A stretch of DNA of 64,000 bases, taken from positions 26,323 through 90,322 of the forward strand of contig JAUWYY010000008.1 in assembly GCA_030615605.1 (NCBI GenBank). The letters run 5' to 3'. The notes under the pieces are model-generated. The model was not told the origin of the DNA, did no database searches, and was given only the letters and a program-made list of their open reading frames with translations. Positions 1 through 64,000 of the stretch are shown here, piece after piece (within the stretch, counting starts at the first letter, position 1; every line of letters begins with the position of its first letter). This DNA comes from a bacterium. Lineage in GTDB: Bacteria > Armatimonadota > Zipacnadia > Zipacnadales > Zipacnadaceae. The position numbers and the translations under genes were made by a program.

Positions 1-137
1 ACATCCTCGATGAGCATATGCCCCCCAGCTAGCAGTGTCGCCACCGCTAGCTCAACCGTTTCCGTCTTACCGATAATCACTGTCTCGACATTGTCAATCA
101 ACGCTTCAGTGGCCTGGCTGAACTCCAGCTTGGTCAT
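1..137 (-). CDS. MoxR-family AAA+ ATPase, N-terminal part (runs off window)
   Basis: Manual translation from ATG at 137: MTKLEFSQATEALIDNVETVIIGKTETVELAVATLLAGGHMLIEDV, the typical MoxR N-terminus leading into Walker A (LIEDVPGxGKT). Confidence 0.8.
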   Translation of the reverse strand, partial: MTKLEFSQATEALIDNVETVIIGKTETVELAVATLLAGGHMLIED

Positions 138-550
138 TGCTCTCATCGCCTTCTAACTCTAATGTCCCCGCGATACAGGCTAATAATGCCGTCAATATTC
201 ACTGAGCGGAGATTGCGCCTGATATGCGAGCTGGCCGTCTGAGCCATATCGCTATACTTACAGACACCCAGCGCCTGGACAATGTTCGCGAGCTGCTCTA
301 CTGCCGCCACACCGGATTCCAGCAGACTTATTGACCTCAAAGACGCGGTTCATATCTGCCAGCAGTCACCCATGGTAGTCAGACAACAGCTTCTACTGAT
401 ACAGATAGTAGGATGTCTGGTGCTCACAGTCAACCTTGACTGCGGCGGCGTGGTATATTGACGTATCCAGGAAAAAGAATGTATCCTAATACTAGTATAG
501 CGGGATTGTACGTAACTTAAACCGCACCTGCAGACGAAAAGGGGGCTGCT

Positions 551-1444
551 ATGAGCGCGAGGTATTCCTGGCTAGTTGTTATCATTTTGGTCGGTGCAAG
601 TCTGTCAATTGCTTCGGCGCAAGATATGAGCGGTGCCATCGAGCAGGTCAAGGAAAGCGTGCTGACCATCAAGAGCGGCGAGCGGGTTGGAGCCGGCTTC
701 ATTGTTAGCCCTGACGGGCACGGCTTGACCAGTGCTCATCTGGTTGGCGACAATTCCCAGGTCACCGCAGTGCTGGCCAATGATGAAGAGCTGGACGCGA
801 AGGTGACGAAAACAGATGCGGCGCTCGACCTGGCACTCATCAAGCTGGATCTGCAAAATCTGCCGGCGGTTCGCTTTGCTCCCAGCAGCGAGCTGAAGCA
901 GGGCGCACGGGTAGCGGCGTTGGGCGCGCCGCTGGGCCTGGAAGGCTCGGTTAGCGAGGGAATTGTCAGCGCGTTGGAGCGGGAGGTGAAGGGCAAGCGC
1001 TACCTGCAAATCGACGCTGCCCTCAATGAGGGTAACTCCGGCGGCCCGGTCATTGATGAGCATGGACGCGTGGTGGGTGTGGCCACGGCGGTGGTTAAGG
1101 AGGCGCAGAATGTGGGCTTTGCAGTACCCAGCGACGCGGCCATTGCCTTTTTGCAGGAGGCTGGGGTGCTGCTTAGTCTGCCGTTGGGCCAGCAAGGGGC
1201 CGCTGCCGTTAAGAGACCCACAGGTGGGCCGGCCAGGCTGCCAGCCCCGCCTGTGGTGAAGCAAGCTGAGCCTGCGTGGTTGCTGCTGGTGGGTATTCCC
1301 TTTGCGGTGGCCCTGGTAGTTTCGCTGCTGGTTTCGCTGCTGGTGACTCGCCGGATACGCCACCGCCTCGCCGAGCCGGAGATAAGTCTGGCTCCAGCCA
1401 GCGAAGACGAAGACCTGTCTGATGTTGATATCACATTGCACTGA
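551..1444 (+). CDS. Trypsin-like (S1C/HtrA-type, no PDZ) serine protease with signal peptide, C-terminal TM helix and acidic cytoplasmic tail
   Basis: GAGFIV, TSAHLV (His), DLALIK (Asp), GNSGGP (Ser); N-terminal hydrophobic signal; TM WLLLVGIPFAVALVVSLLVSLLV followed by RRIRHR. Confidence 0.9.
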   Translation: MSARYSWLVVIILVGASLSIASAQDMSGAIEQVKESVLTIKSGERVGAGFIVSPDGHGLTSAHLVGDNSQVTAVLANDEELDAKVTKTDAALDLALIKLDLQNLPAVRFAPSSELKQGARVAALGAPLGLEGSVSEGIVSALEREVKGKRYLQIDAALNEGNSGGPVIDEHGRVVGVATAVVKEAQNVGFAVPSDAAIAFLQEAGVLLSLPLGQQGAAAVKRPTGGPARLPAPPVVKQAEPAWLLLVGIPFAVALVVSLLVSLLVTRRIRHRLAEPEISLAPASEDEDLSDVDITLH

Positions 1445-1491
1445 CAGTGGTTAGTGGACAGTGAAGAGCGACGGCAGGGCGCAGGTGGGTA

Positions 1492-1525
1492 TTGCCAGCA
1501 ATGACATTCTTGTCGCATAATTATG
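1492..1525 (+). promoter_or_regulatory. Candidate sigma70 promoter for the Ubl gene, with overlapping palindrome
   Basis: TTGCCA (1492-1497), 18 nt, CATAAT (1516-1521); palindrome CATAATTATG 1516-1525; GGGAGG RBS before ATG 1557. Confidence 0.4.
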
Positions 1526-1556
1526 ATAACGCGATCCAACCAGGGAGGTTCGTACA

Positions 1557-1826
1557 ATGGGCAAAGTGACCGTGACTGTACTGGATGCCACCGGCTCCAA
1601 GGAGCAGAAGGCCAGCCTGCCGGATGACGCACCGGTGCGGCGAATAATCGGCAAGCTTATCGAGATGATGAAGCTGCCGTCCACCGGCCCCGACGGCCAG
1701 CCGATGAGCTACAAGTTCCATCATAAGGCTTCGGGGAAACAGCTCACTGACGACCAGACGCTGGCCGACGCCGGCGTCAAAGACGACGATGTCCTGCGCC
1801 TCCAACCGGAGATAACAGCGGGGTAG
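1557..1826 (+). CDS. Ubiquitin-like beta-grasp protein (YukD/EsaB-like) with C-terminal Gly
   Basis: 89 aa; ubiquitin-fold signature GKQLTDDQTLADAGVKDDDVLRL (cf. ubiquitin [23 protein letters not shown]); ends ...QPEITAG*; strong RBS. Confidence 0.9.
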   Translation: MGKVTVTVLDATGSKEQKASLPDDAPVRRIIGKLIEMMKLPSTGPDGQPMSYKFHHKASGKQLTDDQTLADAGVKDDDVLRLQPEITAG

Positions 1827-1872
1827 CTTCGTCTCGCAAGTCTGCATATTCGGCACAGGGAAGTGACGGACA

Positions 1873-2964
1873 ATGGGCACATATCGCATTGGTGCCGACG
1901 GGCGCCTGACGGAATACCAACCCCAAGTCTTGAGCGATGAACATTGTGAGGAAGAGTTCAAAGACTGGCTGGAGCAGAATCCTCAGATGCTCATTGACGA
2001 CGAGGATGTCCTGTGGATTGGCCGAGAGGTCACCACTGAACTGGGCAAATCGGTGGACCTGCTGGGGTTGGATGAGCGAGGTCAGATTCTCGCTGTCGAA
2101 GTGAAGGCCGGGACCTCACCCCGCACTGTGATCGCTCAGGCCCTGGAATATGGTGTCTGGGCGGATGGGCTGGCTTATGAAGATCTGTGGCGTATAGCAA
2201 AGGATTACTGGAGGAGAAAAAGCGGAGATTTGGACTGGATCCCAGCAGGCAGCGAGCATGATATACCCGATCTCTCCGAGGGATTCGAGGTCTACTTCGA
2301 TGAGAAGCGCGAGATTCCGGCCCGACAAACCGTCATCTATGTGGTCGCTCAACGCATGGCCGAAGACATCCAGAGAGTTGCCCACTGGCTGCGCAAGCAC
2401 GGCATCGATGTTCGGTGCCTAGAGTTTACGTATCACGAGGGAGAGAAGAAAACCGATCACCTGCTGACCACCACGTTGACTGTGGGACAAGTGAGTCTTC
2501 CGGAATCAGGGCGCGGTCCAATTGACCGAGAAACGTTTCTGCAGCGTTTGGAGGAGGATGCCGACCGAGGGGCCGTCGAGAGGCTGATTGATGCCCTGGA
2601 GCGAATTGTGGACGAACATCGAGAATTGTGTACGGCAGGGTATCGCACCTCCAACTGGGTCTTCGAGGTGCATCCACCGGGCGAAAAGGCAGCCGGTGTG
2701 TTGTACATCGGCGAAGAGCAGGTGAGCCCACGCTTTGACTACATGATAAGAAGAGAAGTACCTCGAAAAGTCTGGGAGGGCTACCGCGACCGCCTCTACG
2801 ACTACGATGATGCGGCACCATGGGAACCCTCCCCACAAGGCGAAGAGGAACCAGAACTCCATGGGTTTCGCCTGCCTTGCCGTGAGGACCTATTGACCGC
2901 CGAGCACAAGAACATTGTGTCCGCGGTGGAGTGGCTGGTGGAGCAGTTGGCTGCTCTGGAATGA
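1873..2964 (+). CDS. NucS/DUF91-like PD-(D/E)XK endonuclease domain protein
   Basis: E..F..WL..NP, IGRE, VDLLGLD...AVEVK...IAQALEY match the NucS-like restriction-endonuclease fold; C-terminal region not recognised. Confidence 0.75.
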   Translation: MGTYRIGADGRLTEYQPQVLSDEHCEEEFKDWLEQNPQMLIDDEDVLWIGREVTTELGKSVDLLGLDERGQILAVEVKAGTSPRTVIAQALEYGVWADGLAYEDLWRIAKDYWRRKSGDLDWIPAGSEHDIPDLSEGFEVYFDEKREIPARQTVIYVVAQRMAEDIQRVAHWLRKHGIDVRCLEFTYHEGEKKTDHLLTTTLTVGQVSLPESGRGPIDRETFLQRLEEDADRGAVERLIDALERIVDEHRELCTAGYRTSNWVFEVHPPGEKAAGVLYIGEEQVSPRFDYMIRREVPRKVWEGYRDRLYDYDDAAPWEPSPQGEEEPELHGFRLPCREDLLTAEHKNIVSAVEWLVEQLAALE

Positions 2965-2974
2965 TTGATTGCCG

Positions 2975-4162
2975 ATGACTGAGGACCAGATTCTCGACAT
3001 TGATCTTGAAGAGGGGCGGTATCATCGGCTGGAGCTGATTCCCTGGTGGGATCAACAGCGGTTGTTTGACGCGCGGGTGATGGTGGTGGGCGCCGGGGCG
3101 CTGGGCAACGAAATCCTCAAGCAACTGGCCCTGCTGGGGGTGGGTAATATCTATGTGGTGGATATGGATACTATCGAGGAGTCTAACCTGACCCGGGCGG
3201 TGCTGTTCCGCGAGAAAGACGAGGGCCAGCCCAAGGCGGAGGTAGCTGCCCGCGCGGTGACCGAGCTGAATCCGGACATCAAGGTGCAGAGCTTTGTGGG
3301 GAATGTCGTCTATGACCTGGGCGAAGGCATCTTTCGGGATATGGATATCGTGCTGGGCTCGCTGGATAACCGTGAAGCGCGCGTGGCGATAAATCAGAGC
3401 TGCTGGAAGCTTAACAAGCCGTTTGTTGACGGAGCCATTGAGGTAATCCAGGGCGTGGCGCGCATCTTCTGTGGGCCGGAGGGGCCGTGTTATGAGTGCA
3501 CGATGAACGAGAAGGACTACGAGCTGCTCAGCCAGCGCCGCTCCTGCGCGATGCTGTCTCGTGACGATATCGTGCGGGGGCACATACCAACCACTCCGAC
3601 CACCGCTTCGGTGATTGCTGGAGTTCAAACTCAGGAGGCCATCAAGTGGCTACATCGCGACCGGGAAATGCCGCTGCTGCTGGGTAAAGGGTTTGTCTAC
3701 AACGGGTTTAGCAATGAGTCGTATATCATCGAATATCAGCGCCGCGCGGATTGCCCCGCTCATATCACGCTGCCGCCGCTCCAGGACCTGGACAAGTCGG
3801 TTGATACGGCCACAGTTGGCGAGATGCTGGAGCTGGTCAGATCGGAGGTCGGCCCCGAGGCGGTGCTGGAGTTTGAGCGGGAACTGTGCATCGGGCTGTA
3901 CTGTCCGAACTGTGACGAAAGCGAGCCGGTATTCCGCTCACTGGGCAAGCTGCGCGAGGCGGAGGGGCGCTGTCCGCACTGTCACGAACTGCGCGACCCG
4001 GAACTGACCCACGCTATCTATGGCGATGAGGATTATCTGGATAGAACGCTGGCGGATATGGGCCTGCCGCCGTACGATATTGTGATTGGCCGGGACGGGC
4101 TTGAGGTAGCAGCCTTCGTATTGGCTGCCGACCGGGAGACTGCCGTGGGCTGTCTGGCTTGA
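2975..4162 (+). CDS. E1-like ubiquitin-activating enzyme (ThiF/UBA family) with C-terminal Zn ribbon
   Basis: VVGAGALGNE, DMDTIEESNLTR, LDNREAR, CYEC...CPAH Zn site, candidate catalytic Cys in RRSCA, C-terminal CPNC/CPHC. Confidence 0.92.
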   Translation: MTEDQILDIDLEEGRYHRLELIPWWDQQRLFDARVMVVGAGALGNEILKQLALLGVGNIYVVDMDTIEESNLTRAVLFREKDEGQPKAEVAARAVTELNPDIKVQSFVGNVVYDLGEGIFRDMDIVLGSLDNREARVAINQSCWKLNKPFVDGAIEVIQGVARIFCGPEGPCYECTMNEKDYELLSQRRSCAMLSRDDIVRGHIPTTPTTASVIAGVQTQEAIKWLHRDREMPLLLGKGFVYNGFSNESYIIEYQRRADCPAHITLPPLQDLDKSVDTATVGEMLELVRSEVGPEAVLEFERELCIGLYCPNCDESEPVFRSLGKLREAEGRCPHCHELRDPELTHAIYGDEDYLDRTLADMGLPPYDIVIGRDGLEVAAFVLAADRETAVGCLA

Positions 4163-4183
4163 TGATTCTGTTCTTAGGGACGA

Positions 4184-5218
4184 TTGACTATGAATGATGA
4201 GAAGCGTGCTAAAACTGACGACAATGATCAGGTTGGCATCTCTCTGCAGCCGCCGCGAGAGTCGTCTGGCTACGGGGGGAGAGATGTAGTGGTCATGGTG
4301 GCCGAATCGGTGCTGGAGGAGGTGCGCCGCCACGGCCAGCAGGATACCTCCCGCGAACAGGGCGGCATCCTGGTGGGCACGGTAGCCTCCAGTCAGGACA
4401 AGGTTTACGTGAATGTGGAGGCAGTGATAGCTGCGCCCCAGACCCGAGCAAAGCGCACCAGCATCACCTTCACTCACGATAGCTGGGCACATATCAATCA
4501 GGTCAAAGATAGCGACTATCCCGACCAGGACATTGTGGGCTGGTATCACACCCACCCGGGTTTCGGGATATTTCTGTCTGACTATGATACTTTCATCCAT
4601 CGCAACTTCTTCCCGGCGGCCTGGCAGGTGGCGTTGGTAATTGATCCGCTTTCCGACGAGTCCGGTTTCTTTGTTTGGAAAGGCAACGAAATTATCCCGC
4701 GCAAGCAATACAATGTATTCAGTCCGCTGGTTGCGCCCGCCAAGCCGGTGGCCGCAGAGCCGGCCCCGCTGCCGGCCGACCTCGTGGCTCCACCGATGCC
4801 CCGGCGGGCCAGCATTGTTACGGTGGTGGTCCTGCTGGTGCTGGCCTTGCAGGTAGTTACGCTTCTGGCGCTTTTCCGGAAGCCGGCCGCGATTGTGGAG
4901 TCATCGGGTCAGCCTGCCCAGTTGGCAGCGCAGGTCGGCAGACTGGAACAGCAGATTACCGAAACGCAGGCACGGGTCGAGGAATTGGACAAGGCCCGGC
5001 CAGCGGCCAGTAGCGCTGAGGCTGGTCCTGAGTATGAGTGGTATGAAGTCAGATACGGCGACAGTCTGTGGAAGATTGCCAGGGAGCACTATGGCGACGG
5101 CACAAAGTACACAATTATTGCCGCTGAGAACGGAATCGCACTTCCCAGGGCAATAATCAATCCCGGGCAGAGACTACGGTTGCCGAATGTGGCAAAGGAG
5201 AGCCGTGGCGCCGAATGA
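4184..5218 (+). CDS. JAB/MPN+ (JAMM) isopeptidase fused to TM helix, coiled coil and LysM domain
   Basis: EQGGIL...GWYHTHPGFGIFLSDYD (E...HxHx7Sx2D); TM IVTVVVLLVLALQVVTLLALF; LysM YEVRYGDSLWKIAREHYG...INPGQRLRLP. Start could be ATG 4190. Confidence 0.9.
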   Translation: MTMNDEKRAKTDDNDQVGISLQPPRESSGYGGRDVVVMVAESVLEEVRRHGQQDTSREQGGILVGTVASSQDKVYVNVEAVIAAPQTRAKRTSITFTHDSWAHINQVKDSDYPDQDIVGWYHTHPGFGIFLSDYDTFIHRNFFPAAWQVALVIDPLSDESGFFVWKGNEIIPRKQYNVFSPLVAPAKPVAAEPAPLPADLVAPPMPRRASIVTVVVLLVLALQVVTLLALFRKPAAIVESSGQPAQLAAQVGRLEQQITETQARVEELDKARPAASSAEAGPEYEWYEVRYGDSLWKIAREHYGDGTKYTIIAAENGIALPRAIINPGQRLRLPNVAKESRGAE

Positions 5219-5945
5219 CGACAGCGCAGAACTGGAGATCGAGATTGAGCAAGCGCCTGCCACGGAGCTGGCGCAGGGGCCTGATCCCGCCGACGAGGAA
5301 GGGCGGTCCCTGCTGAAACTGGGACAGCCTGGCGGGCAGCAGCGTGTTTTCATGGCTTATGCCTGCCTGAAGCAGATGCTGGCTCATACCCAGCGGAATC
5401 TGGACGCGGAAATTGGCGGGATTCTGCTGGGACGGATCTTTCGCAGCGATAAGGGAATCGTGACAATTCTGACGGAGGCGGTGGCGGCGGTTCGCACTGA
5501 TGCCGGCCTGGGCCATGTGACCTTCTCACACGAGACCTGGGCCGACCTGTACCAGTATCTGGAGTCGCTGGCCACTGATACCGATATCGTCGGTTGGTAC
5601 CACACCCATCCCGGGTTGGGTGTGTTTTTCTCAAGACAGGACAGGTTCATCCAGGAGAATTTTTTCGGCGGGCCCGGACAGGTCGGCATCGTGGTTGATC
5701 CCGTCGCGGATAGTGTCGTGCTGTTTATGTCTCATGAGGGCGAGACGGCCGCCTGCAATGGCTTTTGGGTGACGGGTGCCGAGGAGGATGTGCCGGCTGC
5801 CCGCCAATTGATAGCCAAACTTACCTACGCAAAGCAAGAAGCGGCCCGAGGCGGCTGGCTGGAGAGTTGGGGCCAGAGGTTACAGGGGGCGTTGGGCCGC
5901 AAGCAGCCTGCCGAGCAGCCGGTGGCCGACGATGAGGAAGCCTAG
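5205..5945 (+). CDS. JAB/MPN+ (JAMM) isopeptidase
   Basis: EIGGILLG...GWYHTHPGLGVFFSRQD; GTG 5205 preceded by AAGGAG. Confidence 0.9.
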   Translation: MAPNDDSAELEIEIEQAPATELAQGPDPADEEGRSLLKLGQPGGQQRVFMAYACLKQMLAHTQRNLDAEIGGILLGRIFRSDKGIVTILTEAVAAVRTDAGLGHVTFSHETWADLYQYLESLATDTDIVGWYHTHPGLGVFFSRQDRFIQENFFGGPGQVGIVVDPVADSVVLFMSHEGETAACNGFWVTGAEEDVPAARQLIAKLTYAKQEAARGGWLESWGQRLQGALGRKQPAEQPVADDEEA

Positions 5946-5952
5946 ATAGACT

Positions 5953-6480
5953 ATGAATGCAAGACTGCGCCGACTGTATGCTGACTATCAACAGGTCCAC
6001 AGTGACTTTGCGGGGCATCCCTATGTTGATGTCGAGCCGATTCGGGGTAATCCCCCCGAGGCCTACCGGATCAGCTATCATATAAAGGGCCTGGAGCTGG
6101 ATCAGGCCAGCAATCGCCCCCGGGTCAGAACCGAGCATATGGCCACTATTTACCTGCATCGCGACTACCCGCGCGAGAAGCCCAAGTGCGTGCTGGAGAC
6201 GCCAATCTTCCATCCGAATTTCGGCTCCTACATCTGCATTGACGACTACTGGGCGGCGGGAGAGACACTGGCCGATGTCATCATCCAGATCGGGCAGATG
6301 ATTCAGTATCAGAGCTACAATCCCAAAAGTCCGCTGAATGCGGTGGCCGCGCGCTGGTGCCAGCAGAATGAGCATCTCCTTCCCATCGGCGATGCTGATC
6401 TGTACCAGCCGGAGCTGGATATTGATTTGCTTGGTGATGGCAAGCTGGGTGAAGAGGAGATCGAAATAGAGTTGTTATAG
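5953..6480 (+). CDS. E2-like ubiquitin-conjugating enzyme (UBC fold)
   Basis: N-terminal RLRRLYADY helix, DYPREKP, TPIFHPNFGSYICID (HPN motif plus catalytic Cys), NPKSPLNAVAA. Confidence 0.92.
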   Translation: MNARLRRLYADYQQVHSDFAGHPYVDVEPIRGNPPEAYRISYHIKGLELDQASNRPRVRTEHMATIYLHRDYPREKPKCVLETPIFHPNFGSYICIDDYWAAGETLADVIIQIGQMIQYQSYNPKSPLNAVAARWCQQNEHLLPIGDADLYQPELDIDLLGDGKLGEEEIEIELL

Positions 6481-6523
6481 TGCCGGCGCTGAGTCGTGCC
6501 CAGCGGAATATCGCAGGACACAG

Positions 6524-7270
6524 ATGGAGTTGTCCAGAGTGCGTTGCCCTTACTGTCATGAGAATATCACAGTCCAGGGCCGGTTTTGTCCGAAGTGTGG
6601 CGACCAGATATTCGGGCGGCCGGTTGCGCGTGGTGGCACGGAGCCGTCGCAGCCGGCCTCTACGCCCAGCTCGTGGCAGGCTCCTTCTCCGCAAGCCGGC
6701 GGCGATGTTCTCGACATTGAGTTGGAGGACGCTGCTGAGGCTGTCGGTGCTTCAGATAATGCCGTCGGCCAGATGTGTCCGTTCTGCCGGTTTCCCATTA
6801 AAGAAGGCGAAGAGGTAATCACCTGCCCGGACTGCCAGACCACACTGCACGCCGACTGCTGGCGAGAGAATGACGGATGCACCACCTACGGCTGCTCCAG
6901 CTCGCCCCAGGCAGCAGCCGTTCGGCGTACTACGGGGCAGGCTGCGCGCGGTGGCCGCAGTTGGCCTGGGTTCGGTGGCACAACGCCGGGGACGATACCG
7001 ATGCCGCTGGGCGCTCGCCAGTTGCTCGAAGCCGAATTCGAGGGCCAGGGCACCAATGTGCTGCTGTTCGCCATCCTGCAGATTCTCTTCTGCGGGGGAT
7101 TGCTATCAATTATTGCCCTGGCCTGGAGTATATCGCTGCTTTCGCAAATGAAGCGGTTCCAGCTCCGCACCTCAAGGGGGCGGAACAAGGCGATTGCGGC
7201 TGCAATTATCAGTGGGATAGTGACTCTGGCATGGCTTATAGGGATTGCCTGGCCGCTTATCGGCAGGTAG
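6524..7270 (+). CDS. Zn ribbon + prokaryotic RING finger + C-terminal TM helices (candidate membrane-anchored E3 ligase)
   Basis: N-terminal CPYC..CPKC; RING-like CPFC-x12-CPDC-x4-HxxC-x6-CxxxxC; C-terminal hydrophobic helices resembling DUF4190. Confidence 0.8.
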   Translation: MELSRVRCPYCHENITVQGRFCPKCGDQIFGRPVARGGTEPSQPASTPSSWQAPSPQAGGDVLDIELEDAAEAVGASDNAVGQMCPFCRFPIKEGEEVITCPDCQTTLHADCWRENDGCTTYGCSSSPQAAAVRRTTGQAARGGRSWPGFGGTTPGTIPMPLGARQLLEAEFEGQGTNVLLFAILQILFCGGLLSIIALAWSISLLSQMKRFQLRTSRGRNKAIAAAIISGIVTLAWLIGIAWPLIGR

Positions 7271-7301
7271 TGGCGGTAGTCTTCTTGGGGGCCCACATCG
7301 T

Positions 7302-7928
7302 ATGGGTTACGAAGACCCTGAAATCGAAATCAGCTCAACCCAGTCGCCGGAGCCGCTTAAGCGCCGGCGGCCGGGTCCGCCGCTTGCTGTAGTCGGTGAG
7401 GTAGGCGCGCCGGCCGGGAAAGGGGCGATCTTTCTGCATCTGGAGGCCATCGGGGCGATAGTTGATTCCTTGCCCGGCCAAGAGCAAATGGAGGTAGGCG
7501 GGCTGCTGGTCGGCAGGGAGTGTGAGGATGAGGCGGGCGTCTATCTGCTGGTAGCTGGCGCGATTCCGGCCCGGCAGGCAAGAGGCACCTCGGTGTCGGT
7601 GACTTTTACTCACCAGACCTGGAATCAGTTGTCTGCTGAAAAAGTAAGCCGCTACCCGGATCAAGCGATCGTCGGCTGGTATCATACTCATCCGGGGCTG
7701 GGTGTGTTCCTTTCCGAGCGCGACCTGTTCATCCACCGCAATTTCTTTGCCGACAGCACTCACATAGCTGTGGTGATTGACCCGTCCAAGTTTGCCTGGG
7801 GCATATTCTACTGGCAGGACTCAGACCTGGTAGCTGCGCCGGGTTGTTACATATATGGGGAGCCTGCCGAGAAACATGAGCGACTGTCTGAACTACTGCC
7901 CCGCTACCAGCCCAGCCATATGCAATAG
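7302..7928 (+). CDS. JAB/MPN+ (JAMM) isopeptidase
   Basis: EVGGLLVG...GWYHTHPGLGVFLSERD; ATG 7302. Confidence 0.9.
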   Translation: MGYEDPEIEISSTQSPEPLKRRRPGPPLAVVGEVGAPAGKGAIFLHLEAIGAIVDSLPGQEQMEVGGLLVGRECEDEAGVYLLVAGAIPARQARGTSVSVTFTHQTWNQLSAEKVSRYPDQAIVGWYHTHPGLGVFLSERDLFIHRNFFADSTHIAVVIDPSKFAWGIFYWQDSDLVAAPGCYIYGEPAEKHERLSELLPRYQPSHMQ

Positions 7929-7938
7929 GTCGTCGGGT

Positions 7939-8010
7939 GTCGTTGCGCCTGTCGTTGTACCTGTCGTTAGACCTGTTGTTCTACCTGTCGTTTTGCCTGC
8001 CGTTCCTTGT
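7939..8010. repeat. Six imperfect 12-bp tandem repeats (consensus GTCGTTnnACCT)
   Basis: gtcgttgcgcct/gtcgttgtacct/gtcgttagacct/gttgttctacct/gtcgttttgcct/gccgttccttgt. Confidence 0.85.
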
Positions 8011-8102
8011 GTCTGACTTATCGTGAAGGTTTCACCTCCCACCGAGGAGAAGAGTTGACCAGTGGCGTAAGCATCCAGAACTGAGGAGGAAAGGATATCA
8101 AA

Positions 8103-8894
8103 ATGACAATTACGAGGTATCTACCGATAATTGTTGCCTTGCTGATGAGTGGCGCAGTATGGGCGCAGGAAGGGGCGGCGCCACCTGCCAGCGAAGAATT
8201 GCCCGCTGAGGAAACACAACCGGTAGCCAAAGACAGGGTGACAGTGCAGACTATCACATCGTACCTGGACCGAATGAACTACGTCTACAAACTGGACAAG
8301 TCGGTAAAGGTGCCCGAGATTGAGCTGCTTATGCGCGGAGACAATGCCAATTACCAACTGCGCATATTCATTGACGACCCCCGCAAGGTCGTCTACATGT
8401 GCATAAATCGGCTGATGACCATTCCTGATTCACATCCCCGCAAGAGTGCTGTGCTCCAGAGGTTGATGGAACTTAACTGGGAGCTTTTAATTGGCAAGTA
8501 TGAATGGGACAAAAGCGACGGGGAGGCGCGGCTCTCCTACACATTCAGTACGGAAAACGGCCTGGGCTATGAGGCTTTCGTGGCGTGCTTCCAGCTCCTG
8601 GTGCTGACCGCCGACCGAGACTATCCCAAGCTTATGAGACTGATATGGGCCCCAGAGGAAAAGCCAGCCGAGCCGCTTCCTGTGGGTACGCCTGAAGAGG
8701 GTGCCAAAGAGAAGGTTACTGCGCCCAAAGAAGAGACTCCTGCCAAGGAAGAGGCTCTCTCTAAGCCAGAAGCTCCGACCAAGGAGGAAGCTCCCCCCAA
8801 GGGAGAAGCTCCCTCCAAGGAAGAAACTGTAGCCGAGCCAGAAGCTCCAGCCCAGGAAGAAGCCCCCTCCGGACAAGAGACCGAGGCGGAATAG
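8103..8894 (+). CDS. Exported YbjN-like (T3S-chaperone fold) protein with acidic/Pro repeat tail
   Basis: Signal peptide (AVWA/Q); core LMELNWELLIGKYEWDKSDGEARL resembles the YbjN family; C-terminal 6-aa KEEAP-like repeats. Confidence 0.6.
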   Translation: MTITRYLPIIVALLMSGAVWAQEGAAPPASEELPAEETQPVAKDRVTVQTITSYLDRMNYVYKLDKSVKVPEIELLMRGDNANYQLRIFIDDPRKVVYMCINRLMTIPDSHPRKSAVLQRLMELNWELLIGKYEWDKSDGEARLSYTFSTENGLGYEAFVACFQLLVLTADRDYPKLMRLIWAPEEKPAEPLPVGTPEEGAKEKVTAPKEETPAKEEALSKPEAPTKEEAPPKGEAPSKEETVAEPEAPAQEEAPSGQETEAE

Positions 8895-8908
8895 GTGAGC
8901 CAGCGATT

Positions 8909-10429
8909 ATGACTACGTCAAGCGGTTCGAAAAAACTGTGGAGCGGGCGATTTTCGGGCGATTTGGCTGATCTGGGCTTGCAGTTCAGCGAGTCTACTGC
9001 CGCCGACCGTCCGATGATTGACGAAGATATCTGGGGCAGCCAGGCCCATAGCATAATGCTGGCGGCCTGCGGAATTATCAGCGAGGCCGACCTGCGGGCG
9101 ATACTGGGCGGCCTGGCCCAGATCCGCCAGCAGTTCGCCGACGGCCAGTTTGATCTGGACCCGCAGCTCGAAGATGTCCACATGAATGTAGAGAGCCGTC
9201 TGCGGGAGATCATTGACCCGGAGGTAGCCGGCCGGCTGCATACAGCCCGCTCGCGCAACGATCAGGTGGTCACCGACGCCCGCATGCACCTGCGCACGAG
9301 TCTCCTGGAATTGCGTCAGGCCCTGGCTGACCTCCAGCAGACGCTGCTGGATTTGGGCGCAGAGCACCTCGAGACGGTGATGCCCGGCTATACCCATACC
9401 CAGCATGCTCAACCCATTTCGGTGGCCTTCTGGCTGTCGAGTCATGCCTCAGCGCTGCAGCGCGATAACCAGCGGCTGGCTCAGACATATGAGCGGATGA
9501 ACCGCTGCCCGCTGGGAGCTTGCGCTCTGGCGGGAACTTCATTTCCCATTGACCGGCAGATGACGGCCCGGCTGCTGGGTTTCGACGGCGTTATCGAGCA
9601 TGCTCTGGATGCGGTTGGCTCGCGCGACTTCGTGCTGGAGACGCTGGCGGATCTGGCCATAGCTGCCAGCAACCTGTCCAGGCTGGCTGAGGAGCTGGTG
9701 CTGTTTTCTACCCACGAATTCGGCATGATTGAGATTGATGACGCCTACGCCACGGGCAGCTCGATAATGCCACAAAAGAAGAATCCCGGTATGGCGGAGC
9801 TGACTAGGGCCAAAACCGGCCTGGCCTACGGCCGGCTGGTGCAGGCACTGACGATGATAAAGGCGCTCTCCTCGGGCTACAATCGCGACCTGCAGGAAGA
9901 CAAGCCGCCGCTGTGGGAGTCGCTTGATTCGGTGCAGAGCTGTGTGCGGATGATGACGGCAATGGTCAGCACGTTGAAGCTACGTCCTGAGCGGATGGCC
10001 GAGCTGGTCGAGGGCAATTATGCGGCGGCCACCGAGCTGGCCAACTTTCTGGTGCGCGATCACAATCTGCCGTTTCGCGACTGTCACCGTATCGTCGGCC
10101 ACCTCGTCGGCATACTGCTGGAGGAGAAGCGACTCCTTACTGATTACGGACGTGTCAGCGAACTGCTGGCAGACGCGGGTCAGGAGGTCAGCGAGCAGCA
10201 ACTGGCCGAAGTATTGGATGCACAGGCTATTCTGCATCGACAGGTAAGCCAGGGCAGCACGGGCGTAGAAGCGACTGCCGCCATTATTGAGAAATTGCGC
10301 GAGGCGATAGCGGATAACCGCGGCGAGATTGCTGCCGCGCATCAAGCGCTCACCCAGGCCCGCCAGCAAACCGACCAGATAATCGAGCATATTCTAGAAG
10401 GCGGAGAGCTGACGGAGCTGAAACTCTAG
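8909..10429 (+). CDS. argH: Argininosuccinate lyase
   Basis: KLWSGRF, EDVH, HTARSRNDQ, GSSIMPQKKNP, YNRDLQEDK. Confidence 0.97.
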   Translation: MTTSSGSKKLWSGRFSGDLADLGLQFSESTAADRPMIDEDIWGSQAHSIMLAACGIISEADLRAILGGLAQIRQQFADGQFDLDPQLEDVHMNVESRLREIIDPEVAGRLHTARSRNDQVVTDARMHLRTSLLELRQALADLQQTLLDLGAEHLETVMPGYTHTQHAQPISVAFWLSSHASALQRDNQRLAQTYERMNRCPLGACALAGTSFPIDRQMTARLLGFDGVIEHALDAVGSRDFVLETLADLAIAASNLSRLAEELVLFSTHEFGMIEIDDAYATGSSIMPQKKNPGMAELTRAKTGLAYGRLVQALTMIKALSSGYNRDLQEDKPPLWESLDSVQSCVRMMTAMVSTLKLRPERMAELVEGNYAAATELANFLVRDHNLPFRDCHRIVGHLVGILLEEKRLLTDYGRVSELLADAGQEVSEQQLAEVLDAQAILHRQVSQGSTGVEATAAIIEKLREAIADNRGEIAAAHQALTQARQQTDQIIEHILEGGELTELKL

Positions 10430-10435
10430 GCGGCT

Positions 10436-11284
10436 GTGGCTTTGGCTCTCCTCGATGAGGCTCCCAGCATGTATGCCCAGACTATCCAACTAATCCAGCG
10501 CGAGCAGGTGGGGCCTGACTACCACCTGCTTAAGTTTGACTGCCCGCAGGTGGCGGCGGCCGCACAACCCGGGCAGTTTGTTCATATTCGCGTCGCTGCC
10601 AAGTGGGATCCGCTGCTTCGTCGGCCGTTCAGCGTGCTGCGCACAAATGAGGCCGAGGGCAGCTTCCAGGTGCTGATGCGCACTGTCGGGCGGGGCACAC
10701 AGATGCTGGCCGAAGCTCAGCCGAGCACCGAATTCGATATTATGGGACCACTGGGCAACGGTTTCGCGCTGCCCGGCCCGGAGGGCGAAGCTATCCTTGT
10801 TGCTGGCGGCATTGGGGTAGCTCCATTGATCTTTCTGGCTACAGTTCTGCACGAGCCTGAGAGCTACCGCTATGCCCGGGGCCTGTTCGGAGCCCGTAGC
10901 GCGGACGACCTGTGCTGCTGGCTGGAGTTTTCGGGCGTCTGCGACGAGTTCACGGCAGTTACTCAGGATGGCAGCGCCGCTGAGCAAGGGCTGGTGACCG
11001 ACTTTCTCGCGCCGCAGTTGGAGCGAGGTGCCGGATGCGTATATGCCTGCGGGCCGGCCCTGATGCTGGCTGAGGTAGCCAGGCAATGCCAGGGCGCGGA
11101 AATTCCCTGCTACGCTTCTATGGAGCAAAGGATGGGCTGTGGCGTGGGGGCCTGCCTGGGCTGCGTGATACCAACCCGTGCTTCTGGTGCGCAGCGCTAC
11201 CAGCGGGTGTGCAAAGATGGTCCAGTCTTCGATGCTCAGATAGTGGACTGGGAGGCGATCCGTTGTGGCTGCACCCCAGGTTGA
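10436..11284 (+). CDS. pyrK: Dihydroorotate dehydrogenase electron transfer subunit
   Basis: RRPFS, GPLGNGF, AGGIGVAP, MGCGVGACLGC...VCKDGPVF; overlaps pyrD. Confidence 0.93.
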   Translation: MALALLDEAPSMYAQTIQLIQREQVGPDYHLLKFDCPQVAAAAQPGQFVHIRVAAKWDPLLRRPFSVLRTNEAEGSFQVLMRTVGRGTQMLAEAQPSTEFDIMGPLGNGFALPGPEGEAILVAGGIGVAPLIFLATVLHEPESYRYARGLFGARSADDLCCWLEFSGVCDEFTAVTQDGSAAEQGLVTDFLAPQLERGAGCVYACGPALMLAEVARQCQGAEIPCYASMEQRMGCGVGACLGCVIPTRASGAQRYQRVCKDGPVFDAQIVDWEAIRCGCTPG

Positions 11285-12212
11285 TTTGAGCGTACAGCTA
11301 GCTGGCCTTACTCTGGCCAATCCGGTGCTGGTCGCCTCGGGGACCTTCGGCTACGGAACGGAATATGGTGAACTGGTTGACGTCGGCCGGCTGGGCGGAC
11401 TCTGCACCAAAGCGGTTACGCTCCACCCGCGTGCCGGCAACCCGCCACCACGGATATGTGAGACGTCGGCGGGGATGCTCAACGCCATCGGGCTGCAAAA
11501 TCCCGGCGTCGAGGTCTTCATCAGCGAGAAGATGCCGGCTCTGCGTGAGCTGGGCGTGCCCATTATTGTCAATATCGCTGGGGAGTCCGTGGCCGACTAT
11601 GTTGCGCTCGCCCAACGGCTCAGTGATTGTGCTGATATTGCGGCGCTGGAGTTGAATCTGTCCTGCCCCAATGTCAAGCGGGGCGGGATGCAGTTTGGCA
11701 TTGACGACGAGTTGACTGAGCGGGTAGTCGCCGCGGTGCGCGAGGTCACCAGACTACCGCTGATAGCCAAGCTTTCTCCGAATGTCACTGATATCGTCGG
11801 TATTGCCGAAGCTGCCCGTGACGGCGGTGCCGATGCCCTATCGCTGATTAACACGCTGCTGGCTATGAGCATTGATATTGACCGGCGCCAGCCGATGCTG
11901 GCTAACGTGACTGGCGGGCTGAGCGGGCCGGCGATTCGGCCGGTGGCGGTGCGTATGGTCTGGGAGGTGACACAGGCGGTGGACCTGCCAATCATTGGCA
12001 TGGGCGGGATTACCAGCGCGGCGGATGCCCTCCAGTTCATTATGGCCGGAGCGACGGCCGTGGCAGTGGGCACAGCTAACTTTGTTGAGCCTGATGTCGC
12101 CGGGCGCATCATCAACGACCTGGAAGATTTCTGCCAGCAAGCGGGCGTAGCTCGTGTGGCTGATCTGATTGGAGCAGCGCATAGTAGCTCTGGTACAGAA
12201 GGATTGCAATGA
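11265..12212 (+). CDS. pyrD: Dihydroorotate dehydrogenase (family 1B) catalytic subunit
   Basis: ASGTFGYG, MLNAIGLQNPG, ELNLSCPNV, KLSPNVTDI, GGLSGPAIRP. Confidence 0.96.
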   Translation: MAAPQVDLSVQLAGLTLANPVLVASGTFGYGTEYGELVDVGRLGGLCTKAVTLHPRAGNPPPRICETSAGMLNAIGLQNPGVEVFISEKMPALRELGVPIIVNIAGESVADYVALAQRLSDCADIAALELNLSCPNVKRGGMQFGIDDELTERVVAAVREVTRLPLIAKLSPNVTDIVGIAEAARDGGADALSLINTLLAMSIDIDRRQPMLANVTGGLSGPAIRPVAVRMVWEVTQAVDLPIIGMGGITSAADALQFIMAGATAVAVGTANFVEPDVAGRIINDLEDFCQQAGVARVADLIGAAHSSSGTEGLQ

Positions 12213-13330
12213 TACTCAAACAGTTGCTACCCGTCGGCATATCTGTCGCCGACTACGAATATGTAGAAGCAACTTGTCGCGAAGTGCTCGCTGGTGTCCG
12301 CCACAGTGCTGATGACGGCACACCGCTGTACTTCCCTGGTGGTGGCTATGAGGCCTGCTGGACCAGGGACTTCTGTCATATGGTCGAAGGGGCGGGCCAG
12401 CTCATACCTGCCGAGGAGATCATAGCGGGGATTGACTATCTGCTGGCGGCTCAGCGAGAAGATGGCGTTATGCCGGACCGAGTGGCAGCGGACGGGACGC
12501 CAGCCTACCTGGTCTTCGGCGAGCAGCCGCCGACAGACAATGCCCAGTTCATGGTGAAGCTGGTTGCTGCCTGTATGGAGTCGACCGGCGAGTATGAGGT
12601 GTTCTTGCAGCGGCGGAATCAGTTGTACGACGCTATGGAGCAGGTCCCCCGCACAGACGATGGTCTGGTTAGGATAGATCGCAACCGCCCCCATTCTTCC
12701 TACGGCTTCACCGACACGGTGGCCAAGACCGGCAAGGTTTTCTTTTCGTCCCTGCTGTACTGGGAGGCTACTCGGAAGCTGGCCAAGCTCTGTGCAATGG
12801 CTGAGTATCACGACGAGGCCCATACCTGGTACGAACATGCTGAACCACTGGCGCAGAGCCTGGAGCAATTCTACAACGACGAATACGGTCTGTATCGAGC
12901 GGCGTCCGGTCGCTGCAATCAACTCGACCTGTGGGGCAGTGCCTATGCGGCAGTGCTACGGCTGGGATCGAAGAGCCAGGAGCGGCAGACAGGACAGTTT
13001 TTCTGTGAGGTGCCGGAGGCGAGCCTGTGGCAGGGTCATGTGCGCCACCTGCCCGCTGGCGAGTACTGGGAAGAATTGCTGACCGACACTGAGCCTGAGA
13101 CCTATCAGAACGGCGCTTACTGGGCGGTGCCCAGCGGCTGGGTAGCCCAGGCGATGGCATTGCATGATGAGGACGCCGCCCGCGCGTTTATTGCTGAGCT
13201 GCTCGAGGTGTGGCGAACGGAGGGTGTCTTTGAGTGCATCAGCCCCTACGCGTCGCCCATGAACGAGGACTACGCGGCCAGCGCCGCTTGCGTGCTGGGG
13301 GCGGTGCAGCCCCACAGGAGGCTGGGGTAA
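12209..13330 (+). CDS. Six-hairpin glycosidase-like protein
   Basis: YEACWTRDF, YGFTDTV, YQNGAYW patterns typical of (alpha/alpha)6 glycoside hydrolases; family not resolved. Confidence 0.6.
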   Translation: MILKQLLPVGISVADYEYVEATCREVLAGVRHSADDGTPLYFPGGGYEACWTRDFCHMVEGAGQLIPAEEIIAGIDYLLAAQREDGVMPDRVAADGTPAYLVFGEQPPTDNAQFMVKLVAACMESTGEYEVFLQRRNQLYDAMEQVPRTDDGLVRIDRNRPHSSYGFTDTVAKTGKVFFSSLLYWEATRKLAKLCAMAEYHDEAHTWYEHAEPLAQSLEQFYNDEYGLYRAASGRCNQLDLWGSAYAAVLRLGSKSQERQTGQFFCEVPEASLWQGHVRHLPAGEYWEELLTDTEPETYQNGAYWAVPSGWVAQAMALHDEDAARAFIAELLEVWRTEGVFECISPYASPMNEDYAASAACVLGAVQPHRRLG

Positions 13331-13333
13331 CCA

Positions 13334-13627
13334 GTGCTGCATCCGCTTGAGTCGCAGGTGCGCGAAGTTGAGCACGCCATTGGCGAGCGCATCGTCCTGC
13401 GGGGGGTAAAGACGCCTGATCCCAGCGTACGCGGGCGCCTCAGCTCTCGGCCGGGTTACTTGCTCCTGGAATATCGCGATGAGACCGCCGGCTATTTCTG
13501 GGACTGTGATATCATCAGGGAGCTGCTGGCGCTGGTTCGCCAGGGGCAGCGCGATTTTGTGTTGTACGATTGGGACGCACTGTTCGCACAATTGCCCGAT
13601 GACGCGTTCAATGAAACGGACAAATGA
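13334..13627 (+). CDS. Hypothetical protein
   Basis: 97-aa ORF tightly packed between co-oriented genes. Confidence 0.55.
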   Translation: MLHPLESQVREVEHAIGERIVLRGVKTPDPSVRGRLSSRPGYLLLEYRDETAGYFWDCDIIRELLALVRQGQRDFVLYDWDALFAQLPDDAFNETDK

Positions 13628-13633
13628 TGACAT

Positions 13634-14593
13634 ATGCACAGCACTAGTATCTCAGCGATGAAAATAACCTGTGCGACTATCGGAGTGTTATGCCTCACCC
13701 TCGCGGCAATCTCTTGCGGCGATAGTGGTGAGGATAAGGGCTCGCAGGTGGTAGCCAAAGTCAATGGAACGCCAATCACCCAGCGTCAGCTCGTCGAGCG
13801 GCTCAGGTACGGCCCGGGCCCGAAGGTGCTGCTGAGGATGATAGATGAGCGGCTAATTGCTGCTGAGGCGGCCCGCCGCGGCATCAGGCCCACTCTCCAG
13901 CACGTCGAACTGAAGCTGAGCCAGGCGGCCTCCCGCTTCGGTTCCGAGAAAGATCTCAAGGATATGCTGCGTCAGCGGGGCCACTCGCTGGCGGAACTGA
14001 AGGACCGCCTGCGGCTGGATGCTATGCTCGACCGCATAGCAACGGAGCAGACCACTGTCGAAGACTCCCAGATAGAGCAGTACTACCAGGAGAACATTGA
14101 CGAGTTCTCCTATGGTGAGCAGGTGCGGGCGCGGATGATTCTCACCCAGGTGCGACAGAATGCCGAGGCGCTTGAAGAAGCACTGGACAGCGGTGGCGAC
14201 TTCGCCGGGCTGGCCCAGCAGTTCTCTACGGACCCAGCGACCAGCGACCAGGGCGGGGATATGGGCTATTTTGAGCGCGACGACTACGCCGAACAAATCA
14301 GCGTGGTGGCTTTTTCGCTGGAGCCGGGCCAGACCAGTGAGGTCTTCGAGGTGCCTGACGGGTTCTGCATTCTGAAGGTCGAAGATCGCCGCCCTGCCGC
14401 AGTGAAGTCTCTGGAGGATGTCCGGGATCAGATCATCTCCCGGCTCAAGCACAAACAGCGCGATAAGGCGCGTCAGCAGTGGCTTATTGAAGAGCGCAAG
14501 CAGGCGCGGATGGTAATCTCTGACCCGCGCCTGCGGGAGTTAGTGGAGGGCCTGGCGGGGGTTACATCCCCGCCTAATCCCTTCGAGTTTTGA
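13634..14593 (+). CDS. PrsA/SurA-like PpiC parvulin peptidyl-prolyl isomerase (lipoprotein)
   Basis: Lipobox LAAISC, VAKVNGTPIT, FAGLAQQFSTD...GGDMGYF. Confidence 0.88.
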   Translation: MHSTSISAMKITCATIGVLCLTLAAISCGDSGEDKGSQVVAKVNGTPITQRQLVERLRYGPGPKVLLRMIDERLIAAEAARRGIRPTLQHVELKLSQAASRFGSEKDLKDMLRQRGHSLAELKDRLRLDAMLDRIATEQTTVEDSQIEQYYQENIDEFSYGEQVRARMILTQVRQNAEALEEALDSGGDFAGLAQQFSTDPATSDQGGDMGYFERDDYAEQISVVAFSLEPGQTSEVFEVPDGFCILKVEDRRPAAVKSLEDVRDQIISRLKHKQRDKARQQWLIEERKQARMVISDPRLRELVEGLAGVTSPPNPFEF

Positions 14594-14680
14594 CTCTGAC
14601 TGTTACCGCGACTGGCGGAGCAGCAGGCGGTCCTCCTTGCCAATCCGGGCTATTTGTGTTAGCCAAGTTTCGCTTCTAAG

Positions 14681-15382
14681 CTACGGCAATATCCGCTCGG
14701 TGCGGAAGCGCGGCCACAGCTTGGCGATTTGAAAGCCCTCGGCGTACCTTACCCCGCACTGATGCCCCCGCGTGCGCGCTATCACTTCAATAAACTCCCC
14801 CACGTCCATATTGTCGTGATCCATCATCCACTGGACCTGACTCTCGTGGCAGAGCAGAGCTCCCCGTTTCTTCTCAAAGGTGTCAGTGATGTCCACGTAC
14901 ATCTCGGGAATAAAGTTAGTGGCAGCGACGGTGTCCATATACAGAATGGCGGCTATGTGGTCCTGGAAGGCGTGCTCCGTCTCGATATGGGGGACGGTGG
15001 ACAGGAAGCTGGCGGCAAAGACTATGTCCGAGGCGTTGCGGTGGTCGGGATGGTAGTCATCGGGCGAGTGAGTGATGATGACGTCAGGGTCGGCCCAGCG
15101 AATGGCATCAATCATCAGTGTGCGGGTGCGCTTATCGTGAAAGAACCACTCGTCCTCTTCGCCAATCATCAAAAACTCCGCCCCGATAGTCTCGGCGGCC
15201 TTGCGGGCCTCCTCTGTGCGGATCTCGGCCAGCTCATCGGGGGGAATTACGATGCTGCCCATATTCCCGTTGGTGCAGACCACGTTGAAGACCTGGTCGC
15301 CCCGCTCGACGTACTTGGCCAGAGTCCCGGCACACAGAAACTCAATATCGTCAGGATGTGCTCCGACGGCCATTACACGCAT
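14681..15382 (-). CDS. PIG-L/LmbE family deacetylase
   Basis: AHPDDIE, DYHPDHR, CHESQ motifs; start MRVMAV at 15382. Confidence 0.9.
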   Translation of the reverse strand: MRVMAVGAHPDDIEFLCAGTLAKYVERGDQVFNVVCTNGNMGSIVIPPDELAEIRTEEARKAAETIGAEFLMIGEEDEWFFHDKRTRTLMIDAIRWADPDVIITHSPDDYHPDHRNASDIVFAASFLSTVPHIETEHAFQDHIAAILYMDTVAATNFIPEMYVDITDTFEKKRGALLCHESQVQWMMDHDNMDVGEFIEVIARTRGHQCGVRYAEGFQIAKLWPRFRTERILP

Positions 15383-15420
15383 AGCTGATTCCTTCTTTCT
15401 TGCACAGATTACGGATTTGC

Positions 15421-16674
15421 TCACAAGTCTTCATAGATGGGGAAGGCCTCGCACAGTTCGCGGACCTCGTCTCTTATCTCCTCCAGAACCTCGGGATTAT
15501 CGCGGCCTTCGTGGATGGCCCGGGCCATCCACCGGCCGACCAGCTTCATCTCCGGCTCCTTCATTCCTCGACTGGTCAGACCGGGCGTGCCCGGGCGGAT
15601 CCCGCTAGTCTCAGTGGCTGGGGCGGGGTCGCCGGGGATAAGGTTCTTGTTGACCACTATCCCCGCCGCCTCCAGCAAATCCGCAGTCTCCCGACCGGTA
15701 ATATCTTTATTGCGCAAGTCAACCAGCAACAAGTGATTGTCGGTCCCACCAGTGACCAGGGTAAAGCCCTCATCTTGCAGGGCGCGCCCCAGGGCCTGAC
15801 AATTGCGGATGATCTGGCGCTGATATTCGCGAAATCCGAACTCGCCGGCTTCTTTGAAGCAGACCGCTTTAGCCGCAACAATCTGCATAAGCGGACCTGC
15901 CTGGATGCCGGGGAAGACGGCACGGTCAATCTGCTCAGCATACCGTTGCTTGCACAGTATCATGGCCCCCCGCGGCCCCCGTAGGGTCTTGTGGGTGGTG
16001 GAGGTCACCACTTCAGCGTAGGGCACGGGAGTGGGATGGGCCTCAGCAGCGACCAGCCCGCAGATGTGGGCGATGTCGGCCATCAAGTACGCGCCCACCT
16101 CGTCGGCAATCTCGCGGAACTTGCGGAAATCAATAATACGCGGATAGGCACTGTAGCCGGTGATGATCAGCTTGGGCTGCACCTTCTTGACCTGCTCCAG
16201 GATCATATCATAGTTGAGCCGGTCGGTCTCCGGGTCCAGGCTGTAGAAATGCGATTCATAGAACTGACCGCTGAAGCTGATAGGTGAGCCGTGAGTAAGA
16301 TGACCGCCGGTGGCGACAGTCAGCGCCATGATCTTATCGCCGGGCTCCAGCAGCGCGTAGTAGGCCGCCATATTGGCCTGCGAGCCGGTATGAAGCTGGA
16401 CGTTGGCATGATCGGAGCCGAACAGCTCATTGGCCCGGTCAATAGCTAACTGCTCCAGCTCGTCATAGAACTCGCAGCCATGGTAGTAGCGATTGTATGG
16501 ATACCCCTCGGCATACTTATTGGTGAAGATCGAACCCATCGCCGCCATCACGGCCTGGCTGGCGTAGTTCTCTGAGGGGACGAGCATGAGTGTGGTCTTC
16601 TGGCGCTCCAGCTCGCCCTGCATGATCTTGTAGACCTGGGGGTCGGCCTGACGCCAACTGCGATTCATCGGCAT
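15421..16674 (-). CDS. glyA: Serine hydroxymethyltransferase
   Basis: SENY, NKYAEGYP, GGHLTHG, STTHKTLRGPRG, GGTDNHL. Confidence 0.97.
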   Translation of the reverse strand: MPMNRSWRQADPQVYKIMQGELERQKTTLMLVPSENYASQAVMAAMGSIFTNKYAEGYPYNRYYHGCEFYDELEQLAIDRANELFGSDHANVQLHTGSQANMAAYYALLEPGDKIMALTVATGGHLTHGSPISFSGQFYESHFYSLDPETDRLNYDMILEQVKKVQPKLIITGYSAYPRIIDFRKFREIADEVGAYLMADIAHICGLVAAEAHPTPVPYAEVVTSTTHKTLRGPRGAMILCKQRYAEQIDRAVFPGIQAGPLMQIVAAKAVCFKEAGEFGFREYQRQIIRNCQALGRALQDEGFTLVTGGTDNHLLLVDLRNKDITGRETADLLEAAGIVVNKNLIPGDPAPATETSGIRPGTPGLTSRGMKEPEMKLVGRWMARAIHEGRDNPEVLEEIRDEVRELCEAFPIYEDL

Positions 16675-16762
16675 TATCTCTCACTTCTTTCAATTGGCGA
16701 AAGGTCGCCTGCGAACGACCTCTCTAGTAACAGCCATCGAGCCTTCCTTGAAAACCCTATCT

Positions 16763-17521
16763 TCACCTTCCTGGAAGCGTTGCCTGAATGCGGCCGCACA
16801 GGTTGGGATCGTCCATTGCTGCGGAAGCAATAGCCACAGCATCCGCGCCGGCGGCGATGACCTCGCAGGCCTGCTGGGATGTGCGGATCCCCCCACCGAT
16901 GATTAGCACTCGGCCGCGCCGCCGCAGGCGGTTGATAACCTGGCTGCCGTGCTCGCCGGCCGCATCGCCGACATTAATGTGGAAGATACTCACGCCAACT
17001 GCTGCCATCACCTCAACAGCCTCCTCAGCATCATCTCCACCACTGACGCCGAACTTGGGGATGAACAGCCGGTCGGTTGCCTCCAGGATCGTCGTTACCT
17101 GCTCCTCCAACTTGGGCCAATTCTCCCGTTGCAGCAATGCCACCCCCAACCCTTCACTCACAAACATCTCCATTGATGAGTGTATGCACAACGACAGGTA
17201 ATCAGCACCGGCTTGTTGAGCAGCCAGCAAAAAGTCAATGGTATCGTCCAGGTTGACGCTGATCACGCTTACGCCGACTGCTGCCCCGCTGTCCCGGGCG
17301 GCGACCACGTGCTCGTTCAGATAGTCACCGTAGTTTTCGCGGCCGGGCTTGAAGACAAAGTCCGGGGGATAGGGCACATCGTCACGCGCGTCAACAATGA
17401 ACGTGCCCAACACCACCAGCGCCGACCCGGCACCGTATTTGGCACACCACGGCCCGTTACTGTGGCTGCCGATCTCGGCCAGTACCACTCCGTTTTTCAG
17501 TGGGTCCACAGAATCATTCAT
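16763..17521 (-). CDS. FMN-binding TIM-barrel protein (dihydrouridine synthase-like)
   Basis: C-terminal IIGGGIRT...AGADAVAIA phosphate-binding motif; ATG 17521 with AGGAGG RBS. Confidence 0.65.
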   Translation of the reverse strand: MNDSVDPLKNGVVLAEIGSHSNGPWCAKYGAGSALVVLGTFIVDARDDVPYPPDFVFKPGRENYGDYLNEHVVAARDSGAAVGVSVISVNLDDTIDFLLAAQQAGADYLSLCIHSSMEMFVSEGLGVALLQRENWPKLEEQVTTILEATDRLFIPKFGVSGGDDAEEAVEVMAAVGVSIFHINVGDAAGEHGSQVINRLRRRGRVLIIGGGIRTSQQACEVIAAGADAVAIASAAMDDPNLCGRIQATLPGR

Positions 17522-17550
17522 GTTTGGCCTCCTCTTATAGTGAGCAGTCT

Positions 17551-17582
17551 TAGTGCCAGAAGTGGCGCATGCCGGTGAAGAC
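17551..17582. repeat. Second copy of the purH 3' end (32-bp direct repeat)
   Basis: tagtgccagaagtggcgcatgccggtgaagac, identical to 18497-18528. Confidence 0.95.
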
Positions 17583-17603
17583 GACAGCCCTTCCGCGCGG
17601 ATG

Positions 17604-18437
17604 CTACTCGGCCGCCACCCCCTCCGCCCACTCGCGGACCAAGTGACGAATGGTCTCCAAATTATCCTCTTCGTATCCCTTGTACAGCTTTTGCAGCACA
17701 TCGGTGGGTGGGTAGCTCAGCTCATCACTCTTAAGTATGAGACACTCGCGGCCAAGCAAGTGCATCATGCCAAGTTCGTAAGCCACACTCGGGTTTACCT
17801 GTTGCTCTGGTTCTGGAGCGTCGAACAATGCAACACCATACTTGCAGCAAATCAAGCAAGCTATCGGGTTGTACAGGTCATCGATAAGATCCAGATCCCC
17901 TGCCCATACAGGATTCAGACCCCTTTGGCGCAGTGCTTCCTGGATCATGGCCCGATGACCAACATTCTCATTTCGGTCCTTCGCCATTATGAATGCGTTT
18001 CGCTGAAATGGGTTCGCGGAAAGGAAGGATTGTAGTCTGTGTTCGTGACCTACCAATGCGTCCGGGAGTGGTACTCTCTCGGGAAGAACAGCGGCCAATG
18101 ATCCCGTCAATGGTTCTCCACCTTTCCCAGCTGCTCTCTTCGTGGCCATCTGGATGCCTCTCAGAACCGCATTGGCGTCAGAGGCAACCAACTTCAGATG
18201 CCTGACGACGTCCGGCTCGGATTCCCCTCTCCTGAGAGTGATCGAGATTGTCTGGAAATCCTGGAAGACCGAAGGAAAGAAGCGTGACAGCTTCTCGTGA
18301 AGCTCATTGTACCGGTCGATGAGTCTTTCATAGTCGTAAGGATCATTGTCTGCCAGATCACGGTTAGCCTCTTCGACGAGCTGCTCAAGTCGCGTGACTA
18401 ACAAATTGCACTCCATGTCGTCCGGTATGACTTCCAT
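17604..18437 (-). CDS. Protein with C-terminal TIR-like / nucleoside deoxyribosyltransferase-like domain
   Basis: AFIM...NPSVAYELGMMHLLGRECLILK...PTD motif; helical N-terminal half. Confidence 0.65.
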   Translation of the reverse strand: MEVIPDDMECNLLVTRLEQLVEEANRDLADNDPYDYERLIDRYNELHEKLSRFFPSVFQDFQTISITLRRGESEPDVVRHLKLVASDANAVLRGIQMATKRAAGKGGEPLTGSLAAVLPERVPLPDALVGHEHRLQSFLSANPFQRNAFIMAKDRNENVGHRAMIQEALRQRGLNPVWAGDLDLIDDLYNPIACLICCKYGVALFDAPEPEQQVNPSVAYELGMMHLLGRECLILKSDELSYPPTDVLQKLYKGYEEDNLETIRHLVREWAEGVAAE

Positions 18438-18495
18438 AGCTCAGAATACCTCCATCTTCGAATGTGGTCTCTTCAATTCATTGTGCCACGGGTGT

Positions 18496-20133
18496 CTAGT
18501 GCCAGAAGTGGCGCATGCCGGTGAAGACCATGACCAGCCCGTGTTCGTTGGCCGCAGCGATGACCTCCTCGTCAGCGCGCGAGCCGCCTGGCTGGATAAT
18601 CGCCTCGGCACCCGTGGCCGCTGCTGCATCCAGGCCGTCGCGGGCCGGGAACATCGCATCAGACGCCAGCACGGCCCCCTGGGCGCGTTGGCCTGCTTTG
18701 CGGGCAGCAAGCAGGCACGAGTCAATCCGGCTCATCTGCCCGGCGCCACAGCCGACCAGCCGTGTGCCTTGCACCAGGACAATGGCGTTGCTCTTCACAT
18801 GCTTGGCGACGCGATCGGCAAACACCAGCGACTGGAGTTGCTCGGGCGTCGGCTGCTTTTCTGTCACTATCTGCAGGTCATCAGAGCTGCCGAAAGCGCG
18901 GTCCTCGTCCTGCACTACCAGCCCGCCGGGGATCTTTTTCAGATCGAAATCGGGCTGGGCGGGCGCCTCGAACTGGTCCATCTGCATTATGCGCAGGTTC
19001 TTGTGCTGGCGCAGAATCTCCAGCGCCTCCGGCTCATAGCCAGGAGCAATCAGCGCCTCTACGAACGCGCTGATGATCATTGATTCCTCGTCGCCGGATT
19101 CCTCGCGATACCGCGGCTCGATCACCTCCCGCAGGAATTTCTTCCTGCCGATCATTTGAGCGGTTTCGACATCAATAATCCGATTGAAACCCAGCACCGA
19201 GCCGAACGCCGAGATCGGGTCGCTGGCCCAGGCATCCTGAAAGGCCTGCCCTAGCGTCGCGGCGCTGGCCAGCCCACAGGGGTTGAGGTGCTTGATGATT
19301 ACGGCAGTCGGCTCGTCGAAATCACGGGCCGTAGTCAGCGCAGCGGTCAGGTCCAGATAGTTGTTGAAGGACAGGTCGCGATCACCGTGAATCTTCTCGG
19401 CGCGCGCCAGACCAGCCTCAGCAGCGTCAACCTGGGCATAGACAGCCGCCTGCTGGTGGGAGTTTTCTCCGTAGCGCAGATCACTGCCTTGCTTGACGTA
19501 CCAGGGGGCAAAGTAGCTCGGAAATTCGCTGTCCTCTTCGGCAAACTGCCGGGAAAGGTATTGCGCGATAGCCGCATCGTACTGGCCGGTGTGCGCGAAA
19601 ACCTCCAGGGCCAGTTGCCGGCGAGTCTCCAGCGACAGGGCGCCATCGTTGGCCTGCATCTCAGCAATTATCTCATCATAGCGGTCGGGATTACACACCA
19701 CTGCCACGCTGGCAAAGTTCTTGGCCGCCGAGCGCAGCATGGTCGGCCCGCCGATGTCAATATTTTCGACGGCATCTTCCAGCGTCACATCGGATTTCGC
19801 GATAGTCTGGCGGAACGGGTACAGATTGACCACTACCAGGTCAATTAGCTCAATGCCGTGCTCTTTGGCCTCTTCCAGGTGCTGCGCGATATCTCGATTG
19901 GCCAGTAGTGCGCCGTGAATCTTGGGATGCAGCGTCTTAACGCGTCCCTCCATCATCTCGGGAAAGCCAGTGTAGTCTTCCACCGCGGTCACCGGCACGC
20001 CCCCGTCCTGCAGAGCGCGCATAGTCCCGCCAGTGGAGAGGATGGCCACACCCATTTCATGTAACTGTTGGGCAAACTCGGCAATATTGGTCTTGTCCGA
20101 AACGCTGACAAGGGCGCGTCGTATCTTTTGCAT
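18496..20133 (-). CDS. purH: Bifunctional AICAR transformylase/IMP cyclohydrolase
   Basis: RALVSVSDK, GRVKTLHPKIHG, IDIGGP, LRYGENSHQ, GAGQMSR, FTGMRHF. Confidence 0.97.
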   Translation of the reverse strand: MQKIRRALVSVSDKTNIAEFAQQLHEMGVAILSTGGTMRALQDGGVPVTAVEDYTGFPEMMEGRVKTLHPKIHGALLANRDIAQHLEEAKEHGIELIDLVVVNLYPFRQTIAKSDVTLEDAVENIDIGGPTMLRSAAKNFASVAVVCNPDRYDEIIAEMQANDGALSLETRRQLALEVFAHTGQYDAAIAQYLSRQFAEEDSEFPSYFAPWYVKQGSDLRYGENSHQQAAVYAQVDAAEAGLARAEKIHGDRDLSFNNYLDLTAALTTARDFDEPTAVIIKHLNPCGLASAATLGQAFQDAWASDPISAFGSVLGFNRIIDVETAQMIGRKKFLREVIEPRYREESGDEESMIISAFVEALIAPGYEPEALEILRQHKNLRIMQMDQFEAPAQPDFDLKKIPGGLVVQDEDRAFGSSDDLQIVTEKQPTPEQLQSLVFADRVAKHVKSNAIVLVQGTRLVGCGAGQMSRIDSCLLAARKAGQRAQGAVLASDAMFPARDGLDAAAATGAEAIIQPGGSRADEEVIAAANEHGLVMVFTGMRHFWH

Positions 20134-20136
20134 GTT

Positions 20137-21072
20137 TCATCCTCCTATATTTACAGTCAGGCCTAAGCTGCGTAACAGCGCAACTAACTGCTGCAGGTAG
20201 GACTCACTTTGCACTTGGGCATCCGCAAGCGGATACTCCTGCTGCATCCACGTGTATTTGCCTGATGAAGCCGGGTTAAAGGGCAGTAGCCAGACACGGT
20301 CTATGCCCAGTTTCTTCCACAGATGCCCGACAGCCTTAACGTCTTCAGGAGCGTCGGTGTAGCCCGGAATAAGCGGCAGCCGCCCGACGACCTCCGGGGC
20401 CAGCTCCGCCAGCCGCCGCAAGTTATCCAGAATCGCCTGATTGGATTGCCCCGTAAACTCCAGGTGGTGCTGATCATCAATGAGTTTTACATCATACAAG
20501 AAAAGGTCGGTCACTGAGGCTAACTTCTCCAGCGAGTCCCAGGGAGCAAAGCCACAGGTCTCCACTGCCACATGTATTCCCTGCGCCTGGCAAAGCGCGG
20601 CTACCGCGCAGGCGAAGTCGGGCTGCATCAATGGCTCTCCGCCGGTCAGAGTCACACCGCCGCCGGTGCGTCGGAAGAAGGGGATAAGCCGGACAGCCTC
20701 GTCAGCTATAGTCCCGGCCGTAGTCTGCTCACCTTTGACAACCAACGCACGATTGGGGCACTGCTGCACACAGAGCAAACAATCCAAGCAGTCCTCGGGG
20801 CGCTCATCAGCGGGCATCTGTGCAGGATCAAATCCTTGGGGACAGATCTGGGCACAAGTGCCGCAGTCGTCGCACCGCGTGTCTAACCAGACTATCTGCG
20901 GCTGGGGGGCAACCGACTCGGGACTGTGACACCACAAGCAGCGTAGGGGACAGCCTTTGAGGTACACATTCATACGCAGCCCGGGGCCATCGTGGGTGGC
21001 AGTCTGATCAATATCAAAGATAGTACCGGAAACTTCTCGCAGTGTCGGGTCAATCTTTTCCGATGACGCCAT
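20137..21072 (-). CDS. Glycyl-radical enzyme activating radical SAM protein
   Basis: HDGPGLR...KGCPLRCLWCHSPES, inserted ferredoxin CxxCxxCxxxC domain, TGGEP. Confidence 0.93.
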   Translation of the reverse strand: MASSEKIDPTLREVSGTIFDIDQTATHDGPGLRMNVYLKGCPLRCLWCHSPESVAPQPQIVWLDTRCDDCGTCAQICPQGFDPAQMPADERPEDCLDCLLCVQQCPNRALVVKGEQTTAGTIADEAVRLIPFFRRTGGGVTLTGGEPLMQPDFACAVAALCQAQGIHVAVETCGFAPWDSLEKLASVTDLFLYDVKLIDDQHHLEFTGQSNQAILDNLRRLAELAPEVVGRLPLIPGYTDAPEDVKAVGHLWKKLGIDRVWLLPFNPASSGKYTWMQQEYPLADAQVQSESYLQQLVALLRSLGLTVNIGG

Positions 21073-23286
21073 TCAAAGCCCTAACTCCGTGCGGGCGATG
21101 ACTTCTTCCTGGGCATACTCATCTAGTAGCACGAACGGCACCAGGTAGCCGCCGACACGGATAAATACATCCTCGTGTTCCTTGGGATTTTGCTGCGCCG
21201 CCCGCAATAGTCCAGTGCTGACCAGGTCAATGTACAGCATAAAGGTTCCCAGCTCAAAGCTGGTTTCGATAAAGCCTTTTAGCCGGTCCACACCTGCTTC
21301 AGTGTCCAGCAACTTGCTGCCAAAGCGTAGGTTAAAGGTTATCCCACCTAGGCCGCGGGCCTGGTCAAATTCACTGGCCGACAGAATAACGGCAGGCGCC
21401 CCCTTGGCAGCAACTCCGGGGCTAGGGGCAAAAGAGTTAGCCATCGGCTCCCCCGCCTTGCGCCCGTCAGGAGTGGCGGGAGTATTCTTGCCAAATTCTA
21501 TCCATCTCGTCCAGCCCAGGAAGCCGGGCAGGACCGGCCCGCCCAGGTAGTTTTTGTGTCCCTCTATGGCGCTGCACCAGCCTCCGGCAACCTCATCAAA
21601 CAGGGCATTAATCTCCTGGTCATCGTTGCCGTACTTAGGGCAGTCAAACATAATAGCGCGCCGCAGTTCCTCGTGGCCTTGAAAGTCATCCGCCAGGGCC
21701 TGGCGAAAGTCATCAATGGTGAATCGTTGCTGGTCCTCAACCAGAGTCTTGACGGCAGCCAGCCCATCTACCACGTTGGGAGTACCGACCCCCTCGGGCT
21801 GTAAGAAGTTATACAGAGCACCACCCTCACAAATGTTACGCCCCGTCTCCAGACAGCCCTGTATGAAGCAGGAGAGCAGAGGAAAGGGCCGATACCAGGA
21901 GGAAAGGGCTTGGTAGCCATTGCCCTTTTCGATGGCGTGGTGTGCTTCATACTCTAGTTGGTAGGCCAGAGCCTCACGCAGCTCCTGGTAAGTCTGTGGC
22001 AGACCGCTTCCTAGTCGTTCCGGGATGCCTTCAAAGGGAGGTTTACCATCATATAGCGCATGGAGCAGACACATAGGAAGGTTGCAGTACGGGAAGGCCA
22101 CCCAGGGGTTAGAGCGCCCCATAATTGAGGTCTCGGTGCAGGTACTGGGCAGATGATCCACCGCGTGTTCGTAGGGAACGCCATAGCGACCCAGGCCCTC
22201 GATTATGAGGTCACTGTTGACGAACGCCGGCTGGCCCTTCATATTCCCCAGCAGGCGGCAGGCCGCGCGCATGAATTCTTCGTCAATGTCAGCATGCCAG
22301 GAAACGTCAACGCCCGGTTGGTTCAAGCGCACTCGATCCGAGGCTTCCAAACACTTGAATGACAGCTCATTAGTCCCATCGGTGCCATCCGGTTTTCGGC
22401 CACCGACTACCACAATGAGAGCAACCATTTCCAGAGGACCAAACTCATTGTATTTGATGAAAAACTGCTCCAACAGCGTATCAACTAGGTTATCGTCCAG
22501 TATTCCTGCTTCTCGGTCCCTTACGTAGTAGGGGTATAGATATTGGTCCATACGTCCAGCCCCGAAGCACCAATGCGAGTGGCTGCTTTCAATAGCTACG
22601 GCCAAGAAAAGAAACCAGGTAAGCTGGATGGCCTCGCGGAAATTGCGCGCGGGCCCGGTGGCCAGGTGCTCACAGATGACGGCAATATCAGTAAGATCGG
22701 CGGCCCATTCGGAGTCTTCGGTCTCCTGGGCCATTGTTGCGGCTAGCTGAGCATAGCACCTGATCAAACTCTGCAAAGCGCGCAACGAGATGGCGGCGGT
22801 CTGGTATAAGATATTGCTGCCGGGCGCGCGCGGATCAGTAGGGCCGCATTGCTGCTCCCGCTTTACCACCTCGTCGTAGATAGCTTGCAAGCCGCGGCGC
22901 AGTACGGTGGGATAATCAGGCGCCATATGCCCCTCCGAGGCGGAGACGCAGAAGCAGGAATCTGGACGATAACCTAAGCAGTTCTGCGTCGCCAGATACT
23001 GTTCGGCTTCCTGGATCTCCTTTTGCATCTTCTCATCGGGATGGGTACTAGGGTGCCAGCCTACTAGCCGCTCACCAAGTCGGATCTTAATAGGCATGTT
23101 AGCAAATATATGCTCGCTAGCCCGCGCCACCCGTATCGACCGAACGGGCTCTCCTTCAGTCTCGTGAAACGACTGGGCCGCCAGGATGTGCCGCTCCAGG
23201 AATGCTTGGGCATTGGCTACTACGTCTTCGCGCAACCGCCGACTGCCTTGTTCTAGTATGGAAGTAGTGCTTACTGCGGTCTCCAT
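21073..23286 (-). CDS. Glycyl radical enzyme (PFL-like superfamily), substrate unknown
   Basis: GH..PDY, GRMDQYLYPY, Cys loop STCTE, PKYGND, ATPDGRKAG, Gly loop IRVGGY; start 23286 chosen because the promoter overlaps 23349. Confidence 0.9.
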   Translation of the reverse strand: METAVSTTSILEQGSRRLREDVVANAQAFLERHILAAQSFHETEGEPVRSIRVARASEHIFANMPIKIRLGERLVGWHPSTHPDEKMQKEIQEAEQYLATQNCLGYRPDSCFCVSASEGHMAPDYPTVLRRGLQAIYDEVVKREQQCGPTDPRAPGSNILYQTAAISLRALQSLIRCYAQLAATMAQETEDSEWAADLTDIAVICEHLATGPARNFREAIQLTWFLFLAVAIESSHSHWCFGAGRMDQYLYPYYVRDREAGILDDNLVDTLLEQFFIKYNEFGPLEMVALIVVVGGRKPDGTDGTNELSFKCLEASDRVRLNQPGVDVSWHADIDEEFMRAACRLLGNMKGQPAFVNSDLIIEGLGRYGVPYEHAVDHLPSTCTETSIMGRSNPWVAFPYCNLPMCLLHALYDGKPPFEGIPERLGSGLPQTYQELREALAYQLEYEAHHAIEKGNGYQALSSWYRPFPLLSCFIQGCLETGRNICEGGALYNFLQPEGVGTPNVVDGLAAVKTLVEDQQRFTIDDFRQALADDFQGHEELRRAIMFDCPKYGNDDQEINALFDEVAGGWCSAIEGHKNYLGGPVLPGFLGWTRWIEFGKNTPATPDGRKAGEPMANSFAPSPGVAAKGAPAVILSASEFDQARGLGGITFNLRFGSKLLDTEAGVDRLKGFIETSFELGTFMLYIDLVSTGLLRAAQQNPKEHEDVFIRVGGYLVPFVLLDEYAQEEVIARTELGL

Positions 23287-23339
23287 ATTACCTGCGCCCT
23301 CGCTTGCTAATATTGGGGGAGCTTTTGACGCTGACGGGG

Positions 23340-23368
23340 ATTGTATCACTTTGATAGATGGCTGTCAA
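23340..23368 (-). promoter_or_regulatory. Near-consensus sigma70 promoter for GRE-activase(-purH)
   Basis: Minus strand TTGACA-17 nt-TACAAT with extended TG. Confidence 0.7.
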
Positions 23369-23393
23369 AGTTCTCAGGGGATACCGATCCCGT

Positions 23394-24419
23394 CTAGAAC
23401 TCATATTCGCGGGCACGGTGCAGTAGATAGAGGAAGAAGGGAGCACCGATGATTGAGGTTACAATACCGATGGGGATTTCACCGGCCATGTTGGCGGCGA
23501 TGTCGGCCAGGCCGAGTATGACACCACCGCCCAGGAAGCACAGAGGAAGCAGAATTCGATGCTGCGGGCCGACCAGCAGGCGCATCAAGTGGGGAACAAT
23601 CAGCCCGATGAAGCCGATGGCACCGGTGACGGCAACCGCCGCTGCTGCCAATAGCGAGGCCAGCGTCAACAGAATCAGCTTGACCCGCTCAACCGGCACG
23701 CCCAGGTAGTAGGCCTGCTCATCACCCATCAGCAGCACGTCCAGCTCGCGGGCGTAGAAGTAGACGACCACCGAGGCTCCTATGGCATATGGCAGAATCA
23801 TCTGCACTTCCGGCCAGCCGCGGTTGGCCAGGCTGCCCATCATCCAGATAATGACCAGATCCAAATCACCCTGCTGGCCACGGATAAGAATAAACGAGGA
23901 GACAGCCGAGGCTAGCGAGCCCAGCGCAATACCGGTCAGCAGGAGCAGCGTGATTGGCGTCCGTCCCCCCCGCCGTGAGAGCAGGTACACGGCTGCTGAG
24001 ACGACCAGCGCGCCAGCAAAGGCAGCCAGCGGCACTGAGCTGAGCCCCAGGAGAGTCACCTGCCAGCCAAGCATAATGGCCCCCGTAGCACCCAGCGTCG
24101 CCCCGGCTGATACGCCCAGGATTGACGGAGCGGCCATCGGATTCTGAAAGAAGCTCTGCATCACTGCTCCGGCCACAGCCAGCGCGGCTCCCACCAGCAG
24201 TGCCAGGATCAGACGCGGCAGGCGAATGTCGAGCACTATGGCCTGCTCGGTGGCAGTTGCCTGCGGTGCCAGGCTGCTCAGGCCAGGTAGGCGGCTGACC
24301 AGTATGCGCATCGCCTTGTGCGGAGGAAGCGCGGAAGGGCCGGTCGCCAGAGAGATGGCGACCGTGGCAATCAGCAGCAATACCAGGCCGGCTGTCACCA
24401 GCGCCTGCCGCCGATTCAT
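23394..24419 (-). CDS. FecCD/BtuC-family ABC permease
   Basis: IRLPR, QNPMA.P.ILGVSAGA, GFIGLIVPH, EIPIG. Confidence 0.93.
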   Translation of the reverse strand: MNRRQALVTAGLVLLLIATVAISLATGPSALPPHKAMRILVSRLPGLSSLAPQATATEQAIVLDIRLPRLILALLVGAALAVAGAVMQSFFQNPMAAPSILGVSAGATLGATGAIMLGWQVTLLGLSSVPLAAFAGALVVSAAVYLLSRRGGRTPITLLLLTGIALGSLASAVSSFILIRGQQGDLDLVIIWMMGSLANRGWPEVQMILPYAIGASVVVYFYARELDVLLMGDEQAYYLGVPVERVKLILLTLASLLAAAAVAVTGAIGFIGLIVPHLMRLLVGPQHRILLPLCFLGGGVILGLADIAANMAGEIPIGIVTSIIGAPFFLYLLHRAREYEF

Positions 24420-25234
24420 ATCTGCTCATCCTCGGTAGCGGAAACGTCGGGAATGAGGCTGACCCGGGGCGCGCCGCCTGGGCCAGTATCTACCTGTACC
24501 TCCGCGTGGTAGACTTCAGCAATCATCTCGGCGGTAACTACCGTTTGCGGCGGGCCCTGGGTGTGGACGCGGCCTTCGCAGAGCACTATCAGGCGCTGGC
24601 AGTACTGAGCGGCCAGATTCAGGTCATGTGAGACGCAGACTATCGTTTTTTGCTCATTCTGGTTAAAGCGAGTGAGCAGCTCGAAGATTTCGTGCTGGTG
24701 ATTGATGTCCAGGAAGGCGGTTGGCTCGTCCAACAGTAGAATGTCGGCCTGCTGGGCGAAGGCGCGGGCCAGGCTTGCCCGCTGCAGCTCGCCACCAGAC
24801 AGTTCGGTGACCGGGCGGCTGGCCAGGTCGGTCAGATCGGCCAGCTCCATCGCTTGCCAGGCCACGTGCAGATCATCAGGGCCCTGCGCCTGCAGCCGGC
24901 CCAGATGCGGCGTGCGCCCCATCAACACGTAGTCTTCGACAGTAAAGGAGAAGATACTGCCACTGACCTGGGGGACGACCGCCACTCTTTGGGCAATCTG
25001 GCGACGCGAATAACTGCCCAGCGATCGCCCGGCCAGCACCACTACACCTGCGCTCAAGGGCAGTATGCCAGTCAGCGCCCGCAGCAGGGTGCTCTTTCCC
25101 GAGCCATTGGGCCCGATTAGCCCCACGAATTCGCCCCGACCCACGACGATAGTCACGCCGTGTAGCACATCACGACCGTCGTACCCGCAGACTACTTCTT
25201 CGGCTGTCAGTATCTGGTGTTGATTCACCATCAC
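24416..25234 (-). CDS. ABC transporter ATP-binding subunit (BtuD/FecE-like)
   Basis: GPNGSGKST, LSGGE, LLLDEPT, HDLNLA. Confidence 0.94.
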   Translation of the reverse strand: MMVNQHQILTAEEVVCGYDGRDVLHGVTIVVGRGEFVGLIGPNGSGKSTLLRALTGILPLSAGVVVLAGRSLGSYSRRQIAQRVAVVPQVSGSIFSFTVEDYVLMGRTPHLGRLQAQGPDDLHVAWQAMELADLTDLASRPVTELSGGELQRASLARAFAQQADILLLDEPTAFLDINHQHEIFELLTRFNQNEQKTIVCVSHDLNLAAQYCQRLIVLCEGRVHTQGPPQTVVTAEMIAEVYHAEVQVDTGPGGAPRVSLIPDVSATEDEQI

Positions 25235-25917
25235 GTTGGCTCAGACAATGCAGTCTTCTCAATTGACTCATACTGGCGAGTGTCCAACAGCCAATAACCT
25301 TCCCGCAGAACTTTCCGGGACTCAGAAATCTCTATCCTTTGTTCAAAGAGAGGCCCGTCGGTCACAAAGGTATGGTATTCACCGTTCTCACCGCAGGGCT
25401 CGATATCGCTTTCTTGCAGGTAACTCAGGAACTCTCTGTCCACCGTCTGCCCCACCCACTCTTCGTCAATTAAGTCAGATTTAGCACTGACTATGGTTGC
25501 TTCGAAGCCCACATCTATGAATTCGGTCAGAACATCTTCAGAGTCCCTTCCCCAAAGGGGCTCGATTGAGTGAATCCCCAACTCGCGGCAAACTCTTTCC
25601 GTCCAACCCTTGTGCTCTTCCAGGAATATGTCGCCAAAGACCATGGCCTCTACGCCATCACCAAGTAGGCTTCGCACCGCTTTCTTAAACGCCTGCTCAT
25701 ATCCGTCGTCGGGAGTCGGATTCTGAATAAGGGGGATGCCCACTGCCTGAGACTGCAGTTGGATTAACTTGGCTTCCGTCCCGTGAAAGCGTACCCTTTG
25801 ATACTCTTGGGAGATGAAATTCACTAAGTAGGCCACATCATAGCTCTGCGCCATCGCTGTATAACAGGCTAAGCAGCTGTCTTTGCCGCCGCTCCACGAG
25901 ACGATGACTTTGCTCAT
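25231..25917 (-). CDS. Diphthine-ammonia ligase-like PP-loop ATPase (Dph6/DUF71 family)
   Basis: SWSGGKDS, FGDI, PLW, PCGENGEYHTFV.DGP.F. Confidence 0.88.
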   Translation of the reverse strand: MSKVIVSWSGGKDSCLACYTAMAQSYDVAYLVNFISQEYQRVRFHGTEAKLIQLQSQAVGIPLIQNPTPDDGYEQAFKKAVRSLLGDGVEAMVFGDIFLEEHKGWTERVCRELGIHSIEPLWGRDSEDVLTEFIDVGFEATIVSAKSDLIDEEWVGQTVDREFLSYLQESDIEPCGENGEYHTFVTDGPLFEQRIEISESRKVLREGYWLLDTRQYESIEKTALSEPT

Positions 25918-25967
25918 AGTAATGACCTTTACCCCTCAAGCTCAGAGGCGTTGCACGGCCCTCTTTG

Positions 25968-27044
25968 TCATTGTTCGGGTTGAATGGTGTATTGCCCCGC
26001 AGCCTCGCCTATAAGCTGGCTAATCTCCTCAAGCCCCTCGATCAGTCGCGGGCCGGGGATAGTCACCAGATCGTCGTTGATGAGGTGAACTTGTCCAGCT
26101 TTAACTGCCGCCACCTCTCGCCAGGCGGGCAGGGCCTGGAGCTGGACGAGAATGTCCCGGGATCTCTCCGGCTGCTCCACTCCGTGCCTCTGGGCAATGA
26201 TAACCAGTTGCGGGTCAGCGGCTACCACCGCCTCCCGCGAGGCCTGCGGCCAGGGACGGGTCTTATCAATGGTGCTCACGTCGCGGATGGCGTTGCGTGC
26301 CCCACAGGTGCCGAGCATATCGTCCACAAAGCTGGTGGCCCCGGCCACGAACAGCGGGTCGCGTGACAGAACGAAGAGCACCCGCAGCTTGTTGTCCGCG
26401 CCTCGATGCTGGGCGGCTACGCTGGCTTTGCGCTCAGCCAGGGCCTCAGCGGCCTCCCTGCCTTGCTGGTCATGACCGGTGATTCGGCCAATGCGCCGCA
26501 CCAGAGCGATGACATCCTCCAGCGTCTGGGGATCGTAGCCCAGCACGGGGATCGCCACCTCATCAACCTTGCACCAGCCACCCCTGCGCATTGTCAGCCG
26601 CTTAATAAATGCGGCGTCCACCCCGCGGGCGGCCAGTACCAGGTCAGGCTCAAGGCTGATTAGCTTCTCCAGACTGGGATTGATAATGCCGCCGATTGAC
26701 GGCCTGCCGAGGGCTGCAGGAGGATAGTCGCAGAAATCGGTTCGCCCGACCAGCTGGTCTTCGGCACCAACCAGAAACAGGATCTCGGTCAGGTTGGGTG
26801 ACAGGCTGACAATGCGCAGGGGTGGCTGCTGCAAGATTAAGGTATTGCCCAAATCGTCAGTGAACGAGCCGGGCCCTTCAGCGGTTGGCATGGGATTAGG
26901 CACCGTCCGGTTGTTTTTCGACGGTAAGGACTGACCTGCGCCGCCCCGAAAGGCGCCGAGAACAATCCCGACTACTGCCGTCAGGACCAACCCCCGGACT
27001 AGCATCTGAGCGACTGAACGCTTGGGTCGATTCAACTTAGACAT
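25968..27044 (-). CDS. BtuF-like cobalamin-binding protein
   Basis: RIVSLSPNLTEIL, DFCDYP, LEPDLV, PGPRL; downstream of a cobalamin riboswitch. Confidence 0.88.
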   Translation of the reverse strand: MSKLNRPKRSVAQMLVRGLVLTAVVGIVLGAFRGGAGQSLPSKNNRTVPNPMPTAEGPGSFTDDLGNTLILQQPPLRIVSLSPNLTEILFLVGAEDQLVGRTDFCDYPPAALGRPSIGGIINPSLEKLISLEPDLVLAARGVDAAFIKRLTMRRGGWCKVDEVAIPVLGYDPQTLEDVIALVRRIGRITGHDQQGREAAEALAERKASVAAQHRGADNKLRVLFVLSRDPLFVAGATSFVDDMLGTCGARNAIRDVSTIDKTRPWPQASREAVVAADPQLVIIAQRHGVEQPERSRDILVQLQALPAWREVAAVKAGQVHLINDDLVTIPGPRLIEGLEEISQLIGEAAGQYTIQPEQ

Positions 27045-27053
27045 AATAACTGC

Positions 27054-27776
27054 CTATTCCAGGTCGTAAGCGCTGTCGTCTTCCGACAGGTCAGCCAGCA
27101 AGTCGTCATTAGGGCTAACATTGAACTTCTGGGTAGCTGCTTTGGCATGCCCATCACAATAGGCCACATTTGCCGTCCCATTATGGCGGAAATGGACGTT
27201 GGGACCAGTGTTCCACATAACTCGAAAAGAGTCACCCGGCGCGCGCAGGTAGTTATTCAGACAGACGCCCATGCCGTCTATCCAGACGGCGCTGTCGCAC
27301 AACAACACGGTTTGGGTAGGGCGCGCGATGCCTCCCAATGTGGCTGGGGTAAGACCTTCGTCAGGCGAGCCGCCCACATAAGAAGCATTGTAAGCGTAGC
27401 CACTGTACGGTCGCCCCCATGATTCCAGCCCTTGTGCGGTCGGACACGCGTTGATCTGCTCATTACGCGTGTAAGGGCCGATCAGCCCCAGCCGATAAGT
27501 AGGGGGCCAGCCCGCGGTGTAGTAATCCCACGCCGAGGTCCAACTCCAGTCGGCTGCCATCACGTAGGCGAACGGCATTCGCTCATCATAATCCTGGGCA
27601 TACATCAGAAAAGCCAACGCAAGCTGCTTGACGTTGGACAGACAGCTCGTCTGGTGGGCCTTTTGCCTCGCCTGGGCAAACACCGGAAACAGCATCGCCG
27701 CCAGAATCGCGATGATCGCGATTACTACCAGTAGCTCAATGAGAGTGAAACCGTCCTTGGCTGTGGCTTTGAGCAT
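27054..27776 (-). CDS. DUF1559-type prepilin-like protein (N-methylation motif + H-X9-DG)
   Basis: [29 protein letters not shown]...CLSNVKQL...YAQDYDE; [14 protein letters not shown]; RBS GGGAG before ATG 27776. Confidence 0.92.
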
Positions 27777-27842
27777 AATATAGGATCTCCCTGCTTGGAA
27801 TGAGTTGGAACGACTCTGCCTCCGAGCGGGAGGGTGCCAATG

Positions 27843-27874
27843 AAAAAACCACCGCTCCCTCAGGGTGCGGTGGT
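27843..27874 (-). terminator. Intrinsic terminator in riboswitch leader (expression platform)
   Basis: Minus strand ACCACCGCACCC-TGA-GGGAGCGGTGGT followed by a T run. Confidence 0.75.
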
Positions 27875-27929
27875 CTTGGTAAACAAAACCAGCCACCTCC
27901 CACCCGCGAGGAGATGTAACTGAACAGTG

Positions 27930-28105
27930 CTTGCGCGGCAGTCTCCTGGCTTACGGATCGTCCTACTCTCCGCGCCTTCCCAAAGGCCGATGGCCCTCAG
28001 TGGCTATTTGCGGATTTCGTCACCGTTCACAGTTGCGGGGCAGCGACGGCTTTTCACCGTCTTCCTGCCGGTAGGATCCTGACGGATCCCCTGCACAAGC
28101 TGTCC
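27930..28105 (-). ncRNA. Cobalamin (B12) riboswitch
   Basis: Minus strand GGAAG.CGGTGAAAAGCCG..CTGCCCCGCAACTGT...GCCACTG...GGGAAGG...AGCCAGGAGACTGCC (B12 box); upstream of Btu-like genes. Ends approximate. Confidence 0.93.
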
Positions 28106-28120
28106 TCTTCAATTTGGTGT

Positions 28121-28149
28121 ACTGTAGCATACTTGGCGCACGAAGTCAA
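28121..28149 (-). promoter_or_regulatory. Sigma70 promoter for riboswitch leader
   Basis: Minus strand TTGACT-17 nt-TACAGT with extended TG. Confidence 0.6.
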
Positions 28150-28219
28150 GAGCCCGTGTAGGCACGCCTCTGGCTTGCCTGCAGCGCAGTCTTGTGGTAA
28201 TATGAGGGCAGAGGCTACC

Positions 28220-28645
28220 ATGAACTACACAGTCGGTGTCTTGCTGTCCATAGCTACAGTTGCCGTGATTATCGCCGCGCTTGTCGAGGTGAGCAAATAC
28301 TTCCGGGGCCAGACGATAATCTCCGGTCGCCAGCTTCTGCTGCGTCTGGTCATGGCCGTGCTGCTGCTCGCCATTATCGGCCTCGGTTTTTGGGGAAAGG
28401 TCTATCTGACCAGAAGCCCGGATCCGAAGACGGTGGCCATCGCAGTTGGCCTGGCGATTGTGATGATTGTTGCAGTAGTGGTGCTGGCGCTGTTGGATTT
28501 GCGGCAGGTCATGGCTGCTCAACATCGATCGCGCGCTGAGCTGTATCAGCGTCTAGCCGATATGCGCCGGGAACTGGAGGAGCTCACCAACAAAGCCAAA
28601 CAGGGCCAGGATAAGACTGAGCAAGACCCCAAGACTGAGTCGTGA
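28220..28645 (+). CDS. Membrane protein (3 TM + coiled coil), hypothetical
   Basis: Three hydrophobic segments; overlaps ribD start (GTGA). Confidence 0.7.
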   Translation: MNYTVGVLLSIATVAVIIAALVEVSKYFRGQTIISGRQLLLRLVMAVLLLAIIGLGFWGKVYLTRSPDPKTVAIAVGLAIVMIVAVVVLALLDLRQVMAAQHRSRAELYQRLADMRRELEELTNKAKQGQDKTEQDPKTES

Positions 28646-29772
28646 CTACCTCTGTTCGTGATCTGAAATATATGAAGCGGGCTTTGGCGCTGGCCAAGCG
28701 CGGTCTGGGGCGGACTTCTCCTAATCCCGCGGTCGGGGCGGTGTTGGTCGCGAATGACGAGATAACAGGAGAGGGCTTCCACCGGGCGGCAGGTGAGTCG
28801 CACGCCGAGATTGTAGCTCTCGAGGACGCGGGTCAGTGGGCGGCGGGAGCCGAACTGTACGTTACACTGGAGCCTTGTTCGACTCAGGGTCGGACTCCCC
28901 CGTGTACTGATGCCATAATTGCCGCTGGCATCAGCCGCGTGGTTTACGCATGCGAAGACTGTGACCCAGCTAACGCCGGTCGCGCTGACCAGGTACTGTC
29001 GGCTGCCGGGATTGAGACTCTGGCTGGACCACTGGAAGACGAAGCTCGCCAGCTCAATGAAGCATTCTTCAAACACAACAGCACTGGATATCCTTTTGTA
29101 ACGGTCAAACTGGCCTGCACGCTGGATGGCAAAATCGCCACCCGCAGCGGCGATGCCCGGTGGATAACAGGTGAAGAAGGCCGCCAGTTTGTTCATATCC
29201 TGCGCGATCGCAGCGATGCAGTTATGATCGGCCGGGGCACGGTGGCCGACGACGACCCGGCCTTGACCACGCGCACAGACCAGGCCGACAGCCGCGACGC
29301 AGTACGGGTGGTGGTGGATACCCGCGCGCAGACGCCGCCCACCGCTCAGGTCATCACTGTGCAGAGTGACGCGCCCTGCCTAATCGCGGTGGCTGAGCCG
29401 GAGGTGGGCGGCGATGAAGCCCAGAAACGGGTAGCAAAATTGCAGCAGGCTGGCGCGGAGATTATCCGGGTGCCGGAAAAAGATGGCAGAGTAGAACTGA
29501 GAGAACTGATGCGCCAACTGGGCAGCCGCGACATAATGTCGGTACTGGTGGAGGGCGGCTCACGTCTGGTTGGAGGACTGGTGGAAGAGGGGTTGGTTGA
29601 TAAATTTCTCTTCTTCTACGCGCCCAAGCTTCTGGGCGACGAGCAGGCCGTCAGTGCAATTAGTGGAATGAAAGCACAGAACATTTCCGATGCTCGCAGT
29701 GTCCACATTCACCGCGTCGAGCAGATCGGCGAAGATATACTGGTGACTGCATACCTATGTTCACCGGACTAA
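28642..29772 (+). CDS. ribD: Riboflavin biosynthesis deaminase/reductase
   Basis: PNPAVG, HAE, TLEPC...TPPC, LDGKIA, VEGG. Confidence 0.96.
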   Translation: MTTSVRDLKYMKRALALAKRGLGRTSPNPAVGAVLVANDEITGEGFHRAAGESHAEIVALEDAGQWAAGAELYVTLEPCSTQGRTPPCTDAIIAAGISRVVYACEDCDPANAGRADQVLSAAGIETLAGPLEDEARQLNEAFFKHNSTGYPFVTVKLACTLDGKIATRSGDARWITGEEGRQFVHILRDRSDAVMIGRGTVADDDPALTTRTDQADSRDAVRVVVDTRAQTPPTAQVITVQSDAPCLIAVAEPEVGGDEAQKRVAKLQQAGAEIIRVPEKDGRVELRELMRQLGSRDIMSVLVEGGSRLVGGLVEEGLVDKFLFFYAPKLLGDEQAVSAISGMKAQNISDARSVHIHRVEQIGEDILVTAYLCSPD

Positions 29773-30404
29773 TTGAAGAAGTTGGCCAGGTAGCAGCGAC
29801 CTCGCCGGCAGGCGACGGGCTGAGTCTGCTCGTTGAGGCACCCACCGTTGGCGCCGAGTGTGCGGTCGGCGACAGCATGGCCGTCAACGGCGTCTGCTTG
29901 ACGGTCGAGCAGGTGACCGGCAGTCGGCTCGAGTTCCACATCGGGGCTGAGACCGTCCAGCGCAGCACGGCGGTTGGCTGGCAGGCCGGCACACCGGTCA
30001 ATCTGGAGCGCGCGCTGACCGCCGGACAGCGGATGGACGGGCATTTCGTGCAGGGGCATGTGGACTGCGTCAGCAAACTGATAAAGCGCGACCCTCCAGC
30101 CAAGACGGTTTACTTCACATTCTCGCTGCCGGCGCCGTGGCGCCCATTTGTCGCCGAGAAGGGTAGCATTGCCGTTGACGGAATAAGCCTGACGATCACT
30201 GGGGTCACTGACGAAGATTTTTCAGTAGCCATCATTCCCTATACGCTTGAGCATACCAACCTGACGCGGCTTTCCGCGGGCGCTCAGATCAATCTCGAGG
30301 TTGATATCATCGCCAAATACGTCTACAATATGCTAAACCCGAGCGACGAAACTCCCGAAAGTACAATTACGAGAGAGTTTCTGAGCGAGCACGGCTTTTG
30401 CTGA
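29757..30404 (+). CDS. ribE: Riboflavin synthase (alpha chain)
   Basis: MFTGLIEE, NGVCLTV, GHFVQGHVD, KGSIAVDGISLT. Confidence 0.96.
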   Translation: MFTGLIEEVGQVAATSPAGDGLSLLVEAPTVGAECAVGDSMAVNGVCLTVEQVTGSRLEFHIGAETVQRSTAVGWQAGTPVNLERALTAGQRMDGHFVQGHVDCVSKLIKRDPPAKTVYFTFSLPAPWRPFVAEKGSIAVDGISLTITGVTDEDFSVAIIPYTLEHTNLTRLSAGAQINLEVDIIAKYVYNMLNPSDETPESTITREFLSEHGFC

Positions 30405-30413
30405 CTGTCACTT

Positions 30414-31631
30414 ATGATTAGCATAGAACAAGCAATCGAGCAGATCAAAGCTGGGCAGTTCCTCATTGTAGTGGATCAGCCCGAGGGCCCCGGCACCGGC
30501 GATCTGGTGCTGGCCGCTGAGCACGTCACTGCCGAGCGGCTGAACTTTATGATGCAGCAGGCCCGCGGGCTGATGGGAATGGCGATGAGCGACGAGCGCC
30601 TGGAGCAACTCAATCTTCCCCTGATGGTCACCGAGCCCAGCGATGACCGGCGGGCCGCCTTCACAGTTTCGGTTGATGCCAAGGCCTGTGTTACCACCGG
30701 CGATTCCGCGGTTGACCGAGCTACTACTATCGGTGTGCTGATTGACCCGAAAACGAAACCAGATGATCTGGCCCGCCCCGGCCACATCTCCCCCGTTCGC
30801 GCCGCCGACGGAGGAGTGCTGCGGCGTACCGGGCACACCGAGGCAGCAGTTGATCTGGCCATTATGGCCGAGCTGCATCCGGCCGGAGTGATAGCAACGA
30901 TTCTCGATGAGCAGGGCCGGGCCGCGGATATGGATGAGCTGGTTGCGTTCAGCCAGACCCATGGCATCGAAATCGTCTCCATCGTTCAGTTGATTGAGCA
31001 TCGCCGCCGCACTGAGAAGCTCATCGAAAAACGTGCCGAGGCCGACTTGCCTACTGAGTATGGCCACTTCCGGCTCGTTGTCTACACTTCGCTGCTGGAC
31101 GATATTGACTATCTGGCAGTCATTAAGGGCGATCTGGCCAGTTATGAACGTCCGCCGCTGGTGCGAGTTCACTCGGGCTGTGTTACCGGTGATGTGCTGG
31201 GCTCGCTGCGCTGCGACTGCGGCGGGCAGATTGCAGCAGCGCTGCAAAAGATTGAAGCCGAAGGCTGCGGCGTGGTTGTCTATATCGCCAGCCACGAAGG
31301 TCGAGGCATCGGCCTGGCTAATAAGATTAGGGCCTATCACCTGCAGGAAGAAGGCTACGATACGGTAGAGGCGAACCAGGCGCTGGGCTTTCCGGCCGAT
31401 ATGCGCAACTACGGATTGGGCGCCCAGGTGCTGGCTGATCTGGGCATCACCGAGATGCGGCTGATGACCAACAATCCGCAAAAATACGCCGCTATGGAAG
31501 GCTACGGTCTGCGCGTGGTCGAACGAGTACCGCTGGAGTCTCGTCCTACTGAGTATAATGAAAAATATCTCCAGACCAAGAGAGAGAAGATGGGGCATCT
31601 GATTGGCGCTGTTGAGCAGGATGAATCGTAG
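30414..31631 (+). CDS. ribBA: RibBA fusion: GTP cyclohydrolase II with degenerate-looking DHBP synthase domain
   Basis: RVHSGC.TGD...RCDCG, EGRGIGL, MTNNP intact; N-terminal RibB fold (RPGH, RTGHTEA) lacks the RENEGD motif. Confidence 0.92.
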
Positions 31632-31651
31632 AATCGGAGAAGGAGAAGATT

Positions 31652-32122
31652 ATGGGTCAGGTAATCGAAGGCAAGCTGGATGCGACCAGTCTGAAGTTTG
31701 CTATTGTGGTCAGCCGCTACAACGGCTTCATCAGCAAGCGGCTGGTTGAGGGCGTAATGGACGGCCTGAGCCGCCACGGAGCAGCCGACGAAGACATTAC
31801 CACGGTCTATGTGCCCGGTTCGTTCGAAATGCCGCTGGCCTGTCTGAAGCTGGCTCAGTCGGGTCGCTACCATGCGGTCATTGCAGTGGGAGCAGTCATT
31901 CGCGGCGCAACCTCACACTTTGAGTTTGTTGCCAGCGAATGCGCCAAGGGTATCGCTCAAGCAGGCTTGCAGACGGGTGTCCCAGTCATCTTTGGCGTGG
32001 TGACTGCCGAGACTATCGAGCAGGCCATCGAACGGGCCGGCACCAAGCTGCCCAACCGCGGCTTCGAGGCGGCCATGACCGCCATCGAGCAGGTAAACAC
32101 GCTCAAGTCAATACCCGACTAA
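31652..32122 (+). CDS. ribH: 6,7-dimethyl-8-ribityllumazine synthase
   Basis: [22 protein letters not shown]...QAIERAG. Confidence 0.96.
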
Positions 32123-32131
32123 AGAGGTGTT

Positions 32132-33253
32132 GTGATGGCGCGCAGTAGAGGTTTGAGCGTGTTAGCTGTAGTTGTGGTGGCGCTGATCTTTGGGCTGGTC
32201 GGCGGCGGCATCGGGACGTATGTGGTTATGAATAGTACGCCGTCGGCGATTCCGCCCAGCCCCCAGCCGCCCCCTCCCCAGCCACAACCTGTCAAGGTGA
32301 TTTCCGAAGACGAGGCTGTGATTGAGGCGGCACAGAAGGTCAGCCGCGGTGTCGTCAAAATCACCTCCACGCACCTCATTGAGCCTTCTGGCTCCTTTTT
32401 CCGCTCGCCGCCCCGTGAGCAGAAAGGTGTGGGGTCGGGCTTTGTCTTCGAATATGGCGGGAAGAAGTTGATCCTGACCAATACCCATGTCATCGGCGGG
32501 GCCGACCGGCTGGTTGTGAAGACTGTGGACGGTGATCAGTTCGATGCTAAGAAGCTGGGCGCCGATCCCGTCCACGATATTGCAGTAATCGAGCCAGTTG
32601 ATGCCCCCAGAGCGCTCGTAGCCTTGCCGCTGGGCAATTCGGCCCAGGTGCGAGTCGGGCAGAAAGTTATTGCTGTGGGCAATCCCTTTGATTTCGATAA
32701 TACAGTTACTGCTGGTATTGTCAGCGCCAAAGGCCCGCGCGAGATACGAGGTAAGAGGCGCGAGGTCATTCAGACCGACGCGGCCATCAACACCGGCAAT
32801 AGCGGTGGGCCGCTGGTGGACCTGGGCGGCAACGTCATCGGCATTAACTTTGCCATTTTCAGCCCGACCAAAACCAGTCTGGGTATCGGCTTTGCCATTC
32901 CCATAGATCAGGCCAAGGAGATGATGTACTTCCTGGTGAATCGGGGGCCGTGGGTGGGCCTGCTCAATGTACTGACGAACAGTCCGGGGCTGGCTCGCTA
33001 CCTGCAGATAGGCACCGATAAGGGCCTGGTGGTGATAGCCGTGGCCGAAGGCAGCCCCGCTGCGCGAGCTGGGATTGAGCCGGGCGATGTGATTCTGGAA
33101 GTTGACAGCCAGGTTGTGACGAACACAGACGAGCTTCAGAAGCAGATCCGCAGCCACAAGATTGGCGACATTATAGAACTGACTGTGCAAAAAGCCAGCG
33201 AACTACGGCAAGTCCAGATGAAGGCCGGCACAATCCCCGAAGGGTACTATTGA
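32132..33253 (+). CDS. HtrA/DegS-like serine protease with one PDZ domain
   Basis: N-terminal TM, GSGF, TNTHV, DIAV, QTDAAINTGNSGGP, C-terminal PDZ. Confidence 0.93.
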   Translation: MMARSRGLSVLAVVVVALIFGLVGGGIGTYVVMNSTPSAIPPSPQPPPPQPQPVKVISEDEAVIEAAQKVSRGVVKITSTHLIEPSGSFFRSPPREQKGVGSGFVFEYGGKKLILTNTHVIGGADRLVVKTVDGDQFDAKKLGADPVHDIAVIEPVDAPRALVALPLGNSAQVRVGQKVIAVGNPFDFDNTVTAGIVSAKGPREIRGKRREVIQTDAAINTGNSGGPLVDLGGNVIGINFAIFSPTKTSLGIGFAIPIDQAKEMMYFLVNRGPWVGLLNVLTNSPGLARYLQIGTDKGLVVIAVAEGSPAARAGIEPGDVILEVDSQVVTNTDELQKQIRSHKIGDIIELTVQKASELRQVQMKAGTIPEGYY

Positions 33254-33278
33254 GCTTGTAATCTCCCCTGATCTATTA

Positions 33279-34412
33279 TTGTGCCTGCCGGGAGGCGTCA
33301 GTTCACGCAATACCGGCAAGATGGTAACTGCATTGGGCTTTGGCGCGATGCGTCTGCCCGACGACGAGGACTATGCCGTAGAAGTCATGCGACATTACCT
33401 CGACCTGGGCGGAAACCTGATTGACACCGCCCGCGTCTACGGCAACAGCGAGGAGCTCGTGGGCCGGGCTATCCAGAGTCGCCGCGACCAGGTCCACCTT
33501 TCCACCAATAATCATTCCATGGAGCAAGGAGAATACAGTCCCGACCTGTGGAAGCAGTATATGGAAGAAAGCTTTGAGGCTTTGGGGGTAGATCGGATAG
33601 ATTTCTATCACGCCCACCTCGTGACCTGGGAGCAGATTTCTGGCTCGTTTCAGGAGCCGGATGGCCCCCTGGAGATCTGTCAACAGGCCCTGGATGAGGG
33701 GATGATCGGTCACCTGTGCTTCTCGTCCCACGACAGCCCAGAGAATATCATGAAGATTATCGATACAGGCTTCTTCGACGGAATGATTGTGCAGTACAAC
33801 ATCCTGGATAGTCTACAGGCCTTTGGCGCACATGGTCACAAGCGGGGTACCAGCAACGAGCCAGCCATTGCTCATGCCCATGAGAACGATATGGGCGTTA
33901 TGATAATGGGGCCGGTGGCCGGCGGCCGCCTGATGATGGGTGATCCGGAGCAGTTGCAGCAGATGCTCAGCGAAACCACCACCAGCATCCCCGACTTGGC
34001 CCTACGCTATGTGCTGGCCAATCCTGGTGTCAGCGCGGTGCTTTCGGGAATGAATACGATTGAGATGGTGGAGGAGAACCTGGCCTCAGCCAGCCACGAG
34101 CACCCACTGACCGAAGCCGAATACGAAGATATAAATGAGATGATCCAGCGCTACGAGAAGCTGGCTGATCTCTATTGTACCGGCTGTAAGTACTGTCTGC
34201 CGTGCCCCCAGGAGATGAATATCTCCAAAATATTCGAGGCGATGAACTACCATCGCGTCTGGGGGCTGACCGAACATGCCCGCAGCATCTACCAGAGCAT
34301 TGACCCCAATGCGGAGGCCTGTGTAGAATGTGGGCAGTGCGAGGAGCAGTGTCCGCAGAATATTCCCATAATTGAGCAACTGAAAGAGAGTCACGCCGCG
34401 CTCAGTGAATAG
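33279..34412 (+). CDS. Aldo/keto reductase with C-terminal 4Fe-4S dicluster
   Basis: LGFGAMRLP, IDTARVYG.SE, CTGCKYCLPCP...CVECGQCEEQCP. Start uncertain (ATG 33321 possible). Confidence 0.88.
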   Translation: MCLPGGVSSRNTGKMVTALGFGAMRLPDDEDYAVEVMRHYLDLGGNLIDTARVYGNSEELVGRAIQSRRDQVHLSTNNHSMEQGEYSPDLWKQYMEESFEALGVDRIDFYHAHLVTWEQISGSFQEPDGPLEICQQALDEGMIGHLCFSSHDSPENIMKIIDTGFFDGMIVQYNILDSLQAFGAHGHKRGTSNEPAIAHAHENDMGVMIMGPVAGGRLMMGDPEQLQQMLSETTTSIPDLALRYVLANPGVSAVLSGMNTIEMVEENLASASHEHPLTEAEYEDINEMIQRYEKLADLYCTGCKYCLPCPQEMNISKIFEAMNYHRVWGLTEHARSIYQSIDPNAEACVECGQCEEQCPQNIPIIEQLKESHAALSE

Positions 34413-34463
34413 TGCTGCTACCGGCTAATCAAATATTCTGGAATAGCAGCCAAGCAAGCGGCT

Positions 34464-34514
34464 ATGGAATATGTAAGATTCGGCAACAGCGGCATGCAGG
34501 TTCCCCGGCTATGA
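34464..34514 (+). pseudogene. N-terminal remnant of an aldo/keto reductase
   Basis: MEYVRFGNSGMQVPRL* resembles the AKR start MEYxxFGxSGxxVSRL, then stops. Confidence 0.55.
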
Positions 34515-34565
34515 TCTATGAACACTTGTTCCCCATCCACCATCTACTGCACAAGCGGTCGGGGG

Positions 34566-35492
34566 TCAACGCGGCGACCACACCGGCCAGGACTCCTTGG
34601 CCGAGGTATTTGTAAGATTGGTTCGCCCAGTGCCGTCAGCGTTCATCACGTAGATTTCGTACGGTGCCACCCGGCTGCTCTGGAAGGCAATCCTGGTGCC
34701 ATCGGGCGACCACGTTGGGGTCAAGTCCGACGGAGGGGCGCCATTTGTAAGATTGACCGGATCGCTGCCGCCAGCATCCATCACGTAGATATCGTAATAG
34801 TAGCTGTCGGCTTCTCTCCTACTGAAGGCAATCTCAGTGCCGTCGGGCGACCAGGCCGGAGCTGATTCCACCGCTGAGCTATTGGTAAGCCGGGTTGGAC
34901 TGGCACCGTCAGCACGCATTACGTAGATCTCAGCGTCCCCGTCGCGTTCGCTGGTGAAGGCAATCTGAGTGCCATCAGGAGACCACGCCGCGTACAAGTC
35001 CCGCGCCGGGTCGTTGGTAAGGTTGACTTGTCCGGTGCCATCGGCGTTCATTACCCGGATCTCATAGTCACCGGTGAGGTCGCTCTGGAAGGCAATCCTG
35101 GTACCGTCGGGCGACCAGGCCGGCGCTGAGTTCAACGCCGAGTTATTGGTGAGCCGGGTTGGGTCGCTGCCATCGGTACCCATCACGTAGATCTCGGAGT
35201 TGCCGTCGCGGTCGCTTCGGAAGGCAATCTTGGTGCCGTCGGGCGACCACGCCGGGGTTGCGTCCAGGGCCGGATTGTTGGTAAGATTGGTCTGGCCACT
35301 GCCGTCGGTATCCATCAAATAGATTTCGTGGTTGCCGTCACGGGTGGTGCAGAAGGCAATCTTACCGGTTACGGAGGAGGGCGCATCACCCACGAGGGGG
35401 GCCATGGAAGGGCCTCCGCCACACCCAGTAACCAGCAGAATGAACGCCAGCACTCCTACAAGAATTACACTGCGTTGCTGATAGTTTCTCAT
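34566..35492 (-). CDS. TolB-like beta-propeller lipoprotein (PD40/WD40-like repeats)
   Basis: Lipobox LLVTGC; repeated PAWSPDGT.IAF.S.RDG..EIYVM units. Confidence 0.92.
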   Translation of the reverse strand: MRNYQQRSVILVGVLAFILLVTGCGGGPSMAPLVGDAPSSVTGKIAFCTTRDGNHEIYLMDTDGSGQTNLTNNPALDATPAWSPDGTKIAFRSDRDGNSEIYVMGTDGSDPTRLTNNSALNSAPAWSPDGTRIAFQSDLTGDYEIRVMNADGTGQVNLTNDPARDLYAAWSPDGTQIAFTSERDGDAEIYVMRADGASPTRLTNSSAVESAPAWSPDGTEIAFSRREADSYYYDIYVMDAGGSDPVNLTNGAPPSDLTPTWSPDGTRIAFQSSRVAPYEIYVMNADGTGRTNLTNTSAKESWPVWSPR

Positions 35493-36007
35493 CACGTGCC
35501 TCCTATCATTTACTTGCGCTGTGCAGCTTGTCATCACGGCGATTTGCTTGTACAAAAGAAAATGCCGTCTGGGGAGCGGCGCGTGTTGCGCCTGCCCCCC
35601 AAACGGCATAAACTGTAGTTTCAAACTGGCCTAAGGCTGATTTGGTGGCAGTTCCAAGAACTGCCCGCTAACCAGTTTGACAGTTATCTGTCAATTGTGG
35701 CAAGAATGTTAACATATTACCCACAAATTGTCAAAATAAACCCAAGTACACCAGGAAAATGCACTGCCGTGGTGGGAGGTTTCTATAGGGTGGAAAGTCT
35801 GGTACACCAATTGCAGATAGATAATACAGGGACATTGGCGACACAGATGAGAATGGGGCCTGCCCAGGTGGAGGATAGCTGAGGAGAGGGCATCACTCGC
35901 ATCGCGAATGGCACGCAGAGCAGAAGGGCTGGCCCGCCAGCGGCGCCCACCTGTCCTGCAAAGCGCCCTGCCCGGGAATTCACAACTTGAACGGAGGTGC
36001 AGTTGGA

Positions 36008-36418
36008 ATGGTGCGACTATTCGGTAGTACCATAACGGTAGTGGTTGTTGTTGGTCTCGTAGTGGGATTGGTAGGGTGCGGCGGAGAAGGAGCCAACGCC
36101 GGGACGGCGAAGGGATATGTGTACGAGCTCGAGGCAGGCGGCACGGCACTAAGCGCAGAACCACCTCCCATAATCATCAGTGCCAGCTCGACGCCGCCGG
36201 AAGGCTATGTGCCGGCTGTCGGCGCGGTGGTTACTCTCGGCGAGGAAATTGTCACCACTAACTCGCTGGGATTCTATGCACTCTACAATCTGCCGCCTGG
36301 CGAGTACGAACTGGAAGTTGACATAGACGACGACGGGGTAGTGGACATAGCGGTGACGATAACGATCATAGCCGGGGAAACCACCTGGGGCGACGACCAC
36401 GATGAGGGTGGCGACTAA
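36008..36418 (+). CDS. Lipoprotein with carboxypeptidase-regulatory-like (Cna-B) domain
   Basis: Lipobox LVGC; GAVVTL...TTNSLGFY.L.NLPPGEYEL. Confidence 0.75.
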   Translation: MVRLFGSTITVVVVVGLVVGLVGCGGEGANAGTAKGYVYELEAGGTALSAEPPPIIISASSTPPEGYVPAVGAVVTLGEEIVTTNSLGFYALYNLPPGEYELEVDIDDDGVVDIAVTITIIAGETTWGDDHDEGGD

Positions 36419-36574
36419 AGCTTGCCTGGCCACAGTTAATGTTCTGCATTTGAGGCGGACAGCCACGGTGTGTATGTGGCTGGCAATCGGTGCGGACGCT
36501 CTCTAGTCTGCGGGACGGCCAGAGGTCTAGCAAATCGGTGGCATTCCTTCTCACCGCAAAGGGGGGGCAGCCTC

Positions 36575-38839
36575 ATGCTGGTGCGACGCTCTGAATGGCG
36601 TATCGTCGGATGCATGCTTGCATTTGGCCTGGTCGCCGTTGCCGCGTACGCTGAAGGCGGCGGTGCCAAGCAGGATACAGCGCGGCTGCTGGTTGCCTGC
36701 GGATTGCAGGAAGTCAGCTTCGAGCGTCAGAACAACGAGCTATCCATCACATACGCCTTCAGCGAGCAGTTCTCAGACAAACTCGCACTTGCCCTGGTGG
36801 CTGTTGGAAGCCAGGATATCGTCGGTGGCTGCGACAAAGTCTGTGTCATCGCCCAGCGCGATGACCGGCGCTTTCTCGAGTTCTCCACCAGCCCTTCCGG
36901 TTTAATGCACTTCGCGGAGAGGAATGCCGGATCCGAGGCTATGGCGGAGGCCAACAGGCTCCTGCAGCAAGCGGCATCCGCCGCCAACGCACCGCAGATT
37001 GGGCAACCCGATGAATCCGGGTACCAGACGCCCCAAGCCGGGTCTGCCCCACTCCCCACAGCCAACGAACCACCGAGCCTGCAACCTGGCTTCGCCTCAG
37101 AGCTGGGACAAGCCCTTGTTCGGGTGGGACTGGAAAACGTCGCAGTAAGCCTGCTCGACTCCGGCCAGGTAGCCGTAGAATATGAAAACCGTACCTACCG
37201 CAGCGATACAGAGGCACTGAGCACAGCAGCGCAGATTGCTTCTCAGCATTGTCCGGTAGGCACGGTTTTGTATCTGACGGCCAAGCGCGACGACATACCC
37301 GTCATCAGCGTCATCACGAAAGCCAGGGATTCTCAGCAATTGCCCGGGCCCGGCACTGTTCCGGAGGGACTGAGAGAAACTCGTCCGACGGCGCCCGATA
37401 GCGCGGTGGCCGACAGCACCGGACTGCTGAACGAAAGCTTTGGCCGCTTTGATCTGAGCTTCCGGCCGGCGCTGATCTATGAGATCGGTAACTGGCGGCG
37501 TCCGGTCATTACTGACTGGTTCGCCCTGCCTCAGCTTACCACCACCATTGCGCCGGGCTGGCGCATGTCGCTGCAGGGCAGCCTGCAAGCCGACAACCCA
37601 GGCGCACACTTGAGTCACGCCTTGCTGACCAAGACCGGGCGACTGGAGGGCGGTCGAGTGCTCTGGACTGCCAGCATGGGCCGATTCGACACCCGCCTGC
37701 GCGGGGTCTTTGGGGAAGCCCAGTTAGAGCTGGGCGACGGCCGGGCTGGTGTGCGCCTGGCGCGAGTGGGCCGTGACGACTGGGACTTTGACATTCCCAT
37801 GTGGCTCGGCTACTACGAGCATGAGTTCGGCGATCTCGGACTTACCCTGCGGGCTACCGGCGGGCAGTTTGCCGACTACATAGAGCCCACTGGCCTGGTC
37901 GAGCTGAATCGACGTTTCGGTGAAAGCACTTTCAGGGCGGGCATAACAGTTCATTCGCCGGTGCGCGAAGGAATCGTGCGGGTGACCGTACCGTTTGGCC
38001 CGCGCCGGGTTGACGACCCCCGGCCCCTGCGGCTGCGCACCTCTGACTACCTGGCTCTCAGTTATTTCACCGATAGGGGGACGCCCGGGACAGAGATGTT
38101 ACGGGGAGATCATGACCTGCGCGCCTTCCGCGACGAATTAACCGGACCATACCTGACCGCTGACTCCCACCGTCAGGCAGGCCAACACCGGGCTATGTCC
38201 GGACAGACCTGGAACCCGGGGCCCTCCCACGAGGGCATCTCCGGCTTGATCCGCATACCGACAGCCGATGTGATCCCCGACGGCAGCTATCGGGTGGGTG
38301 CCAGCTTCATAGATTCCGAGTACACCCGAGGAGCTTATACCGGCCGAAGTGATATGATTCCCACCTTTGTCAACGTGGGGCTGCTCCCTGGCCTGGAGCT
38401 GGGCTTCCGGCTCAGCATATTCCCTGATGTCGAGCCACTCCGGTTCCCCAATTGGCACTACAGCACCGACCGCAGCGTCTTTGCCCACTATCAACTCTGG
38501 CCGCAGCACGGTAATCTCCCCGCTGTTGCCATTGGTGCCCAGGATATCAGCTTTCGCGATGACGCTGAGGTCGTCGGCCGCGCCGAATACATTGTGGCAA
38601 CCCAGCAACTGGGTGACCTCCGCATACACCTGGGCCGAGGCACGAAGCGGCTTAGCGGACTGTTCGGCGGGGCTGAATACCGCCTCTCCCCAACCCTGGC
38701 GATAATCGGGGAATACGACACCGACTGGTTCAACTACGGGCTGCGTGCCGCTCCGAATCGCTCGTGGCGGGTGGATCTGGCGCTGACCGACTCTCGCGCG
38801 ATTGGCGGGGCAATCAGCTACCTCGGCATCTTTCCGTAG
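36575..38839 (+). CDS. YjbH/GfcD-like outer-membrane beta-barrel protein
   Basis: Signal peptide; GLENVAV/EYENRTY segment; GISGLIRIPTAD...PAVAIGAQD...EYIVA...LFGGAEY...EYD...NYG segment typical of YjbH. Confidence 0.75.
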   Translation: MLVRRSEWRIVGCMLAFGLVAVAAYAEGGGAKQDTARLLVACGLQEVSFERQNNELSITYAFSEQFSDKLALALVAVGSQDIVGGCDKVCVIAQRDDRRFLEFSTSPSGLMHFAERNAGSEAMAEANRLLQQAASAANAPQIGQPDESGYQTPQAGSAPLPTANEPPSLQPGFASELGQALVRVGLENVAVSLLDSGQVAVEYENRTYRSDTEALSTAAQIASQHCPVGTVLYLTAKRDDIPVISVITKARDSQQLPGPGTVPEGLRETRPTAPDSAVADSTGLLNESFGRFDLSFRPALIYEIGNWRRPVITDWFALPQLTTTIAPGWRMSLQGSLQADNPGAHLSHALLTKTGRLEGGRVLWTASMGRFDTRLRGVFGEAQLELGDGRAGVRLARVGRDDWDFDIPMWLGYYEHEFGDLGLTLRATGGQFADYIEPTGLVELNRRFGESTFRAGITVHSPVREGIVRVTVPFGPRRVDDPRPLRLRTSDYLALSYFTDRGTPGTEMLRGDHDLRAFRDELTGPYLTADSHRQAGQHRAMSGQTWNPGPSHEGISGLIRIPTADVIPDGSYRVGASFIDSEYTRGAYTGRSDMIPTFVNVGLLPGLELGFRLSIFPDVEPLRFPNWHYSTDRSVFAHYQLWPQHGNLPAVAIGAQDISFRDDAEVVGRAEYIVATQQLGDLRIHLGRGTKRLSGLFGGAEYRLSPTLAIIGEYDTDWFNYGLRAAPNRSWRVDLALTDSRAIGGAISYLGIFP

Positions 38840-39084
38840 GGAAACGGTTAGTGCCCCCAGAGAGTCAACAGCCGCAACATATTCAAAGCAATTACCTACC
38901 GTCGCGTCTCCGGCCTAACGCTGACTACTGGGAGGGCAAAGCCAACAGCCGCTGCGCTTCCCCACAGCGCAAGCACCCGTTCAAACAACATTTCGTCGGC
39001 TTCTGCCTTCTTCACACAATACTCGAACAAGCCTGCTTTGGCTTACCCAATCATCGAGAAAATGGCTGCGCTAATCGTACTTCC

Positions 39085-41106
39085 CTATATGCCGATATCT
39101 ATCATATTGCCGGTGTGCCCGGTCAGTTGGTCTATTACCAGCCATAGAGTTGTGGAGACATAGTATCCGCATATTAGTCCCAGGAAGACGGGCCGCAGGC
39201 GCTGGTAGCACTTCATACCGCCATAACGCAGCGCCAGGCCCTTCACCAACCACGCCACAAAGCAGGTAAACCACAGCCAATCCATACCGCCTATGCCCCC
39301 CAGGGCAAAGCCTATCGGATGAAAGGGCCACCACAGGAAGCGGAAGCGCATTGCCACCAGACTAACGTATATGGCTGCCCCCAACCCGGTGAGCAGGTGT
39401 CCGGTCAGACTGGGACCAGGACGCCTGGCGACCCAGTCAGCCGCCCAGGCAAGATGACGCTGGGGGCCCCGTACGAACGCCCAACTGCTTGCGCCGCCCA
39501 TCATACTCACTGCGCCCTGGTGATAGCCAGTTCGCGTCGTTATCCACATCGAGGAGAACAGTGCCACCAAAAAGGCTATCCCAAACGCCCACAGCAGTCG
39601 CGGCTGCTTATCAGTGATGACCTGGGCCATCTTTAGAGTGTGGGCCACCGGAGTCATCACATACTGGCGACTGTCACTCGCCCATACATGAGCCATTAGT
39701 AGAGCCACTATTCCCCTGTTCCCCAGGGGTCCCCATCCCAACCAGCCGGCTACCACCGTCGCCGACCCGTACGGCGCCCATATCTCGGGCAAGCCACTTT
39801 CGGCGATGATTCGGGTCAGTCCGACGATGGCCACAAAGCCTATCACCAACAGGAATACCACTCCGATTACCGACAGCCCCGACATAACCAGCCACCAAGC
39901 CATTACAATCACGCAGCCTATCAATAGCCAGAAGGCGACTCGATAGGACAGCATTTCTCCGCTGTCGCCGCCGGGATCACCTTGCCCCCTCGCTTCCGCC
40001 CAGATGTCCTTGAAGTGCCGGCGCGCCACCCACAGACCCGAGCCAACCAACGCGAGGAACGCTCCGGCACCAAGGTACCGGAATATGGGGGTGCGTGCCC
40101 CTTGCTCACCTAGATTCTCAGTACTAGCGATGCCCAGGACATTAAGTATGGCTGAGACGAGCTGTTGGAGGAGATTGAAGAACCACAGACTGAAGTTGAC
40201 GTCTAGGCTAACCAGATAGAGAAAGCCAAGTATCGGCAGGCTGATCCAGAAGGCGAACACTGCTTGCGGCAATAGTGGCGCGTCTAACATTATGCCCGTT
40301 GCGCGAATGCCGGGAAAAGAGGGAAAATAGTAGACCAGGCCTTTGGAACTGGTGACCAGCAGTGAGATGCCAAAACCTACCCAAAACAACCCCCGCGAAA
40401 GTATCACCGGGCGGCCTCCGCTCTCGGCTCCTCCCAGCGCCAGCGGCAGGTAGGCAAGTGGATAGACCAGGTGTTCATTCTCCACCCATTGCTTGCGCAA
40501 CAACACTGCCATGCAAACCATAGCCAGGTGCAAGCAGAGCAAAAACACCAACCATGCCCCCAACGCCGGCAGCCAAGCCACCCACGGAACCTGAGCCCCG
40601 GGCGGCAAGCCCTCATACAGATGCGTTATCACTGGGGCGTTTTGCGCCGCTCCCCGCGGACTCAGCCATGGTGGGAGATGAGGGAGTATGGTCTCGGCCC
40701 ATTTGTTTTCCGGGCTGGCGTAGTAATAGGGTGCAGTGATCCACGGTACCAAGTAGTCGGTCAGCCCCGTCGTCACAATGGTCGAAGCTACTGCCATCAT
40801 ACCGAAGATGACCACAATCTCGGCAGTAGTCAGTGCCAGCAGCTTGCGGAAGCGCAATAGCACTAGATTAGGTCCGGCAACTAAGAAAAACGTCAGCGCC
40901 ACGGCAAATGGCCAGGTCGGGTACATGGTCATATACGAGCCATGCAGGCCGTGCTCGGCATAGGGTCCGGCCAGACCAATGGCCAGCGCCCCTACTGCCC
41001 CAATAACCAGCGAACGCCTCGTTACAGCACGAGGGCCGTCGTCGGGCTCTGCTGAGCGTCCCAATGTGCCACGTTCTTTGTCGCGCGTGCTTGGAGTCAC
41101 TTGCAT
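39085..41106 (-). CDS. DUF6785/DUF6784-type polytopic membrane protein (putative transporter), copy 1
   Basis: RKQWVENEHL.YP, RIIAESG, WWPFHPIG...LRYGG...LRPVFLGLI.G motifs; many TM helices. Confidence 0.8.
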   Translation of the reverse strand: MQVTPSTRDKERGTLGRSAEPDDGPRAVTRRSLVIGAVGALAIGLAGPYAEHGLHGSYMTMYPTWPFAVALTFFLVAGPNLVLLRFRKLLALTTAEIVVIFGMMAVASTIVTTGLTDYLVPWITAPYYYASPENKWAETILPHLPPWLSPRGAAQNAPVITHLYEGLPPGAQVPWVAWLPALGAWLVFLLCLHLAMVCMAVLLRKQWVENEHLVYPLAYLPLALGGAESGGRPVILSRGLFWVGFGISLLVTSSKGLVYYFPSFPGIRATGIMLDAPLLPQAVFAFWISLPILGFLYLVSLDVNFSLWFFNLLQQLVSAILNVLGIASTENLGEQGARTPIFRYLGAGAFLALVGSGLWVARRHFKDIWAEARGQGDPGGDSGEMLSYRVAFWLLIGCVIVMAWWLVMSGLSVIGVVFLLVIGFVAIVGLTRIIAESGLPEIWAPYGSATVVAGWLGWGPLGNRGIVALLMAHVWASDSRQYVMTPVAHTLKMAQVITDKQPRLLWAFGIAFLVALFSSMWITTRTGYHQGAVSMMGGASSWAFVRGPQRHLAWAADWVARRPGPSLTGHLLTGLGAAIYVSLVAMRFRFLWWPFHPIGFALGGIGGMDWLWFTCFVAWLVKGLALRYGGMKCYQRLRPVFLGLICGYYVSTTLWLVIDQLTGHTGNMIDIGI

Positions 41107-41381
41107 TATCTCTTTGTCTCACCTATATACGTGGACAGGCATAGTTTCAGGTCAAACAGTCACAACCCATCTGCTCCCCATATGCTGCCCCATTAGCGGA
41201 CATATCAAATTCCCCTTCGGTTTGTTGAATACCTCCTTCCCACAGCCACTGCGCTTCCGCACAGCGCAAGCACCCGCTCAAACAACACTTCGTCGGCTTC
41301 TGCCTTCTTCACACAATACTCGGACAAGCCTGCTTTGGCTTACCCAATCATCGAGAAAATGGCTGCGCTAACCATAGTTCC

Positions 41382-43397
41382 CTACAGGCCGACATCTATC
41401 ATATTGCCGGTGTGCCCGGTCAGTTGGTCTATTAACAGCCACAGAGTTGTGGAGACATAGTATCCGCATATTAGTCCCAGGAAGACGGGCCGCAGGCGCT
41501 GGTAGCACTTCATGCCGCCATAACGCAGTGCCAGGCCCTTCACCAGCCACGCCACAAAGCAGTCAAACCACAGCCAATCTATTGGACCTACAGTCGCCAG
41601 GGCAAAGCCTATCGGATGCAAGGGCCACCACAGGAAGCGAAAGCGCATTGCCACCAGACTAAGGTATATAGCTGCTCCCAACCCGGTGAGCAGGTGTCCG
41701 GTCAGGCTGGGACCAGGACGCCTGGTGATCCAATCAGCCGCCCAGCTCATAAAACGGCGGGGTTCGGCTGTGAACGCCGAAGCGCTTGCGCCGCCCATCA
41801 GAGTCACTGCACCCCGGTGATAAGCAGTTCGCGTCGTTAGCCATATCGAGGAAAACAATGCCACCAAAAAGGCCAACCCAAACGCCCACAGCAGTCGCCG
41901 CTGCTTATGAGTGATGACCTGGGCCATCTTTAGAGTGTGGGTCACCGGGATCATCACATTCTGACGACTATCAATGGCCCATACATGAGCCATCATTAGA
42001 GCCACTATTCCCCTGTCGCCGAGCGGCTGCCATCCCAACCAGCCGGCTATCACCGGATACCCGGACGGCGCACTGGCCCCGGCCATGCCACTTTCGGCCA
42101 TGATTCGGGTCACTCCGACGATGGCCACAAAGGCTATCACCAACAGGAACAGCATTCCGATTACTGACAGCCCCGACATAACCAGCCACCAGGCCATTAC
42201 CACCAGGCAGCCTATCAATAGCCAGAAGGCGACTCGGTAGGACAGAATCTCTCCGCTGTCGCCGCCGGGTTCACCTTGCCCCCTCGCTCGCGCCCAGATG
42301 TCCTTGAAGTGCCCGCGCGTTACCCACAGACCCGAGCCGACCAACCCGAGGAACGCTCCCGTACCTAAGTACTGGAATATGGGCGTACGCGCCCCTCCGC
42401 CCACACCTAGATTCTCAGTGCTGGTGATGCCCAGGACATTAAGTATAGCTCCGACGAGCTGTTGGAGGAGATTGAAGAACCACACACTGAAGTTGACATC
42501 CAGGTTAACCAGATAGAGAAAGCCGAGCATCTGCACGTGGATCCAGAAGGCGAACACTGCTCCCGGCAATAGTGGCGCATCTAGCATTATGCCCGTTTCC
42601 CGAATGCCGGGAAAAGAGGGAAAATAGTAGACCAGGCCTTTGGAACTGGTGACCAGCAGCGAGATGCCAAAACCTACCCAAAACAGCGCCCGGGAAAGTA
42701 TCACGGGCCGGCCTCCGCTGTCGGCTCCTCCCAGCGCCAGCGGCAGGTAGGTAAATGGATAGGTCAGGTGTTCGTTCTCCACCCATTGCTTGCGCAACAA
42801 CACTGCCATGCAGACCATAGCCAGGTGCAAGCAGAGCAAAAACACCAACCATGCTCCCAATGCCGGCAGCCAAGACACCCACGGAACCTGAGCCCCGGGC
42901 GGCAAGCCCTCATACAGATGCGTTATCAACGGGGCGTTTTGCGCCGCTCCCCGCGGACTCAGCCACGGCACGAGATGAGGTAGTACGGTCTCGGCCCATT
43001 TGTTTTCCGGGCTGGCGTAGTAATAGGGTCCAGTGATCGTCGGTACCAAGTAGTCGGTCAAGCCGGTTGTTACAACTGTCGAGGCCACCGCCATCATACC
43101 GAAGATGACGATAATCTCGGCAGTAGTCAGTGCCAGCAGCTTGCGGAAGCGCAATAACACTAGATTAGGTCCGGCAACTAAGAAAAACGTCAGCGCCACG
43201 GCAAATGGCCAGGTCGGGTACATGGTCATATACGAGCCATGCAGGCCGTGCTCGGCATAGGGTCCGCCCAGACCAACGGCCAGCGCCCCTACCGCCCCAA
43301 TAACCAGCGAACGCCTCGTTACAGCACGAGCGCGGCCGTCGGACTCTCCTGAGCATCCCAAGCTGCCACGTTCTTTGTCGCGCGTGCTTGAAGTCAC
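41382..43397 (-). CDS. DUF6785/DUF6784-type polytopic membrane protein, copy 2
   Basis: Close paralog of 39085-41106 with the same motifs. Confidence 0.8.
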   Translation of the reverse strand: MTSSTRDKERGSLGCSGESDGRARAVTRRSLVIGAVGALAVGLGGPYAEHGLHGSYMTMYPTWPFAVALTFFLVAGPNLVLLRFRKLLALTTAEIIVIFGMMAVASTVVTTGLTDYLVPTITGPYYYASPENKWAETVLPHLVPWLSPRGAAQNAPLITHLYEGLPPGAQVPWVSWLPALGAWLVFLLCLHLAMVCMAVLLRKQWVENEHLTYPFTYLPLALGGADSGGRPVILSRALFWVGFGISLLVTSSKGLVYYFPSFPGIRETGIMLDAPLLPGAVFAFWIHVQMLGFLYLVNLDVNFSVWFFNLLQQLVGAILNVLGITSTENLGVGGGARTPIFQYLGTGAFLGLVGSGLWVTRGHFKDIWARARGQGEPGGDSGEILSYRVAFWLLIGCLVVMAWWLVMSGLSVIGMLFLLVIAFVAIVGVTRIMAESGMAGASAPSGYPVIAGWLGWQPLGDRGIVALMMAHVWAIDSRQNVMIPVTHTLKMAQVITHKQRRLLWAFGLAFLVALFSSIWLTTRTAYHRGAVTLMGGASASAFTAEPRRFMSWAADWITRRPGPSLTGHLLTGLGAAIYLSLVAMRFRFLWWPLHPIGFALATVGPIDWLWFDCFVAWLVKGLALRYGGMKCYQRLRPVFLGLICGYYVSTTLWLLIDQLTGHTGNMIDVGL

Positions 43398-43693
43398 TTG
43401 TATTATCTCCTTGCCTCACCTATATATGTGGACAGCCATGATTCCACGTCAAACGGTCACAGCCCATCTGCTTCCAGTAGCCTACCCCACCAGCGGACAT
43501 ATCAAATTGCCCTTCAGTTTGTTGAATACCTCCTTCCTACAGCCGCTGCGCTTCCCCCACAGCAGCCGCGACGGGAGCTGCTTCTGTCGTGGCATGGCTG
43601 TTTTCGGAGACCCCGAGGTGAAAATGCTCAACCTCGCAACGGGCGGGCGCCTCGCTTGCTCCCGAGCGCAAAACCGGCACAGTTCTGCCGCAT

Positions 43694-43861
43694 CTACCAT
43701 ACGAAAGACTGTTCCGTAGACTTCGTTTGGTCCATCCTCTCCACCAATTCTGCAGGTAGCGGCCCTTTTGCTGCGGAGGCAACTTTAGCCTGTACCTCCG
43801 CTACCGTTCGTGGGGCAGGAATAACCGTGCTGACATCGGGATCGCTCAGCAGGTAACGCAT
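43694..43861 (-). pseudogene. C-terminal fragment of an aldo/keto reductase
   Basis: RYLLSDPDVSTVIPAPRTVAEVQAKVASAAKGPLPAELVERM matches AKR C-termini; no N-terminal part present. Confidence 0.65.
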
Positions 43862-44865
43862 GCGGGGGGATGAATCCAAGACCCGCGGTGCGTGCCTCCA
43901 CCCCTCATGTTGGAAGATCTACCAGCAGTGGCTGAAGGAGCAGTACGGCTCGATAGAAGCGCTCAACGCGTCCTGGGGATACTCCTACAGGTCCTTCGAT
44001 GAGATAAAGCCGACTGTTGGCAATGCCGATGTCCTCAACGCGAAGGAGCAGTACGGCGACATAGCGGCGCTGAACGCCACGTGGCAGACGTCCTACACAT
44101 CATTCGAAGTAGATACTCCCGAGCGTGGACTGGACCGCCGTGAACAATGAGTACGCCTTCGTACCCGCTCCGCCGAGTAAGTGGGTAGGCGATCAGTACT
44201 CGCGCAAAGAGGACGGCTACTTCGGCAAGATGAGGATCAGCTATCCCCGCTACTTCGATCGGCTAGCATTCCAATAGTGGAACTACGCCAGGCGTTGGAG
44301 GCAAATCACACAGGAACTGGATCCTCATGCGAAGGTGGAGATTTCAGCCCCGATGAGCTGCCTGGACGATGATCTGGATACCCTCGTGCATGGCACCGAC
44401 ATGATGATAGTCTACTCCCATCTGCAGATGGAAGTGCTTCGCAGCATTGCAAAGCCCGGATACCTGTTCGGCACCTGGTCGGAGTATGGTAACGATGAAT
44501 GGAACCGAAGCGCCTGGTGGCTGAGTTTCTTAAAGGATGCAAACAACACCGGCTGGTGGTATGTGCACCATTTCCTGGGATCGCATTTGGAGCCACCATC
44601 AGGCGCGCGATTCATCGACGACGCTCGCCCCGTCTTCGACAGGCTGGGCACCCTCCTGAACGTGCGCTCGAAGATCCAGCACGACGGGATCGTCATGCCG
44701 GCCTCCTTCCCTTCTGCGCAGGCGCCAAAGCTCGAGGTCGGCTACTCCTACGGCACATGGGACCCGTTCAACTCCATGGGCCACTACGACACGGGCAGTC
44801 TCCCGGGCAAGGGCATCCGACGACGTCCAGCGCCTTCGGTACTAAGGCCGATTACCAGGTTTTGA
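43860..44865 (+). pseudogene. Fragmented beta-galactosidase (GH42-like) relic
   Basis: WLKEQYGSIEALNASWG.SY.SFDEI motif; continuation in other frames with an in-frame stop (YPRYFDRLAFQ*WNY) and frameshifts. Confidence 0.65.
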
Positions 44866-45478
44866 AGGCCCGGATGGAGGCGTAGCGGGCGAGGTAGCTG
44901 CCCTCATTGGTTCGCACCCAGCGGTCAATCCACACCTGCGCGCCCTTGCGGCGGGCCAAGAAGTCATTGCGCTTGGCGCCACGGTCTTCAATGCGCCGTG
45001 CTTCCCAGCCATCGGGCAGCTCTATGAGGACATAATAGTGTGAGGGGATCAGGTTGGCCGCAGCAGTTGAGTCACTACACCCATAGCCGAAGGCGCAGGC
45101 CTCACCGAACATAAAGCCTTCCCAGGGGCCGTAACTGGTGACCCAGGCCACTCCGTCAACATTAGCCTCCTGGATCAGAGCATATTTGTACGCCTTATAC
45201 TGCCAGTCTTCCAGCTTACCGTACTCACCATTCAGGGCCTTGTGAGCCACTCTCTGAACTGGGTTCCCTGGTAGTTGTTTTCCGTCATTATTATCCACAT
45301 CGTCCCTCCGGCCAGTATCTGCTGTCGCCGACTTCTCAGACGACGTATCTTTGTCTTCACGCCCTACAACCAGGCCAGTGGTAAGCAATGCTGCCAGCGC
45401 CAGCACTACCCAGGCAAATACTGCCACAGGCGATTTGCCAGAATTCATCTGGCGCCGCCGATATTTGCTGATACTCAT
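44852..45478 (-). CDS. Membrane-anchored/secreted protein, possible 3D (double-psi barrel) domain
   Basis: N-terminal TM; VTSY...AAA..IP...IEDRGA...IDRWV resembles the 3D-domain pattern. Confidence 0.5.
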   Translation of the reverse strand: MSISKYRRRQMNSGKSPVAVFAWVVLALAALLTTGLVVGREDKDTSSEKSATADTGRRDDVDNNDGKQLPGNPVQRVAHKALNGEYGKLEDWQYKAYKYALIQEANVDGVAWVTSYGPWEGFMFGEACAFGYGCSDSTAAANLIPSHYYVLIELPDGWEARRIEDRGAKRNDFLARRKGAQVWIDRWVRTNEGSYLARYASIRAFKTW

Positions 45479-45759
45479 CGAATCACTCCTGTCGGCAAGG
45501 AAACTACCTACTTATGGTGCTAACCCAACGACGAGGCGACCGCTCTTTCGGCGATCGCCTCGCTACTGTCTCTCTATGACGGTCTGAACAGGTAAAAAGT
45601 TTCCTATCCATATTGCTCCTGCTATCAGTGGCCTGCGCTCACCAGTTGCTGCAAGGTAGCAGGAGGACGTCCGCTTCGCCGCGAATTACCAAGTCGTCGG
45701 GTCTGAGAAACATTCACGACGGAGAAGGTCTTTAGAACATTTGTTGGAGACGAATTTCT

Positions 45760-46815
45760 ATGAGATGGCAGCTCGGCTCTGACGCTCTGGTCCTGGGCAT
45801 CGAAACCTCCTGTGACGAGACCAGCGCAGCAGTGGTGCGCGCTGGACGACAGATTCTCTCGAATGTCGTAGCGACGCAGGATGACCTCCACGCTGTCTTT
45901 GGCGGAGTAGTCCCCGAGATTGCCTCCCGCCGCCATACCGAGGTCATTACCCTGATTACACACAAAGCCCTGCACCAGGCTCACGTGTCACTGGCTGAAA
46001 TTGACCTGGTAGCTGTCACCCAAGGCCCCGGCCTGATCGGTTCGCTGCTTGTCGGAGTCAGCGCCGCCAAGGGTTACGCCGCCGCCAGCGGCATCCCTCT
46101 GGTGGGGGTCAATCATCTGAAGGCTCACGTTATGTCCAACTTCATCGTTGCGCCCGGCCAACACCCGCCAGCACAGCAGCTCTTCCCTACCGTGTGTCTG
46201 CTTGCGTCGGGCGGGCATACCAGTCTCATCCTCATGCGACAATTCGGTGACTACCAATCCATCGGTCAGACGTGCGACGACGCCGCCGGGGAGGCTCTCG
46301 ACAAGGCCGCCCGCCTGCTGGAGCTGGGTTATCCGGGCGGCCCAGCTATTGAGCAGGCCGCCGCTCAGGGCGATCCCAAGGCTGTGGACCTGCCGCGGCC
46401 TCGTATTGAAGGTAGCTACGACTTCAGTTTCGCCGGTCTCAAGACAGCGCTGGCCCGCCAGGTGCGCGAAACTCCCCCGAAAACCGCTCAGCAAGTTGCT
46501 GACCTGGCCGCCAGCTTTCAGCAGGCCGTGGTAGACACGCTCGTCGCCAACCTCTCCGCGGTGATCCGGGAGCACAAGGCCAAGCAACTGATAATGGCCG
46601 GGGGCGTCGCCGCCAATCAGCATCTACGACGGAAGCTAGCCGAGGTTGCTCAGCTTCAGGAGATTCCCGTGGCCTTTCCGCCGCTCGCTCTATGCACCGA
46701 CAACGCAGCGATGATCGCCGCAGCTGGCTACTTCCAAGCTACGCGCCAAGGCCTCTCTGAGCTGGATATGGACGTATTCTCCAGCCTGCCGCTGTTACCA
46801 TGTGACCAACTTTAG
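45760..46815 (+). CDS. tsaD: tRNA N6-threonylcarbamoyltransferase
   Basis: LGIETSCDET, GGVVPEIASRRH, GPGL, NHLKAH, SGGHT, DDAAGEA, CTDNAAMIA. Confidence 0.96.
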   Translation: MRWQLGSDALVLGIETSCDETSAAVVRAGRQILSNVVATQDDLHAVFGGVVPEIASRRHTEVITLITHKALHQAHVSLAEIDLVAVTQGPGLIGSLLVGVSAAKGYAAASGIPLVGVNHLKAHVMSNFIVAPGQHPPAQQLFPTVCLLASGGHTSLILMRQFGDYQSIGQTCDDAAGEALDKAARLLELGYPGGPAIEQAAAQGDPKAVDLPRPRIEGSYDFSFAGLKTALARQVRETPPKTAQQVADLAASFQQAVVDTLVANLSAVIREHKAKQLIMAGGVAANQHLRRKLAEVAQLQEIPVAFPPLALCTDNAAMIAAAGYFQATRQGLSELDMDVFSSLPLLPCDQL

Positions 46816-47312
46816 GCACGACATACTCAATTCCAAGATTGACGATAAGCCCCAGATAGGCCCCTGCCAGTGGCATCGCATTGTGGAAAAGTCGGTTGAT
46901 AACAGGTGTATCTTGCCTGTAAATGTGGAAAGATGGCCAATTATAGGCCAATAGCAAGCTCAGTCGATCCGTCAGAATTCCCTGAGAAGGCTGAAATAAT
47001 CAGGGCGAGGAGAACCTTTTGATAGCGAAACACGTCTATACTATTGTACAAAACAAGCGAGACGCCCAACCACCCGCACCTGCGGGATAGCCAGGTCATG
47101 AGAAGGTCCCACCCTCCCTCCTTCACATGCCGCACCAACTGGGCGTCTCGCCCTCTTTTTTGCCTCGGGCAGATGATATCAATTCCTTGCTAATCTCCGC
47201 GCCACCCCAGCACAGAGGTATAGTTGCCTCAGTTACTAATACTAACTGTTGCCACACTAAACAACTTGCCAGCTCGCTCCCAAGACCACTTGACGAGGAA
47301 GGATGGCTTACA

Positions 47313-48305
47313 ATGAGATACCGACCCTTAGGGCAATCAGGAATTGAAGCATCCGTTGTTGCATTCGGAGCATGGGCAATCGGTGGATGGTATTGGGGGG
47401 GAACGGACGAGACTCAATCAATAGACGCCATTCATGCGGCCCTTGACGCCGGAGTAAACTTCATTGACACCGCTCCCGCCTACGGACTGGGACATTCTGA
47501 GATGATCGTCGGGCAAGCCATTGCTGGACAGCGGGATCAGGTAGTAATTGCCACCAAATGTGGCCTGGTATGGCACACTCAAAAAGGAAAGCCGCACTTC
47601 CAAGAGTACGGCAAGCACGTATACCGATACCTTGGTGCTGAGTCAATTCGCTACGAAATTGAAGAGAGTCTCAGGCGACTTCAAACTGACTACATAGACC
47701 TCTATCAGACCCACCGGCAGGATCCAACTACCTCCATCGAGGAGACTATGGGGACACTCCTGGAGCTGAAACACCAGGGCAAGATTCGGGCCATCGGCGT
47801 CAGCAATGCGACTGCTGATGACATGGAACAGTACCGTAAGCTGGGGTCTTTGGATAGCGACCAGGAAAGATATAGCATGCTTGACCAGCACATCGAAGAA
47901 GAGCAACTGCCCTACTGCCGGAACCAGGGTATTGCGGTGCTCGCGTACTCCCCCCTCGAACAGGGTCTCCTAACCGGCAAGGTCACCGCCGGAAGGGAAT
48001 TTGCCGAAGATGACTGGCGCACCGAAAAACCGGGGTTTGATATGGACAGTCGCAGGGCAATAAACGCAATGCTGAAAGAAGACTTCCAACCTATCGCTGA
48101 CCGCCATGGTTTGACCTTCGCTCAACTAGCGATCGCCTGGACCATCGCCCAGCCTGGTCTGACCCACGCTCTGGTGGGCGCGCGCAACTTGCAACAGGCT
48201 ACTGAAAACGCAGCAGCAGGTGATGTACTCCTCAGCTCACAAGAGAGTGCTGCCATGAACCAAGCCGTCCGCAAGCGGGGGCTTTTCAACTTCACCTTTC
48301 GCTAG
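47313..48305 (+). CDS. Aldo/keto reductase
   Basis: MRYRPLGQSG, FGAWAIGG, IDTAPAYG.GHSE, ATKCG, YSPLEQGLLTGK. Confidence 0.93.
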   Translation: MRYRPLGQSGIEASVVAFGAWAIGGWYWGGTDETQSIDAIHAALDAGVNFIDTAPAYGLGHSEMIVGQAIAGQRDQVVIATKCGLVWHTQKGKPHFQEYGKHVYRYLGAESIRYEIEESLRRLQTDYIDLYQTHRQDPTTSIEETMGTLLELKHQGKIRAIGVSNATADDMEQYRKLGSLDSDQERYSMLDQHIEEEQLPYCRNQGIAVLAYSPLEQGLLTGKVTAGREFAEDDWRTEKPGFDMDSRRAINAMLKEDFQPIADRHGLTFAQLAIAWTIAQPGLTHALVGARNLQQATENAAAGDVLLSSQESAAMNQAVRKRGLFNFTFR

Positions 48306-48376
48306 TGGCTGTGATGAGCCCCAATTGTAGGAGGCACGTCACGAATGTCCTACTCGCCAACTGGCCCTCTGATGCA

Positions 48377-48415
48377 GACAAAGCCCGCTGGCCTCAATCG
48401 CAAGCGGGCTTTGTC
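48377..48415. terminator. Hairpin between convergent genes (likely bidirectional terminator)
   Basis: 13-bp perfect stem GACAAAGCCCGCT...AGCGGGCTTTGTC. Confidence 0.7.
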
Positions 48416-48483
48416 AGTTGCTTGTTTTTGCGCGCAGCGCCGGATTCTGGCAGCCGGTGTTAGTCTTCGTCTGCAACTTCCAC

Positions 48484-49167
48484 TTATTGGGTTTGACTTT
48501 CTGGTTCGTCTGCAGCCTCAGGTTCTGCCCCTGCGCCACCCTCAGCGAACACCTCTTCTTCAGCTTCAGCCTCCACAACTTCCTCTGCGCCTTCGGCTAT
48601 CGCTTCCTGCTTATCCTCCTCAATCTCTTCTTTGGCATACGGATTGACAATCTCTCGGTCCATCATCTCTTCGACGGGTATACCCCGTCGTTGCGCGACT
48701 TCCTCAGGATTCCGCAATTCCGACAGCGCCCTAAAACAGGCCTTGGCGCGGTTCATCACATTGCCGCTGCCCAGCGACTTGGTAAGTATGTCGCGGATAC
48801 CGCTGATCTCGATCAGTTGCCTCACTGCACCACCAGCGACGATACCGGTACCCCGTGATGCCGGCCTCAGCATAATAACGGCACCGCCGACTTTGGCCTG
48901 GACGACATGAGGAATGGTGTATCCATCCAGTGGAATGTCAATCATGTTCTTCTTCGCCTTGCGAATTCCCTTAGAAATCGCTTCCGGAACATTACGGGCC
49001 TTGCCTATCGCCAGACCGATGTGCCCGCGTTTATCGCCCACAGCAACTACAACGCGGGCACTCGATAACCGCCCACCCGCTACGGTCTTCCGAGTGCGGT
49101 CAATCCGGATTACTCGATCCTCTAGCTCTTCTGCCGCCAACTTGTCACGCTCTGATACTGTGGCCAA
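48484..49167 (-). CDS. rpsE: 30S ribosomal protein S5 with acidic C-terminal extension
   Basis: RTRKTVAGGR, VPEAISKG, LRPASRGTGIVAGG, DILTKSLGS.N; AGGAGG RBS. Confidence 0.95.
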   Translation of the reverse strand: MATVSERDKLAAEELEDRVIRIDRTRKTVAGGRLSSARVVVAVGDKRGHIGLAIGKARNVPEAISKGIRKAKKNMIDIPLDGYTIPHVVQAKVGGAVIMLRPASRGTGIVAGGAVRQLIEISGIRDILTKSLGSGNVMNRAKACFRALSELRNPEEVAQRRGIPVEEMMDREIVNPYAKEEIEEDKQEAIAEGAEEVVEAEAEEEVFAEGGAGAEPEAADEPESQTQ

Positions 49168-49217
49168 TACAATCCAACCTCCTGAATAAGATAGCCTCCC
49201 GCATGGGAGGGTGATTC

Positions 49218-49246
49218 ATTTTACCGCATTAGCCAGCACCTGTCAA
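49218..49246 (-). promoter_or_regulatory. Consensus sigma70 promoter of rpsE
   Basis: Minus strand TTGACA-17 nt-TAAAAT. Confidence 0.75.
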
Positions 49247-49669
49247 CCTGTTCGGCGCCTGGGCAGCGCCTCTTGGCTTCTACTCTCGCCGCTTTCCCTC
49301 ACCCTGTGCCTCCTTGCTCAACACCACAAAGCACGATCAGCCCGCCGCAAGTGCTTGCATTCTTCGATACCAAATAACCGCTGAGCAAAACAACCCCGCG
49401 ACGACTGTCCTTCTCACAGGGCCACAAGCAATATGACAATCAATTCCAATTTGGTGGGGGCTTCTATGGCCCGCGACATTTCGCTAGGCAAGCATCTCGC
49501 GCAGCCGTCTGCAGCACAACTGCCGGGGTATACTGACTTGAACAACCCGTAAGGCCAGGAGCAATAGAACATACGTTTCAGTTCGCAGGAAAATGTTCCT
49601 GACGCGGCAAACCGTTGAATGTACACTCTTGCACAGACCGGAAGCAGGGCCCTTCAGAGGATGGCCAAC

Positions 49670-50545
49670 TCAAAGATAGTCCCCCGGGGCAATGTGCTCC
49701 GCGATTCGTTGCAGCTCCTCGGCGTCGCTAAATCGAATAAGGATCGTTCCCCCACCGCTCTTCCTGGGCTGCACCTTGACCTCAGTGGCTAGGGTTTCCT
49801 GGAGATGCTCGCTAAGCGCCATCAAGTGAGGATCCGGTGGCACGATCCGGGAGGAGCGCCGGGCCTCTGCTGCTGGCTTATCCCGTCCCAGCACCTCGCG
49901 CACCAGTTCCTCAGTAGCACGAACGGAGAGTTCCCCGCTCTCGACCGCCCGCCATGCCTCTCGAAGCGAATGAAGGTCGTCTTCCAGGCTGAGCAAGGCA
50001 CGGCCGTGCCCTTCGCTGATATTGCCCTTCGCTAGGCTCGCCAGCACCTCCTCAGGTAGTTGCAGCAGCCGGAGTGTGTTAGTGATGGCGGAGCGACTCT
50101 TGCCGATATGCTGAGCCAGTTCTTCGTGAGTGAAGTCGAAGTCATCAACGAGCTGCTGATAGGCCCGGGCTCTCTCCACAGCATTGAGGTCTTCGCGATG
50201 CAGATTCTCGATCAAGGCCATCTCCAGAGCCTGCCGGTCCTCCACTTCCTCAACAATGCATGGTACAGTCTCCAGACCGGCTTGCTGGGCAGCTCGCCAG
50301 CGCCGCTCACCAAGGATGATCTGGTAGTTGTCACCGGCGGGCCGCACTAACAACGGCTGCAGTATGCCCTGCTGGCGAATTGATTCGGCTAATTCATCCA
50401 ATGCTGCAACATCATAGCCGCGCCGGGGCTGAAAGGGATTGGGCTGAAGCCGATCCGGCGTAACCTCTATCACTGCACGACTTTGCGACAGGGCATTGCT
50501 GGAAATAAGCTGACTGAGACCGCGTCCAAGGCGGGATCTACTCAT
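49670..50545 (-). CDS. parB: Chromosome partitioning protein ParB/Spo0J
   Basis: LGRGL, PNPFQPR, GERRWRA, ALIENLHREDLN, HTH, SEGHGRALL. Confidence 0.96.
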   Translation of the reverse strand: MSRSRLGRGLSQLISSNALSQSRAVIEVTPDRLQPNPFQPRRGYDVAALDELAESIRQQGILQPLLVRPAGDNYQIILGERRWRAAQQAGLETVPCIVEEVEDRQALEMALIENLHREDLNAVERARAYQQLVDDFDFTHEELAQHIGKSRSAITNTLRLLQLPEEVLASLAKGNISEGHGRALLSLEDDLHSLREAWRAVESGELSVRATEELVREVLGRDKPAAEARRSSRIVPPDPHLMALSEHLQETLATEVKVQPRKSGGGTILIRFSDAEELQRIAEHIAPGDYL

Positions 50546-51314
50546 GGGGGAATACCTCCTCGTAAAGTCGCCAGTATGCTCGACTGCCGGCACAGTGCTT
50601 GTCGTAAAGCACAGCGGGGAGTCCATAGGACGGCGCCTCCGCCAACTGCACATTGCGGGGAATAACCGTCTGGTAGACTCGCCCCGGGAAGTTCTCGCGG
50701 ACCTCCCGCTCAACCTCAGCGGCCAGGTTGGTGCGCGCATCATACATCGTCAGCGCCACACCATTGAGGCGTAAACTGGGGTTGAGTTGACTCTGAACGA
50801 GCTGAATAACCTCCAACAACTGCGTCAGACCCTCCAGCGCATAGTATTCGCACTGAATAGGGATAATGATCTGCTGAACAGCAGTGAGGCTATTCATCGT
50901 CAGCAACCCCAAAGAAGGAGCTGTGTCAACAATAATGATATCGTAGCGCTCGTAGGCAGTTTCCAAGGCATGCTGCAGTTTGGTCTCTCGAGCAATAGCA
51001 GTGACCAGAGCTATAGAAGCCCCCGCCAGATTGATTGTAGCTGGCACCACCGAAAGGTTCTCAACCGATGTGGGGGTCACTACCTCCGGAAACAGTTGCG
51101 CGGGATCTATAGCAGTAGAAGTAAGCAGATCATAGATACACTGGTCCAATACCGAGCGATCAACACCACAACCACTGGTGGCGTTGCCCTGCGGGTCGGC
51201 ATCTACCAGCAGCACTTTATGGCCGTCCAGAGCCGCACAGGCAGCCAGATTGACTGCGGTGGTCGTCTTGCCGACACCGCCCTTCTGATTAACCACTGCA
51301 TAGGACAAAGCCAT
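50538..51314 (-). CDS. parA: Chromosome partitioning ATPase ParA/Soj
   Basis: NQKGGVGKTTT, DPQGNATSG, PIQCEYYALEGL, IPRNV.LAEAPSYG. Confidence 0.96.
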   Translation of the reverse strand: MALSYAVVNQKGGVGKTTTAVNLAACAALDGHKVLLVDADPQGNATSGCGVDRSVLDQCIYDLLTSTAIDPAQLFPEVVTPTSVENLSVVPATINLAGASIALVTAIARETKLQHALETAYERYDIIIVDTAPSLGLLTMNSLTAVQQIIIPIQCEYYALEGLTQLLEVIQLVQSQLNPSLRLNGVALTMYDARTNLAAEVEREVRENFPGRVYQTVIPRNVQLAEAPSYGLPAVLYDKHCAGSRAYWRLYEEVFPHE

Positions 51315-51361
51315 TAGCGCACCTCCGGCAGCATCTTAGCCAGCGGCTGGCAGGCAAGTGA

Positions 51362-52057
51362 TCACCAACTCGTTACTTGAGGTCTATACAGCGACGCCAC
51401 CAGACCCGGTACAACTGTCGGAGTGGTAGCTCGGTAGGGTAGCGAGGACTGGGGAGGACGGAAGCCTTCGTCCTCGGTCTGGTGCCAGGCCACTACATAT
51501 CCACCAGACATAGCCAAGGGCCCAGCCAGTTGCAGGGCTTGCCGGGACGAGGCCACCGCCCGGAAACAGACCAAATCGTACTGGGCAACGCTGGCAGTGG
51601 CCGCCGGGGTGGCGTCCTCCTGCCGGATCGTGACATTCTCCACCCCTAGCCGTTGAACAGTCCACTCCAGAAAGGTGGCTGTCTTGCTGCTGCGATCCAT
51701 CAATGTCACTTCCCAGCCAGGCTGGATAATACTCAGGGTCAAGCCCAAAGCGCCGGAGCCTGCCCCCAGGTCAACAACTCGTTTGACCTCGCCTGGTTCG
51801 ATAAGGTCGGATATCGCTAATGCTGGCGCCATGGCATACGAGAGAACGCTGGGCAGATCGGCATATTTAGACAGTCCCAGCGGTGGTGCCCTTTCTGCCA
51901 GCCATTGAGCCAAGTCAGCAATACGCTGCTGCTGATCATCAGATAGCAACCAGCCTTGAGCCTGGGCATAGTCAGCGAATTGCTGGCAACCTGGTATGGG
52001 TAGTGGTTTCACGTGAAACAGCTCCGGGTACTGATCAGCGGCTATACGTTGGCGCAA
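51362..52057 (-). CDS. rsmG: 16S rRNA m7G527 methyltransferase (divergent)
   Basis: VVDLGAGSGALG, YDLVCFRAV; conserved rsmG-parA-parB order; start uncertain. Confidence 0.75.
   Translation of the reverse strand: MRQRIAADQYPELFHVKPLPIPGCQQFADYAQAQGWLLSDDQQQRIADLAQWLAERAPPLGLSKYADLPSVLSYAMAPALAISDLIEPGEVKRVVDLGAGSGALGLTLSIIQPGWEVTLMDRSSKTATFLEWTVQRLGVENVTIRQEDATPAATASVAQYDLVCFRAVASSRQALQLAGPLAMSGGYVVAWHQTEDEGFRPPQSSLPYRATTPTVVPGLVASLYRPQVTSW
52005..52020. promoter_or_regulatory. parS site
   Basis: GGTTTCACGTGAAACA vs consensus TGTTTCACGTGAAACA. Confidence 0.9.
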
Positions 52058-52062
52058 GAATA

Positions 52063-52078
52063 GGTTTCACATGAAACA
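52063..52078. promoter_or_regulatory. parS site
   Basis: GGTTTCACATGAAACA, two mismatches to consensus, 58 bp from the first site. Confidence 0.8.
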
Positions 52079-52374
52079 TCTGACAACACTAATGAATAGT
52101 ATAGCACAAACTGCCGCTAAATGCAAGGCCAAAGTCCTGCTTGCGAAGAAAGGCAGGAAAGTACAAGGAAATGACCGTATTGCTAGACAATGCTCCTCAA
52201 TGCGCTCGTAACTAGCAATATGACCCCTGCGGCATGCCATAATCCGAAAGATGCCGGCCTGATCCAGCAAATAGAGGGGAAAGCAGCAAGAGTGGAGAAT
52301 GTATCATAAGCTGCTTCTGCCCGCATACCAACCGGGCGGGAATAGGAATACCAACAACAACGGAGGTGTGCACA

Positions 52375-53475
52375 ATGCCCAAGCTTTTTGGCCAACATTA
52401 CTCGCGTGATGAGTTGTTGCGAAAGGTGGGGAGCGTCGATCAACTTGGTGGCGTCCGTCAGATTACCCTCGCCGACGGGAAGGCCAGAGCCAGCCGCGCC
52501 GTCGAATTTCGTACGGGAACCGGTCTGTGCTTCACTGCCGTCGCCGACCGGGCTTTGGATATCTGTTCAGCCACGTATTGCGGCGCTTCGCTGTGCTGGC
52601 AGGCACCATGCGGCGTTGTTCATCCGGCCTATTATGAGCCGGAGGGACTGGGGTGGCTGCGCAGCTTCTTTGGGGGTCTGTTGGTGACTTGTGGTATGAC
52701 CTGGATTGGAGCACCGCACGACGACCCGGCCGGCGGGGTCGAGGCACACAGTGACCTGGGCCTGCACGGCAGGATCACCCACATCCCAGCCGAGAATCTC
52801 TACGTGGACGGAGCCTGGGAGGGCGATGAATACACTATGTGGGCTCAAGGCAATATGCGGGAGACAATGCTATTTGGCCCCAACTTGCTTCTGGCCCGCA
52901 AAGTCTGGACCCGCCTGGGGGAGAATCGAATCTGGATAGATGATGAAGTCACCAACGAGGGGTTCGGCGAGCAGGAGCATATGTTGATGTATCACTGCAA
53001 CATAGGCTTCCCCGTAGCCGACGAGCACAGCGAATACCTATTCGCCTCCGAGCAAGTGATCCCTCTCACAGAGTTGGCTGACGAATGTGCTGAGCAGTGG
53101 GACAAGTTCGCGGCTCCCAATCCCCACCAGGAGGAGCTATGTTACTATCACCGCCTGCGGGGAAACCCAGATGGTACCACCTATGTTGCCTTCGTGAACC
53201 GAGAATTCAACAGCGGTCAGGGGCTAGGGGTATACCTGAAGTTTAATCTCGAACAGATGCCGTGGTTGCTCCAGTGGAAGATGCCCGGGGTACAGGCGTA
53301 CGTAACAGGTATCGAGCCGGCCACCGGCCAGGGCGGCGACCGGCCTGGAGAACGCGAAAGTGGGCGGATGATTACCATCGCCCCGCAGCAGTCGCGGAAG
53401 TACAATCTGGAGATTGGAGTCCTCACCAATGAGGCAGACATAGGGGCGATTGAGGACATTATTTCGAATCTCTAG
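52375..53475 (+). CDS. Aldose 1-epimerase-like protein (DUF4432)
   Basis: FRTGTGL...DRALDI, GWLRSFFGGLLVTCG, GLHGRI, MYHCNIGFP, GIEP. Confidence 0.85.
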   Translation: MPKLFGQHYSRDELLRKVGSVDQLGGVRQITLADGKARASRAVEFRTGTGLCFTAVADRALDICSATYCGASLCWQAPCGVVHPAYYEPEGLGWLRSFFGGLLVTCGMTWIGAPHDDPAGGVEAHSDLGLHGRITHIPAENLYVDGAWEGDEYTMWAQGNMRETMLFGPNLLLARKVWTRLGENRIWIDDEVTNEGFGEQEHMLMYHCNIGFPVADEHSEYLFASEQVIPLTELADECAEQWDKFAAPNPHQEELCYYHRLRGNPDGTTYVAFVNREFNSGQGLGVYLKFNLEQMPWLLQWKMPGVQAYVTGIEPATGQGGDRPGERESGRMITIAPQQSRKYNLEIGVLTNEADIGAIEDIISNL

Positions 53476-53786
53476 GCAGTGGGACCACTAGATCCTGGCG
53501 CCGACGCCACCAGGAGGCCATCGGGCCAGCAATAGATAGAACATACGTACGACCCCAGGCAAGCTAGCACAGTCTTCTAAGTACCCTACTGGCTGCAGCA
53601 CACCTCCCAATCAGGTTGTGGTGTTCCTATGCGAGTAGGCGGTCAGGCACTGGAACATACATTCCATAGATAAGATAGGACAGACAAGAGGACGGTCAAC
53701 GCTACAGAGACGCGCACCACGGCAGAGGGCACAATAGGTATGCAGAGCAGAGAGCTTCCAATATTGAGGCAAGGGCTGCGCGGACC

Positions 53787-54302
53787 TCAATCGGGTGAGG
53801 AAAAGTGACTCAGGGTATACTGGATGCCCTGCTTCAGTTCATTGGTACTGATGCGCCCGCCGAGGAATTCAGCTTGCAGCAGCTTGTTAAATTCACCGAA
53901 TAGTTGGCTGCGCGTTTTGCCCTCAGCTACCCACGAATCGATCTGCTTGTGGAGTTGCTCCAGTCGTCGACCCGGGATCGCCCGTACATGCCTGTTCATC
54001 ATCGCCAGGACCTGCTGGGGCTCATTAGTTACTACAGTTCTTTCCAGTGCATCTCCCAGGAAACTGAACTCAGCGCTTTGATGATCGTACTCCACATTAA
54101 CCTGGCAAGTTGAGCCGCCGGGAGTCTCATAGATGACTGCTATGTTGGTAACCATCTGCTCTTCTCGAGCCCAATCCGAGCACTCGCAGCGCAGATTACC
54201 ATACCCTATACGCTGTTCTTCAACCATCGTACGCGAATTGATCAGATCTTCTACGCCGGTCCTTACCCTTTGTAGACCGTTATCCTCTGGCCTGCCAGAC
54301 AC
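53787..54302 (-). CDS. Hypothetical protein
   Basis: 171-aa ORF, GTG start with AAGGAGG RBS. Confidence 0.65.
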   Translation of the reverse strand: MSGRPEDNGLQRVRTGVEDLINSRTMVEEQRIGYGNLRCECSDWAREEQMVTNIAVIYETPGGSTCQVNVEYDHQSAEFSFLGDALERTVVTNEPQQVLAMMNRHVRAIPGRRLEQLHKQIDSWVAEGKTRSQLFGEFNKLLQAEFLGGRISTNELKQGIQYTLSHFSSPD

Positions 54303-54549
54303 TACACAAACCTCCTTGCTGAATAATCACGCAGGTCATTCTACCACATACGGGCCTGCAAATCAACCGAAATCTTATGGACCCCGCAAGAACGACGAAT
54401 TAACTGCCCAAGGAAAAAGCCAATATTCCGCGAACAGTCGCCTGCCAGGGCAGCAACCATAATAGCCTGCAATTCCTACGCCACAGCAGCGTGACTTGAC
54501 CACGGATGAAGCGGTGGCAACGTCAGTCAGCCGAGGATAACTAACCTCT

Positions 54550-55732
54550 ATGGCAAACCAGCGTACCATACTCCACGTGGACATGGATGCGTTCTTTGCG
54601 GCCGTCGAGCAGCGCGATAATCCCACCTTACGGGGAAAGCCGGTAGCAGTGGGTGGCTCTGCGGAAAGCCGAGGGGTGGTTGCAGCGGCTTCCTATGAGG
54701 CCCGCCGGTATGGCATTCGTTCGGCCATGCCCACCGCTGAGGCCCAGCAGCGTTGCCCACAATTGATTCTCGTGGCCCCTGACCACACCAAATATCGTCG
54801 GGTCTCCGGGCAGATAATGGCATTACTGGCTGAGTATACGCCGCTGGTCGAGCAAGTGTCAGTAGACGAAGCCTTCCTGGATGTGACCGGCTCCTTGCGG
54901 CTGCATGGCAGTGCCACGCATATCGGCCAGCAGATTCGCCAGCGCATCAGCCAGGACTTTCAGTTGACTGCGTCAGTAGGTATCGGGTCCAACAAATTTG
55001 TGGCTAAGCTTGCTTCCGAGCAGGCCAAGCCCGACGGGCTGCTGGAAATCAAGCTCGGCGAAGTGGCGCAGTCCCCTTGCTCCGCTGCCAGTTGCTGCCC
55101 TGTGGGGAGTGGGAGAGGCGACTGCGGATAAGCTACACCGGCTGGGCTTCGCCAACATCGGTCAGCTCCAGCACTGCGATGTTGATGAGCTGGTTGCCCA
55201 GTTTGGCAAGCACGGCCGGAGGCTGGCGCAGCTTGCCCGAGGCAAGGACGATAGCCCCATCCAGACCGACCGGGACCGCAAATCAGTCAGCCACGAACAG
55301 ACTTTCGCTGAAGATACCAAAGACAGGCAGTTTCTGCGCGCCAAGCTGCTGGAGCTGTCAGAGCAGGTCGGCCACCGATTGCGCTCTAGCCAGTTTAAGG
55401 GTAGAACTGTGACGCTCAAGCTGCGCTTTTCCGATTTTCATACTATAACCCGCAGTACCACTTTGGCCGAGCCAACCAACTCCGACCAGCAGATATACCG
55501 AGCAGTCGGCGGCCTGCTGGACACAGTCAACCTGGCCCGGCGCAAGGTCCGACTGGTGGGTGTGGCGGTGAGCAAACTGGACACGGGTCAGCAGCCCCAG
55601 TTGCTTGCCACATCCAACTCCCGCGAGTCAGAGGTTGACAAGGCGATAGACGCGGTTCGGGAGCGTTTTGGGACTGACAGCGTGCGGCGCGCACGCCTGG
55701 CCGAGGATAATTCGCCCAAGGATAAGCCATAA
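54550..55732 (+). pseudogene. dinB: DNA polymerase IV, frameshifted at ~55073-55076
   Basis: HVDMDAFFA, AASYEAR, SVDEAFLD, KPDG in one frame; LWGVG and RKSVSHE.TF in the next frame; one extra base at CAGTCCCCTTGCT. Confidence 0.88.
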
Positions 55733-55822
55733 TGCTGAGCCACCAGCACGAACTTCCCTTTATCAAGGACGACGCGGTGGTCAGCAGCGCTGCTCAGCAG
55801 ATTCAACTTCGGGCGACTCTGA

Positions 55823-56593
55823 CTAGCTTCTGAGCTGCTCGAGGGCGGCGCGGCTGGTCTCGTAGATCATGCCGATATCGTAGCTATAGCACATAAAGAG
55901 GCCACCGCGCTCCACCCAGTACCGGACACCCTCGACACTCTGCACATGGATGCCCGGCGCTACGTCTTCAGCAGCGGCGGCCTGGAAAACCTTTTCTACT
56001 GACTGAGTAAGCTGAGGATTGTCCGCCTGACCCGGTATTCCCATGCTCACCGACAGGTCAGCCGGCCCCACGAAACAGGCCTCAATTCCCTCCACTGCGA
56101 AGATTTGTTGGCAGTTCTCAACCCCGGCTGCTGTCTCAATCTGGACGGCAATCATCGTCTCCTGGTTGGCCTCAGCCAGAAGCTCGGGAGTCAGGCCAGT
56201 CCCGTAGTCCTCACAGCCCATCATGTAGCCGCGGCCCCGCCCGCCCAGCGGGGGATACTTTGTCCATCTGATAATCTCACGGGCCTGCGCGACGCTCTCC
56301 ACGTTGGGAATGACAAAGCCAGTCGCGCCCAGGTCGAGCAGTTTGCTGAGCATCTGCTGAACGGTCAACGAGATCCGGAAAAAGACGGGCAGCCCAATCT
56401 CGCGGGCACAACGGATCATCATTGCGCAGCCTCGCAAATCCGCTCCGAAGTGCTCACAGTCGACAACGAACCAGTCATAGCCGGCGTTCTTAAGTATCTG
56501 GGGAACACTCGGTGAGATCATCTCAGCCAGCATTGTCCCGTAGGCAGGCTCACCCCGAGCCATTTTTTCTTTTACTGGATTTGCCATAGTCAT
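55823..56593 (-). CDS. HpcH/HpaI aldolase family protein
   Basis: DCEH, LDLGA.G...P, KYPPLGGRG, QIET, FVGPADLS. Confidence 0.92.
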   Translation of the reverse strand: MTMANPVKEKMARGEPAYGTMLAEMISPSVPQILKNAGYDWFVVDCEHFGADLRGCAMMIRCAREIGLPVFFRISLTVQQMLSKLLDLGATGFVIPNVESVAQAREIIRWTKYPPLGGRGRGYMMGCEDYGTGLTPELLAEANQETMIAVQIETAAGVENCQQIFAVEGIEACFVGPADLSVSMGIPGQADNPQLTQSVEKVFQAAAAEDVAPGIHVQSVEGVRYWVERGGLFMCYSYDIGMIYETSRAALEQLRS

Positions 56594-56789
56594 CCCTTCG
56601 CGACATCATTGTCTGCTCTCCTATACAATTCAGCGAACACAAGTATCAATCCTTCTCGAGCGGCGCACCTGGGCAATTGACTACCGCTGATGCAGCCATG
56701 ACAGGCAGAAACACTGCTCGCAGTTGCCAGCAGCGGCGATTTGTGTTAAAAGTATAGCTGCTGAGCAACTTGGATGGGAGGAAAAGCTA

Positions 56790-57890
56790 TTGTCTAACAT
56801 ATCTGACCTGGTTCGCGATAGCATAAAGCAGATAACACCATACTCCCCGGGGAAATCATCTCGCGAAGTCAAAGAAGAGCTGGGCCTGGCTGAAGTTGTC
56901 AAGCTGGCTTCCAACGAGAATCCACTGGGGCCGTGCCGCCGGGCAATCGAAGCGATGCAGCAGGCGGCAGCCGAGGTCTATTTCTATCCCGATCCACTCT
57001 GTCGAGATTTGACCGCGGCGCTGGCCGACAAGTGGGATGTTGATCCCGACGGAATTCTGGTGGGCCGCGGCTCGGACGAGATTATCCATATGATGGGGCT
57101 GGCCTTCGTCAATCCCGGCGAGGAGATTATCTACTCCGACCCGCCATTTGCACTCTACCCAATGACAACGGCGATGATGGATGGGCGTGCAGTGGTAGTG
57201 CCGTGCCGCGATTTCACCCACGACCTGGAGGCAATGGCGGCGGCAATCACCGACAATACCAAGCTGGTCTTCATAAGCAACCCGTACAATCCGACCGGAA
57301 CGATCGTCACCGCTGAGCAGGTCGGCGAGTTTATGGAGGCGATTCCCGACCACGTCATTGTGGGCTTTGACGAAGCGTACTATGAGTACGTGGACGACCC
57401 AGACTATCCCAACTGTCTGGACTATGTCCGCGAGGGACGTAAGGTGGTAGTGCTGCGTACCTTCTCGAAGGCGTATGGCCTGGCCGGGCTGCGCATCGGC
57501 TATGGCATAGCGCCGCCGGAAGTGGCCACGGCACTCAAGCAGGTGCGCGAGCCGTTCAACGTCAGCAACATCGCCCAGGCGGCGGCGCTGGCCAGCCTGG
57601 CCGACCCTGACCAGGTCCAGCGCAGCTTTCAACTCGTCCAGGATGGCAAGCAGTACCTGTACGAGCAATTCGAGCAGATGGGGCTGGACTATGTCCCCAC
57701 GCAGGCCAACTTCATCTTTGTGGACGTGGGGATTGATTCCCGGAAGTGCTTTGATGAGCTGATGCAACGGGGGGTAACCGTCCGCACCGGTGACATCTTC
57801 GGCCTTCCGACGCACATTCGCGTGACGATAGGGACAATGGAGCAGAACCGCAAGTTCATCGAGGCACTCCGAGACGTAGTCGCAAACTGA
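56790..57890 (+). CDS. hisC: Histidinol-phosphate/aromatic aminotransferase
   Basis: KLASNENPLG, GSDE, NPYNPTG, DEAYYEY, RTFSKAYGLAGLRIG; TTG start with GGGAGG RBS. Confidence 0.94.
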   Translation: MSNISDLVRDSIKQITPYSPGKSSREVKEELGLAEVVKLASNENPLGPCRRAIEAMQQAAAEVYFYPDPLCRDLTAALADKWDVDPDGILVGRGSDEIIHMMGLAFVNPGEEIIYSDPPFALYPMTTAMMDGRAVVVPCRDFTHDLEAMAAAITDNTKLVFISNPYNPTGTIVTAEQVGEFMEAIPDHVIVGFDEAYYEYVDDPDYPNCLDYVREGRKVVVLRTFSKAYGLAGLRIGYGIAPPEVATALKQVREPFNVSNIAQAAALASLADPDQVQRSFQLVQDGKQYLYEQFEQMGLDYVPTQANFIFVDVGIDSRKCFDELMQRGVTVRTGDIFGLPTHIRVTIGTMEQNRKFIEALRDVVAN

Positions 57891-57959
57891 ACGAACACAA
57901 CGTCTTACCCACAGTCAACTCAATTTGACATAGCAAGAGGCACGGAGGATCAAGTATAA

Positions 57960-58979
57960 ATGATCATCGTAATGGGACCAGAGGCCACAGAGGAAGACAT
58001 TCAGCGCGTTTCTGATAAGCTCAAGGAATGGGGTTATGACTCGCATATCTCGCGGGGCGTGGAGCGCACACTCATCGGCGCGGTCGGTGCCCCCGAAGGC
58101 GAAAAGGAGAGCATCGCCGAGCAACTGTCGCGTTTCCCCAACGTGGACCGGGTCGTCCCCATTCTCAAGCCCTACAAGCTGGTCAGCCGCGAGTCGCAGG
58201 CGCAGACGACCCAAGTGAGACTAGGCGAGGTGGAGTTCGGCAGCCGTCAGGTTGGTGTTATCGCCGGCCCCTGTGCAGTTGAGTCAGAGGAGCAGATTCT
58301 GGAGGCGGCCCGCGCGGTGAAGGCCGCCGGAGCCTGCGCGCTGCGCGGTGGGGTCTACAAGCCCCGCACATCGCCGTATTCGTTCCAGGGCCTAGGAGAA
58401 GAAGGCCTGGAACTGATGGTGGCCGCTCGCGAAGAGACCGGGCTGCCCATTGTCACCGAGGTAATGGACCCCCGCCAGGTGGAGCTGCTGGCAGAGGCAG
58501 ATGTGCTCCAGGTCGGTGCCCGCAATATGCAGAACTACGACCTGCTGCGTGCAGTCGGCCAGACCGACAAGCCGGTTCTGCTTAAGCGAGGCTTTGCGGC
58601 GACGGTCCAGGACTGGCTGCGGGCAGCAGAGTATATCGCGGCGGCGGGTAACCTGCGGGTGATAATGTGCGAGCGGGGCATCCGCAGCTTTGAGACCCAG
58701 ACCCGTTTTACGCTTGATTTAGGCGGGATGGCGGCGGCCCAGCGCGAGACCCACTTGCCCATAATCGCCGACCCCAGCCACAGCATGGGCATGCACGAAC
58801 TGGTCCCGCAGATGGCGCTAGCAGCCATCGCCGCCGGCGCTGACGGCCTGCTGGTGGAGGTGCATCCCCATCCCGATCAGGCTCTGTCCGATGGCCCCCA
58901 GTCGCTGACGCCGGCCAGCTTCCAGCGCCTGATGACCGACCTGCGAGCGGTAGCCCAGGCGATCGGCAAAGAACTGTAG
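57960..58979 (+). CDS. aroF: DAHP synthase (type I-beta, N-terminal regulatory domain)
   Basis: IAGPCAVES, KPRTSPYSFQG, GARNMQN, CERGIR, DPSH, SDGPQSL. Confidence 0.95.
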   Translation: MIIVMGPEATEEDIQRVSDKLKEWGYDSHISRGVERTLIGAVGAPEGEKESIAEQLSRFPNVDRVVPILKPYKLVSRESQAQTTQVRLGEVEFGSRQVGVIAGPCAVESEEQILEAARAVKAAGACALRGGVYKPRTSPYSFQGLGEEGLELMVAAREETGLPIVTEVMDPRQVELLAEADVLQVGARNMQNYDLLRAVGQTDKPVLLKRGFAATVQDWLRAAEYIAAAGNLRVIMCERGIRSFETQTRFTLDLGGMAAAQRETHLPIIADPSHSMGMHELVPQMALAAIAAGADGLLVEVHPHPDQALSDGPQSLTPASFQRLMTDLRAVAQAIGKEL

Positions 58980-58996
58980 CCGACTGAGGAGACATT

Positions 58997-59860
58997 GTGA
59001 GATACAAACGCACAGCAATAATTGGCATTGGTCTCATCGGCGGGTCGTTCGCACTGGCGGCCAAGCGGGCCGGGATCGTCGAGACAGTGGTAGGCGTGGC
59101 GCGCTCGGATGAGACGCTGCGGGCAGCGCTGGAGGTGAGCGCCGCCGACGAAGTCACCACTGACTCCGCCGAGGCGGTGCGGGAGGCGGATCTGGTCTAC
59201 ATCGCCGTGCCGGTGGGCGCTACCCGCGGCGTCTTCGAGCAGATCCGTGATTCGTTGGCGCCAGGAGCATTGGTCACCGACGCCGGCAGCACCAAGCGCG
59301 AGGTTATGCAGGCCGCTGCCGAGTTGCTGCCTGACCACGTCACCTTCATCGGCGGCCATCCTATGGCCGGCTCCGAGCAATCGGGAGTGCGGGCGGCACG
59401 GGCTGACCTATTTGAAGAGGCAGTGTACTTCCTAATCCCGACGGATACCACCTCGCAGGAAGACCTGGACAGGATGCAACAAGTAGTGCGGGCGCTGGGC
59501 GCGATTCCCAGTGTGCAGACGGCACACAATCACGATCGCATTGCTGCCGCCACCAGCCACCTCCCCCATTTGGTCTCGGCTGCGCTGGCAAGCACAGTCG
59601 CCAAACTGGCCGGCGACAACCAAGAAGTGCAGAGCTTTGTCGGCACAGGATTCACCGACACCACGCGCCTGGCTGAGGGGTCGCCCGAGGTATGGCGCGA
59701 CATCCTTATGAGCAATGCCGACAATCTAGGAGATAGCGTGGAGGAATTGATTGGCGCATTGCAGACCCTAACAGTCGCATTGCGCGAGGCAGACTCCGCT
59801 GCGTGCGAGCGGCTGCTAACCGAAGCTCAGCAGGCGCGCTGGAGGCTGACAAACCAGTGA
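58997..59860 (+). CDS. tyrA: Prephenate/arogenate dehydrogenase
   Basis: GIGLIGGS, DAGSTK, GHPMAGSE, HD...SHLPH, DTTRLA. Confidence 0.93.
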   Translation: MRYKRTAIIGIGLIGGSFALAAKRAGIVETVVGVARSDETLRAALEVSAADEVTTDSAEAVREADLVYIAVPVGATRGVFEQIRDSLAPGALVTDAGSTKREVMQAAAELLPDHVTFIGGHPMAGSEQSGVRAARADLFEEAVYFLIPTDTTSQEDLDRMQQVVRALGAIPSVQTAHNHDRIAAATSHLPHLVSAALASTVAKLAGDNQEVQSFVGTGFTDTTRLAEGSPEVWRDILMSNADNLGDSVEELIGALQTLTVALREADSAACERLLTEAQQARWRLTNQ

Positions 59861-61179
59861 CTGCGCTGCGCATTGTCGGTCCGGCAACTGCCCTGCGCGG
59901 CGAGGTCTCCGTGCCTGGCGACAAATCCATCTCCCACCGGTCAGTAATCCTCGGAGCCCTGGCCAAGGGCAAAACCAAAATCAGCGGCTTCCTGGCCGCC
60001 GCCGACTGCCGCAAAACCGCCCAGTCCCTCGTCGCAATGGGCGTAAAGATTGACAACCTGGGCCAGGACGATATGGTTGTCCACGGCGTGGGGCTGAGAG
60101 GGCTGTGCGACTCCGGCGAAGTGCTGGACCTGGGCAACTCCGGCACTGGTATGCGCCTGTTGATGGGCGTGCTGGCCGGACAGAATTTCACCACTACGCT
60201 CACTGGCGATGAATCGCTGCGCCGCCGGCCTATAGATCGCATTGCCATTCCTCTGGCACAAATGGGTATAAAGGTTACCGGCCAGGGAGAGCGCTGCACG
60301 CCACCAGTTACCATATATGGCGGCCAGCCGCAGGCAATCACTTACCATACACCGATGGCCAGTGCCCAGGTCAAGTCGGCAGTGCTGCTGGCCGGGCTAT
60401 ATGCCGACGGCACCACTACGGTGATTGAGCCAGGCCCTTCGCGCGATCACACCGAGCGAATGCTGGCGGCCTTCGGCGCTGAGATCACACTTGACGAACT
60501 GCAGGTCAGCGTGGTTGGCTCGCCTGAGTTGCGCGGGCAGGAGATTGTGGTGCCCGGTGACTTCTCCTCAGCAGCATTCTTGCTGACTGCCGGTCTGCTT
60601 GCGCCCGACTCACAGGTGACCGTGCGTAATGTTCTGCTGAATCCGACGCGCACTGGCCTGTTGGACATCCTGCAGCGGATGGGAGCTGAAGTAGAAGTGG
60701 CAAATCGTCGGCAGGTCGGCGGGGAAGAGCGGGGCGATATCACCGCCTCCACCAGCGAGCTTGTTGCCACCGAGGTAGGCGGCGACGAGATACCCCGGAC
60801 GCTGGATGAGGTGCCGATTTTGGCGCTGCTCGCCACGCAGGCAGAGGGGCAAACCGTCATCCGCGACGCCGCCGAACTGCGCGTAAAGGAGTCCGACCGG
60901 CTGGCAACTACGACTAAGATGCTCCGGGCGTTCGGCGCACAGGTGGAAGAACAGCCGGATGGGCTGGTCATCACCGGACCTACCCGGCTGCACGGAGCCA
61001 CCGTAAACAGCTACGGCGACCATCGCATCGCCATGACGGCAGCGATCGCCGGATTGATTGTAGCAGGTGAGACCGTAGTGGAAGATACGGCGTGTATTGA
61101 TACCTCGTTTCCCGGATTCATTGACTTGGTTGGCCGACTGGGTGGCGAAATATCACCGAATGAGGCGCACAATGACTGA
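59857..61179 (+). CDS. aroA: EPSP synthase
   Basis: PGDKSISHR, GNSGT, ASAQVKSA, SRDHTE, ELRVKESDR, GDHRIAM. Confidence 0.96.
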   Translation: MTALRIVGPATALRGEVSVPGDKSISHRSVILGALAKGKTKISGFLAAADCRKTAQSLVAMGVKIDNLGQDDMVVHGVGLRGLCDSGEVLDLGNSGTGMRLLMGVLAGQNFTTTLTGDESLRRRPIDRIAIPLAQMGIKVTGQGERCTPPVTIYGGQPQAITYHTPMASAQVKSAVLLAGLYADGTTTVIEPGPSRDHTERMLAAFGAEITLDELQVSVVGSPELRGQEIVVPGDFSSAAFLLTAGLLAPDSQVTVRNVLLNPTRTGLLDILQRMGAEVEVANRRQVGGEERGDITASTSELVATEVGGDEIPRTLDEVPILALLATQAEGQTVIRDAAELRVKESDRLATTTKMLRAFGAQVEEQPDGLVITGPTRLHGATVNSYGDHRIAMTAAIAGLIVAGETVVEDTACIDTSFPGFIDLVGRLGGEISPNEAHND

Positions 61180-61891
61180 ATTCCCGCCCAAAATCAAAGG
61201 TGTAGTGGCCATTGACGGCCCGGCGGGCTGCGGTAAGAGCACGGTTGCCCAGATGCTGGCCCGGCGGCTGGGCTATGTTTACGTTGACAGTGGTGCGATG
61301 TACCGGGCAGTGGCTTTTTGGGCAAGCCAAGCAGCATTGGACGTGGAGCAGGATACCGAAGAGATTGGCAATCTATCAGGAGAGCTTAGCTTCGAGTTCC
61401 AGCAAGTCGGTGATGAGCAGCACCTGTTCGCGGACGATGAAGACGTCGAAGAGGCGATTCGCAGTGTGGAGGTGAGCAATCTTTCGTCGCCGGTCTCAGC
61501 CATCCCCCAGGTGCGCGAGCATCTGGTCGCCGCCCAGCGGCAGATGGCCGCTCAGGGCGGCGTGATTATGGAAGGGCGCGATATCGGAACCGTGGTACTG
61601 CCCGATGCAGATCTCAAGGTTTTTCTGACCGCAACAGCTGGCGAGCGAGCGCGTCGCCGCTGGCGGCAGCTCCAGGAGCAGGGCATTATCGAAGATTACG
61701 AGCAGGTCCTGCGCGACCAACTCGAACGGGATAAGCGCGACAGCTCGCGGGCAGTGGCACCGTTGCGCCCAGCCGAAGATGCCCGTGAACTGGTTACTGA
61801 TGAACTGACTATCCAGCAGGTTGTGGACGTACTGGAAAGCTGGCTGCAAGATGCGCTGGCCCGCGGAGGGGACGATGCACAAGACGCCTGA
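61172..61891 (+). CDS. cmk: Cytidylate kinase
   Basis: AIDGPAGCGKST, DSGAMYRA, EGRDIGTVV.P.A, RDKRD..R..APL. Confidence 0.96.
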   Translation: MTEFPPKIKGVVAIDGPAGCGKSTVAQMLARRLGYVYVDSGAMYRAVAFWASQAALDVEQDTEEIGNLSGELSFEFQQVGDEQHLFADDEDVEEAIRSVEVSNLSSPVSAIPQVREHLVAAQRQMAAQGGVIMEGRDIGTVVLPDADLKVFLTATAGERARRRWRQLQEQGIIEDYEQVLRDQLERDKRDSSRAVAPLRPAEDARELVTDELTIQQVVDVLESWLQDALARGGDDAQDA

Positions 61892-62549
61892 GCCAATTCG
61901 CTCCTGGACCTGGCCCCATTACCAGGCGTTGCATGTGTTTCTGCGCGCGTTACTGCGGCTGCTGGGCGGCTGGCGGGTGATGGGACGGGACAATGTGCCG
62001 GAGACTGGTGGCGCAGTAATTGCATCTAACCACGTCTCTTATCTCGACCCACCAGCGATCGGCTCAGCCCTACTCAGACGCACCTACTCCTTCGCCAAGA
62101 AGGAACTCTTTGAGATACCGATCTTCGGCTGGATTATCCGCAAGTGCTACGCCTTCCCCGTGGATCGGGAGATCAGCGATATAGCTGCCTTTCGCCATGC
62201 TATTAGGCTGCTACAAGCTGGTGAGCTACTGCTCGTCTTTCCCGAGGGGGGGCGCAGCGCCGACGGTGAGCTTGAGCAAGGCAAGGTTGGAGCAGCTCTG
62301 ATCGCCTCCCGCGCCGGCGTCCCCATAATCCCCTGCGCGCTGCACGGTACCGACCGGGTCCTGCCGCGCGGAGCCTGGTATCTGCATCGCGGTACCGTCC
62401 AGGTCAGCTTTGGGGAGCCAATCACCTTTGATAAATTCGAGAGTCGCCGCCTGCACAAAGAACAACTCCAGGAAGTTACCGACCAGGCAATGGCCAGCAT
62501 CGCCCGAATGCGACGCGAGCAGGAAGCATTTCTCCAGGCAAAGGCATAA
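61875..62549 (+). CDS. plsC: 1-acyl-sn-glycerol-3-phosphate acyltransferase
   Basis: SNHVSYLDP, AKKEL, FPEGGRS. Confidence 0.9.
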   Translation: MHKTPEPIRSWTWPHYQALHVFLRALLRLLGGWRVMGRDNVPETGGAVIASNHVSYLDPPAIGSALLRRTYSFAKKELFEIPIFGWIIRKCYAFPVDREISDIAAFRHAIRLLQAGELLLVFPEGGRSADGELEQGKVGAALIASRAGVPIIPCALHGTDRVLPRGAWYLHRGTVQVSFGEPITFDKFESRRLHKEQLQEVTDQAMASIARMRREQEAFLQAKA

Positions 62550-62590
62550 GCGGCCTCTGCGGCGAAGATATCCACAGTAAACACTCCGTA

Positions 62591-63133
62591 TTGTCACAGC
62601 GAGATGAGGGGAGAAGTATTGTGCTCGAGGCTATTGCTCAGCGCGCCAGCGTCCGTTCGTATAAGCCGGATCCTGTCTCTGATGAGGAGATCCAGACCAT
62701 CCTGGAGGCTGCGCTGCATGCTCCGTCGGCCAATAACGCGCGCCCCTGGCACATTGTGGTCGTCCGCGACGAAGCCCGGCGCCAGCAACTAAGCGGAGTC
62801 CACCGGTGGGCCAGCTTTTGCACGCAAAGCCCCGTAGTGCTCATCTTCTGCGCCGAGGAAAGTTGCTCACCGCACTGGTGGATTGAAGATCTGTCCGCGG
62901 CGGTCGAGAATGCACTCATTCAGGCCTCTGCATTGGGACTGGGCACCTGCTGGATTGGCATTCGCGGCGGCGGGCCGGGCCACGCATTGAGGCCGGAGGA
63001 ACATGTGCGGAAGGTCTGCGACATTCCTGCCGGCATCCGGGTGTTGGCGCTGGTCACCCTGGGTTATCCCGCCGACAGCCCCCGTGCGAAGCAGCCGGGC
63101 CCGATGGATAATGTGCACGACGAAACTTGGTAA
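62591..63133 (+). CDS. Nitroreductase family protein
   Basis: RASVRSY, APSANNARPW, GLGTCWIG, LGYP. Confidence 0.92.
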   Translation: MSQRDEGRSIVLEAIAQRASVRSYKPDPVSDEEIQTILEAALHAPSANNARPWHIVVVRDEARRQQLSGVHRWASFCTQSPVVLIFCAEESCSPHWWIEDLSAAVENALIQASALGLGTCWIGIRGGGPGHALRPEEHVRKVCDIPAGIRVLALVTLGYPADSPRAKQPGPMDNVHDETW

Positions 63134-63174
63134 GAAGCCTCTGCTCATATCCAGTTAGCCGGGAGTTAAAGACA

Positions 63175-64000
63175 GTGACGGATAGGCGACACTCCGACAA
63201 CCAATTTCGGCGGGCCCAGCATCCGGAGGATGTGGCAGCAGCGATCCGCGCTGCCGCGCGCAGCCAGGTGCCGGGCGCGCTGGAGGGACTCATTAGCGGC
63301 TATCACCCCATTGATATCGCCTTTGCTATGCGCGAGCTGGAGCCTGACGAGCGGGAGGTCCTGTTCCGGCTGCTCGATAGCGTTGAGGCCGGGGTAGTTC
63401 TGGAAGAAGTTGACGACGAGATAAGCGTCGACCTGGCCGAGGCCACCGCAGAGGCCGAACTGGCTGAAATCATCGACGCTATGCCCCCCGATGCCGGTAG
63501 TGATATGGTCAGCCAACTTGATGAGCAGACCGCCCACCGTGTCCTGGAGCGCATTCCTGACGAAGAGTCACAGGAGCTTCGCGAGCTATTGGAATTCGGA
63601 CCCGAGACCGCCGGCGGCTTGATGACCTCTGAGCTGGTCTACGCGCCCCCTGACATCACTCCCAGCGAGGTCGTTGCCCACCTGCGCAGCCAGCAGGTGG
63701 AGGCGCAGGTGCTCAGCTACATCTATGTGGTGGACGAAGAGAGCCGGCGATTGCTGGGCGTGGTGGATATACCCGAGCTGGTCACCGCCCCACCTCATAA
63801 ACCCCTGGCTGAGGCTATGGTCACCGATGTGGTAACGATAAGTCCAGATAGCGATCGAACTGAGGCAGTGCGCCTGGTGGACAAGTACGATTTGATGGCC
63901 TTACCTGTCGTTGACGAGGATCATAGATTGCTGGGTGTCGTAACTGTTGACGACATTATTGACGCGATGCAGGCCGAACATACCGAAGATCTCAGTCGCG
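63175..64000 (+). CDS. mgtE: Magnesium transporter MgtE (partial, runs off window)
   Basis: Manual translation: HPIDIA..., PETAGGLMTSE, YIYVVD, CBS pair ...LPVVDEDHRLLGVVTVDDIID. Confidence 0.9.
   Translation, partial: MTDRRHSDNQFRRAQHPEDVAAAIRAAARSQVPGALEGLISGYHPIDIAFAMRELEPDEREVLFRLLDSVEAGVVLEEVDDEISVDLAEATAEAELAEIIDAMPPDAGSDMVSQLDEQTAHRVLERIPDEESQELRELLEFGPETAGGLMTSELVYAPPDITPSEVVAHLRSQQVEAQVLSYIYVVDEESRRLLGVVDIPELVTAPPHKPLAEAMVTDVVTISPDSDRTEAVRLVDKYDLMALPVVDEDHRLLGVVTVDDIIDAMQAEHTEDLSR

Follow-up and report, generated by a model that had tools for sequence, protein, structure and literature searches.

A predicted ubiquitin-like conjugation system with membrane-anchored components in a genome of the Armatimonadota

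Gene content and catalytic motifs of the locus

Within the window, by which we mean the whole 64,000-nucleotide stretch of DNA analysed, a check of open reading frames (ORFs) recovered the nine co-oriented genes described in an initial annotation, all on the + strand between positions 551 and 7928 and separated by small gaps or overlaps:

551..1444, +, SerP: HtrA/DegS-like trypsin-fold serine protease (Pfam Trypsin_2, 3.4e-33)
1557..1826, +, Ubl: ubiquitin-fold protein of 89 aa (Pfam YukD, 2.7e-14)
1873..2964, +, nuclease-like gene, PD-(D/E)xK (PADLOC PDC-S11, 1.2e-30; weak Pfam NucS_C match, 0.0025)
2969..4162, +, E1: ThiF-fold adenylating enzyme (Pfam ThiF, 1.5e-56)
4184..5218, +, JAB1: JAMM metallopeptidase with C-terminal LysM (Pfam JAB, 3.2e-10; LysM, 1.7e-10)
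5187..5945, +, JAB2: soluble Rpn11-like JAMM peptidase (Pfam Prok-JAB and JAB)
5953..6480, +, E2, of the E2a type: UBC fold (Pfam UQ_con, 2.2e-9; 37.5 bits against a cut-off of 27)
6524..7270, +, RING: E3 candidate (Pfam Prok-RING_1, 1.5e-11; 44.5 bits against a cut-off of 29.1)
7245..7928, +, JAB3: soluble JAMM peptidase (Pfam JAB, 1.6e-9)

The nuclease, in which the motif residues D62...E76-x-K78 could be located, had been counted as a member, but it is missing from the cluster of the same genus (L033), and a tblastn search found no match in any other locus compared. It is therefore an insertion specific to this genome and lies outside the conserved system, which here comprises eight genes (SerP, Ubl, E1, E2, RING and three JAB peptidases) rather than nine. 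A single paralogue (31% by tblastn) occurs elsewhere in the same genome. More generally, the operon takes foreign inserts, among them this PDC-S11-like nuclease, a HicB-like gene inside the clusters of family f4, and others.

Pfam matches and motif location indicated intact catalytic residues in all components, and by gene content and catalytic motifs the locus is a complete Ubl-E1-E2-RING-JAB toolkit, as had been proposed. No CD-NTase was present among the Pfam or PADLOC matches of the ten proteins scanned, as the initial annotation had stated. The E2 carries HPNFGSYIC (residues 87-95; nt 6211-6237), with HPN at 87-89 and the catalytic Cys95, a spacing of HPN-x5-C where HPN-x6-C had been reported; 27 homologues all keep H87, P88, N89 and C95. 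Its best PDB sequence matches are UBE2D2/3 (about 1e-5) and its C-terminal tail is acidic. All three JABs contain both E-x-GG-[IL]-L-x-G and H-x-H-x7-S-x2-D and, judged by motif, are intact Rpn11-like peptidases; JAB2 best matches Rpn11 (4.9e-10), a Caldiarchaeum Rpn11-like protein (2.2e-8) and CSN5 in the PDB. The RING protein combines an N-terminal zinc ribbon with a C4HC3-type domain (aa 85-124, nt 6776-6895; C-x2-C-x13-C-x2-C-x4-H-x2-C-x6-C-x4-C), an assignment that rests on a single Pfam model. The Cys/His pattern recurs in 56 of the 60 RING-family matches listed, and a PDB sequence search with the protein returned no significant match.

Hydropathy marked the three membrane-anchored members that had been anticipated, SerP, JAB1 and RING, and found no membrane segment in the other six of the nine proteins. 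SerP has hydrophobic segments at aa 5-23 (signal-like) and aa 247-265 (a C-terminal TM helix), for a predicted layout of signal-like N-terminus, extracytoplasmic protease domain, TM helix and 32-aa cytoplasmic tail. Its residues H63, D93 and S163 are invariant in an alignment of 16 orthologues, and it matches the NCBIfam degP/htrA/DegS models, in each case under the cut-off. JAB1 has one TM helix (aa 211-229), its JAMM domain being predicted as cytoplasmic, and RING has two C-terminal helices (aa 179-197 and 223-241). We consider it slightly favoured that membrane or envelope coupling matters for function.

Relationships of the Ubl and the E1

The Ubl terminates in ...LRLQPEITAG, its last residue, G89 (nt 1821-1823), presumably being the C-terminus that is activated; the terminal Gly that had been noted is thus part of an Ala-Gly rather than a Gly-Gly ending. 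Among 15 Armatimonadota loci the ORF ends at this Gly in 11 and runs 1-6 residues beyond it in 4, as expected for an exposed or processed Gly, and some rows of a wider alignment also show C-terminal extensions. Over 17 orthologues from several phyla identity is 60-96% and 22 columns do not vary, K15, K57 and G89 among them. The AF2 model (pLDDT 90.6; beta-beta-alpha-beta-beta) is a confident prediction of a ubiquitin-type beta-grasp, whose top Foldseek matches were ubiquitin variants, ubiquitin, Caldiarchaeum ubiquitin and a bacterial (Bil-type) Ubl, at a TM of about 0.72; NEDD8 and SUMO were also among the nearest structures.

YukD is the best Pfam match of the Ubl, ahead of weak matches to ubiquitin and Rad60-SLD, and the sole NCBIfam match, far under its cut-off, is to the ubiquitin-like domain of EccD. 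Together with the several partners that are membrane proteins, this would suit a Ubl that is not conjugated but serves, as in type VII secretion, as a YukD-like adaptor, with the E1, E2 and RING-like proteins degenerate or otherwise employed. We regard such an adaptor as very improbable: the ...PEITAG tail with its C-terminal Gly is invariant or almost so across phyla, the E1 and E2 catalytic Cys residues, HPN and the JAMM motifs are intact and conserved, ubiquitin, NEDD8 and SUMO come first in the fold search, and the annotated neighbours include no type VII secretion gene.

The E1 contains GAGALGNE (41-48), LDNREAR (132-138), CYEC (174-177) and an RRSC segment whose Cys193 (nt 3545-3547), in a flexible crossover loop, is the candidate catalytic Cys; Zn-type CxxC pairs and a beta-rich C-terminal domain are also present. 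G41/G43/G46, R76, D133, C174 and C193 are invariant in a 29-sequence alignment, and in the AF2 model (pLDDT 89.2) residues 190-197 fall under 50. UBA3 is the best full-length match in Foldseek, the alignments to it having an rmsd above 10 A; the C-terminal domain is a candidate UFD.

A sulfur carrier of the ThiS/MoaD type, in which the Ubl would be thiocarboxylated for cofactor or amino-acid biosynthesis and a JAB would act as its processing peptidase, could draw on the matches of the E1 to NCBIfam ThiF, MoeB and SAMP-E1 models (1e-34 to 1e-44, all under cut-offs), on MoeB and ThiF as the best structural matches to its adenylation core, and on the existence of such JAB plus E1 pairs, one of them at C50:8093-9335 in the same genome. 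This scheme has no place, however, for a UBC-fold E2 with HPN...Cys, a RING protein and three JABs. By sequence, moreover, the best PDB matches of the E1 are UBA7, UBA1 and UBA3 (about 1e-30), with MoeB behind at 2.7e-23; Pfam finds no rhodanese or sulfurtransferase domain in it, the fold search allies the Ubl with ubiquitin, not with ThiS or MoaD, and the genome has separate MoeB/ThiF-like genes elsewhere. Of the alternatives weighed here we hold this one the least credible, and from sequences and models together conclude with good confidence that the gene set probably works as a conjugation cascade.

Distribution and genomic setting

Of 301 Armatimonadota genomes, 30 gave strong E2a matches (best E <= 1e-44), and 29 of these also held a strong Ubl match. 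The E2a matches group by family: 7/7 genomes of f1, 2/2 of f2, 7/7 of f4, 1/1 of f5, 2/3 of f15 and 10/15 of f27 at E <= 1e-5. In f3, a family of the same order, the system was found in 0 of 10 genomes. A SerP-Ubl-E1-JAB-FHA-RING-E2 cluster is present in Bacillota, Planctomycetota, Acidobacteriota and Verrucomicrobiota, and Anoxynatronum isolates carry the cluster (L084, L094). Homologous E2 clusters number 334, with identities of 55-91% among the 119 other clusters listed. In a set of 80 loci, the best tblastn matches to one query, all five core families lay within the flanks in 42 and SerP HMM matches in 38; SerP adjoins the Ubl gene in 10 Armatimonadota loci. The genes are thus kept together in other genomes, and the initial annotation had named their failure to do so as grounds for rejecting its reading; at the same time, the architecture is widespread across several phyla, which makes it less novel than had been implied.

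The cluster adjoins argH in the window and in L033 and lies near it in L049, while in L042, L045 and L046, all from a single family, rmlD-ileS-dksA-lspA-lgt stands upstream of it. In an E1 tree of 47 rows, phylum labels required 7 changes, where at least 6 are needed and shuffled labels average 22.2; the tree appears largely to follow phyla, in a sample biased by its derivation from the best matches to one query with taxon labels as given by submitters. The distribution looks lineage-wide and housekeeping-like rather than defence-island-like.

The same conjugation chemistry could instead serve to defend against phage or in conflict, as it does in Bil and type II CBASS; the Ubl would then be put on invader proteins or would arm an effector, which might be the protease or, at this locus, the inserted nuclease. 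Published accounts lend this some force: characterised bacterial E1/E2/JAB systems are described in one article as acting in phage defence (PMC11601603), a passage of Chambers et al. predicts uncharacterised Ubl/E1/E2/RING/DUB operon families to be antiviral (PMC10557695), and one of Kaur et al. places complete Ubl-E1-E2-RING-JAB sets inside vWA-MoxR-FtsH conflict systems (PMC7159879). At the locus itself, PADLOC E1-E2, BilD and JAB models match the E1 and JABs at domain level, the inserted gene matches a candidate defence gene, a HicB-like gene sits within related clusters, and the family-level distribution in the phylum is patchy. Yet the matches of the E1 and JABs are generic domain matches, PADLOC returned none for the Ubl or E2 and a chance-level one for RING (HEase, E 0.051), and the nuclease occurs in one genome only. 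The system, moreover, is in every sampled genome of several families, its position on the chromosome, next to argH or ileS-lspA-lgt, is conserved, and its E1 tree tracks phyla. Defence proteins evolve fast, and the conservation of the Ubl across phyla is unlike theirs, which counts against defence. We judge a defence role unlikely, if much less so than the adaptor or the sulfur carrier.

Of the three functions initially suggested for an envelope-linked pathway (tagging, signalling or defence), the distribution thus favours a lineage-conserved cellular function over mobile defence, and we lean narrowly towards a housekeeping role. Against pure housekeeping, only about a tenth of the genomes sampled from the phylum have the system, foreign genes have entered the operon, and a defence role is predicted for such operons in the passage of PMC10557695.

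A shared acidic motif and a working model

A short acidic motif, phi-[DE]-[IV]-x-[LIF], recurs in each of the seven conserved enzymes, always at termini or in linkers:

1376..1438, +, SerP tail: PEISL (aa 276-280) and VDITL (aa 292-296, followed by a single last residue)
2993-3007, +, E1 N-terminus: LDIDL
4232-4246, +, JAB1 N-terminus: VGISL
5232-5246, +, JAB2 N-terminus: LEIEI
6415-6429 and 6460-6474, +, E2 C-terminal tail: LDIDL and IEIEL
6710-6724, +, RING: LDIEL
7317-7331, +, JAB3 N-terminus: PEIEI

The seven enzymes, 1,940 aa in all, contain 8 copies of the form [LIVP][DE]I[DETS][LI], compared with 68 in 767,071 aa of background, the genome's ORFs of 250 aa or more, an enrichment of about 46-fold. 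Of the genome's 13,956 ORFs, 6 show a stricter C-terminal form, the E2 and SerP being two of these, and the motif is in 0 of 27 housekeeping neighbours. D291, I294 and L296 of the SerP tail are invariant in 16 orthologues, and orthologues hold the motif at the same places in SerP (10/10), E1 (13/16) and FHA proteins (6/7). Across Armatimonadota loci its occurrence is uneven (JABs 16/31, RING proteins 10/36, E2s 19/29); among the 80 loci the strict form is in 5/56 E1 N-termini, 35/88 E2 tails and 22/39 SerP tails, with none in the E2 or SerP tails of clusters from Planctomycetota, Acidobacteriota and Verrucomicrobiota. Because ORF starts in the relatives were assigned by a mechanical rule, N-terminal motifs could have been overlooked there or be false.

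Complex prediction for the SerP tail (266-297) with the Ubl gave an ipSAE of 0.42 in each of three runs (at least 84% of contacts agreeing, partner pLDDT at least 72), against 0.01 for the best of three controls. Of 80 solved complexes 58 attained the mark applied, as did 2 of 110 mismatched pairs; only 7 of the 80 did so with values of 0.60 or below, the range in which both passing mismatches lie. The modelled pairing thus lends weak support, such results being likelier wrong unless the guess was likely beforehand. That the motif binds the Ubl, as a SIM-like docking motif, is a tentative proposal to which we give slightly less than even odds.

We infer the biochemical steps, the substrates, the motif's partner and the biological role as follows. 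The Ubl would be made with its C-terminal Gly already exposed or, in some relatives, would first be trimmed of a short extension by a JAB peptidase. The E1 with ATP would adenylate Gly89 and then hold the Ubl as a thioester on the crossover-loop Cys193, from which it would pass to Cys95 of the E2. The membrane-anchored RING may deliver E2~Ubl to the cytoplasmic portions of proteins in the membrane or associated with the envelope; lysines of these proteins would be tagged, and the three Rpn11-like JAB peptidases would reverse the tags. JAB1 would be tethered in the membrane with its LysM domain reaching the peptidoglycan side, while the HtrA-like protease would lie outside the membrane, its cytoplasmic tail bearing the acidic beta-strand motif common to the E1, E2, RING and three JABs. 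Through this SIM-like motif all players, the protease included, could be gathered around the Ubl. Leaving the motif's partner aside, we put the probability of a genuine Ubl conjugation system at the cytoplasmic membrane with a lineage-conserved cellular role at roughly 65%.

A system of this kind was reportedly predicted from genomes by Burroughs, Iyer and Aravind in 2011. For the comparative-genomic prediction of such operons, which the initial annotation had also invoked, passages of two articles cite Burroughs 2011 (PMC7159879; PMC10557695). Literature searches found no experimental study of this family, in keeping with the initial annotation, which had not recognised the architecture as experimentally characterised; the locus is a member of that predicted kind. 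The characterised E1/E2/JAB systems of bacteria act against phage, according to the account in PMC11601603; here, a mobile phage-defence role is less likely, and membrane or envelope protein quality control or signalling is the most likely one.

Gene content and predicted chemistry of the cluster

Within 551-7928 we located nine open reading frames (ORFs), all on the + strand and spaced by 4-112 nt or by short overlaps. Their boundaries, Pfam domains and catalytic motifs together bear out the co-oriented nine-gene set described in the initial annotation.

Genes of the cluster (coordinates in the window, strand, product, domain evidence)
551-1444, + strand, SerP, HtrA-like serine protease, 297 aa, Pfam Trypsin_2 (3.4e-33)
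1557-1826, + strand, Ubl, ubiquitin-like tag, 89 aa, Pfam YukD (2.7e-14), weak ubiquitin and Rad60-SLD
1873-2964, + strand, Nuc, nuclease, 363 aa, Pfam NucS_C (weak)
2969-4162, + strand, E1, 397 aa, Pfam ThiF (1.5e-56)
4184-5218, + strand, JAB1, 344 aa, Pfam JAB and LysM
5187-5945, + strand, JAB2, 252 aa, Pfam JAB
5953-6480, + strand, E2, 175 aa, Pfam UQ_con (37.5 bits, cut-off 27)
6524-7270, + strand, RING protein, 248 aa, zinc ribbon and PF14446 Prok-RING_1 (44.5 bits, cut-off 29.1)
7245-7928, + strand, JAB3, 227 aa, Pfam JAB

Leaving the Nuc gene aside, the gene order is Ubl-E1-JAB-JAB-E2-RING-JAB, and the cluster is followed on its 3' side by a YbjN-like gene and then by argH, pyrK and pyrD. 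The E1 signatures are intact (GAGALGNE, LDNREAR, CYEC and Cys193), each of the three JAB proteins has the Glu and H-x-H-x7-S-x2-D residues of an intact metal site, and SerP has its catalytic His63, Asp93 and Ser163. All eight zinc ligands of the RING protein (8/8) are present in C4HC3 order, a pattern that recurs in 56 of the 60 RING-family members listed. The E2 active site reads HPNFGSYIC, so that the spacing first annotated as HPN-x6-C is in fact HPN-x5-C. By hydropathy, SerP has, besides a signal-like segment, one C-terminal helix, JAB1 a single helix separating its JAB and LysM domains, and the RING protein two C-terminal helices, in agreement with the three membrane-anchored members proposed initially; the same analysis found no membrane segment in the other six of the nine cluster proteins.

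No NCBIfam model scored over its cut-off on the nine proteins, with E2, RING and JAB3 lacking any match, and an Rfam search of 1-9000 returned nothing credible, its sole match being a lncRNA model (E 0.068; 23.8 bits against a cut-off of 60). A promoter and terminator scan marked 458-487 and 1492-1521 as promoter-like; its terminator-like hairpins were discarded because they sit within sequence coding for JAB motifs. Between JAB3 and the YbjN-like gene (7938-7997), a 12-nt unit (TGTCGTTGnnCC-like) is repeated five times head-to-tail; the repeats could serve for protein binding or could have arisen by slippage. The YbjN-like protein itself (8103-8894) begins with a signal-like segment and ends in a long tail rich in Pro/Ala/Lys/Glu, and its gene is retained 3' of the cluster in the same genus only.

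Among solved structures, the nearest sequences to E1 are UBA7, UBA1 and UBA3 (~1e-30), with MoeB behind at 2.7e-23, those to E2 are UBE2D2/3 (~1e-5), and JAB2 is nearest to Rpn11 (4.9e-10) followed by a Caldiarchaeum Rpn11-like protein (2.2e-8); the same PDB sequence comparison gave no significant solved relative of the RING protein. An AF2 model of Ubl (18-row alignment; pLDDT 90.6) is a beta-grasp whose best Foldseek matches are ubiquitin variants, ubiquitin, Caldiarchaeum ubiquitin, the bacterial Ubl 8tyx, NEDD8 and SUMO (TM ~0.72), and its Gly89 is invariant in 18 sequences. In the E1 model (29 rows; pLDDT 89.2) confidence drops only at the N-terminus and over residues 190-197; the latter are the loop that bears Cys193, and a mobile crossover loop would be expected to look like this. 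UBA3 is the best full-length match of the E1 model, at an rmsd of >10 A, and MoeB/ThiF fit the adenylation core. Residues ~271-397 form a confidently modelled, beta-rich C-terminal domain; a C-terminal ubiquitin-fold domain (UFD) was reportedly described by Burroughs in 2011 on the E1 of prokaryotic Ubl-E1-E2-RING-JAB systems. The residues G41/G43/G46, R76, D133 and C193 of E1 are invariant across 29 sequences, as are H87, P88, N89 and C95 of E2 across 27.

The best-supported reading of these proteins is that they carry out genuine E1-E2-RING conjugation, reversed by the JAB proteins, in a cycle that would be assembled at the cytoplasmic membrane. The LysM domain of JAB1, together with an extracytoplasmic HtrA-like protease whose tail would reach the cytoplasm, may link this cycle to the envelope.

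The nuclease, which had been counted among the nine genes of the system, is by comparison of loci an insertion that lies outside the conserved set, since it is absent from the same-genus cluster L033 and from the other loci compared. In L033 the order is SerP-Ubl-E1-JAB-JAB-E2-RING-JAB-YbjN-ArgH, with E1 directly after Ubl and no Nuc, and tblastn found no copy at any other locus compared; one paralogue (31%) lies elsewhere in the window's genome. Nuc has a PD-(D/E)xK motif, and its match to the PADLOC candidate PDC-S11 (1.2e-30; no curated cut-off in PADLOC) covers positions 23-181 of the 358-position profile. In relatives, the slot between Ubl and E1 holds an unknown 388-aa protein (locus L056, 4501-5667) or a potassium-channel-like protein with a TVGYGD signature (locus L074, 2784-3653), and in family f4 of our Armatimonadota sample a HicB-like gene lies between E1 and JAB (L034:11992-12369; also L037). 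The operon thus seems to tolerate foreign genes at fixed slots. Inserted genes of defence type count in favour of a role for the operon that may be defence rather than cellular, as does a published prediction in a passage of PMC10557695.

An acidic motif shared by the enzymes

The C-terminus of E2 and the cytoplasmic tail of SerP share a terminal D-[LIV]-[DE]-I-[DETQ]-L, with a second copy upstream in each, and every conserved enzyme of the window carries a short acidic motif of this kind (phi-[DE]-[IV]-x-[LIF]) in a terminal or linker region.

Occurrences of the acidic motif in the window's enzymes (protein, sequence, residue)
E1, LDIDL, aa 9
JAB1, VGISL, aa 17
JAB2, LEIEI, aa 16
E2, LDIDL and IEIEL, aa 155 and 170
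RING, LDIEL, aa 63
JAB3, PEIEI, aa 25
SerP, PEISL and VDITL, aa 276 and 292

The pattern [LIVP][DE]I[DETS][LI] occurs 8 times in the 1,940 residues of these seven enzymes. In the 1,787 ORFs of the genome that are at least 250 aa long (767,071 residues together) it was counted 68 times, a background that is ~46-fold lower; neither Nuc nor Ubl carries the motif. At the DNA level, a repeat finder independently showed the motif-coding stretches of E1 (2991-3012) and RING (6708-6729) to be 82% identical over 22 nt. The YbjN-like protein has a match, VPEIEL, at aa 71, possibly by chance.

Across Armatimonadota loci, a looser form of the pattern was found in SerP (10/10), E1 (13/16), E2 (19/29), the FHA protein that accompanies many relatives (6/7), JAB (16/31) and RING (10/36), with none in the tails of E2b, the second E2 paralogue of relatives, none in 27 proteins from housekeeping neighbours (0/27) and one in five members of one further family (1/5). 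Among the best 80 of at least 446 loci retrieved by the E2 scan described below, the strict motif occurs in 35 of 88 E2 tails, 22 of 39 SerP tails and just 5 of 56 E1 N-termini, and by eye many E1s show a shorter phi-D-phi-D-L immediately before a conserved EDRY. In that same set of the best 80 of at least 446, planctomycete, acidobacterial and verrucomicrobial clusters have E2 and SerP tails without the motif.

Because the C-terminal form occurs in merely 6 of 13,956 ORFs of the genome, E2 and SerP being two of the six, we rejected the possibility that the motif is a general degron or tag. The partner that E1, E2, E3 and DUBs would have in common is Ubl. SUMO, Atg8 and UFM1 are known to bind short acidic strand motifs in their beta2/alpha1 groove, called SIMs for SUMO and LIRs for Atg8. 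Helix 1 of Ubl carries R28, R29 and K33 in motif-bearing clusters and mostly N-K/R and V in clusters that lack the motif, a difference that is weak evidence because it also follows phylogeny. Complex prediction of the SerP tail (266-297) with Ubl gave an ipSAE of 0.42 in 3/3 runs, against 0.01 for the best of three controls, with at least 84% of contacts agreeing and a partner pLDDT of at least 72. Of 80 solved complexes 58 pass the mark applied to such predictions, as do 2 of 110 mismatches; at values of 0.60 or below it is passed by just 7 of the 80 solved complexes and by both of these mismatches. The prediction gives weak support to docking of the SerP tail on Ubl. Taken as a whole, we tentatively read the motif as a Ubl-docking motif, at slightly under even odds; if confirmed, it would offer a handle for finding readers and substrates.

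Distribution of the cluster and its possible role

Wherever homologues of E2 were named they carried an Armatimonadota label, and the nearest named genome records were metagenome-assembled genomes (MAGs) of Candidatus Zipacnadia, a class of Armatimonadota (83-90%). In a sample of 301 Armatimonadota genomes, E2 had a match at E <= 1e-5 in 42 and a strong match (best E <= 1e-44) in 30. At the E <= 1e-5 level, matches were found in all sampled members of families f1 (7/7), f2 (2/2), f4 (7/7) and f5 (1/1) and in part of f15 (2/3) and f27 (10/15), with none in f3 of the same order (0/10) or in most other families of the sample. The Ubl profile likewise gave strong matches in 30 genomes, 29 of them shared with the strong set for E2a, the E2 type of the window; the sole mismatch is genome G219, in which the contig starts 2.9 kb before E2.

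The second paralogue, E2b, was detected by tblastn in 13 genomes at 33-43% identity to E2a, and keeps the HPN and Cys residues. Nine of these genomes have it 4-8 kb upstream on the same contig, and four on a separate contig. In many relatives this active-looking paralogue heads the cluster (e.g. L034:8825-9385 and L045:7007-7594), with a longer HPN-to-Cys loop and no acidic C-terminal motif. The window's genome has E2a and no E2b. For cluster maps, ORFs of relatives were chosen by conservation; length-greedy and GC3-based picking both yielded antisense ORFs.

Cluster maps of Armatimonadota relatives
Family f4: unknown 900-aa protein - E2b - SerP - Ubl - E1 - (HicB-like) - JAB - E2a - one or two RING
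One genus of family f27: RmlD-IleRS-DksA-LspA-DUF1648-Lgt-E2b-SerP-Ubl-E1-JAB-three or four RING-E2a-JAB-FHA-RING
Family f15: E2b-Ubl-E1-JAB-JAB-RING(s)-E2a-FHA
Other genera of family f27: minimal Ubl-E1-RING-JAB-E2

Each mapped cluster has one to five RING paralogues, and the neighbours of the mapped Armatimonadota loci are housekeeping genes by Pfam. Patchiness at the level of families speaks for a defence role, whereas presence family-wide, in a fixed housekeeping context, argues for a cellular one. The FHA gene is absent from the window's cluster, and an FHA-family match lies elsewhere in the genome (contig C1:14078-15409; 1.1e-23). The same genome also carries a second, MoeB/ThiF-like E1 gene overlapping a small JAB gene (G000:C50:8093-9335), which looks like a separate sulfur-carrier-type pair. 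Its single match to PF00227, the proteasome/HslV family (G000:C50:120180-120695; locus L132), may be HslV, since the model also matches E. coli and B. subtilis controls.

A scan for E2 relatives, at one genome per species, returned at least 446 stretches, of which we analyzed the best 80. With HMMs built from the Armatimonadota proteins, SerP-Ubl-E1-JAB-FHA-RING-E2 clusters were recognized among these best 80 of at least 446 in records labelled Bacillota (Tindallia, Anoxynatronum and Syntrophomonas), Planctomycetota, Acidobacteriota and Verrucomicrobiota. The expectation that the genes would be co-conserved elsewhere held in this neighbourhood survey: in these best 80, many of them short contigs, all five core families were found in 42/80 loci and at least four in 53/80, with SerP at 38/80 and the FHA protein at 33/80.

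The Ubl orthologues are mostly 89 aa long and end in ...LRLQPEITAG; 17 of them, from several phyla, are 60-96% identical to that of the window, with 22 invariant columns that include Lys15, Lys57 and Gly89. The ORFs mostly end at the Gly, with 1-6 extra residues in 4/15 and extensions also in some rows of a wider set, a pattern that fits C-terminal processing by JAB. On a quick maximum-likelihood tree of 47 E1 rows, which are best matches to one query and carry submitters' labels from bins of which some look mislabelled, the phylum labels need 7 changes, against a minimum of 6 and a shuffled mean of 22.2, and the 13 rows of Armatimonadota, like the 5 of Acidobacteriota, are set apart from all others by a single branch. 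A near-invariant Ubl and an E1 tree that tracks phyla again point away from defence and towards a cellular role. Two clusters, L091 (labelled Chitinophagales) and L092 (Methylocystaceae), group with a Syntrophomonas record on this tree, and their MAG contigs may be mis-binned or transferred.

The most far-reaching interpretation of these patterns, to which we give a probability of roughly 0.3 and so regard as doubtful, is an ancient, mostly vertical 'bacterial ubiquitin' common to Armatimonadota, Bacillota, Planctomycetota, Acidobacteriota and Verrucomicrobiota, working at the cytoplasmic membrane in housekeeping ERAD-like or envelope-signalling tagging and held together through a SIM-like motif on every enzyme that would dock on Ubl. 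Under it, the 89-aa tag ending in ...LRLQPEITAG would be served by its own E1, one or two E2s, membrane RING E3 families and Rpn11-like DUBs, and the tagging system would be wired to the cell wall through the LysM-JAB protein and the HtrA-like protease. If true, the operon would be a counterpart of the eukaryotic ubiquitin network rather than one more phage-defence module, and would be relevant to the claimed archaeal origin of complete ubiquitin toolkits. Since Anoxynatronum isolates and a planctomycete with a complete genome are available as cultured carriers, bacterial use of a full ubiquitin cascade is directly testable.

Comparison with known systems

Complete E1-E2-RING-DUB cascades are usually regarded as eukaryotic and archaeal. 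Grau-Bove et al. (PMC4327156) state in part of their text that no complete Ub toolkit was present in the bacterial genomes analyzed there, and passages of PMC11601603 and PMC10557695 describe the bacterial systems tested to date (CBASS Cap2, Bil and Bub) as lacking a RING E3. Chambers et al. (PMC10557695) also remark, in one passage, that RING-type E3s are rare in bacterial operons and that the operon families are uncharacterised. The window presents a clean, intact RING-containing bacterial Ubl operon, of a family that is neither rare nor sporadic in some lineages, with a tag conserved like ubiquitin and machinery built at the membrane.

Like Bil (BilABCD, types I/II), the cluster encodes a separate E1, E2, Ubl and JAB-type DUB, and one of the best fold matches of Ubl is 8tyx, a bacterial Ubl-DUB structure. 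However, Bil has no RING E3 and is arranged as Ubl-E2-DUB-E1 (a passage of PMC10557695), which differs from the window's Ubl-E1-JAB-JAB-E2-RING-JAB, and the window's system is lineage-conserved rather than sparse. With PADLOC, E1 gave a weak BilD match (1.4e-6), Ubl and E2 gave none, and the JAB proteins matched generic JAB models rather than Bil ones; with that single weak match and the other gene order, we set aside Bil as its identity. Type II CBASS (Cap2/Cap3) shares E1, E2 and JAB chemistry, predicted here from sequence, and PADLOC 'E1-E2' (Cap2-type) models match the E1 adenylation domain at up to 1.4e-19. In the window, by contrast, E1 and E2 are separate proteins and a dedicated Ubl and RING protein are present, and the initial observation that a CD-NTase is lacking holds for the Pfam and PADLOC matches of the ten proteins scanned, so that type II CBASS was rejected too.

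Bub (6E/DUF6527) operons, for which a role in stress response has been proposed (a passage of PMC11601603), comprise E1, E2, Ubl and a peptidase, and the window likewise has these components in a single operon. Its E2, however, is of the canonical UQ_con fold, and a RING and JAMM peptidases are present; E2 matched UQ_con only and the Pfam scan showed no DUF6527, which argues against Bub. A ThiS/MoaD sulfur carrier was rejected on the presence of E2, RING and three JAB proteins, and neither the ThiF nor the MoeB model of NCBIfam scored over cut-off on the window's proteins.

In outline, two eukaryotic arrangements resemble the proposed system. ERAD (Hrd1/Doa10) and MARCH pathways use membrane RING E3s, and SUMO enzymes carry SIMs. 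By analogy with the former, a membrane RING E3 with a soluble E2~Ubl would tag the cytoplasmic faces of membrane proteins, and with the SUMO SIM network the system would have in common pathway enzymes bearing short acidic beta-strand motifs. We claim homology to these pathways for the RING, E2, E1 and Ubl folds only.

The ubiquitin operon of Caldiarchaeum subterraneum (Aigarchaeota), whose in vitro reconstitution is reported in a passage of Hennell James 2017 (PMC5654768), similarly encodes a Ub-like protein, E1, E2, a small RING E3 and an Rpn11-like JAB together; Ub:Rpn11 structures are available (6fno, 6fj7), and Caldiarchaeum ubiquitin resembles the Ubl model at TM ~0.72 and 27% identity. 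JAB trimming of a precursor, as in that system, is plausible for the C-terminally extended Ubl relatives. Unlike it, the window's system is bacterial, its Ubl ends in Ala-Gly and is mostly made without a propeptide, and its RING proteins and one JAB are membrane-anchored, the number of RING paralogues ranging from one to five per cluster. The system further includes an extracytoplasmic protease and frequently an FHA protein, and in many relatives E2 is present as two paralogues.

Our survey of the literature on Armatimonadota and ubiquitin found nothing on the system: the text of PMC7203096 makes no mention of ubiquitin, Armatimonadota appear in PMC11354881 for MOCS3 scores only, and the supplements of PMC5654768 and PMC4327156 may list such bacterial operons. 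Further literature searches yielded mostly work on eukaryotes or on effectors. Passages of PMC7159879 and of Chambers et al. (PMC10557695) cite a 2011 prediction for exactly such systems. The features found here are a beta-grasp Ubl with a C-terminal Gly, a ThiF-fold E1 with its Cys, a UBC E2, a RING and an intact JAB. Burroughs, Iyer and Aravind are said to have predicted prokaryotic RING-containing Ubl systems with YukD-like Ubls (Mol Biosyst, 2011). With that family the window shares a YukD-/ubiquitin-like Ubl bearing a C-terminal Gly, a ThiF-type E1 extended by a further C-terminal domain, an HPN-bearing UBC E2, a Prok-RING_1 finger and JAB peptidases in one conserved neighbourhood, and no difference that would define another kind separates the two. 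Because the component set is the same and the comparisons with Bil, type II CBASS, Bub and sulfur carriers failed, we assign the window's system to this predicted, already known kind. What may be new is its lineage-wide, housekeeping-like distribution in Armatimonadota, the protease, FHA and LysM as regular partners, and the acidic motif that its enzymes share.

Follow-up and report, generated by a model that had tools for sequence, protein, structure and literature searches.

SUMO-interacting motifs (SIMs) follow the consensus V/I-x-V/I-V/I. They have a hydrophobic core with acidic flanks, lie in disordered regions of E3s and effectors, can occur in tandem, and are taken to dock as an extra β-strand beside β2 and α1 of the β-grasp modifier (PMC12687455). 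In the available text of that source, the SIM groove of SUMO is separate from the surface that contacts catalytic domains, which makes simultaneous binding possible, and the SUMO E1, E2 and SENPs make contact through surfaces of their catalytic domains, not through SIMs. The UFM1 cascade offers a case in which linear motifs borne by an enzyme drive the pathway: the E1, UBA5, captures UFM1 in trans for activation through an LIR/UFIM in its unstructured tail, another stretch of which brings in the E2 (PMC8304084). Among prokaryotes, Caldiarchaeum-type operons encode Ub, E1, E2, a small RING and Rpn11, and the archaeal cascade is biochemically active (PMC5654768); in the available main text of that paper no shared tail motif was seen, and the terms "non-covalent" and "C-terminal tail" have 0 occurrences.

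The operon described here lies in the window, the whole 64-kb stretch of DNA that was analysed. It has the same parts list as the Caldiarchaeum-type operons, and like the Bil/Bub defence operons and CBASS Cap2/Cap3 it co-encodes a bacterial ubiquitin-like protein (Ubl), E1, E2 and JAB (PMC11601603). Pfam backs the domain identities (Trypsin_2, YukD/ubiquitin-like, ThiF, JAB+LysM, JAB, UQ_con, Prok-RING_1, JAB) of the following genes, which are listed together with one inserted gene.

551..1444, + strand: HtrA/Trypsin_2-type serine protease (Pfam Trypsin_2, E 3.4e-33; NCBIfam Do/HtrA below cut-off)
1557..1826, + strand: Ubl, 89 aa, ending ...PEITAG, without the motif (Pfam YukD, 54 bits)
1873..2964, + strand: NucS-like/PDC-S11-like gene between Ubl and E1 (PADLOC PDC-S11, E 1.2e-30; weak NucS_C match)
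2969..4162, + strand: E1, ThiF-family adenylyltransferase (Pfam ThiF, E 1.5e-56)
4184..5218, + strand: JAB-LysM, with a JAB deubiquitinase-like domain, a TM segment read from the sequence, and a peptidoglycan-binding LysM (Pfam JAB, Prok-JAB, LysM)
5187..5945, + strand: JAB2, second JAB protein (Pfam Prok-JAB, JAB)
5953..6480, + strand: E2, with UBC fold, HPN motif and catalytic Cys95, then a disordered C-terminal tail (Pfam UQ_con)
6524..7270, + strand: RING protein, with Zn-ribbon, linker, Prok-RING_1 E3-like domain (E 1.5e-11) and C-terminal membrane segment (weak DZR, DUF4190)
7245..7928, + strand: JAB3, third JAB protein (Pfam JAB), whose true start is probably M20

Beyond the Caldiarchaeum set, the bacterial operon has an HtrA-like protease anchored in the membrane and a JAB-TM-LysM protein, and its RING is membrane-anchored as well. 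It departs from Bil/Bub and CBASS in lacking a DUF6527 protein and in having its E1 fused to neither E2 nor JAB, and it has a RING, whereas the available text of PMC11601603 names none for Bil or Bub. A PADLOC search gave no match for the E2, RING or Ubl, and the E1 matched Cap2-type and BilD models over the adenylation domain only. The Ubl ends in a C-terminal Gly, with a short pro-peptide in some orthologs, and the E2 residues H87, P88, N89 and C95 are invariant in an alignment of 28 sequences. As predicted from its sequence, the protease has an N-terminal signal/TM segment, a periplasmic protease domain, a C-terminal TM segment and a 32-aa cytoplasmic tail. No ortholog of the NucS-like gene occurs in any of 40 orthologous loci, 21 of which have both Ubl and E1; because every compared operon that spans the Ubl-E1 junction lacks it, this gene, judged by its distribution, is a late insertion outside the conserved operon.

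A linear motif common to the operon enzymes

Seven proteins of the operon, three membrane-anchored and four soluble, carry an acidic and hydrophobic motif with the consensus [DE][DE]-Φ-x-I-x-[LIF], in which x is mostly D or E. The initial annotation had proposed this set of carriers, and each site proved to be in frame in the part of the protein it had named:

1403..1441, + strand: protease, extreme C-terminus, EDEDLSDVDITLH followed by the stop
2978..3013, + strand: E1 N-terminus, TEDQILDIDLEE, adjoining the conserved EDRY start of the domain (DNA-pattern match)
4217..4246, + strand: JAB-LysM N-terminus, DDNDQVGISL, degenerate
5217..5252, + strand: JAB2 N-terminus, DDSAELEIEIEQ (DNA-pattern match)
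6409..6432, + strand: E2 tail motif 1, PELDIDLL (DNA-pattern match)
6451..6477, + strand: E2 tail motif 2, extreme C-terminus, EEEIEIELL followed by the stop (DNA-pattern match)
6701..6730, + strand: RING-protein linker, GDVLDIELED (DNA-pattern match)
7311..7334, + strand: JAB3 N-terminus, EDPEIEIS

The termini of the NucS-like protein had been read as free of the motif, and none is present anywhere in that open reading frame. The protease and E2 tails have two copies each, a point missed earlier; the second copy in the protease, PEISL, is weaker and lies upstream of the terminal one. Compared with SIMs, the operon motif also occurs on the E1, the E2 and all three JAB proteases, its core is a strictly alternating Φ-x-I-x-L, and the modifier is ubiquitin/YukD-like, not SUMO. 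Compared with UBA5, whose motif is C-terminal and confined to the E1, the operon E1 copy is N-terminal and the motif is common to seven operon proteins and to unlinked ones.

The motif is enriched over background, a check suggested when it was first noted. The back-translated DNA pattern TNGANATHGANNT has 7 matches in the window against 0.58 +/- 0.71 in 100 shuffles, none of which reached 7; five of the matches are in frame (E1, JAB2, E2 twice, RING) and the other two are antisense to unrelated genes. At the protein level, a crude ORF set of the genome, 854,854 aa in all, contains 38 instances of [LIV][DE]I[DE][LI] (4.4e-5 per aa), and the nine operon ORFs (2,392 aa) hold 5 exact matches where ~0.11 would be expected (Poisson P ~1e-7, for a pattern picked post hoc).

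The second check, conservation in orthologs, likewise favours the motif, which persists in tails that otherwise diverge in sequence and length. The protease ends in D-[VIL]-[DE]-I-[TDEQ]-L-x-stop in 18/18 sequences (the window and 17 orthologs) after a variable linker, and the same terminal motif is found in loci L187, L196, L197 and L198. In the E2, I172 of the second tail motif is invariant in all 28 sequences, the rest of the tail varying in both sequence and length; some E2 tails, DDLGIELL among them, may resemble the UBA5 motif. Across the main ortholog group, the E1 N-terminus has an acid-flanked Φ-x-[IV]-x-[LF]. The JAB-LysM site, first listed as a weaker case, is borne out by the same-genus orthologs HDLDISLQP and QDVDISLQP, and orthologs of the RING linker (VLEIELE, VLDITLD, VIDIDLE) and of JAB3 (EEPEIEIS, DDLEVEL, DDIQIQLG, DDIDIRLG) are also recognizable. 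JAB2 is looser: the motif is clear in 6 of 9 orthologs, and the other three have variants with no strict match (DDLSDVEIE, DDLGIET, SSEVSIQME). Motif-bearing loci include some labelled Acidobacteriota, Clostridia, Syntrophomonas, Chitinophagales, Methylocystaceae and Ignavibacteria. Across the eight sites in the window, the only invariant DNA is the AT of the Ile codon, and mean column identity is 41%. As far as sequence comparison can tell, selection on the motif is at the protein level.

Conserved copies also occur on at least two proteins, P1 and P2, that are encoded on other contigs, unlinked to the operon. The initial annotation missed these carriers. P1 has two copies, and P2 is a membrane protein with the motif on its cytoplasmic N-tail. 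A search for P1 detected it in 21 genomes from families that have the operon, in 0 of 13 from family f3 and in 0 of 2 from f6; P2 orthologs bear the motif in families f1, f2, f4 and f7, whereas none of the 8 from f3 bears it, and an E2 match was likewise found in 0/13 genomes of f3. This distribution appears to link the motif to the operon beyond the locus itself, with two exceptions: no P1 turned up in f2 (0/4 in one search and 0/7 in another), although f2 has the operon, and the P2 motif is missing from f5 (0/4), although f5 genomes have the E2.

The motif is a genuine short linear motif, probably for docking, located in disordered cytoplasmic tails and linkers, and we found no earlier description of it in the literature. 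In an AlphaFold2 (AF2) model of the E2 the core is confident and both motifs are disordered, with pLDDT <50 at residues 154-175. Sequence-based topology makes the protease tail and the P2 N-tail the sole cytoplasmic parts of their proteins, with the domains beyond the membrane; since neither has a cytoplasmic domain of its own, their motifs would act in trans. A shared docking role in trans would thus be the natural reading for the motif as a whole.

The Ubl as candidate receptor

We tentatively put forward the operon Ubl as the likeliest receptor, bound in a SIM-like manner, and regard this as quite possible rather than probable. The Ubl is the sole conserved operon protein without the motif and the most conserved of all (76% mean column identity over 22 sequences). 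Its AF2 model is a β-grasp fold (pLDDT 91.4) with β2 at residues 16-22 and α1 at 27-37, and its top Foldseek matches are ubiquitin, NEDD8, SUMO and Caldiarchaeum ubiquitin (27% identity). From the outset the motif had been read as a SIM-like docking code. What stands of that proposal is a real, enriched and conserved linear motif on all seven enzymes; "SIM-like" holds as an analogy, the Ubl being ubiquitin/YukD-like and not SUMO. The basic region that had been assigned to the Ubl is partly upheld among 22 aligned Ubls: K15 is invariant, at least 90% have R29, and only K or R occurs at position 33, but K18, R28 and K39 vary.

A comparison of 52 distinct Ubl sequences, 41 scored as motif-bearing and 11 from motif-free operons, places differences between the clades in β2 and α1. 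Manual scoring overrode the automatic count in four rows: L055 and L195 had variant motifs only, and L213 and L221 had non-terminal matches only. All 41 motif-bearing Ubls have K/R33 in α1 and E/S16, 36 have A19 followed by S/T20 in β2, and none has E or Q at position 20; the other 11 have V/L/I33, E/Q20 and R/K37, with R/K16 missing in one. This contrast traces back to what is essentially a single deep divergence of the operon clades and so is not independent of phylogeny, and positions outside β2/α1 (e.g., 58, 61 and 63) also differ. The motif-free label is itself imperfect, as P0002 has a Ubl of the motif-free type yet encodes EEKIQISWDEL shortly after it. At the E1 N-terminus, a Φ-x-Φ-x strand precedes EDR[YF] in both clades, with x acidic in the motif-bearing clade and mostly K, N, R, Q or S in the motif-free one. 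A conserved, motif-free Ubl whose β2/α1 residues 16, 19/20, 33 and 37 differ by clade is consistent with a role as receptor, and by analogy the trans binding of UFM1 by the unstructured tail of UBA5 would be a precedent.

Under this model, the bound motif would form a single β-strand, its Φ, I and L facing one side and its acidic x residues the opposite one, and would add to the exposed β2 edge of the Ubl, beside helix α1. The same mode of binding is used by SIMs on SUMO, by LIR motifs on Atg8 and by the UBA5 LIR/UFIM on UFM1. The E1, E2, RING E3 and three JAB proteases could each keep free, thioester-bound or conjugated Ubl nearby, and the same might be true of the HtrA-like protease in its membrane anchorage and of unlinked clients, P1 and P2 for example. 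Two-copy tails (protease, E2, P1) might gain avidity or bridge two Ubls.

Other readings of the motif

The docking peptide might instead recognize an E1, E2, RING or JAB domain, or an unlinked scaffold, as the hub that assembles a membrane machine. We consider this unlikely but worth serious attention, as the evidence for a conserved, disordered, trans-acting peptide applies to it equally, and with three enzymes membrane-anchored and four soluble, the soluble ones would need recruiting. In addition, the second segment of the UBA5 tail binds the E2 and not the Ubl (PMC8304084), and the SUMO E1, E2 and proteases do not depend on SIMs (PMC12687455); on these grounds an enzyme would be just as eligible a receptor, and in minimal motif-bearing operons (Ubl-E1-RING-JAB-E2; L053-L056, L064) any of five proteins could serve. 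Against this, each enzyme bears the ligand, so a receptor among them would also bind its own tail. Neither E2 motif is docked on the E2 core in the model. Apart from the Ubl the operon has no conserved motif-free protein, and no unlinked scaffold candidate was found.

It is less probable still that the motif is a substrate or processing tag that directs Ubl conjugation to its carriers, or their proteolysis, so that the enzymes modify and regulate themselves, in the way of SIM-dependent SUMOylation or a degron. P1 and P2, unlinked and without an enzymatic role in conjugation, would fit such a tag, as would the extreme C-terminal position on the protease and E2, and in Caldiarchaeum the E2 ubiquitylates itself on a C-terminal lysine (PMC5654768). 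But the protease tail in the window has no lysine, and a motif found at N-termini, at C-termini and in internal linkers would be unusual for a terminal degron. This reading also overlaps with binding to the Ubl or to an enzyme, because a tag still needs a receptor.

We think it improbable to a greater degree that the motifs pair with one another, zipping up as β-sheets between molecules, with divalent cations as possible bridges, and so clustering all carriers with no need of a dedicated receptor. The strict Φ-acid-I-acid-Φ alternation is a self-pairing β-strand pattern, several tails have tandem copies, and other bacterial Ubls are reported to assemble through Ca2+ (PMC11601603). However, like-charged acidic faces would repel unless cations were present, the longer repeats typical of self-assembling segments are not seen, and many orthologs have G, H, Q, T or K at the x positions, which a one-sided hydrophobic contact would explain better than a zipper.

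Finally, although the sites are mostly close to a gene start or end, two pairs of them are 81-82% identical over 21-22 nt (families D14 and D18) and the pattern was defined post hoc, a motif with no peptide function (chance in acidic low-complexity tails, a nucleotide signal at gene junctions, or a strand packing on its own protein) is hardly credible. It is largely refuted by the conservation data, with residues kept across phyla beside variable linkers, and further points against it are an enrichment that no shuffle reached, sites with so little DNA in common, E2 motifs not packed on the E2 core, protease and P2 tails whose proteins offer no cytoplasmic domain to pack against, a RING copy in mid-gene, and P1 and P2 on other contigs.

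Distribution of the motif within the operon

Positions 551-7928 of the window are filled by nine co-directional open reading frames, and seven of the enzymes encoded there carry copies of the motif [DE][DE]-Φ-x-I-x-[LIF]. The initial annotation had placed a shared acidic and hydrophobic motif, likened to eukaryotic SUMO-interacting motifs (SIMs), on these seven proteins. Every one of its seven sites was found at the position it gave, with a short hydrophobic core and acidic flanks both in the window and in the ortholog consensus.

Reading frames of the operon (window positions, strand, product; assigned by Pfam)
551-1444, +, HtrA-like protease (Trypsin_2)
1557-1826, +, YukD/ubiquitin-like protein (Ubl), 89 aa, C-terminus PEITAG
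1873-2964, +, NucS_C-like ORF (weak Pfam match; PADLOC candidate defence family PDC-S11, E 1.2e-30)
2969-4162, +, E1, ThiF-type
4184-5218, +, JAB protein with a C-terminal LysM domain (JAB-LysM)
5187-5945, +, second JAB protein (JAB2)
5953-6480, +, E2 (UQ_con), two motif copies
6524-7270, +, Zn-ribbon and Prok-RING_1 protein (RING)
7245-7928, +, third JAB protein (JAB3)

The E2 has a UBC fold with an HPN motif and a catalytic cysteine, and all 28 sequences compared share H87, P88, N89 and C95. The Ubl has a β-grasp fold and a glycine end, with T87, A88 and G89 invariant; in some orthologs it runs 1-6 residues beyond ...TAG, and these extensions may be processed. A ThiF-type E1, a RING-type E3 and a JAB protease are co-encoded (Pfam), in a gene order kept in most of the 40 loci that we fetched and in other phyla. 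The NucS-like ORF, which separates Ubl from E1, seems to have been inserted recently; none of the 40 loci, 21 of which hold both the flanking Ubl and E1, gave a NucS-like match. Directly downstream of the operon is a YbjN-like gene (8103-8894, + strand), conserved there in each fetched same-genus locus extending to this point (L031, L032, L067); its product has a long, repetitive C-terminal tail rich in Pro, Glu, Lys and Ala (..APKEETPAKEEALSKPEAPTKEEAPPKGEAPSKEE..).

Because transmembrane or hydrophobic segments can be read from the sequences of the protease, JAB-LysM and RING proteins, three of the seven enzymes appear to be membrane-anchored, with the motif-bearing part probably cytoplasmic. 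The protease consists of a signal or transmembrane segment, the protease domain, a second transmembrane segment and a 32-residue tail starting with basic residues; in JAB-LysM a transmembrane segment separates the two domains, and the RING protein ends in hydrophobic segments. Since the protease tail comes without a cytoplasmic domain of its own, its motif would have to act in trans. An AlphaFold2 model built on the E2 alignment is confident for the UBC core and has pLDDT <50 for residues 154-175, so that both E2 motifs are predicted to lie in a disordered tail, undocked on E2; packing of the motifs in cis on the E2 core was rejected on this ground. The linkers around the motifs of both protease and E2 vary in length and sequence, and the surroundings of the motifs in the other enzymes are probably disordered as well.

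The motif is enriched in the operon by genome-wide ORF counts, our own arithmetic and a DNA-shuffle test. A rough set of ORFs for the whole genome, 854,854 aa of first-start gene calls with E1 mis-called, contains the core [LIV][DE]I[DE][LI] 38 times. The nine operon ORFs (2,392 aa) hold five exact matches against about 0.11 expected, by our arithmetic and for a pattern chosen post hoc. The back-translated DNA pattern matches 7 times in the 64-kb window, compared with 0.58 +/- 0.71 in 100 dinucleotide-preserving shuffles, none of which reached 7. Five of these matches fall in the reading frame of an operon gene: one each in E1, JAB2 and RING and two in E2. The other two, as read from translations, are antisense to riboflavin-synthase-like and aminotransferase-like genes. 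Three copies are variants that escape the strict pattern: the fourth position is T in the protease, the first is P in JAB3, and JAB-LysM has G and S. A repeat or junction signal at the nucleotide level was considered and rejected: the eight motif sites share only the AT of the isoleucine codon, identity averages 41% over the columns, there is free variation at third codon positions, and a direct-repeat search returned nothing beyond what is implied by coding one peptide.

Conservation across loci and phyla

A sample of 401 genomes of the phylum showed E2 in 65, and the ORFs of the 40 fetched loci were classified by BLASTP. Related contigs carry the labels Armatimonadota, Candidatus Zipacnadia or WS1. 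The recurring order is [E2-like]-protease-Ubl-E1-JAB/LysM-(JAB or RINGs)-E2-RING-JAB. A second, divergent E2-like gene (31-37% identity) stands upstream of the protease in L036-L039 and L046-L051, and three to five RING paralogs stand between JAB and E2 in L045-L050; the window operon has neither.

Conservation is concentrated in the motif itself. All 18 protease sequences end in D-[VIL]-[DE]-I-[TDEQ]-L-x-stop; the linkers before it have neither sequence nor length in common. In an alignment of 28 E2s, which omits a partial E2 (L032), E2 paralogs and matches of <54% identity, the residues beyond P153 form a tail of variable length and sequence, the isoleucine of the terminal motif (I172) is invariant within the consensus DD-Φ-x-I-E-L-x, and the proximal copy LYQPE-Φ-D-I-D-L is retained in most sequences. 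E1 N-termini carry either an acid-flanked Φ-x-[IV]-x-[LF] abutting a conserved EDRY or DDLDIELIG-type copies further upstream. JAB N-termini read DDLEIEI, DDIQIQLG, DDFQIELG and similar, RING linkers VLEIELE, VLDITLD and similar, and the weak copy in the JAB-LysM protein of the window (QVGISLQP) corresponds to HDLDISLQP and QDVDISLQP in same-genus orthologs. The x positions are mostly D or E, but G, H, Q, T, K and R are tolerated; the constant part is Φ, I and the final L, I or F.

Our survey of other phyla covers L187-L226; L147-L186 come for the most part from genomes of the earlier sets. Loci with the labels Acidobacteriota, Clostridia (Tindallia, Anoxynatronum, Syntrophomonas), Chitinophagales, Methylocystaceae and Ignavibacteria retain the terminal motifs of E2 and protease. 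Within the same survey, the motif is absent from operons of Planctomycetota, Verrucomicrobiota, Ozemobacteraceae and others; in these motif-free operons the protease lacks a tail, and E2 either stops early or continues into a fused Cys-rich domain. The fused form, in which a long CxxC-repeat domain replaces the acidic tail, was seen in L202, L203, L207, L208, L212-L214, L222 and L226, labelled Planctomycetota, Ozemobacteraceae, Phycisphaerae, Sumerlaeota and Bacteroidales.

The main motif is likewise absent from the remote E1-Ubl-E2-JAB operons L057-L063, which share a different peptide, Φ-x-W-x-[DE], between the E2 C-terminus (SLIWQDIE, TVIWKDL, each at the stop) and the JAB N-terminus (DGIEWEDSDDGY, GDIEWQEADDAY). 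In L057, the one locus checked for it, a Ubl gene of its own lies between those of E1 and E2 (L057:8716-9039). The occurrence of Φ-x-W-x-[DE] suggests clade-specific docking peptides in these distant operons. E2s of the Acidobacteriota type (L210, L215, L220) have an otherwise variable tail that ends in a conserved PW[AT]ERI[ST][IV]E at the extreme C-terminus. Because of these peptides in other clades, shared tail peptides seem to be a general feature of such systems, clade-specific in sequence.

Motif carriers outside the operon

A genome-wide scan returned two further proteins, unlinked to the operon, with the motif in acidic N-terminal tails.

Unlinked carriers (contigs of the window's genome, strand, product)
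C12:127993-128583 (= L071:1501-2091), +, P1, 196 aa, two N-terminal motif copies
C21:75164-75859 (= L091:1501-2196), +, P2, 231 aa, single-pass membrane protein

The copies in P1, EELEIELHG and GELLEITQQD, are followed by a small domain whose Cys-rich end resembles TerY-C (Pfam E 0.0053, below the cut-off; Atlas score 0.91). Orthologs retain both copies, for example DVLDIDLEDL...AVLEVNLDE and DIIEIELDDL...ELLEISLDDL. P1 has a match in 23 of the 401 phylum genomes, 21 of them in the sampled families f1, f4, f5 and f7, which also have E2; the other two matches are weak and lie in other families of the phylum, and within the order P1 is confined to operon-bearing families. In the phylum sample it was not found in f3 (0 of 13 genomes), f6 (0 of 2) or f2 (0 of 4), the last of which has the operon.

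P2 carries EEIDIEIE in its acidic tail, just before the one transmembrane segment, which is followed by a coiled-coil-like region. Orthologs in f1, f2, f4 and f7 keep the motif before the membrane segment (EEIDIELE, DDLDIDLG, EELDIEIER), and weaker forms such as VDDISLDD also occur. In f3, whose 13 genomes yielded no E2, none of the 8 orthologs recovered has the motif, and an EEYSYTD-like sequence stands at the same position. The motif is also missing from the 4 orthologs of f5, though f5 has E2, and there the EEYSYTD-like sequence is absent too. These counts omit five f3 loci, one f6 and one f4 locus with no BLAST match for P2. The family contrasts for both proteins amount to few independent events, and f5 (E2 present, P2 without the motif) and f2 (operon present, no P1) count against a simple link between the operon and P1 or P2.

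The candidate receptor and relation to known systems

Our results leave the docking interpretation, in its general form, well supported. As to what the motif binds, a plausible receptor is the Ubl, a reading to which we give somewhat less than even weight. It is favored because it is the sole conserved operon protein without the motif, because it is the most conserved operon protein (76% mean column identity across the phylum), because certain of its residues track the motif status of the operon, and because of a contrast in the E1 N-terminal strand. We compared 52 distinct Ubl sequences, 41 scored as motif-bearing and 11 from motif-free operons, with the scoring overriding the script for L055 and L195 (variant motifs only) and for L213 and L221 (non-terminal matches only). 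All 41 motif-bearing Ubls have K or R at position 33 and E or S at 16; 36 of them have A19 followed by S or T at 20, and none has E or Q there. The 11 others have V, L or I at 33, E or Q at 20, R or K at 37 and, with one exception, R or K at 16. The E1 strand is present in both clades, its x positions acidic in motif-bearing operons versus mostly K, N, R, Q or S in motif-free ones.

The AlphaFold2 model of the Ubl is a β-grasp (pLDDT 91.4; β1 3-9, β2 16-22, α1 27-37, β5 79-85), and positions 16, 19/20, 33 and 37 fall in β2 and α1, the elements contacted by SIM, LIR and UFIM peptides in eukaryotic modifiers. A separate SIM groove is referred to in a review (PMC12687455). The motif may bind in a β2/α1 groove of the Ubl as an added β-strand, a possibility on which the clade-level differences at these positions bear indirectly. 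A complex prediction for the Ubl and E2 residues 141-175 returned ipSAE values of 0.28 and 0.29, under the mark of 0.32, in runs that included no control complexes, and weighs neither for nor against binding.

The case for the Ubl has its weaknesses: the contrast between the two sets of Ubls is essentially one deep clade split, in which other Ubl positions differ too, and one homolog (P0002) has a motif-like EEKIQISWDEL beside a Ubl of the motif-free type. That another protein is the receptor seems less likely to us, given that no other conserved operon protein is free of the motif. A substrate or degron tag, homotypic zippering of the copies or no function at all are each less probable still.

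No protein combining a Ubl with a clear motif emerged from the other fusions inspected: Trypsin-Ubl fusions (P0020, P0088) have no motif tail, and Ubl-DUF4190 and Ubl-E1 fusions have no clear motif. In P0002 the motif-like sequence follows the Ubl, with its ...ITAG, and precedes a multi-transmembrane protein to which the Ubl is fused. Fusions of Ubl homologs to other modules are numerous (P0044, P0008 and many more), and their partners include a Zn-ribbon with a DUF4190 membrane domain (about 230 aa, for example in Aquisphaera), E1, and a second Ubl with a TIR domain (P0001).

By its parts, the operon belongs to the class of eukaryote-like prokaryotic Ub/E1/E2/RING/JAB systems known from Caldiarchaeum (PMC5654768). 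Identity with Bil, Bub or CBASS-Cap2-Cap3 was rejected: PADLOC gave no match for E2, RING or Ubl, and the E1 matches those models over the adenylation domain only. The fused E1-E2, JAB-E1 and DUF6527 proteins of those systems do not occur in the operon (compare PMC11601603). Foldseek places the Ubl about equally close to ubiquitin and its variants, NEDD8, SUMO and Caldiarchaeum ubiquitin; by Pfam it scores 54 bits for YukD and 21.4 bits for Rad60-SLD, below the 23.8 cut-off, which does not place it in the SUMO family.

By likely mechanism, the motif comes closest to SIMs and the LIR/UFIM of UBA5. The latter lies in an unstructured E1 tail and captures UFM1 in trans (PMC8304084). In the SUMO pathway, SIMs are not what E1, E2 and the proteases rely on (PMC12687455). 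The motif described here differs in its strictly alternating core and in its presence on every enzyme class and on unlinked proteins. A search limited to the full text of one literature collection returned no description of such a motif for prokaryotic ubiquitination operons.

To our knowledge, non-covalent recognition of ubiquitin-like modifiers through short linear motifs (SIM, LIR, UFIM, UIM) has been regarded as a eukaryotic layer. A more far-reaching model, which we hold to be doubtful, is a prokaryotic reader code in which a β-strand peptide for the Ubl β2/α1 groove is present on all pathway enzymes and effectors and on their clients. The motif would then mark every writer, eraser and membrane effector as well as unlinked clients across the proteome, and the Ubl, or Ubl chains on a membrane protein, would scaffold a trans-envelope machine reaching the periplasmic protease and the peptidoglycan-binding LysM domain. 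The motif would have spread from the E1 N-terminal strand, which occurs in every clade and would be the ancestral element for capturing the Ubl, and eukaryotic SIM, LIR and UFIM recognition might be later versions of the same principle.

If the Ubl is indeed the receptor, the reading of modifiers would predate eukaryotes. The presence of the motif on E1, E2, E3, three deubiquitinase-like proteins, a membrane protease and unlinked proteins offers an entry into a widespread, uncharacterised bacterial pathway; relatives of its E2 are encoded in 548 stretches of the genome collection. Clients such as P1 and P2 can be predicted from sequence by means of the motif, which also defines peptides and point mutants for experiment. 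Cultured Anoxynatronum strains (A. sibiricum, A. buryatiense) carry a motif-bearing operon (L190, L200) and would be tractable hosts for studying the pathway.

Follow-up and report, generated by a model that had tools for sequence, protein, structure and literature searches.

What does a bacterium gain by joining a deubiquitinase-type peptidase domain, through a membrane helix, to a domain of the kind that holds proteins to the cell wall? In the window analyzed here, a stretch of 64,000 nucleotides from a member of the Armatimonadota, the open reading frame at positions 4184-5218 (+ strand) encodes a JAMM/MPN+ domain and a Pro-rich linker, followed by a single transmembrane (TM) helix, a heptad-patterned helix, and a LysM domain. 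The succession of JAMM domain, linker, single TM helix, and LysM had been read from the sequence in the original prediction, and Pfam, hydropathy, and an AlphaFold2 model (mean pLDDT 81.8, from a 60-row alignment) bear it out. The pairing of JAB and LysM is no chance juxtaposition, because both Pfam marks occur in 46 of the 120 homolog clusters listed (our own count), down to about 33% identity. The gene, which we call JAB1, probably begins at ATG 4190 (4190..5218, + strand, 342 aa) rather than at TTG 4184, which gives the 344-aa reading frame, since the database copy P0001 is 342 aa long and 100% identical. The account we favor, and judge probable, is that JAB1 acts as a membrane-anchored isopeptidase specific for a ubiquitin-like protein (Ubl), working on the cytoplasmic side of the inner membrane within a conserved ubiquitin-like conjugation system.

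The JAMM/MPN+ domain (residues ~30-178; 4277..4723, + strand) is recognized by Pfam, invariant residues, AlphaFold2, and Foldseek. Pfam JAB matches residues 37-141 (344-aa numbering) with an E value of 3.2e-10 (40.3 bits, cut-off 22.5), Prok-JAB matches at 2.8e-09, and the modeled core (~30-178 in the 342-aa numbering) has pLDDT values mostly above 90. The JAMM motif HxHx7SxxD lies at nt 4547-4588 (+ strand), with E56 as its upstream Glu. All five catalytic positions (E56, H120, H122, S130, and D133) are invariant among 60 aligned homologs, and a regular expression found this type of motif in 103 of 103 JAB reading frames of related loci. The top Foldseek matches were Rpn11 (5u4p_B, 2.6e-11) and the Caldiarchaeum Rpn11 homolog bound to ubiquitin (6fnn_A, 1.5e-10), with CSN5 and AMSH around 1e-8 and BRCC36 also among the best. 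Motif and modeled fold place JAB1 among the JAMM peptidases of the Rpn11/CSN5/AMSH structural class. Its catalytic residues are complete, and it is predicted to cleave Ubl isopeptide or peptide bonds with the help of Zn. What it shares with Rpn11, CSN5, AMSH, and BRCC36 is fold and catalytic motif; its setting is different. Rpn11, CSN5, and BRCC36 act in MPN+/MPN- pairs within large assemblies and AMSH reaches membranes through peripheral recruitment, whereas JAB1 is a bitopic membrane protein and the three paralogs in the window are all MPN+.

Between the JAMM domain and the membrane lies a disordered linker (4724..4813, + strand) that includes Arg-Arg right before the TM helix; residues 176-207 (344-aa numbering) are 28% proline, and pLDDT is mostly below 50 at residues 183-204 (342-aa numbering). 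The protein has one hydrophobic segment, with a Kyte-Doolittle score of 2.92 peaking at residues 209-227 (342-aa numbering), and the modeled TM helix spans residues 209-229 (4814..4876, + strand). It is followed by a putatively extracytoplasmic helix at residues 243-268 (4916..4993, + strand), recognized from the model and a heptad count; 6 of 9 a/d positions in helix 241-270 are hydrophobic in the best register. The coiled coil originally claimed for this region stays a candidate, and a short one. The LysM domain (residues 285-332; 5042..5185, + strand) matches Pfam PF01476 over model positions 1-43 of 43, at residues 287-334 in the 344-aa numbering (1.7e-10; 41.1 bits, cut-off 20.9). Domains of this family bind glycans containing GlcNAc, peptidoglycan among them, and the LysM of JAB1 is predicted to do likewise. 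The NCBIfam model "peptidoglycan-binding protein LysM" also matches, at 4e-12, below its own cut-off. The AlphaFold2 model gives the beta-alpha-alpha-beta fold expected of a LysM (strands 282-286 and 328-332, helices 293-301 and 304-313), with pLDDT of about 90 or more in these blocks.

With one TM helix between them, JAB and LysM should be separated by the membrane. As the JAB domain lacks a signal peptide and the operon partners are cytoplasmic, the sensible arrangement would be N-in/C-out, with a periplasmic LysM. The positive-inside rule favors neither orientation: counted over 15 residues to each side of the TM helix, the 15 LysM-bearing orthologs together have 29 Lys and Arg N-terminal to it and 32 C-terminal to it.

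The genes around JAB1 supply the context for such an enzyme. On the same strand, they run in the order HtrA-like protease, YukD-like Ubl, E1, JAB1, JAB2, E2, RING E3, and JAB3, and from the Ubl to JAB3 these genes are all on the + strand with short gaps or overlaps; Pfam finds a five-component set of YukD/ubiquitin, ThiF, UQ_con, Prok-RING_1, and JAB. The Ubl (1557..1826, + strand; Pfam YukD, 2.7e-14) has 89 aa and ends in EITAG with no extension. Its alignment of 26 sequences averages 75% column identity across phyla, with A88 and G89 invariant, and the C-terminal Gly is of the conjugatable kind, with ATP-dependent conjugation to targets predicted. The E1 of the ThiF family (2969..4162, + strand; Pfam ThiF, 1.5e-56) is followed downstream of JAB1 and JAB2 by an E2 (5953..6480, + strand; Pfam UQ_con) with an HPN...C signature, its active-site region reading FHPNF...YIC directly in the translation. 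The E3 combines a zinc ribbon with Prok-RING_1 (6524..7270, + strand; 1.5e-11) and carries two C-terminal hydrophobic, DUF4190-like helices (TM 179-197 and 223-241). At the head of the operon, an HtrA/DegS-like serine protease without PDZ (551..1444, + strand) has H63, D93, and S163 invariant and a conserved extreme C-terminus, although its NCBIfam HtrA/DegS matches fall below their cut-offs. A signal-like N-terminal segment and a C-terminal TM helix (residues 247-265) leave a predicted cytoplasmic tail of 32 aa, residues 266-297, which is Arg-rich and then acidic. The operon recurs across phyla. We compared 80 loci found through the JAB family; many end at contig edges, which makes all counts lower bounds: E1 is present in at least 71, Ubl in 70, E2 in 67, RING in 64, and the protease in 44, and Ubl, E1, E2, RING, and JAB stand together in at least 55.

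This company bears on what the peptidase cuts. MPN domains are present in some phage tail proteins, and LysM is usually joined to wall-acting enzymes, a habit that would suit a JAMM peptidase that cleaves peptidoglycan peptides or some other non-Ubl substrate. Such a reading could also draw on Fuchs et al. 2018 (PMC6043591), where a figure legend names "bacterial lysM-associated JAMM sequences," a separate class left out of the cluster map there and bearing the same JAMM and LysM domain pair as JAB1. Against it, the TM helix separates JAB from LysM in a protein without a signal peptide, the nearest folds are Ub/Nedd8 isopeptidases, and the gene sits in a Ubl-E1-E2-RING operon in those 55 loci. 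A paralogous family goes further and fuses a YukD-like Ubl to the same JAB-TM-LysM module (89 clusters at E <= 1e-10 and ~95% query coverage); residues 20-102 of P0121, aligned by hhalign with the Ubl profile, scored a probability of 94.7% and an E value of 6.2e-08. These fusions appear to tie the JAB-TM-LysM module to the YukD-like Ubl family, and we regard a cell wall substrate as hardly credible.

A complete eukaryote-like set of Ubl, E1, E2, RING E3, and Rpn11-like deubiquitinase was recognized in bacterial operon sequences in 2011, when Burroughs, Iyer, and Aravind (Mol Biosyst 7:2261) reportedly predicted operons of the Ubl-E1-E2-RING-JAB type. The locus here resembles that type in its component set, its Prok-RING_1 E3, and its YukD-like Ubl, as far as papers citing that work describe the type (PMC4197634, PMC3417536, and PMC7159879). 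Citing papers name Actinobacteria, Planctomycetes, and Acidobacteria as hosts, which hosts of our related loci match, and PMC4197634 (2014) terms these operons uncharacterized. A cultured carrier is the Tautonia sociabilis strain to which locus L052 belongs. The Armatimonadota form, with three JABs and a LysM, is a lineage variant of this type. Among characterized proteins, a close parallel is CsRpn11 of Caldiarchaeum subterraneum (PDB 6FNN and 6FJU), which according to Fuchs et al. 2018 (PMC6043591) processes the precursor and also deconjugates. It shares with JAB1 the JAMM/MPN+ fold, at a Foldseek E value of 1.5e-10 and a target TM-score of 0.77, and is likewise encoded beside Ubl, E1, E2, and RING E3. 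However, CsRpn11 is a soluble archaeal protein without the TM helix and LysM that JAB1 has, and its operon contrasts with the window's YukD-like Ubl ending in AG, three JAB paralogs, membrane-anchored RING, and periplasmic protease.

The Bil, CBASS (Cap2-Cap3), and Bub systems also combine a JAB peptidase, such as BilC or Cap3, with an E1, an E2, and a Ubl of bacterial origin, according to the sections of a preprint that define them (PMC11601603). In those definitions, no RING E3 is listed, and the sets are marked by an E1-E2 fusion (Cap2), an ISG15-like double beta-grasp BilA, or, in Bub, E2-E1 or JAB-E1 fusions with the DUF6527 protease BubE. The window's genes are separate, its E3 is a RING, and three of its components are membrane-anchored. 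We rejected membership in any of the three, given the separate E1 and E2, the single-domain 89-aa Ubl, the RING, and PADLOC matches to their components that are weak and at domain level (JAB, best 1.9e-09; E1 against BilD, 1.4e-06). In the literature searched, which lay mostly outside subscription journals, we found no experiments on JAB-TM-LysM proteins or on a bacterial RING-type operon, and no named target.

How the outer part of JAB1 varies among relatives speaks to whether it senses or anchors. A TM helix after the JAMM motif is present in a JAB of at least 69 of the 80 loci. Among the outer tails of at least 40 aa, Pfam finds LysM in 15 of 63 and no domain above cut-off in the other 48, and seven shorter tails measure only 7-26 aa (e.g., L039, L065, and L045). 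The TM anchor is conserved across orthologous operons and the outer tail is not. A JAB tree, from a quick search with SH-aLRT support only, drew on the three JABs of the window and the JAB reading frames of the loci, 105 rows out of 106 once a reading frame with fewer than 130 domain residues had been dropped. The LysM distribution takes 6 changes on the best tree, of which well-supported branches force only 1, and the tree is as compatible with a single gain of LysM as with several. We read LysM as a probable lineage-specific peptidoglycan tether of JAB1, and the putative cell wall tie of the deubiquitinase as a trait of the Armatimonadota and some Bacillota and Actinomycetota.

The original prediction had gone further, proposing a one-component receptor that links Ubl removal to the state of the envelope (damage, phage entry, or division). 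In that scheme, LysM would sense peptidoglycan or muropeptides, the heptad and TM helices would shift in oligomeric state or position and so switch the isopeptidase, and the amount of Ubl conjugates would follow from the condition of the envelope. In its favor, JAB and LysM most sensibly lie across the membrane from each other, a heptad helix beside the TM helix could drive ligand-dependent oligomerization, and the operon includes a periplasmic protease resembling HtrA/DegS (by matches below the NCBIfam cut-offs), a family known for envelope-stress sensing. Such a receptor would be expected to keep a ligand-binding ectodomain alongside its output domain in orthologs, however, and here 48 of the 63 tails have no recognizable domain and the seven shorter ones are stubs. 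Nor is there a known transducer module between TM helix and JAB; a disordered, Pro-rich stretch of about 30 residues joins them, and a conformational change would pass poorly through it. These two observations leave the receptor idea unsupported in its specific form; they weaken rather than refute it, since lineage-variable ectodomains are typical of receptors as well, and we consider it unlikely. The more general claim of a cytoplasmic isopeptidase tethered to the wall fares better, agreeing with the JAMM class, the Ubl, E1, E2, and RING neighbors, and the inferred layout across the membrane; its added notion of regulation by the wall does not find the same agreement.

Two further JABs in the window raise the question of how much catalysis falls to JAB1 itself. 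JAB2 (5187..5945, + strand) and JAB3 (7245..7928, + strand, possibly starting at ATG 7302) are soluble MPN+ paralogs forming separate conserved clades (SH-aLRT 96 each), confined to Armatimonadota loci. JAB2 overlaps the end of JAB1 by 32 nt if it starts at ATG 5187, or by 14 nt from an in-frame GTG at 5205, which is preceded by AAGGAG and would give the 14-nt overlap of its relatives. Since the window encodes three catalytically intact JABs, JAB1 could in this lineage be mostly a scaffold, recruiting JAB2, JAB3, and the ligation enzymes to a membrane site fixed to peptidoglycan and leaving most catalysis to these partners, much as MPN domains pair in the proteasome lid. The gene overlap, which suggests coupled translation, the lineage-restricted clades, and a short motif common to the termini of nearly all components fit such a role. 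Yet JAB1 keeps every catalytic residue, and the TM-anchored JAB is the operon's sole JAB in most phyla, where it must be the active peptidase. As a general explanation of JAB1, we find scaffolding quite improbable.

The isopeptidase account that we favor accommodates these observations as follows. In the cytoplasm, the Rpn11-like JAMM domain would strip the YukD-like Ubl from the targets to which the neighboring E1, E2, and membrane-anchored RING E3 attach it. The single TM helix would serve as the conserved localizing element, and the flexible Pro-rich linker may lend the JAMM domain reach along the membrane. In this lineage, the heptad helix and LysM may additionally bind JAB1 to peptidoglycan, positioning or immobilizing the enzyme rather than acting as a required ligand sensor. 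Precursor trimming is a second activity to consider: of the 70 Ubl reading frames, 32 carry 1-24 residues past AG, and where such an extension exists in other lineages, the JAB presumably removes it too. The remaining 38 stop at AG, as does the window's Ubl, which requires no C-terminal processing, a point against a processing role for JAB1 here.

The motif shared by the operon's proteins is an acidic Φ-x-Φ-x-L, found in their termini: at the N-terminus of E1, twice in the C-terminal tail of E2, and at the very end of the protease tail. JAB1 has a weak copy, VGISL (residues 15-19; 4232..4246, + strand; alignment columns 25-31), in its low-confidence, disordered N-terminus (pLDDT 51-64), and clearer copies occupy the same JAB position in six orthologs (L006, L009, L029, L044, L066, and L071). 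We can imagine the operon as a trans-envelope Ubl relay, in which a deubiquitinase tethered to peptidoglycan, a RING E3 in the membrane, and an HtrA-like protease in the periplasm with a short, Ubl-docking cytoplasmic tail would all be wired by Φ-x-Φ-x-L, acting as a SUMO-interaction-like motif for the Ubl, so that conjugation and envelope or peptidoglycan state control each other. That picture is speculative, and we would not expect it to hold in full.

More simply, the system appears to be built around the membrane, where deubiquitinase, E3, and HtrA-like protease are predicted to be anchored. Membrane and envelope proteins, together with the protease tail, are places to seek substrates, and the shortness of the shared motif makes it amenable to peptide-binding study. 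If the cell wall link proves regulatory, it would represent a new bacterial route coupling envelope state to protein tagging; if LysM is only an anchor, JAB1 still offers a useful handle on the spatial organization of a minimal ubiquitin system.

Two features of the locus lie outside the core operon. Upstream and divergent from it are MoxR, DUF58, and transglutaminase genes, which we dropped as a conserved neighbor after finding them nearby in only 2 of 80 loci (L001 and L049). Between the Ubl and E1 is inserted a gene for a 363-aa protein (1873..2964, + strand) with a NucS-like nuclease N-terminus and a PADLOC match of the PDC-S11-like type (1.2e-30), a candidate defense gene. In L001, whose JAB-LysM protein is 85% identical to JAB1, this gene is missing and the Ubl is followed directly by E1.

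The gene at 4184-5218 on the forward strand, confirmed in the ORF listing of the window, encodes JAB1, a protein whose anatomy is that of the original prediction. A public protein collection holds a copy (P0001) at 100% identity with a 342-aa gene call, so the start is most likely the ATG at 4190, two codons within the TTG-initiated ORF. Pfam placed JAB at residues 37-141 of the 344-aa numbering (3.2e-10) and a complete LysM domain at 287-334 (1.7e-10), and also matched Prok-JAB (2.8e-09); all three lay above curated cut-offs. AlphaFold2, given a 60-row alignment, returned a mean pLDDT of 81.8, with a confident MPN core at about 30-178, a linker at 183-204 mostly below 50, helices at 209-229 and 243-268, and a beta-alpha-alpha-beta unit at 282-332. 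Proline accounts for 28% of residues 176-207, and the protein has a single hydrophobic segment (Kyte-Doolittle mean 2.92). Together, these results bore out the expected JAMM domain, Pro-rich linker, single transmembrane (TM) helix, and LysM domain. The coiled coil that was also expected is plausible, as the second helix carries a heptad pattern with 6 of 9 a/d positions hydrophobic in its best register and may form oligomers.

JAB1 sits between E1 and JAB2 in an operon encoded entirely on the forward strand. Its genes specify an HtrA/DegS-like trypsin-fold protease without PDZ (551-1444), whose N-terminus is signal-like and whose TM helix is C-terminal; a YukD-like ubiquitin-like protein (Ubl) of 89 aa ending in ...EITAG (1557-1826); a ThiF-type E1 (2969-4162); JAB1; the soluble MPN+ paralogue JAB2 (5187-5945); an E2 with an HPN...C signature (5953-6480); a zinc-ribbon and Prok-RING_1 protein whose C-terminal part has two hydrophobic helices (6524-7270); and a second soluble paralogue, JAB3 (7245-7928). 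A secreted YbjN-like protein (8103-8894) is encoded next on this strand. All 60 aligned homologues share the JAMM residues E56, H120, H122, S130, and D133 of JAB1 (342-aa numbering), and its nearest solved structures are Rpn11, a Caldiarchaeum Rpn11 homologue with its ubiquitin, CSN5, AMSH, and BRCC36. Because of these structural neighbors and the operon context, JAB1 is best read as a Ubl-specific isopeptidase that would act at the inner membrane face, beside a membrane-anchored RING E3.

A search covering one genome per species found at least 597 stretches with a relative, and the best 80 loci were kept. These 80 span Armatimonadota, Acidobacteriota, Planctomycetota, Chloroflexota, Bacillota, Actinomycetota, and others, the closest among the matches listed belonging to Candidatus Zipacnadia (Armatimonadota). 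Comparison of the window's proteins with locus ORFs recovered E1 in at least 71 of the 80, Ubl in at least 70, E2 in at least 67, RING in at least 64, all five components in at least 55, and the protease in at least 44, counts that are lower bounds given that contig ends cut many loci. The genes usually run from the protease through Ubl, E1, and JAB to RING and E2. Genes for FHA-domain and GYF-domain proteins are interspersed in Acidobacteriota and Planctomycetota operons, FHA is fused to E2 in Clostridia, and accessory genes differ between operons (L021, L032, L017, L029, and L083); L083, from a related Armatimonadota genome, has five RING paralogues in tandem or nearby and a second E2. The JAB family is patchy within Armatimonadota, matching in 25 of 201 sampled genomes at E <= 1e-10; all or nearly all genomes match in some families (4/4, 8/9) and none in others (0/18, 0/16).

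A 363-aa gene unrelated to the operon (1873-2964, forward strand) lies between Ubl and E1 and matches the PADLOC candidate defense family PDC-S11 (1.2e-30) and, weakly, the N-terminus of the nuclease NucS. It looks like an insertion, since it is absent from L001, a locus in which E1 directly follows Ubl and which encodes a JAB-LysM protein of 85% identity. At another locus, L009, a HicB-like antitoxin gene lies between E1 and JAB. The listed JAB2 start overlaps the JAB1 end at 5187-5218; a start at the in-frame GTG of position 5205, which follows an AAGGAG, would reproduce the 14-nt overlap of relatives L001, L003, and L004, which suggests that the two genes are translationally coupled and that JAB2 starts later than the ORF list gives. 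The YbjN-like protein has a long repetitive C-terminus rich in Pro/Glu/Ala/Lys, and homologues occupy the equivalent position in only L003 and L004 among the best 80 of at least 597 loci. Upstream of the operon are holA and a divergent cluster of MoxR AAA+, DUF58, and transglutaminase-DUF4129 genes, the latter directly 5' (minus strand, 3897-8146 of the upstream stretch L081); only 2 of those 80 loci (L001 and L049) have this trio close to the operon. The ORFs 3' of the operon look like housekeeping genes for arginine and pyrimidine biosynthesis, as judged by sequence alone.

Burroughs, Iyer, and Aravind reportedly predicted this operon class in 2011, and their abstract is said to have raised the possibility that YukD-like Ubls are conjugated by such systems. 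Elsewhere, passages in one source term related operons in Actinobacteria, Planctomycetes, and Acidobacteria uncharacterized (PMC4197634), another proposes that such operons may resemble protein-level restriction-modification elements (PMC3417536), and Fuchs et al. 2018 mention "bacterial lysM-associated JAMM sequences" solely to say that their map omits this class (PMC6043591). The literature searched yielded no paper with experiments on the JAB-TM-LysM architecture or the operon. The experimentally studied Bil, CBASS Cap2/Cap3, and Bub systems differ, with gene sets unlike that of the window operon and no RING listed among their genes (PMC11601603), and PADLOC gave the window operon only weak, domain-level matches to systems of these types. 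JAB-TM-LysM is a real, recurrent architecture within a conserved, putative Ubl system centered on the membrane, and represents one lineage's version of a kind already known.

In 69 of the best 80 of at least 597 loci, at least one JAB has a hydrophobic helix C-terminal to its JAMM motif. Among 63 JAB tails of at least 40 residues, Pfam found LysM in 15 (from Armatimonadota, a WS1 genome, three Bacillota, and one Actinomycetota) and no domain above cut-off in the other 48, which by eye were low-complexity (Pro-rich or basic) or long and helical; seven further tails have just 7-26 residues. The TM anchor is therefore the constant feature and LysM the addition of one lineage. On the JAB-domain tree, the LysM label needs six changes, of which well-supported branches force only one. 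JAB2 and JAB3 group in separate clades with good support, confined among the 80 loci to Armatimonadota, and operons of most other phyla have a single JAB, the TM-anchored one.

JAB1 has no N-terminal signal sequence, and we infer that its JAB domain belongs beside the cytoplasmic, ATP-dependent E1. LysM domains are generally extracytoplasmic, and a single TM helix between the two domains puts them on opposite sides of the membrane, making an N-in/C-out orientation reasonable. Lysines and arginines flanking the helix are non-discriminating (29 versus 32 on its two sides, summed over 15 LysM-bearing orthologues). A cell-wall tether through LysM, one half of the original prediction, is plausible. 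The other half, a one-component receptor in which LysM gates the enzyme according to envelope state, gained no support and seems unlikely for the LysM subfamily: orthologues can do without the ectodomain, and the connector on the cytoplasmic side, some 30 disordered residues rich in Pro, contains no transducer module. For the same two reasons we favor LysM as a positioner, which would hold JAB1 on the sacculus without controlling its activity.

A second, paralogous family reinforces the tie between this module and the operon's Ubl. In related Armatimonadota genomes, fusion proteins of 390-450 aa carry a YukD-like Ubl domain, JAB, TM, and LysM in one chain; the family comprises 89 clusters at E <= 1e-10, some named "EsaB/YukD family protein" or "LysM peptidoglycan-binding domain-containing protein" at source. 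In one of these, P0121 (L082:6937-8286, minus strand), residues 20-102 match the Ubl profile with an hhalign probability of 94.7% (E 6.2e-08), and the Ubl domain ends in ...EIAAA versus ...EITAG in the operon Ubl. At this one locus the neighbors are housekeeping genes, with E1 and E2 absent; with the query used, no family copy turned up in the window's own genome. Conservation of the operon Ubl between phyla nearly matches that of ubiquitin (75% mean column identity for 26 sequences from several phyla), and its C-terminus is fixed as ...LRLQPEITAG in the window and the Ubl genes of L001-L079. Of 70 Ubl ORFs, 38 stop exactly at AG and 32 extend 1-24 residues, so a processing peptidase is needed in many lineages.

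Nearly all operon proteins in the window also share an acidic Φ-x-Φ-x-L stretch, [DE]-I-[DEST]-[IL], in terminal, disordered, or linker regions: twice in the protease tail (277-281 and 293-297), at the N-termini of E1 (10-14), JAB2 (17-21), and JAB3 (26-30), in the RING linker (64-68), and at two sites with three overlapping matches in the E2 C-terminus (156-160 and 169-175), with a weaker copy, VGISL, in JAB1 (15-19). The window count (9 matches in 1,938 operon-protein residues versus 2 in 16,377 of other long ORFs, reached by 0 of 2,000 shuffles) is partly circular, the pattern having been defined on these same proteins. Orthologues are a fairer test, bearing in mind that matches which overlap each count and that related loci are not independent. 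Armatimonadota-like loci whose JAB match is at most 44% identical, a set that leaves out the three closest relatives L001-L003, gave 43 matches in 18,067 operon residues versus 10 in 26,068 residues of neighboring ORFs (Fisher 3e-09), and Bacillota and Actinomycetota gave 27 in 15,891 versus 3 in 9,877 (p = 0.001); other phyla were unenriched (8 in 78,576 versus 27 in 153,027). Motif position is likewise kept in Armatimonadota, Bacillota, and Actinomycetota orthologues and not in other phyla; in E2, one copy comes shortly behind the UBC domain.

The H63/D93/S163 triad of the protease is invariant in the alignment. Its N-terminus is signal-like, and its C-terminal TM helix gives way immediately to Arg/Lys-rich residues and these to an acidic tail, which places that tail in the cytoplasm, in a predicted topology that mirrors that of JAB1. 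Such a topology, with a signal-like N-terminus, a C-terminal anchor, and a 32-aa cytoplasmic tail free of lysine, is unusual for the HtrA/DegS family. The protein ends in D-L-S-D-[IV]-[DE]-I-[TD]-L in Armatimonadota versus a related D-F-D-I-D-[IL] in Clostridia. A predicted complex of Ubl with the 32-residue tail scored 0.39 (best of three controls, 0.01), which the tool rates as weak support; of the benchmark cases, 116 of 157 solved complexes passed its mark, as did 2 of 215 mismatched pairs, but with scores of 0.60 or below only 18 of the 157 passed, along with both of those mismatches. Across runs at least 89% of contacts agreed, with partner pLDDT of at least 53, and the model offers Ubl as a lead, a candidate reader of the motif in the protease tail.
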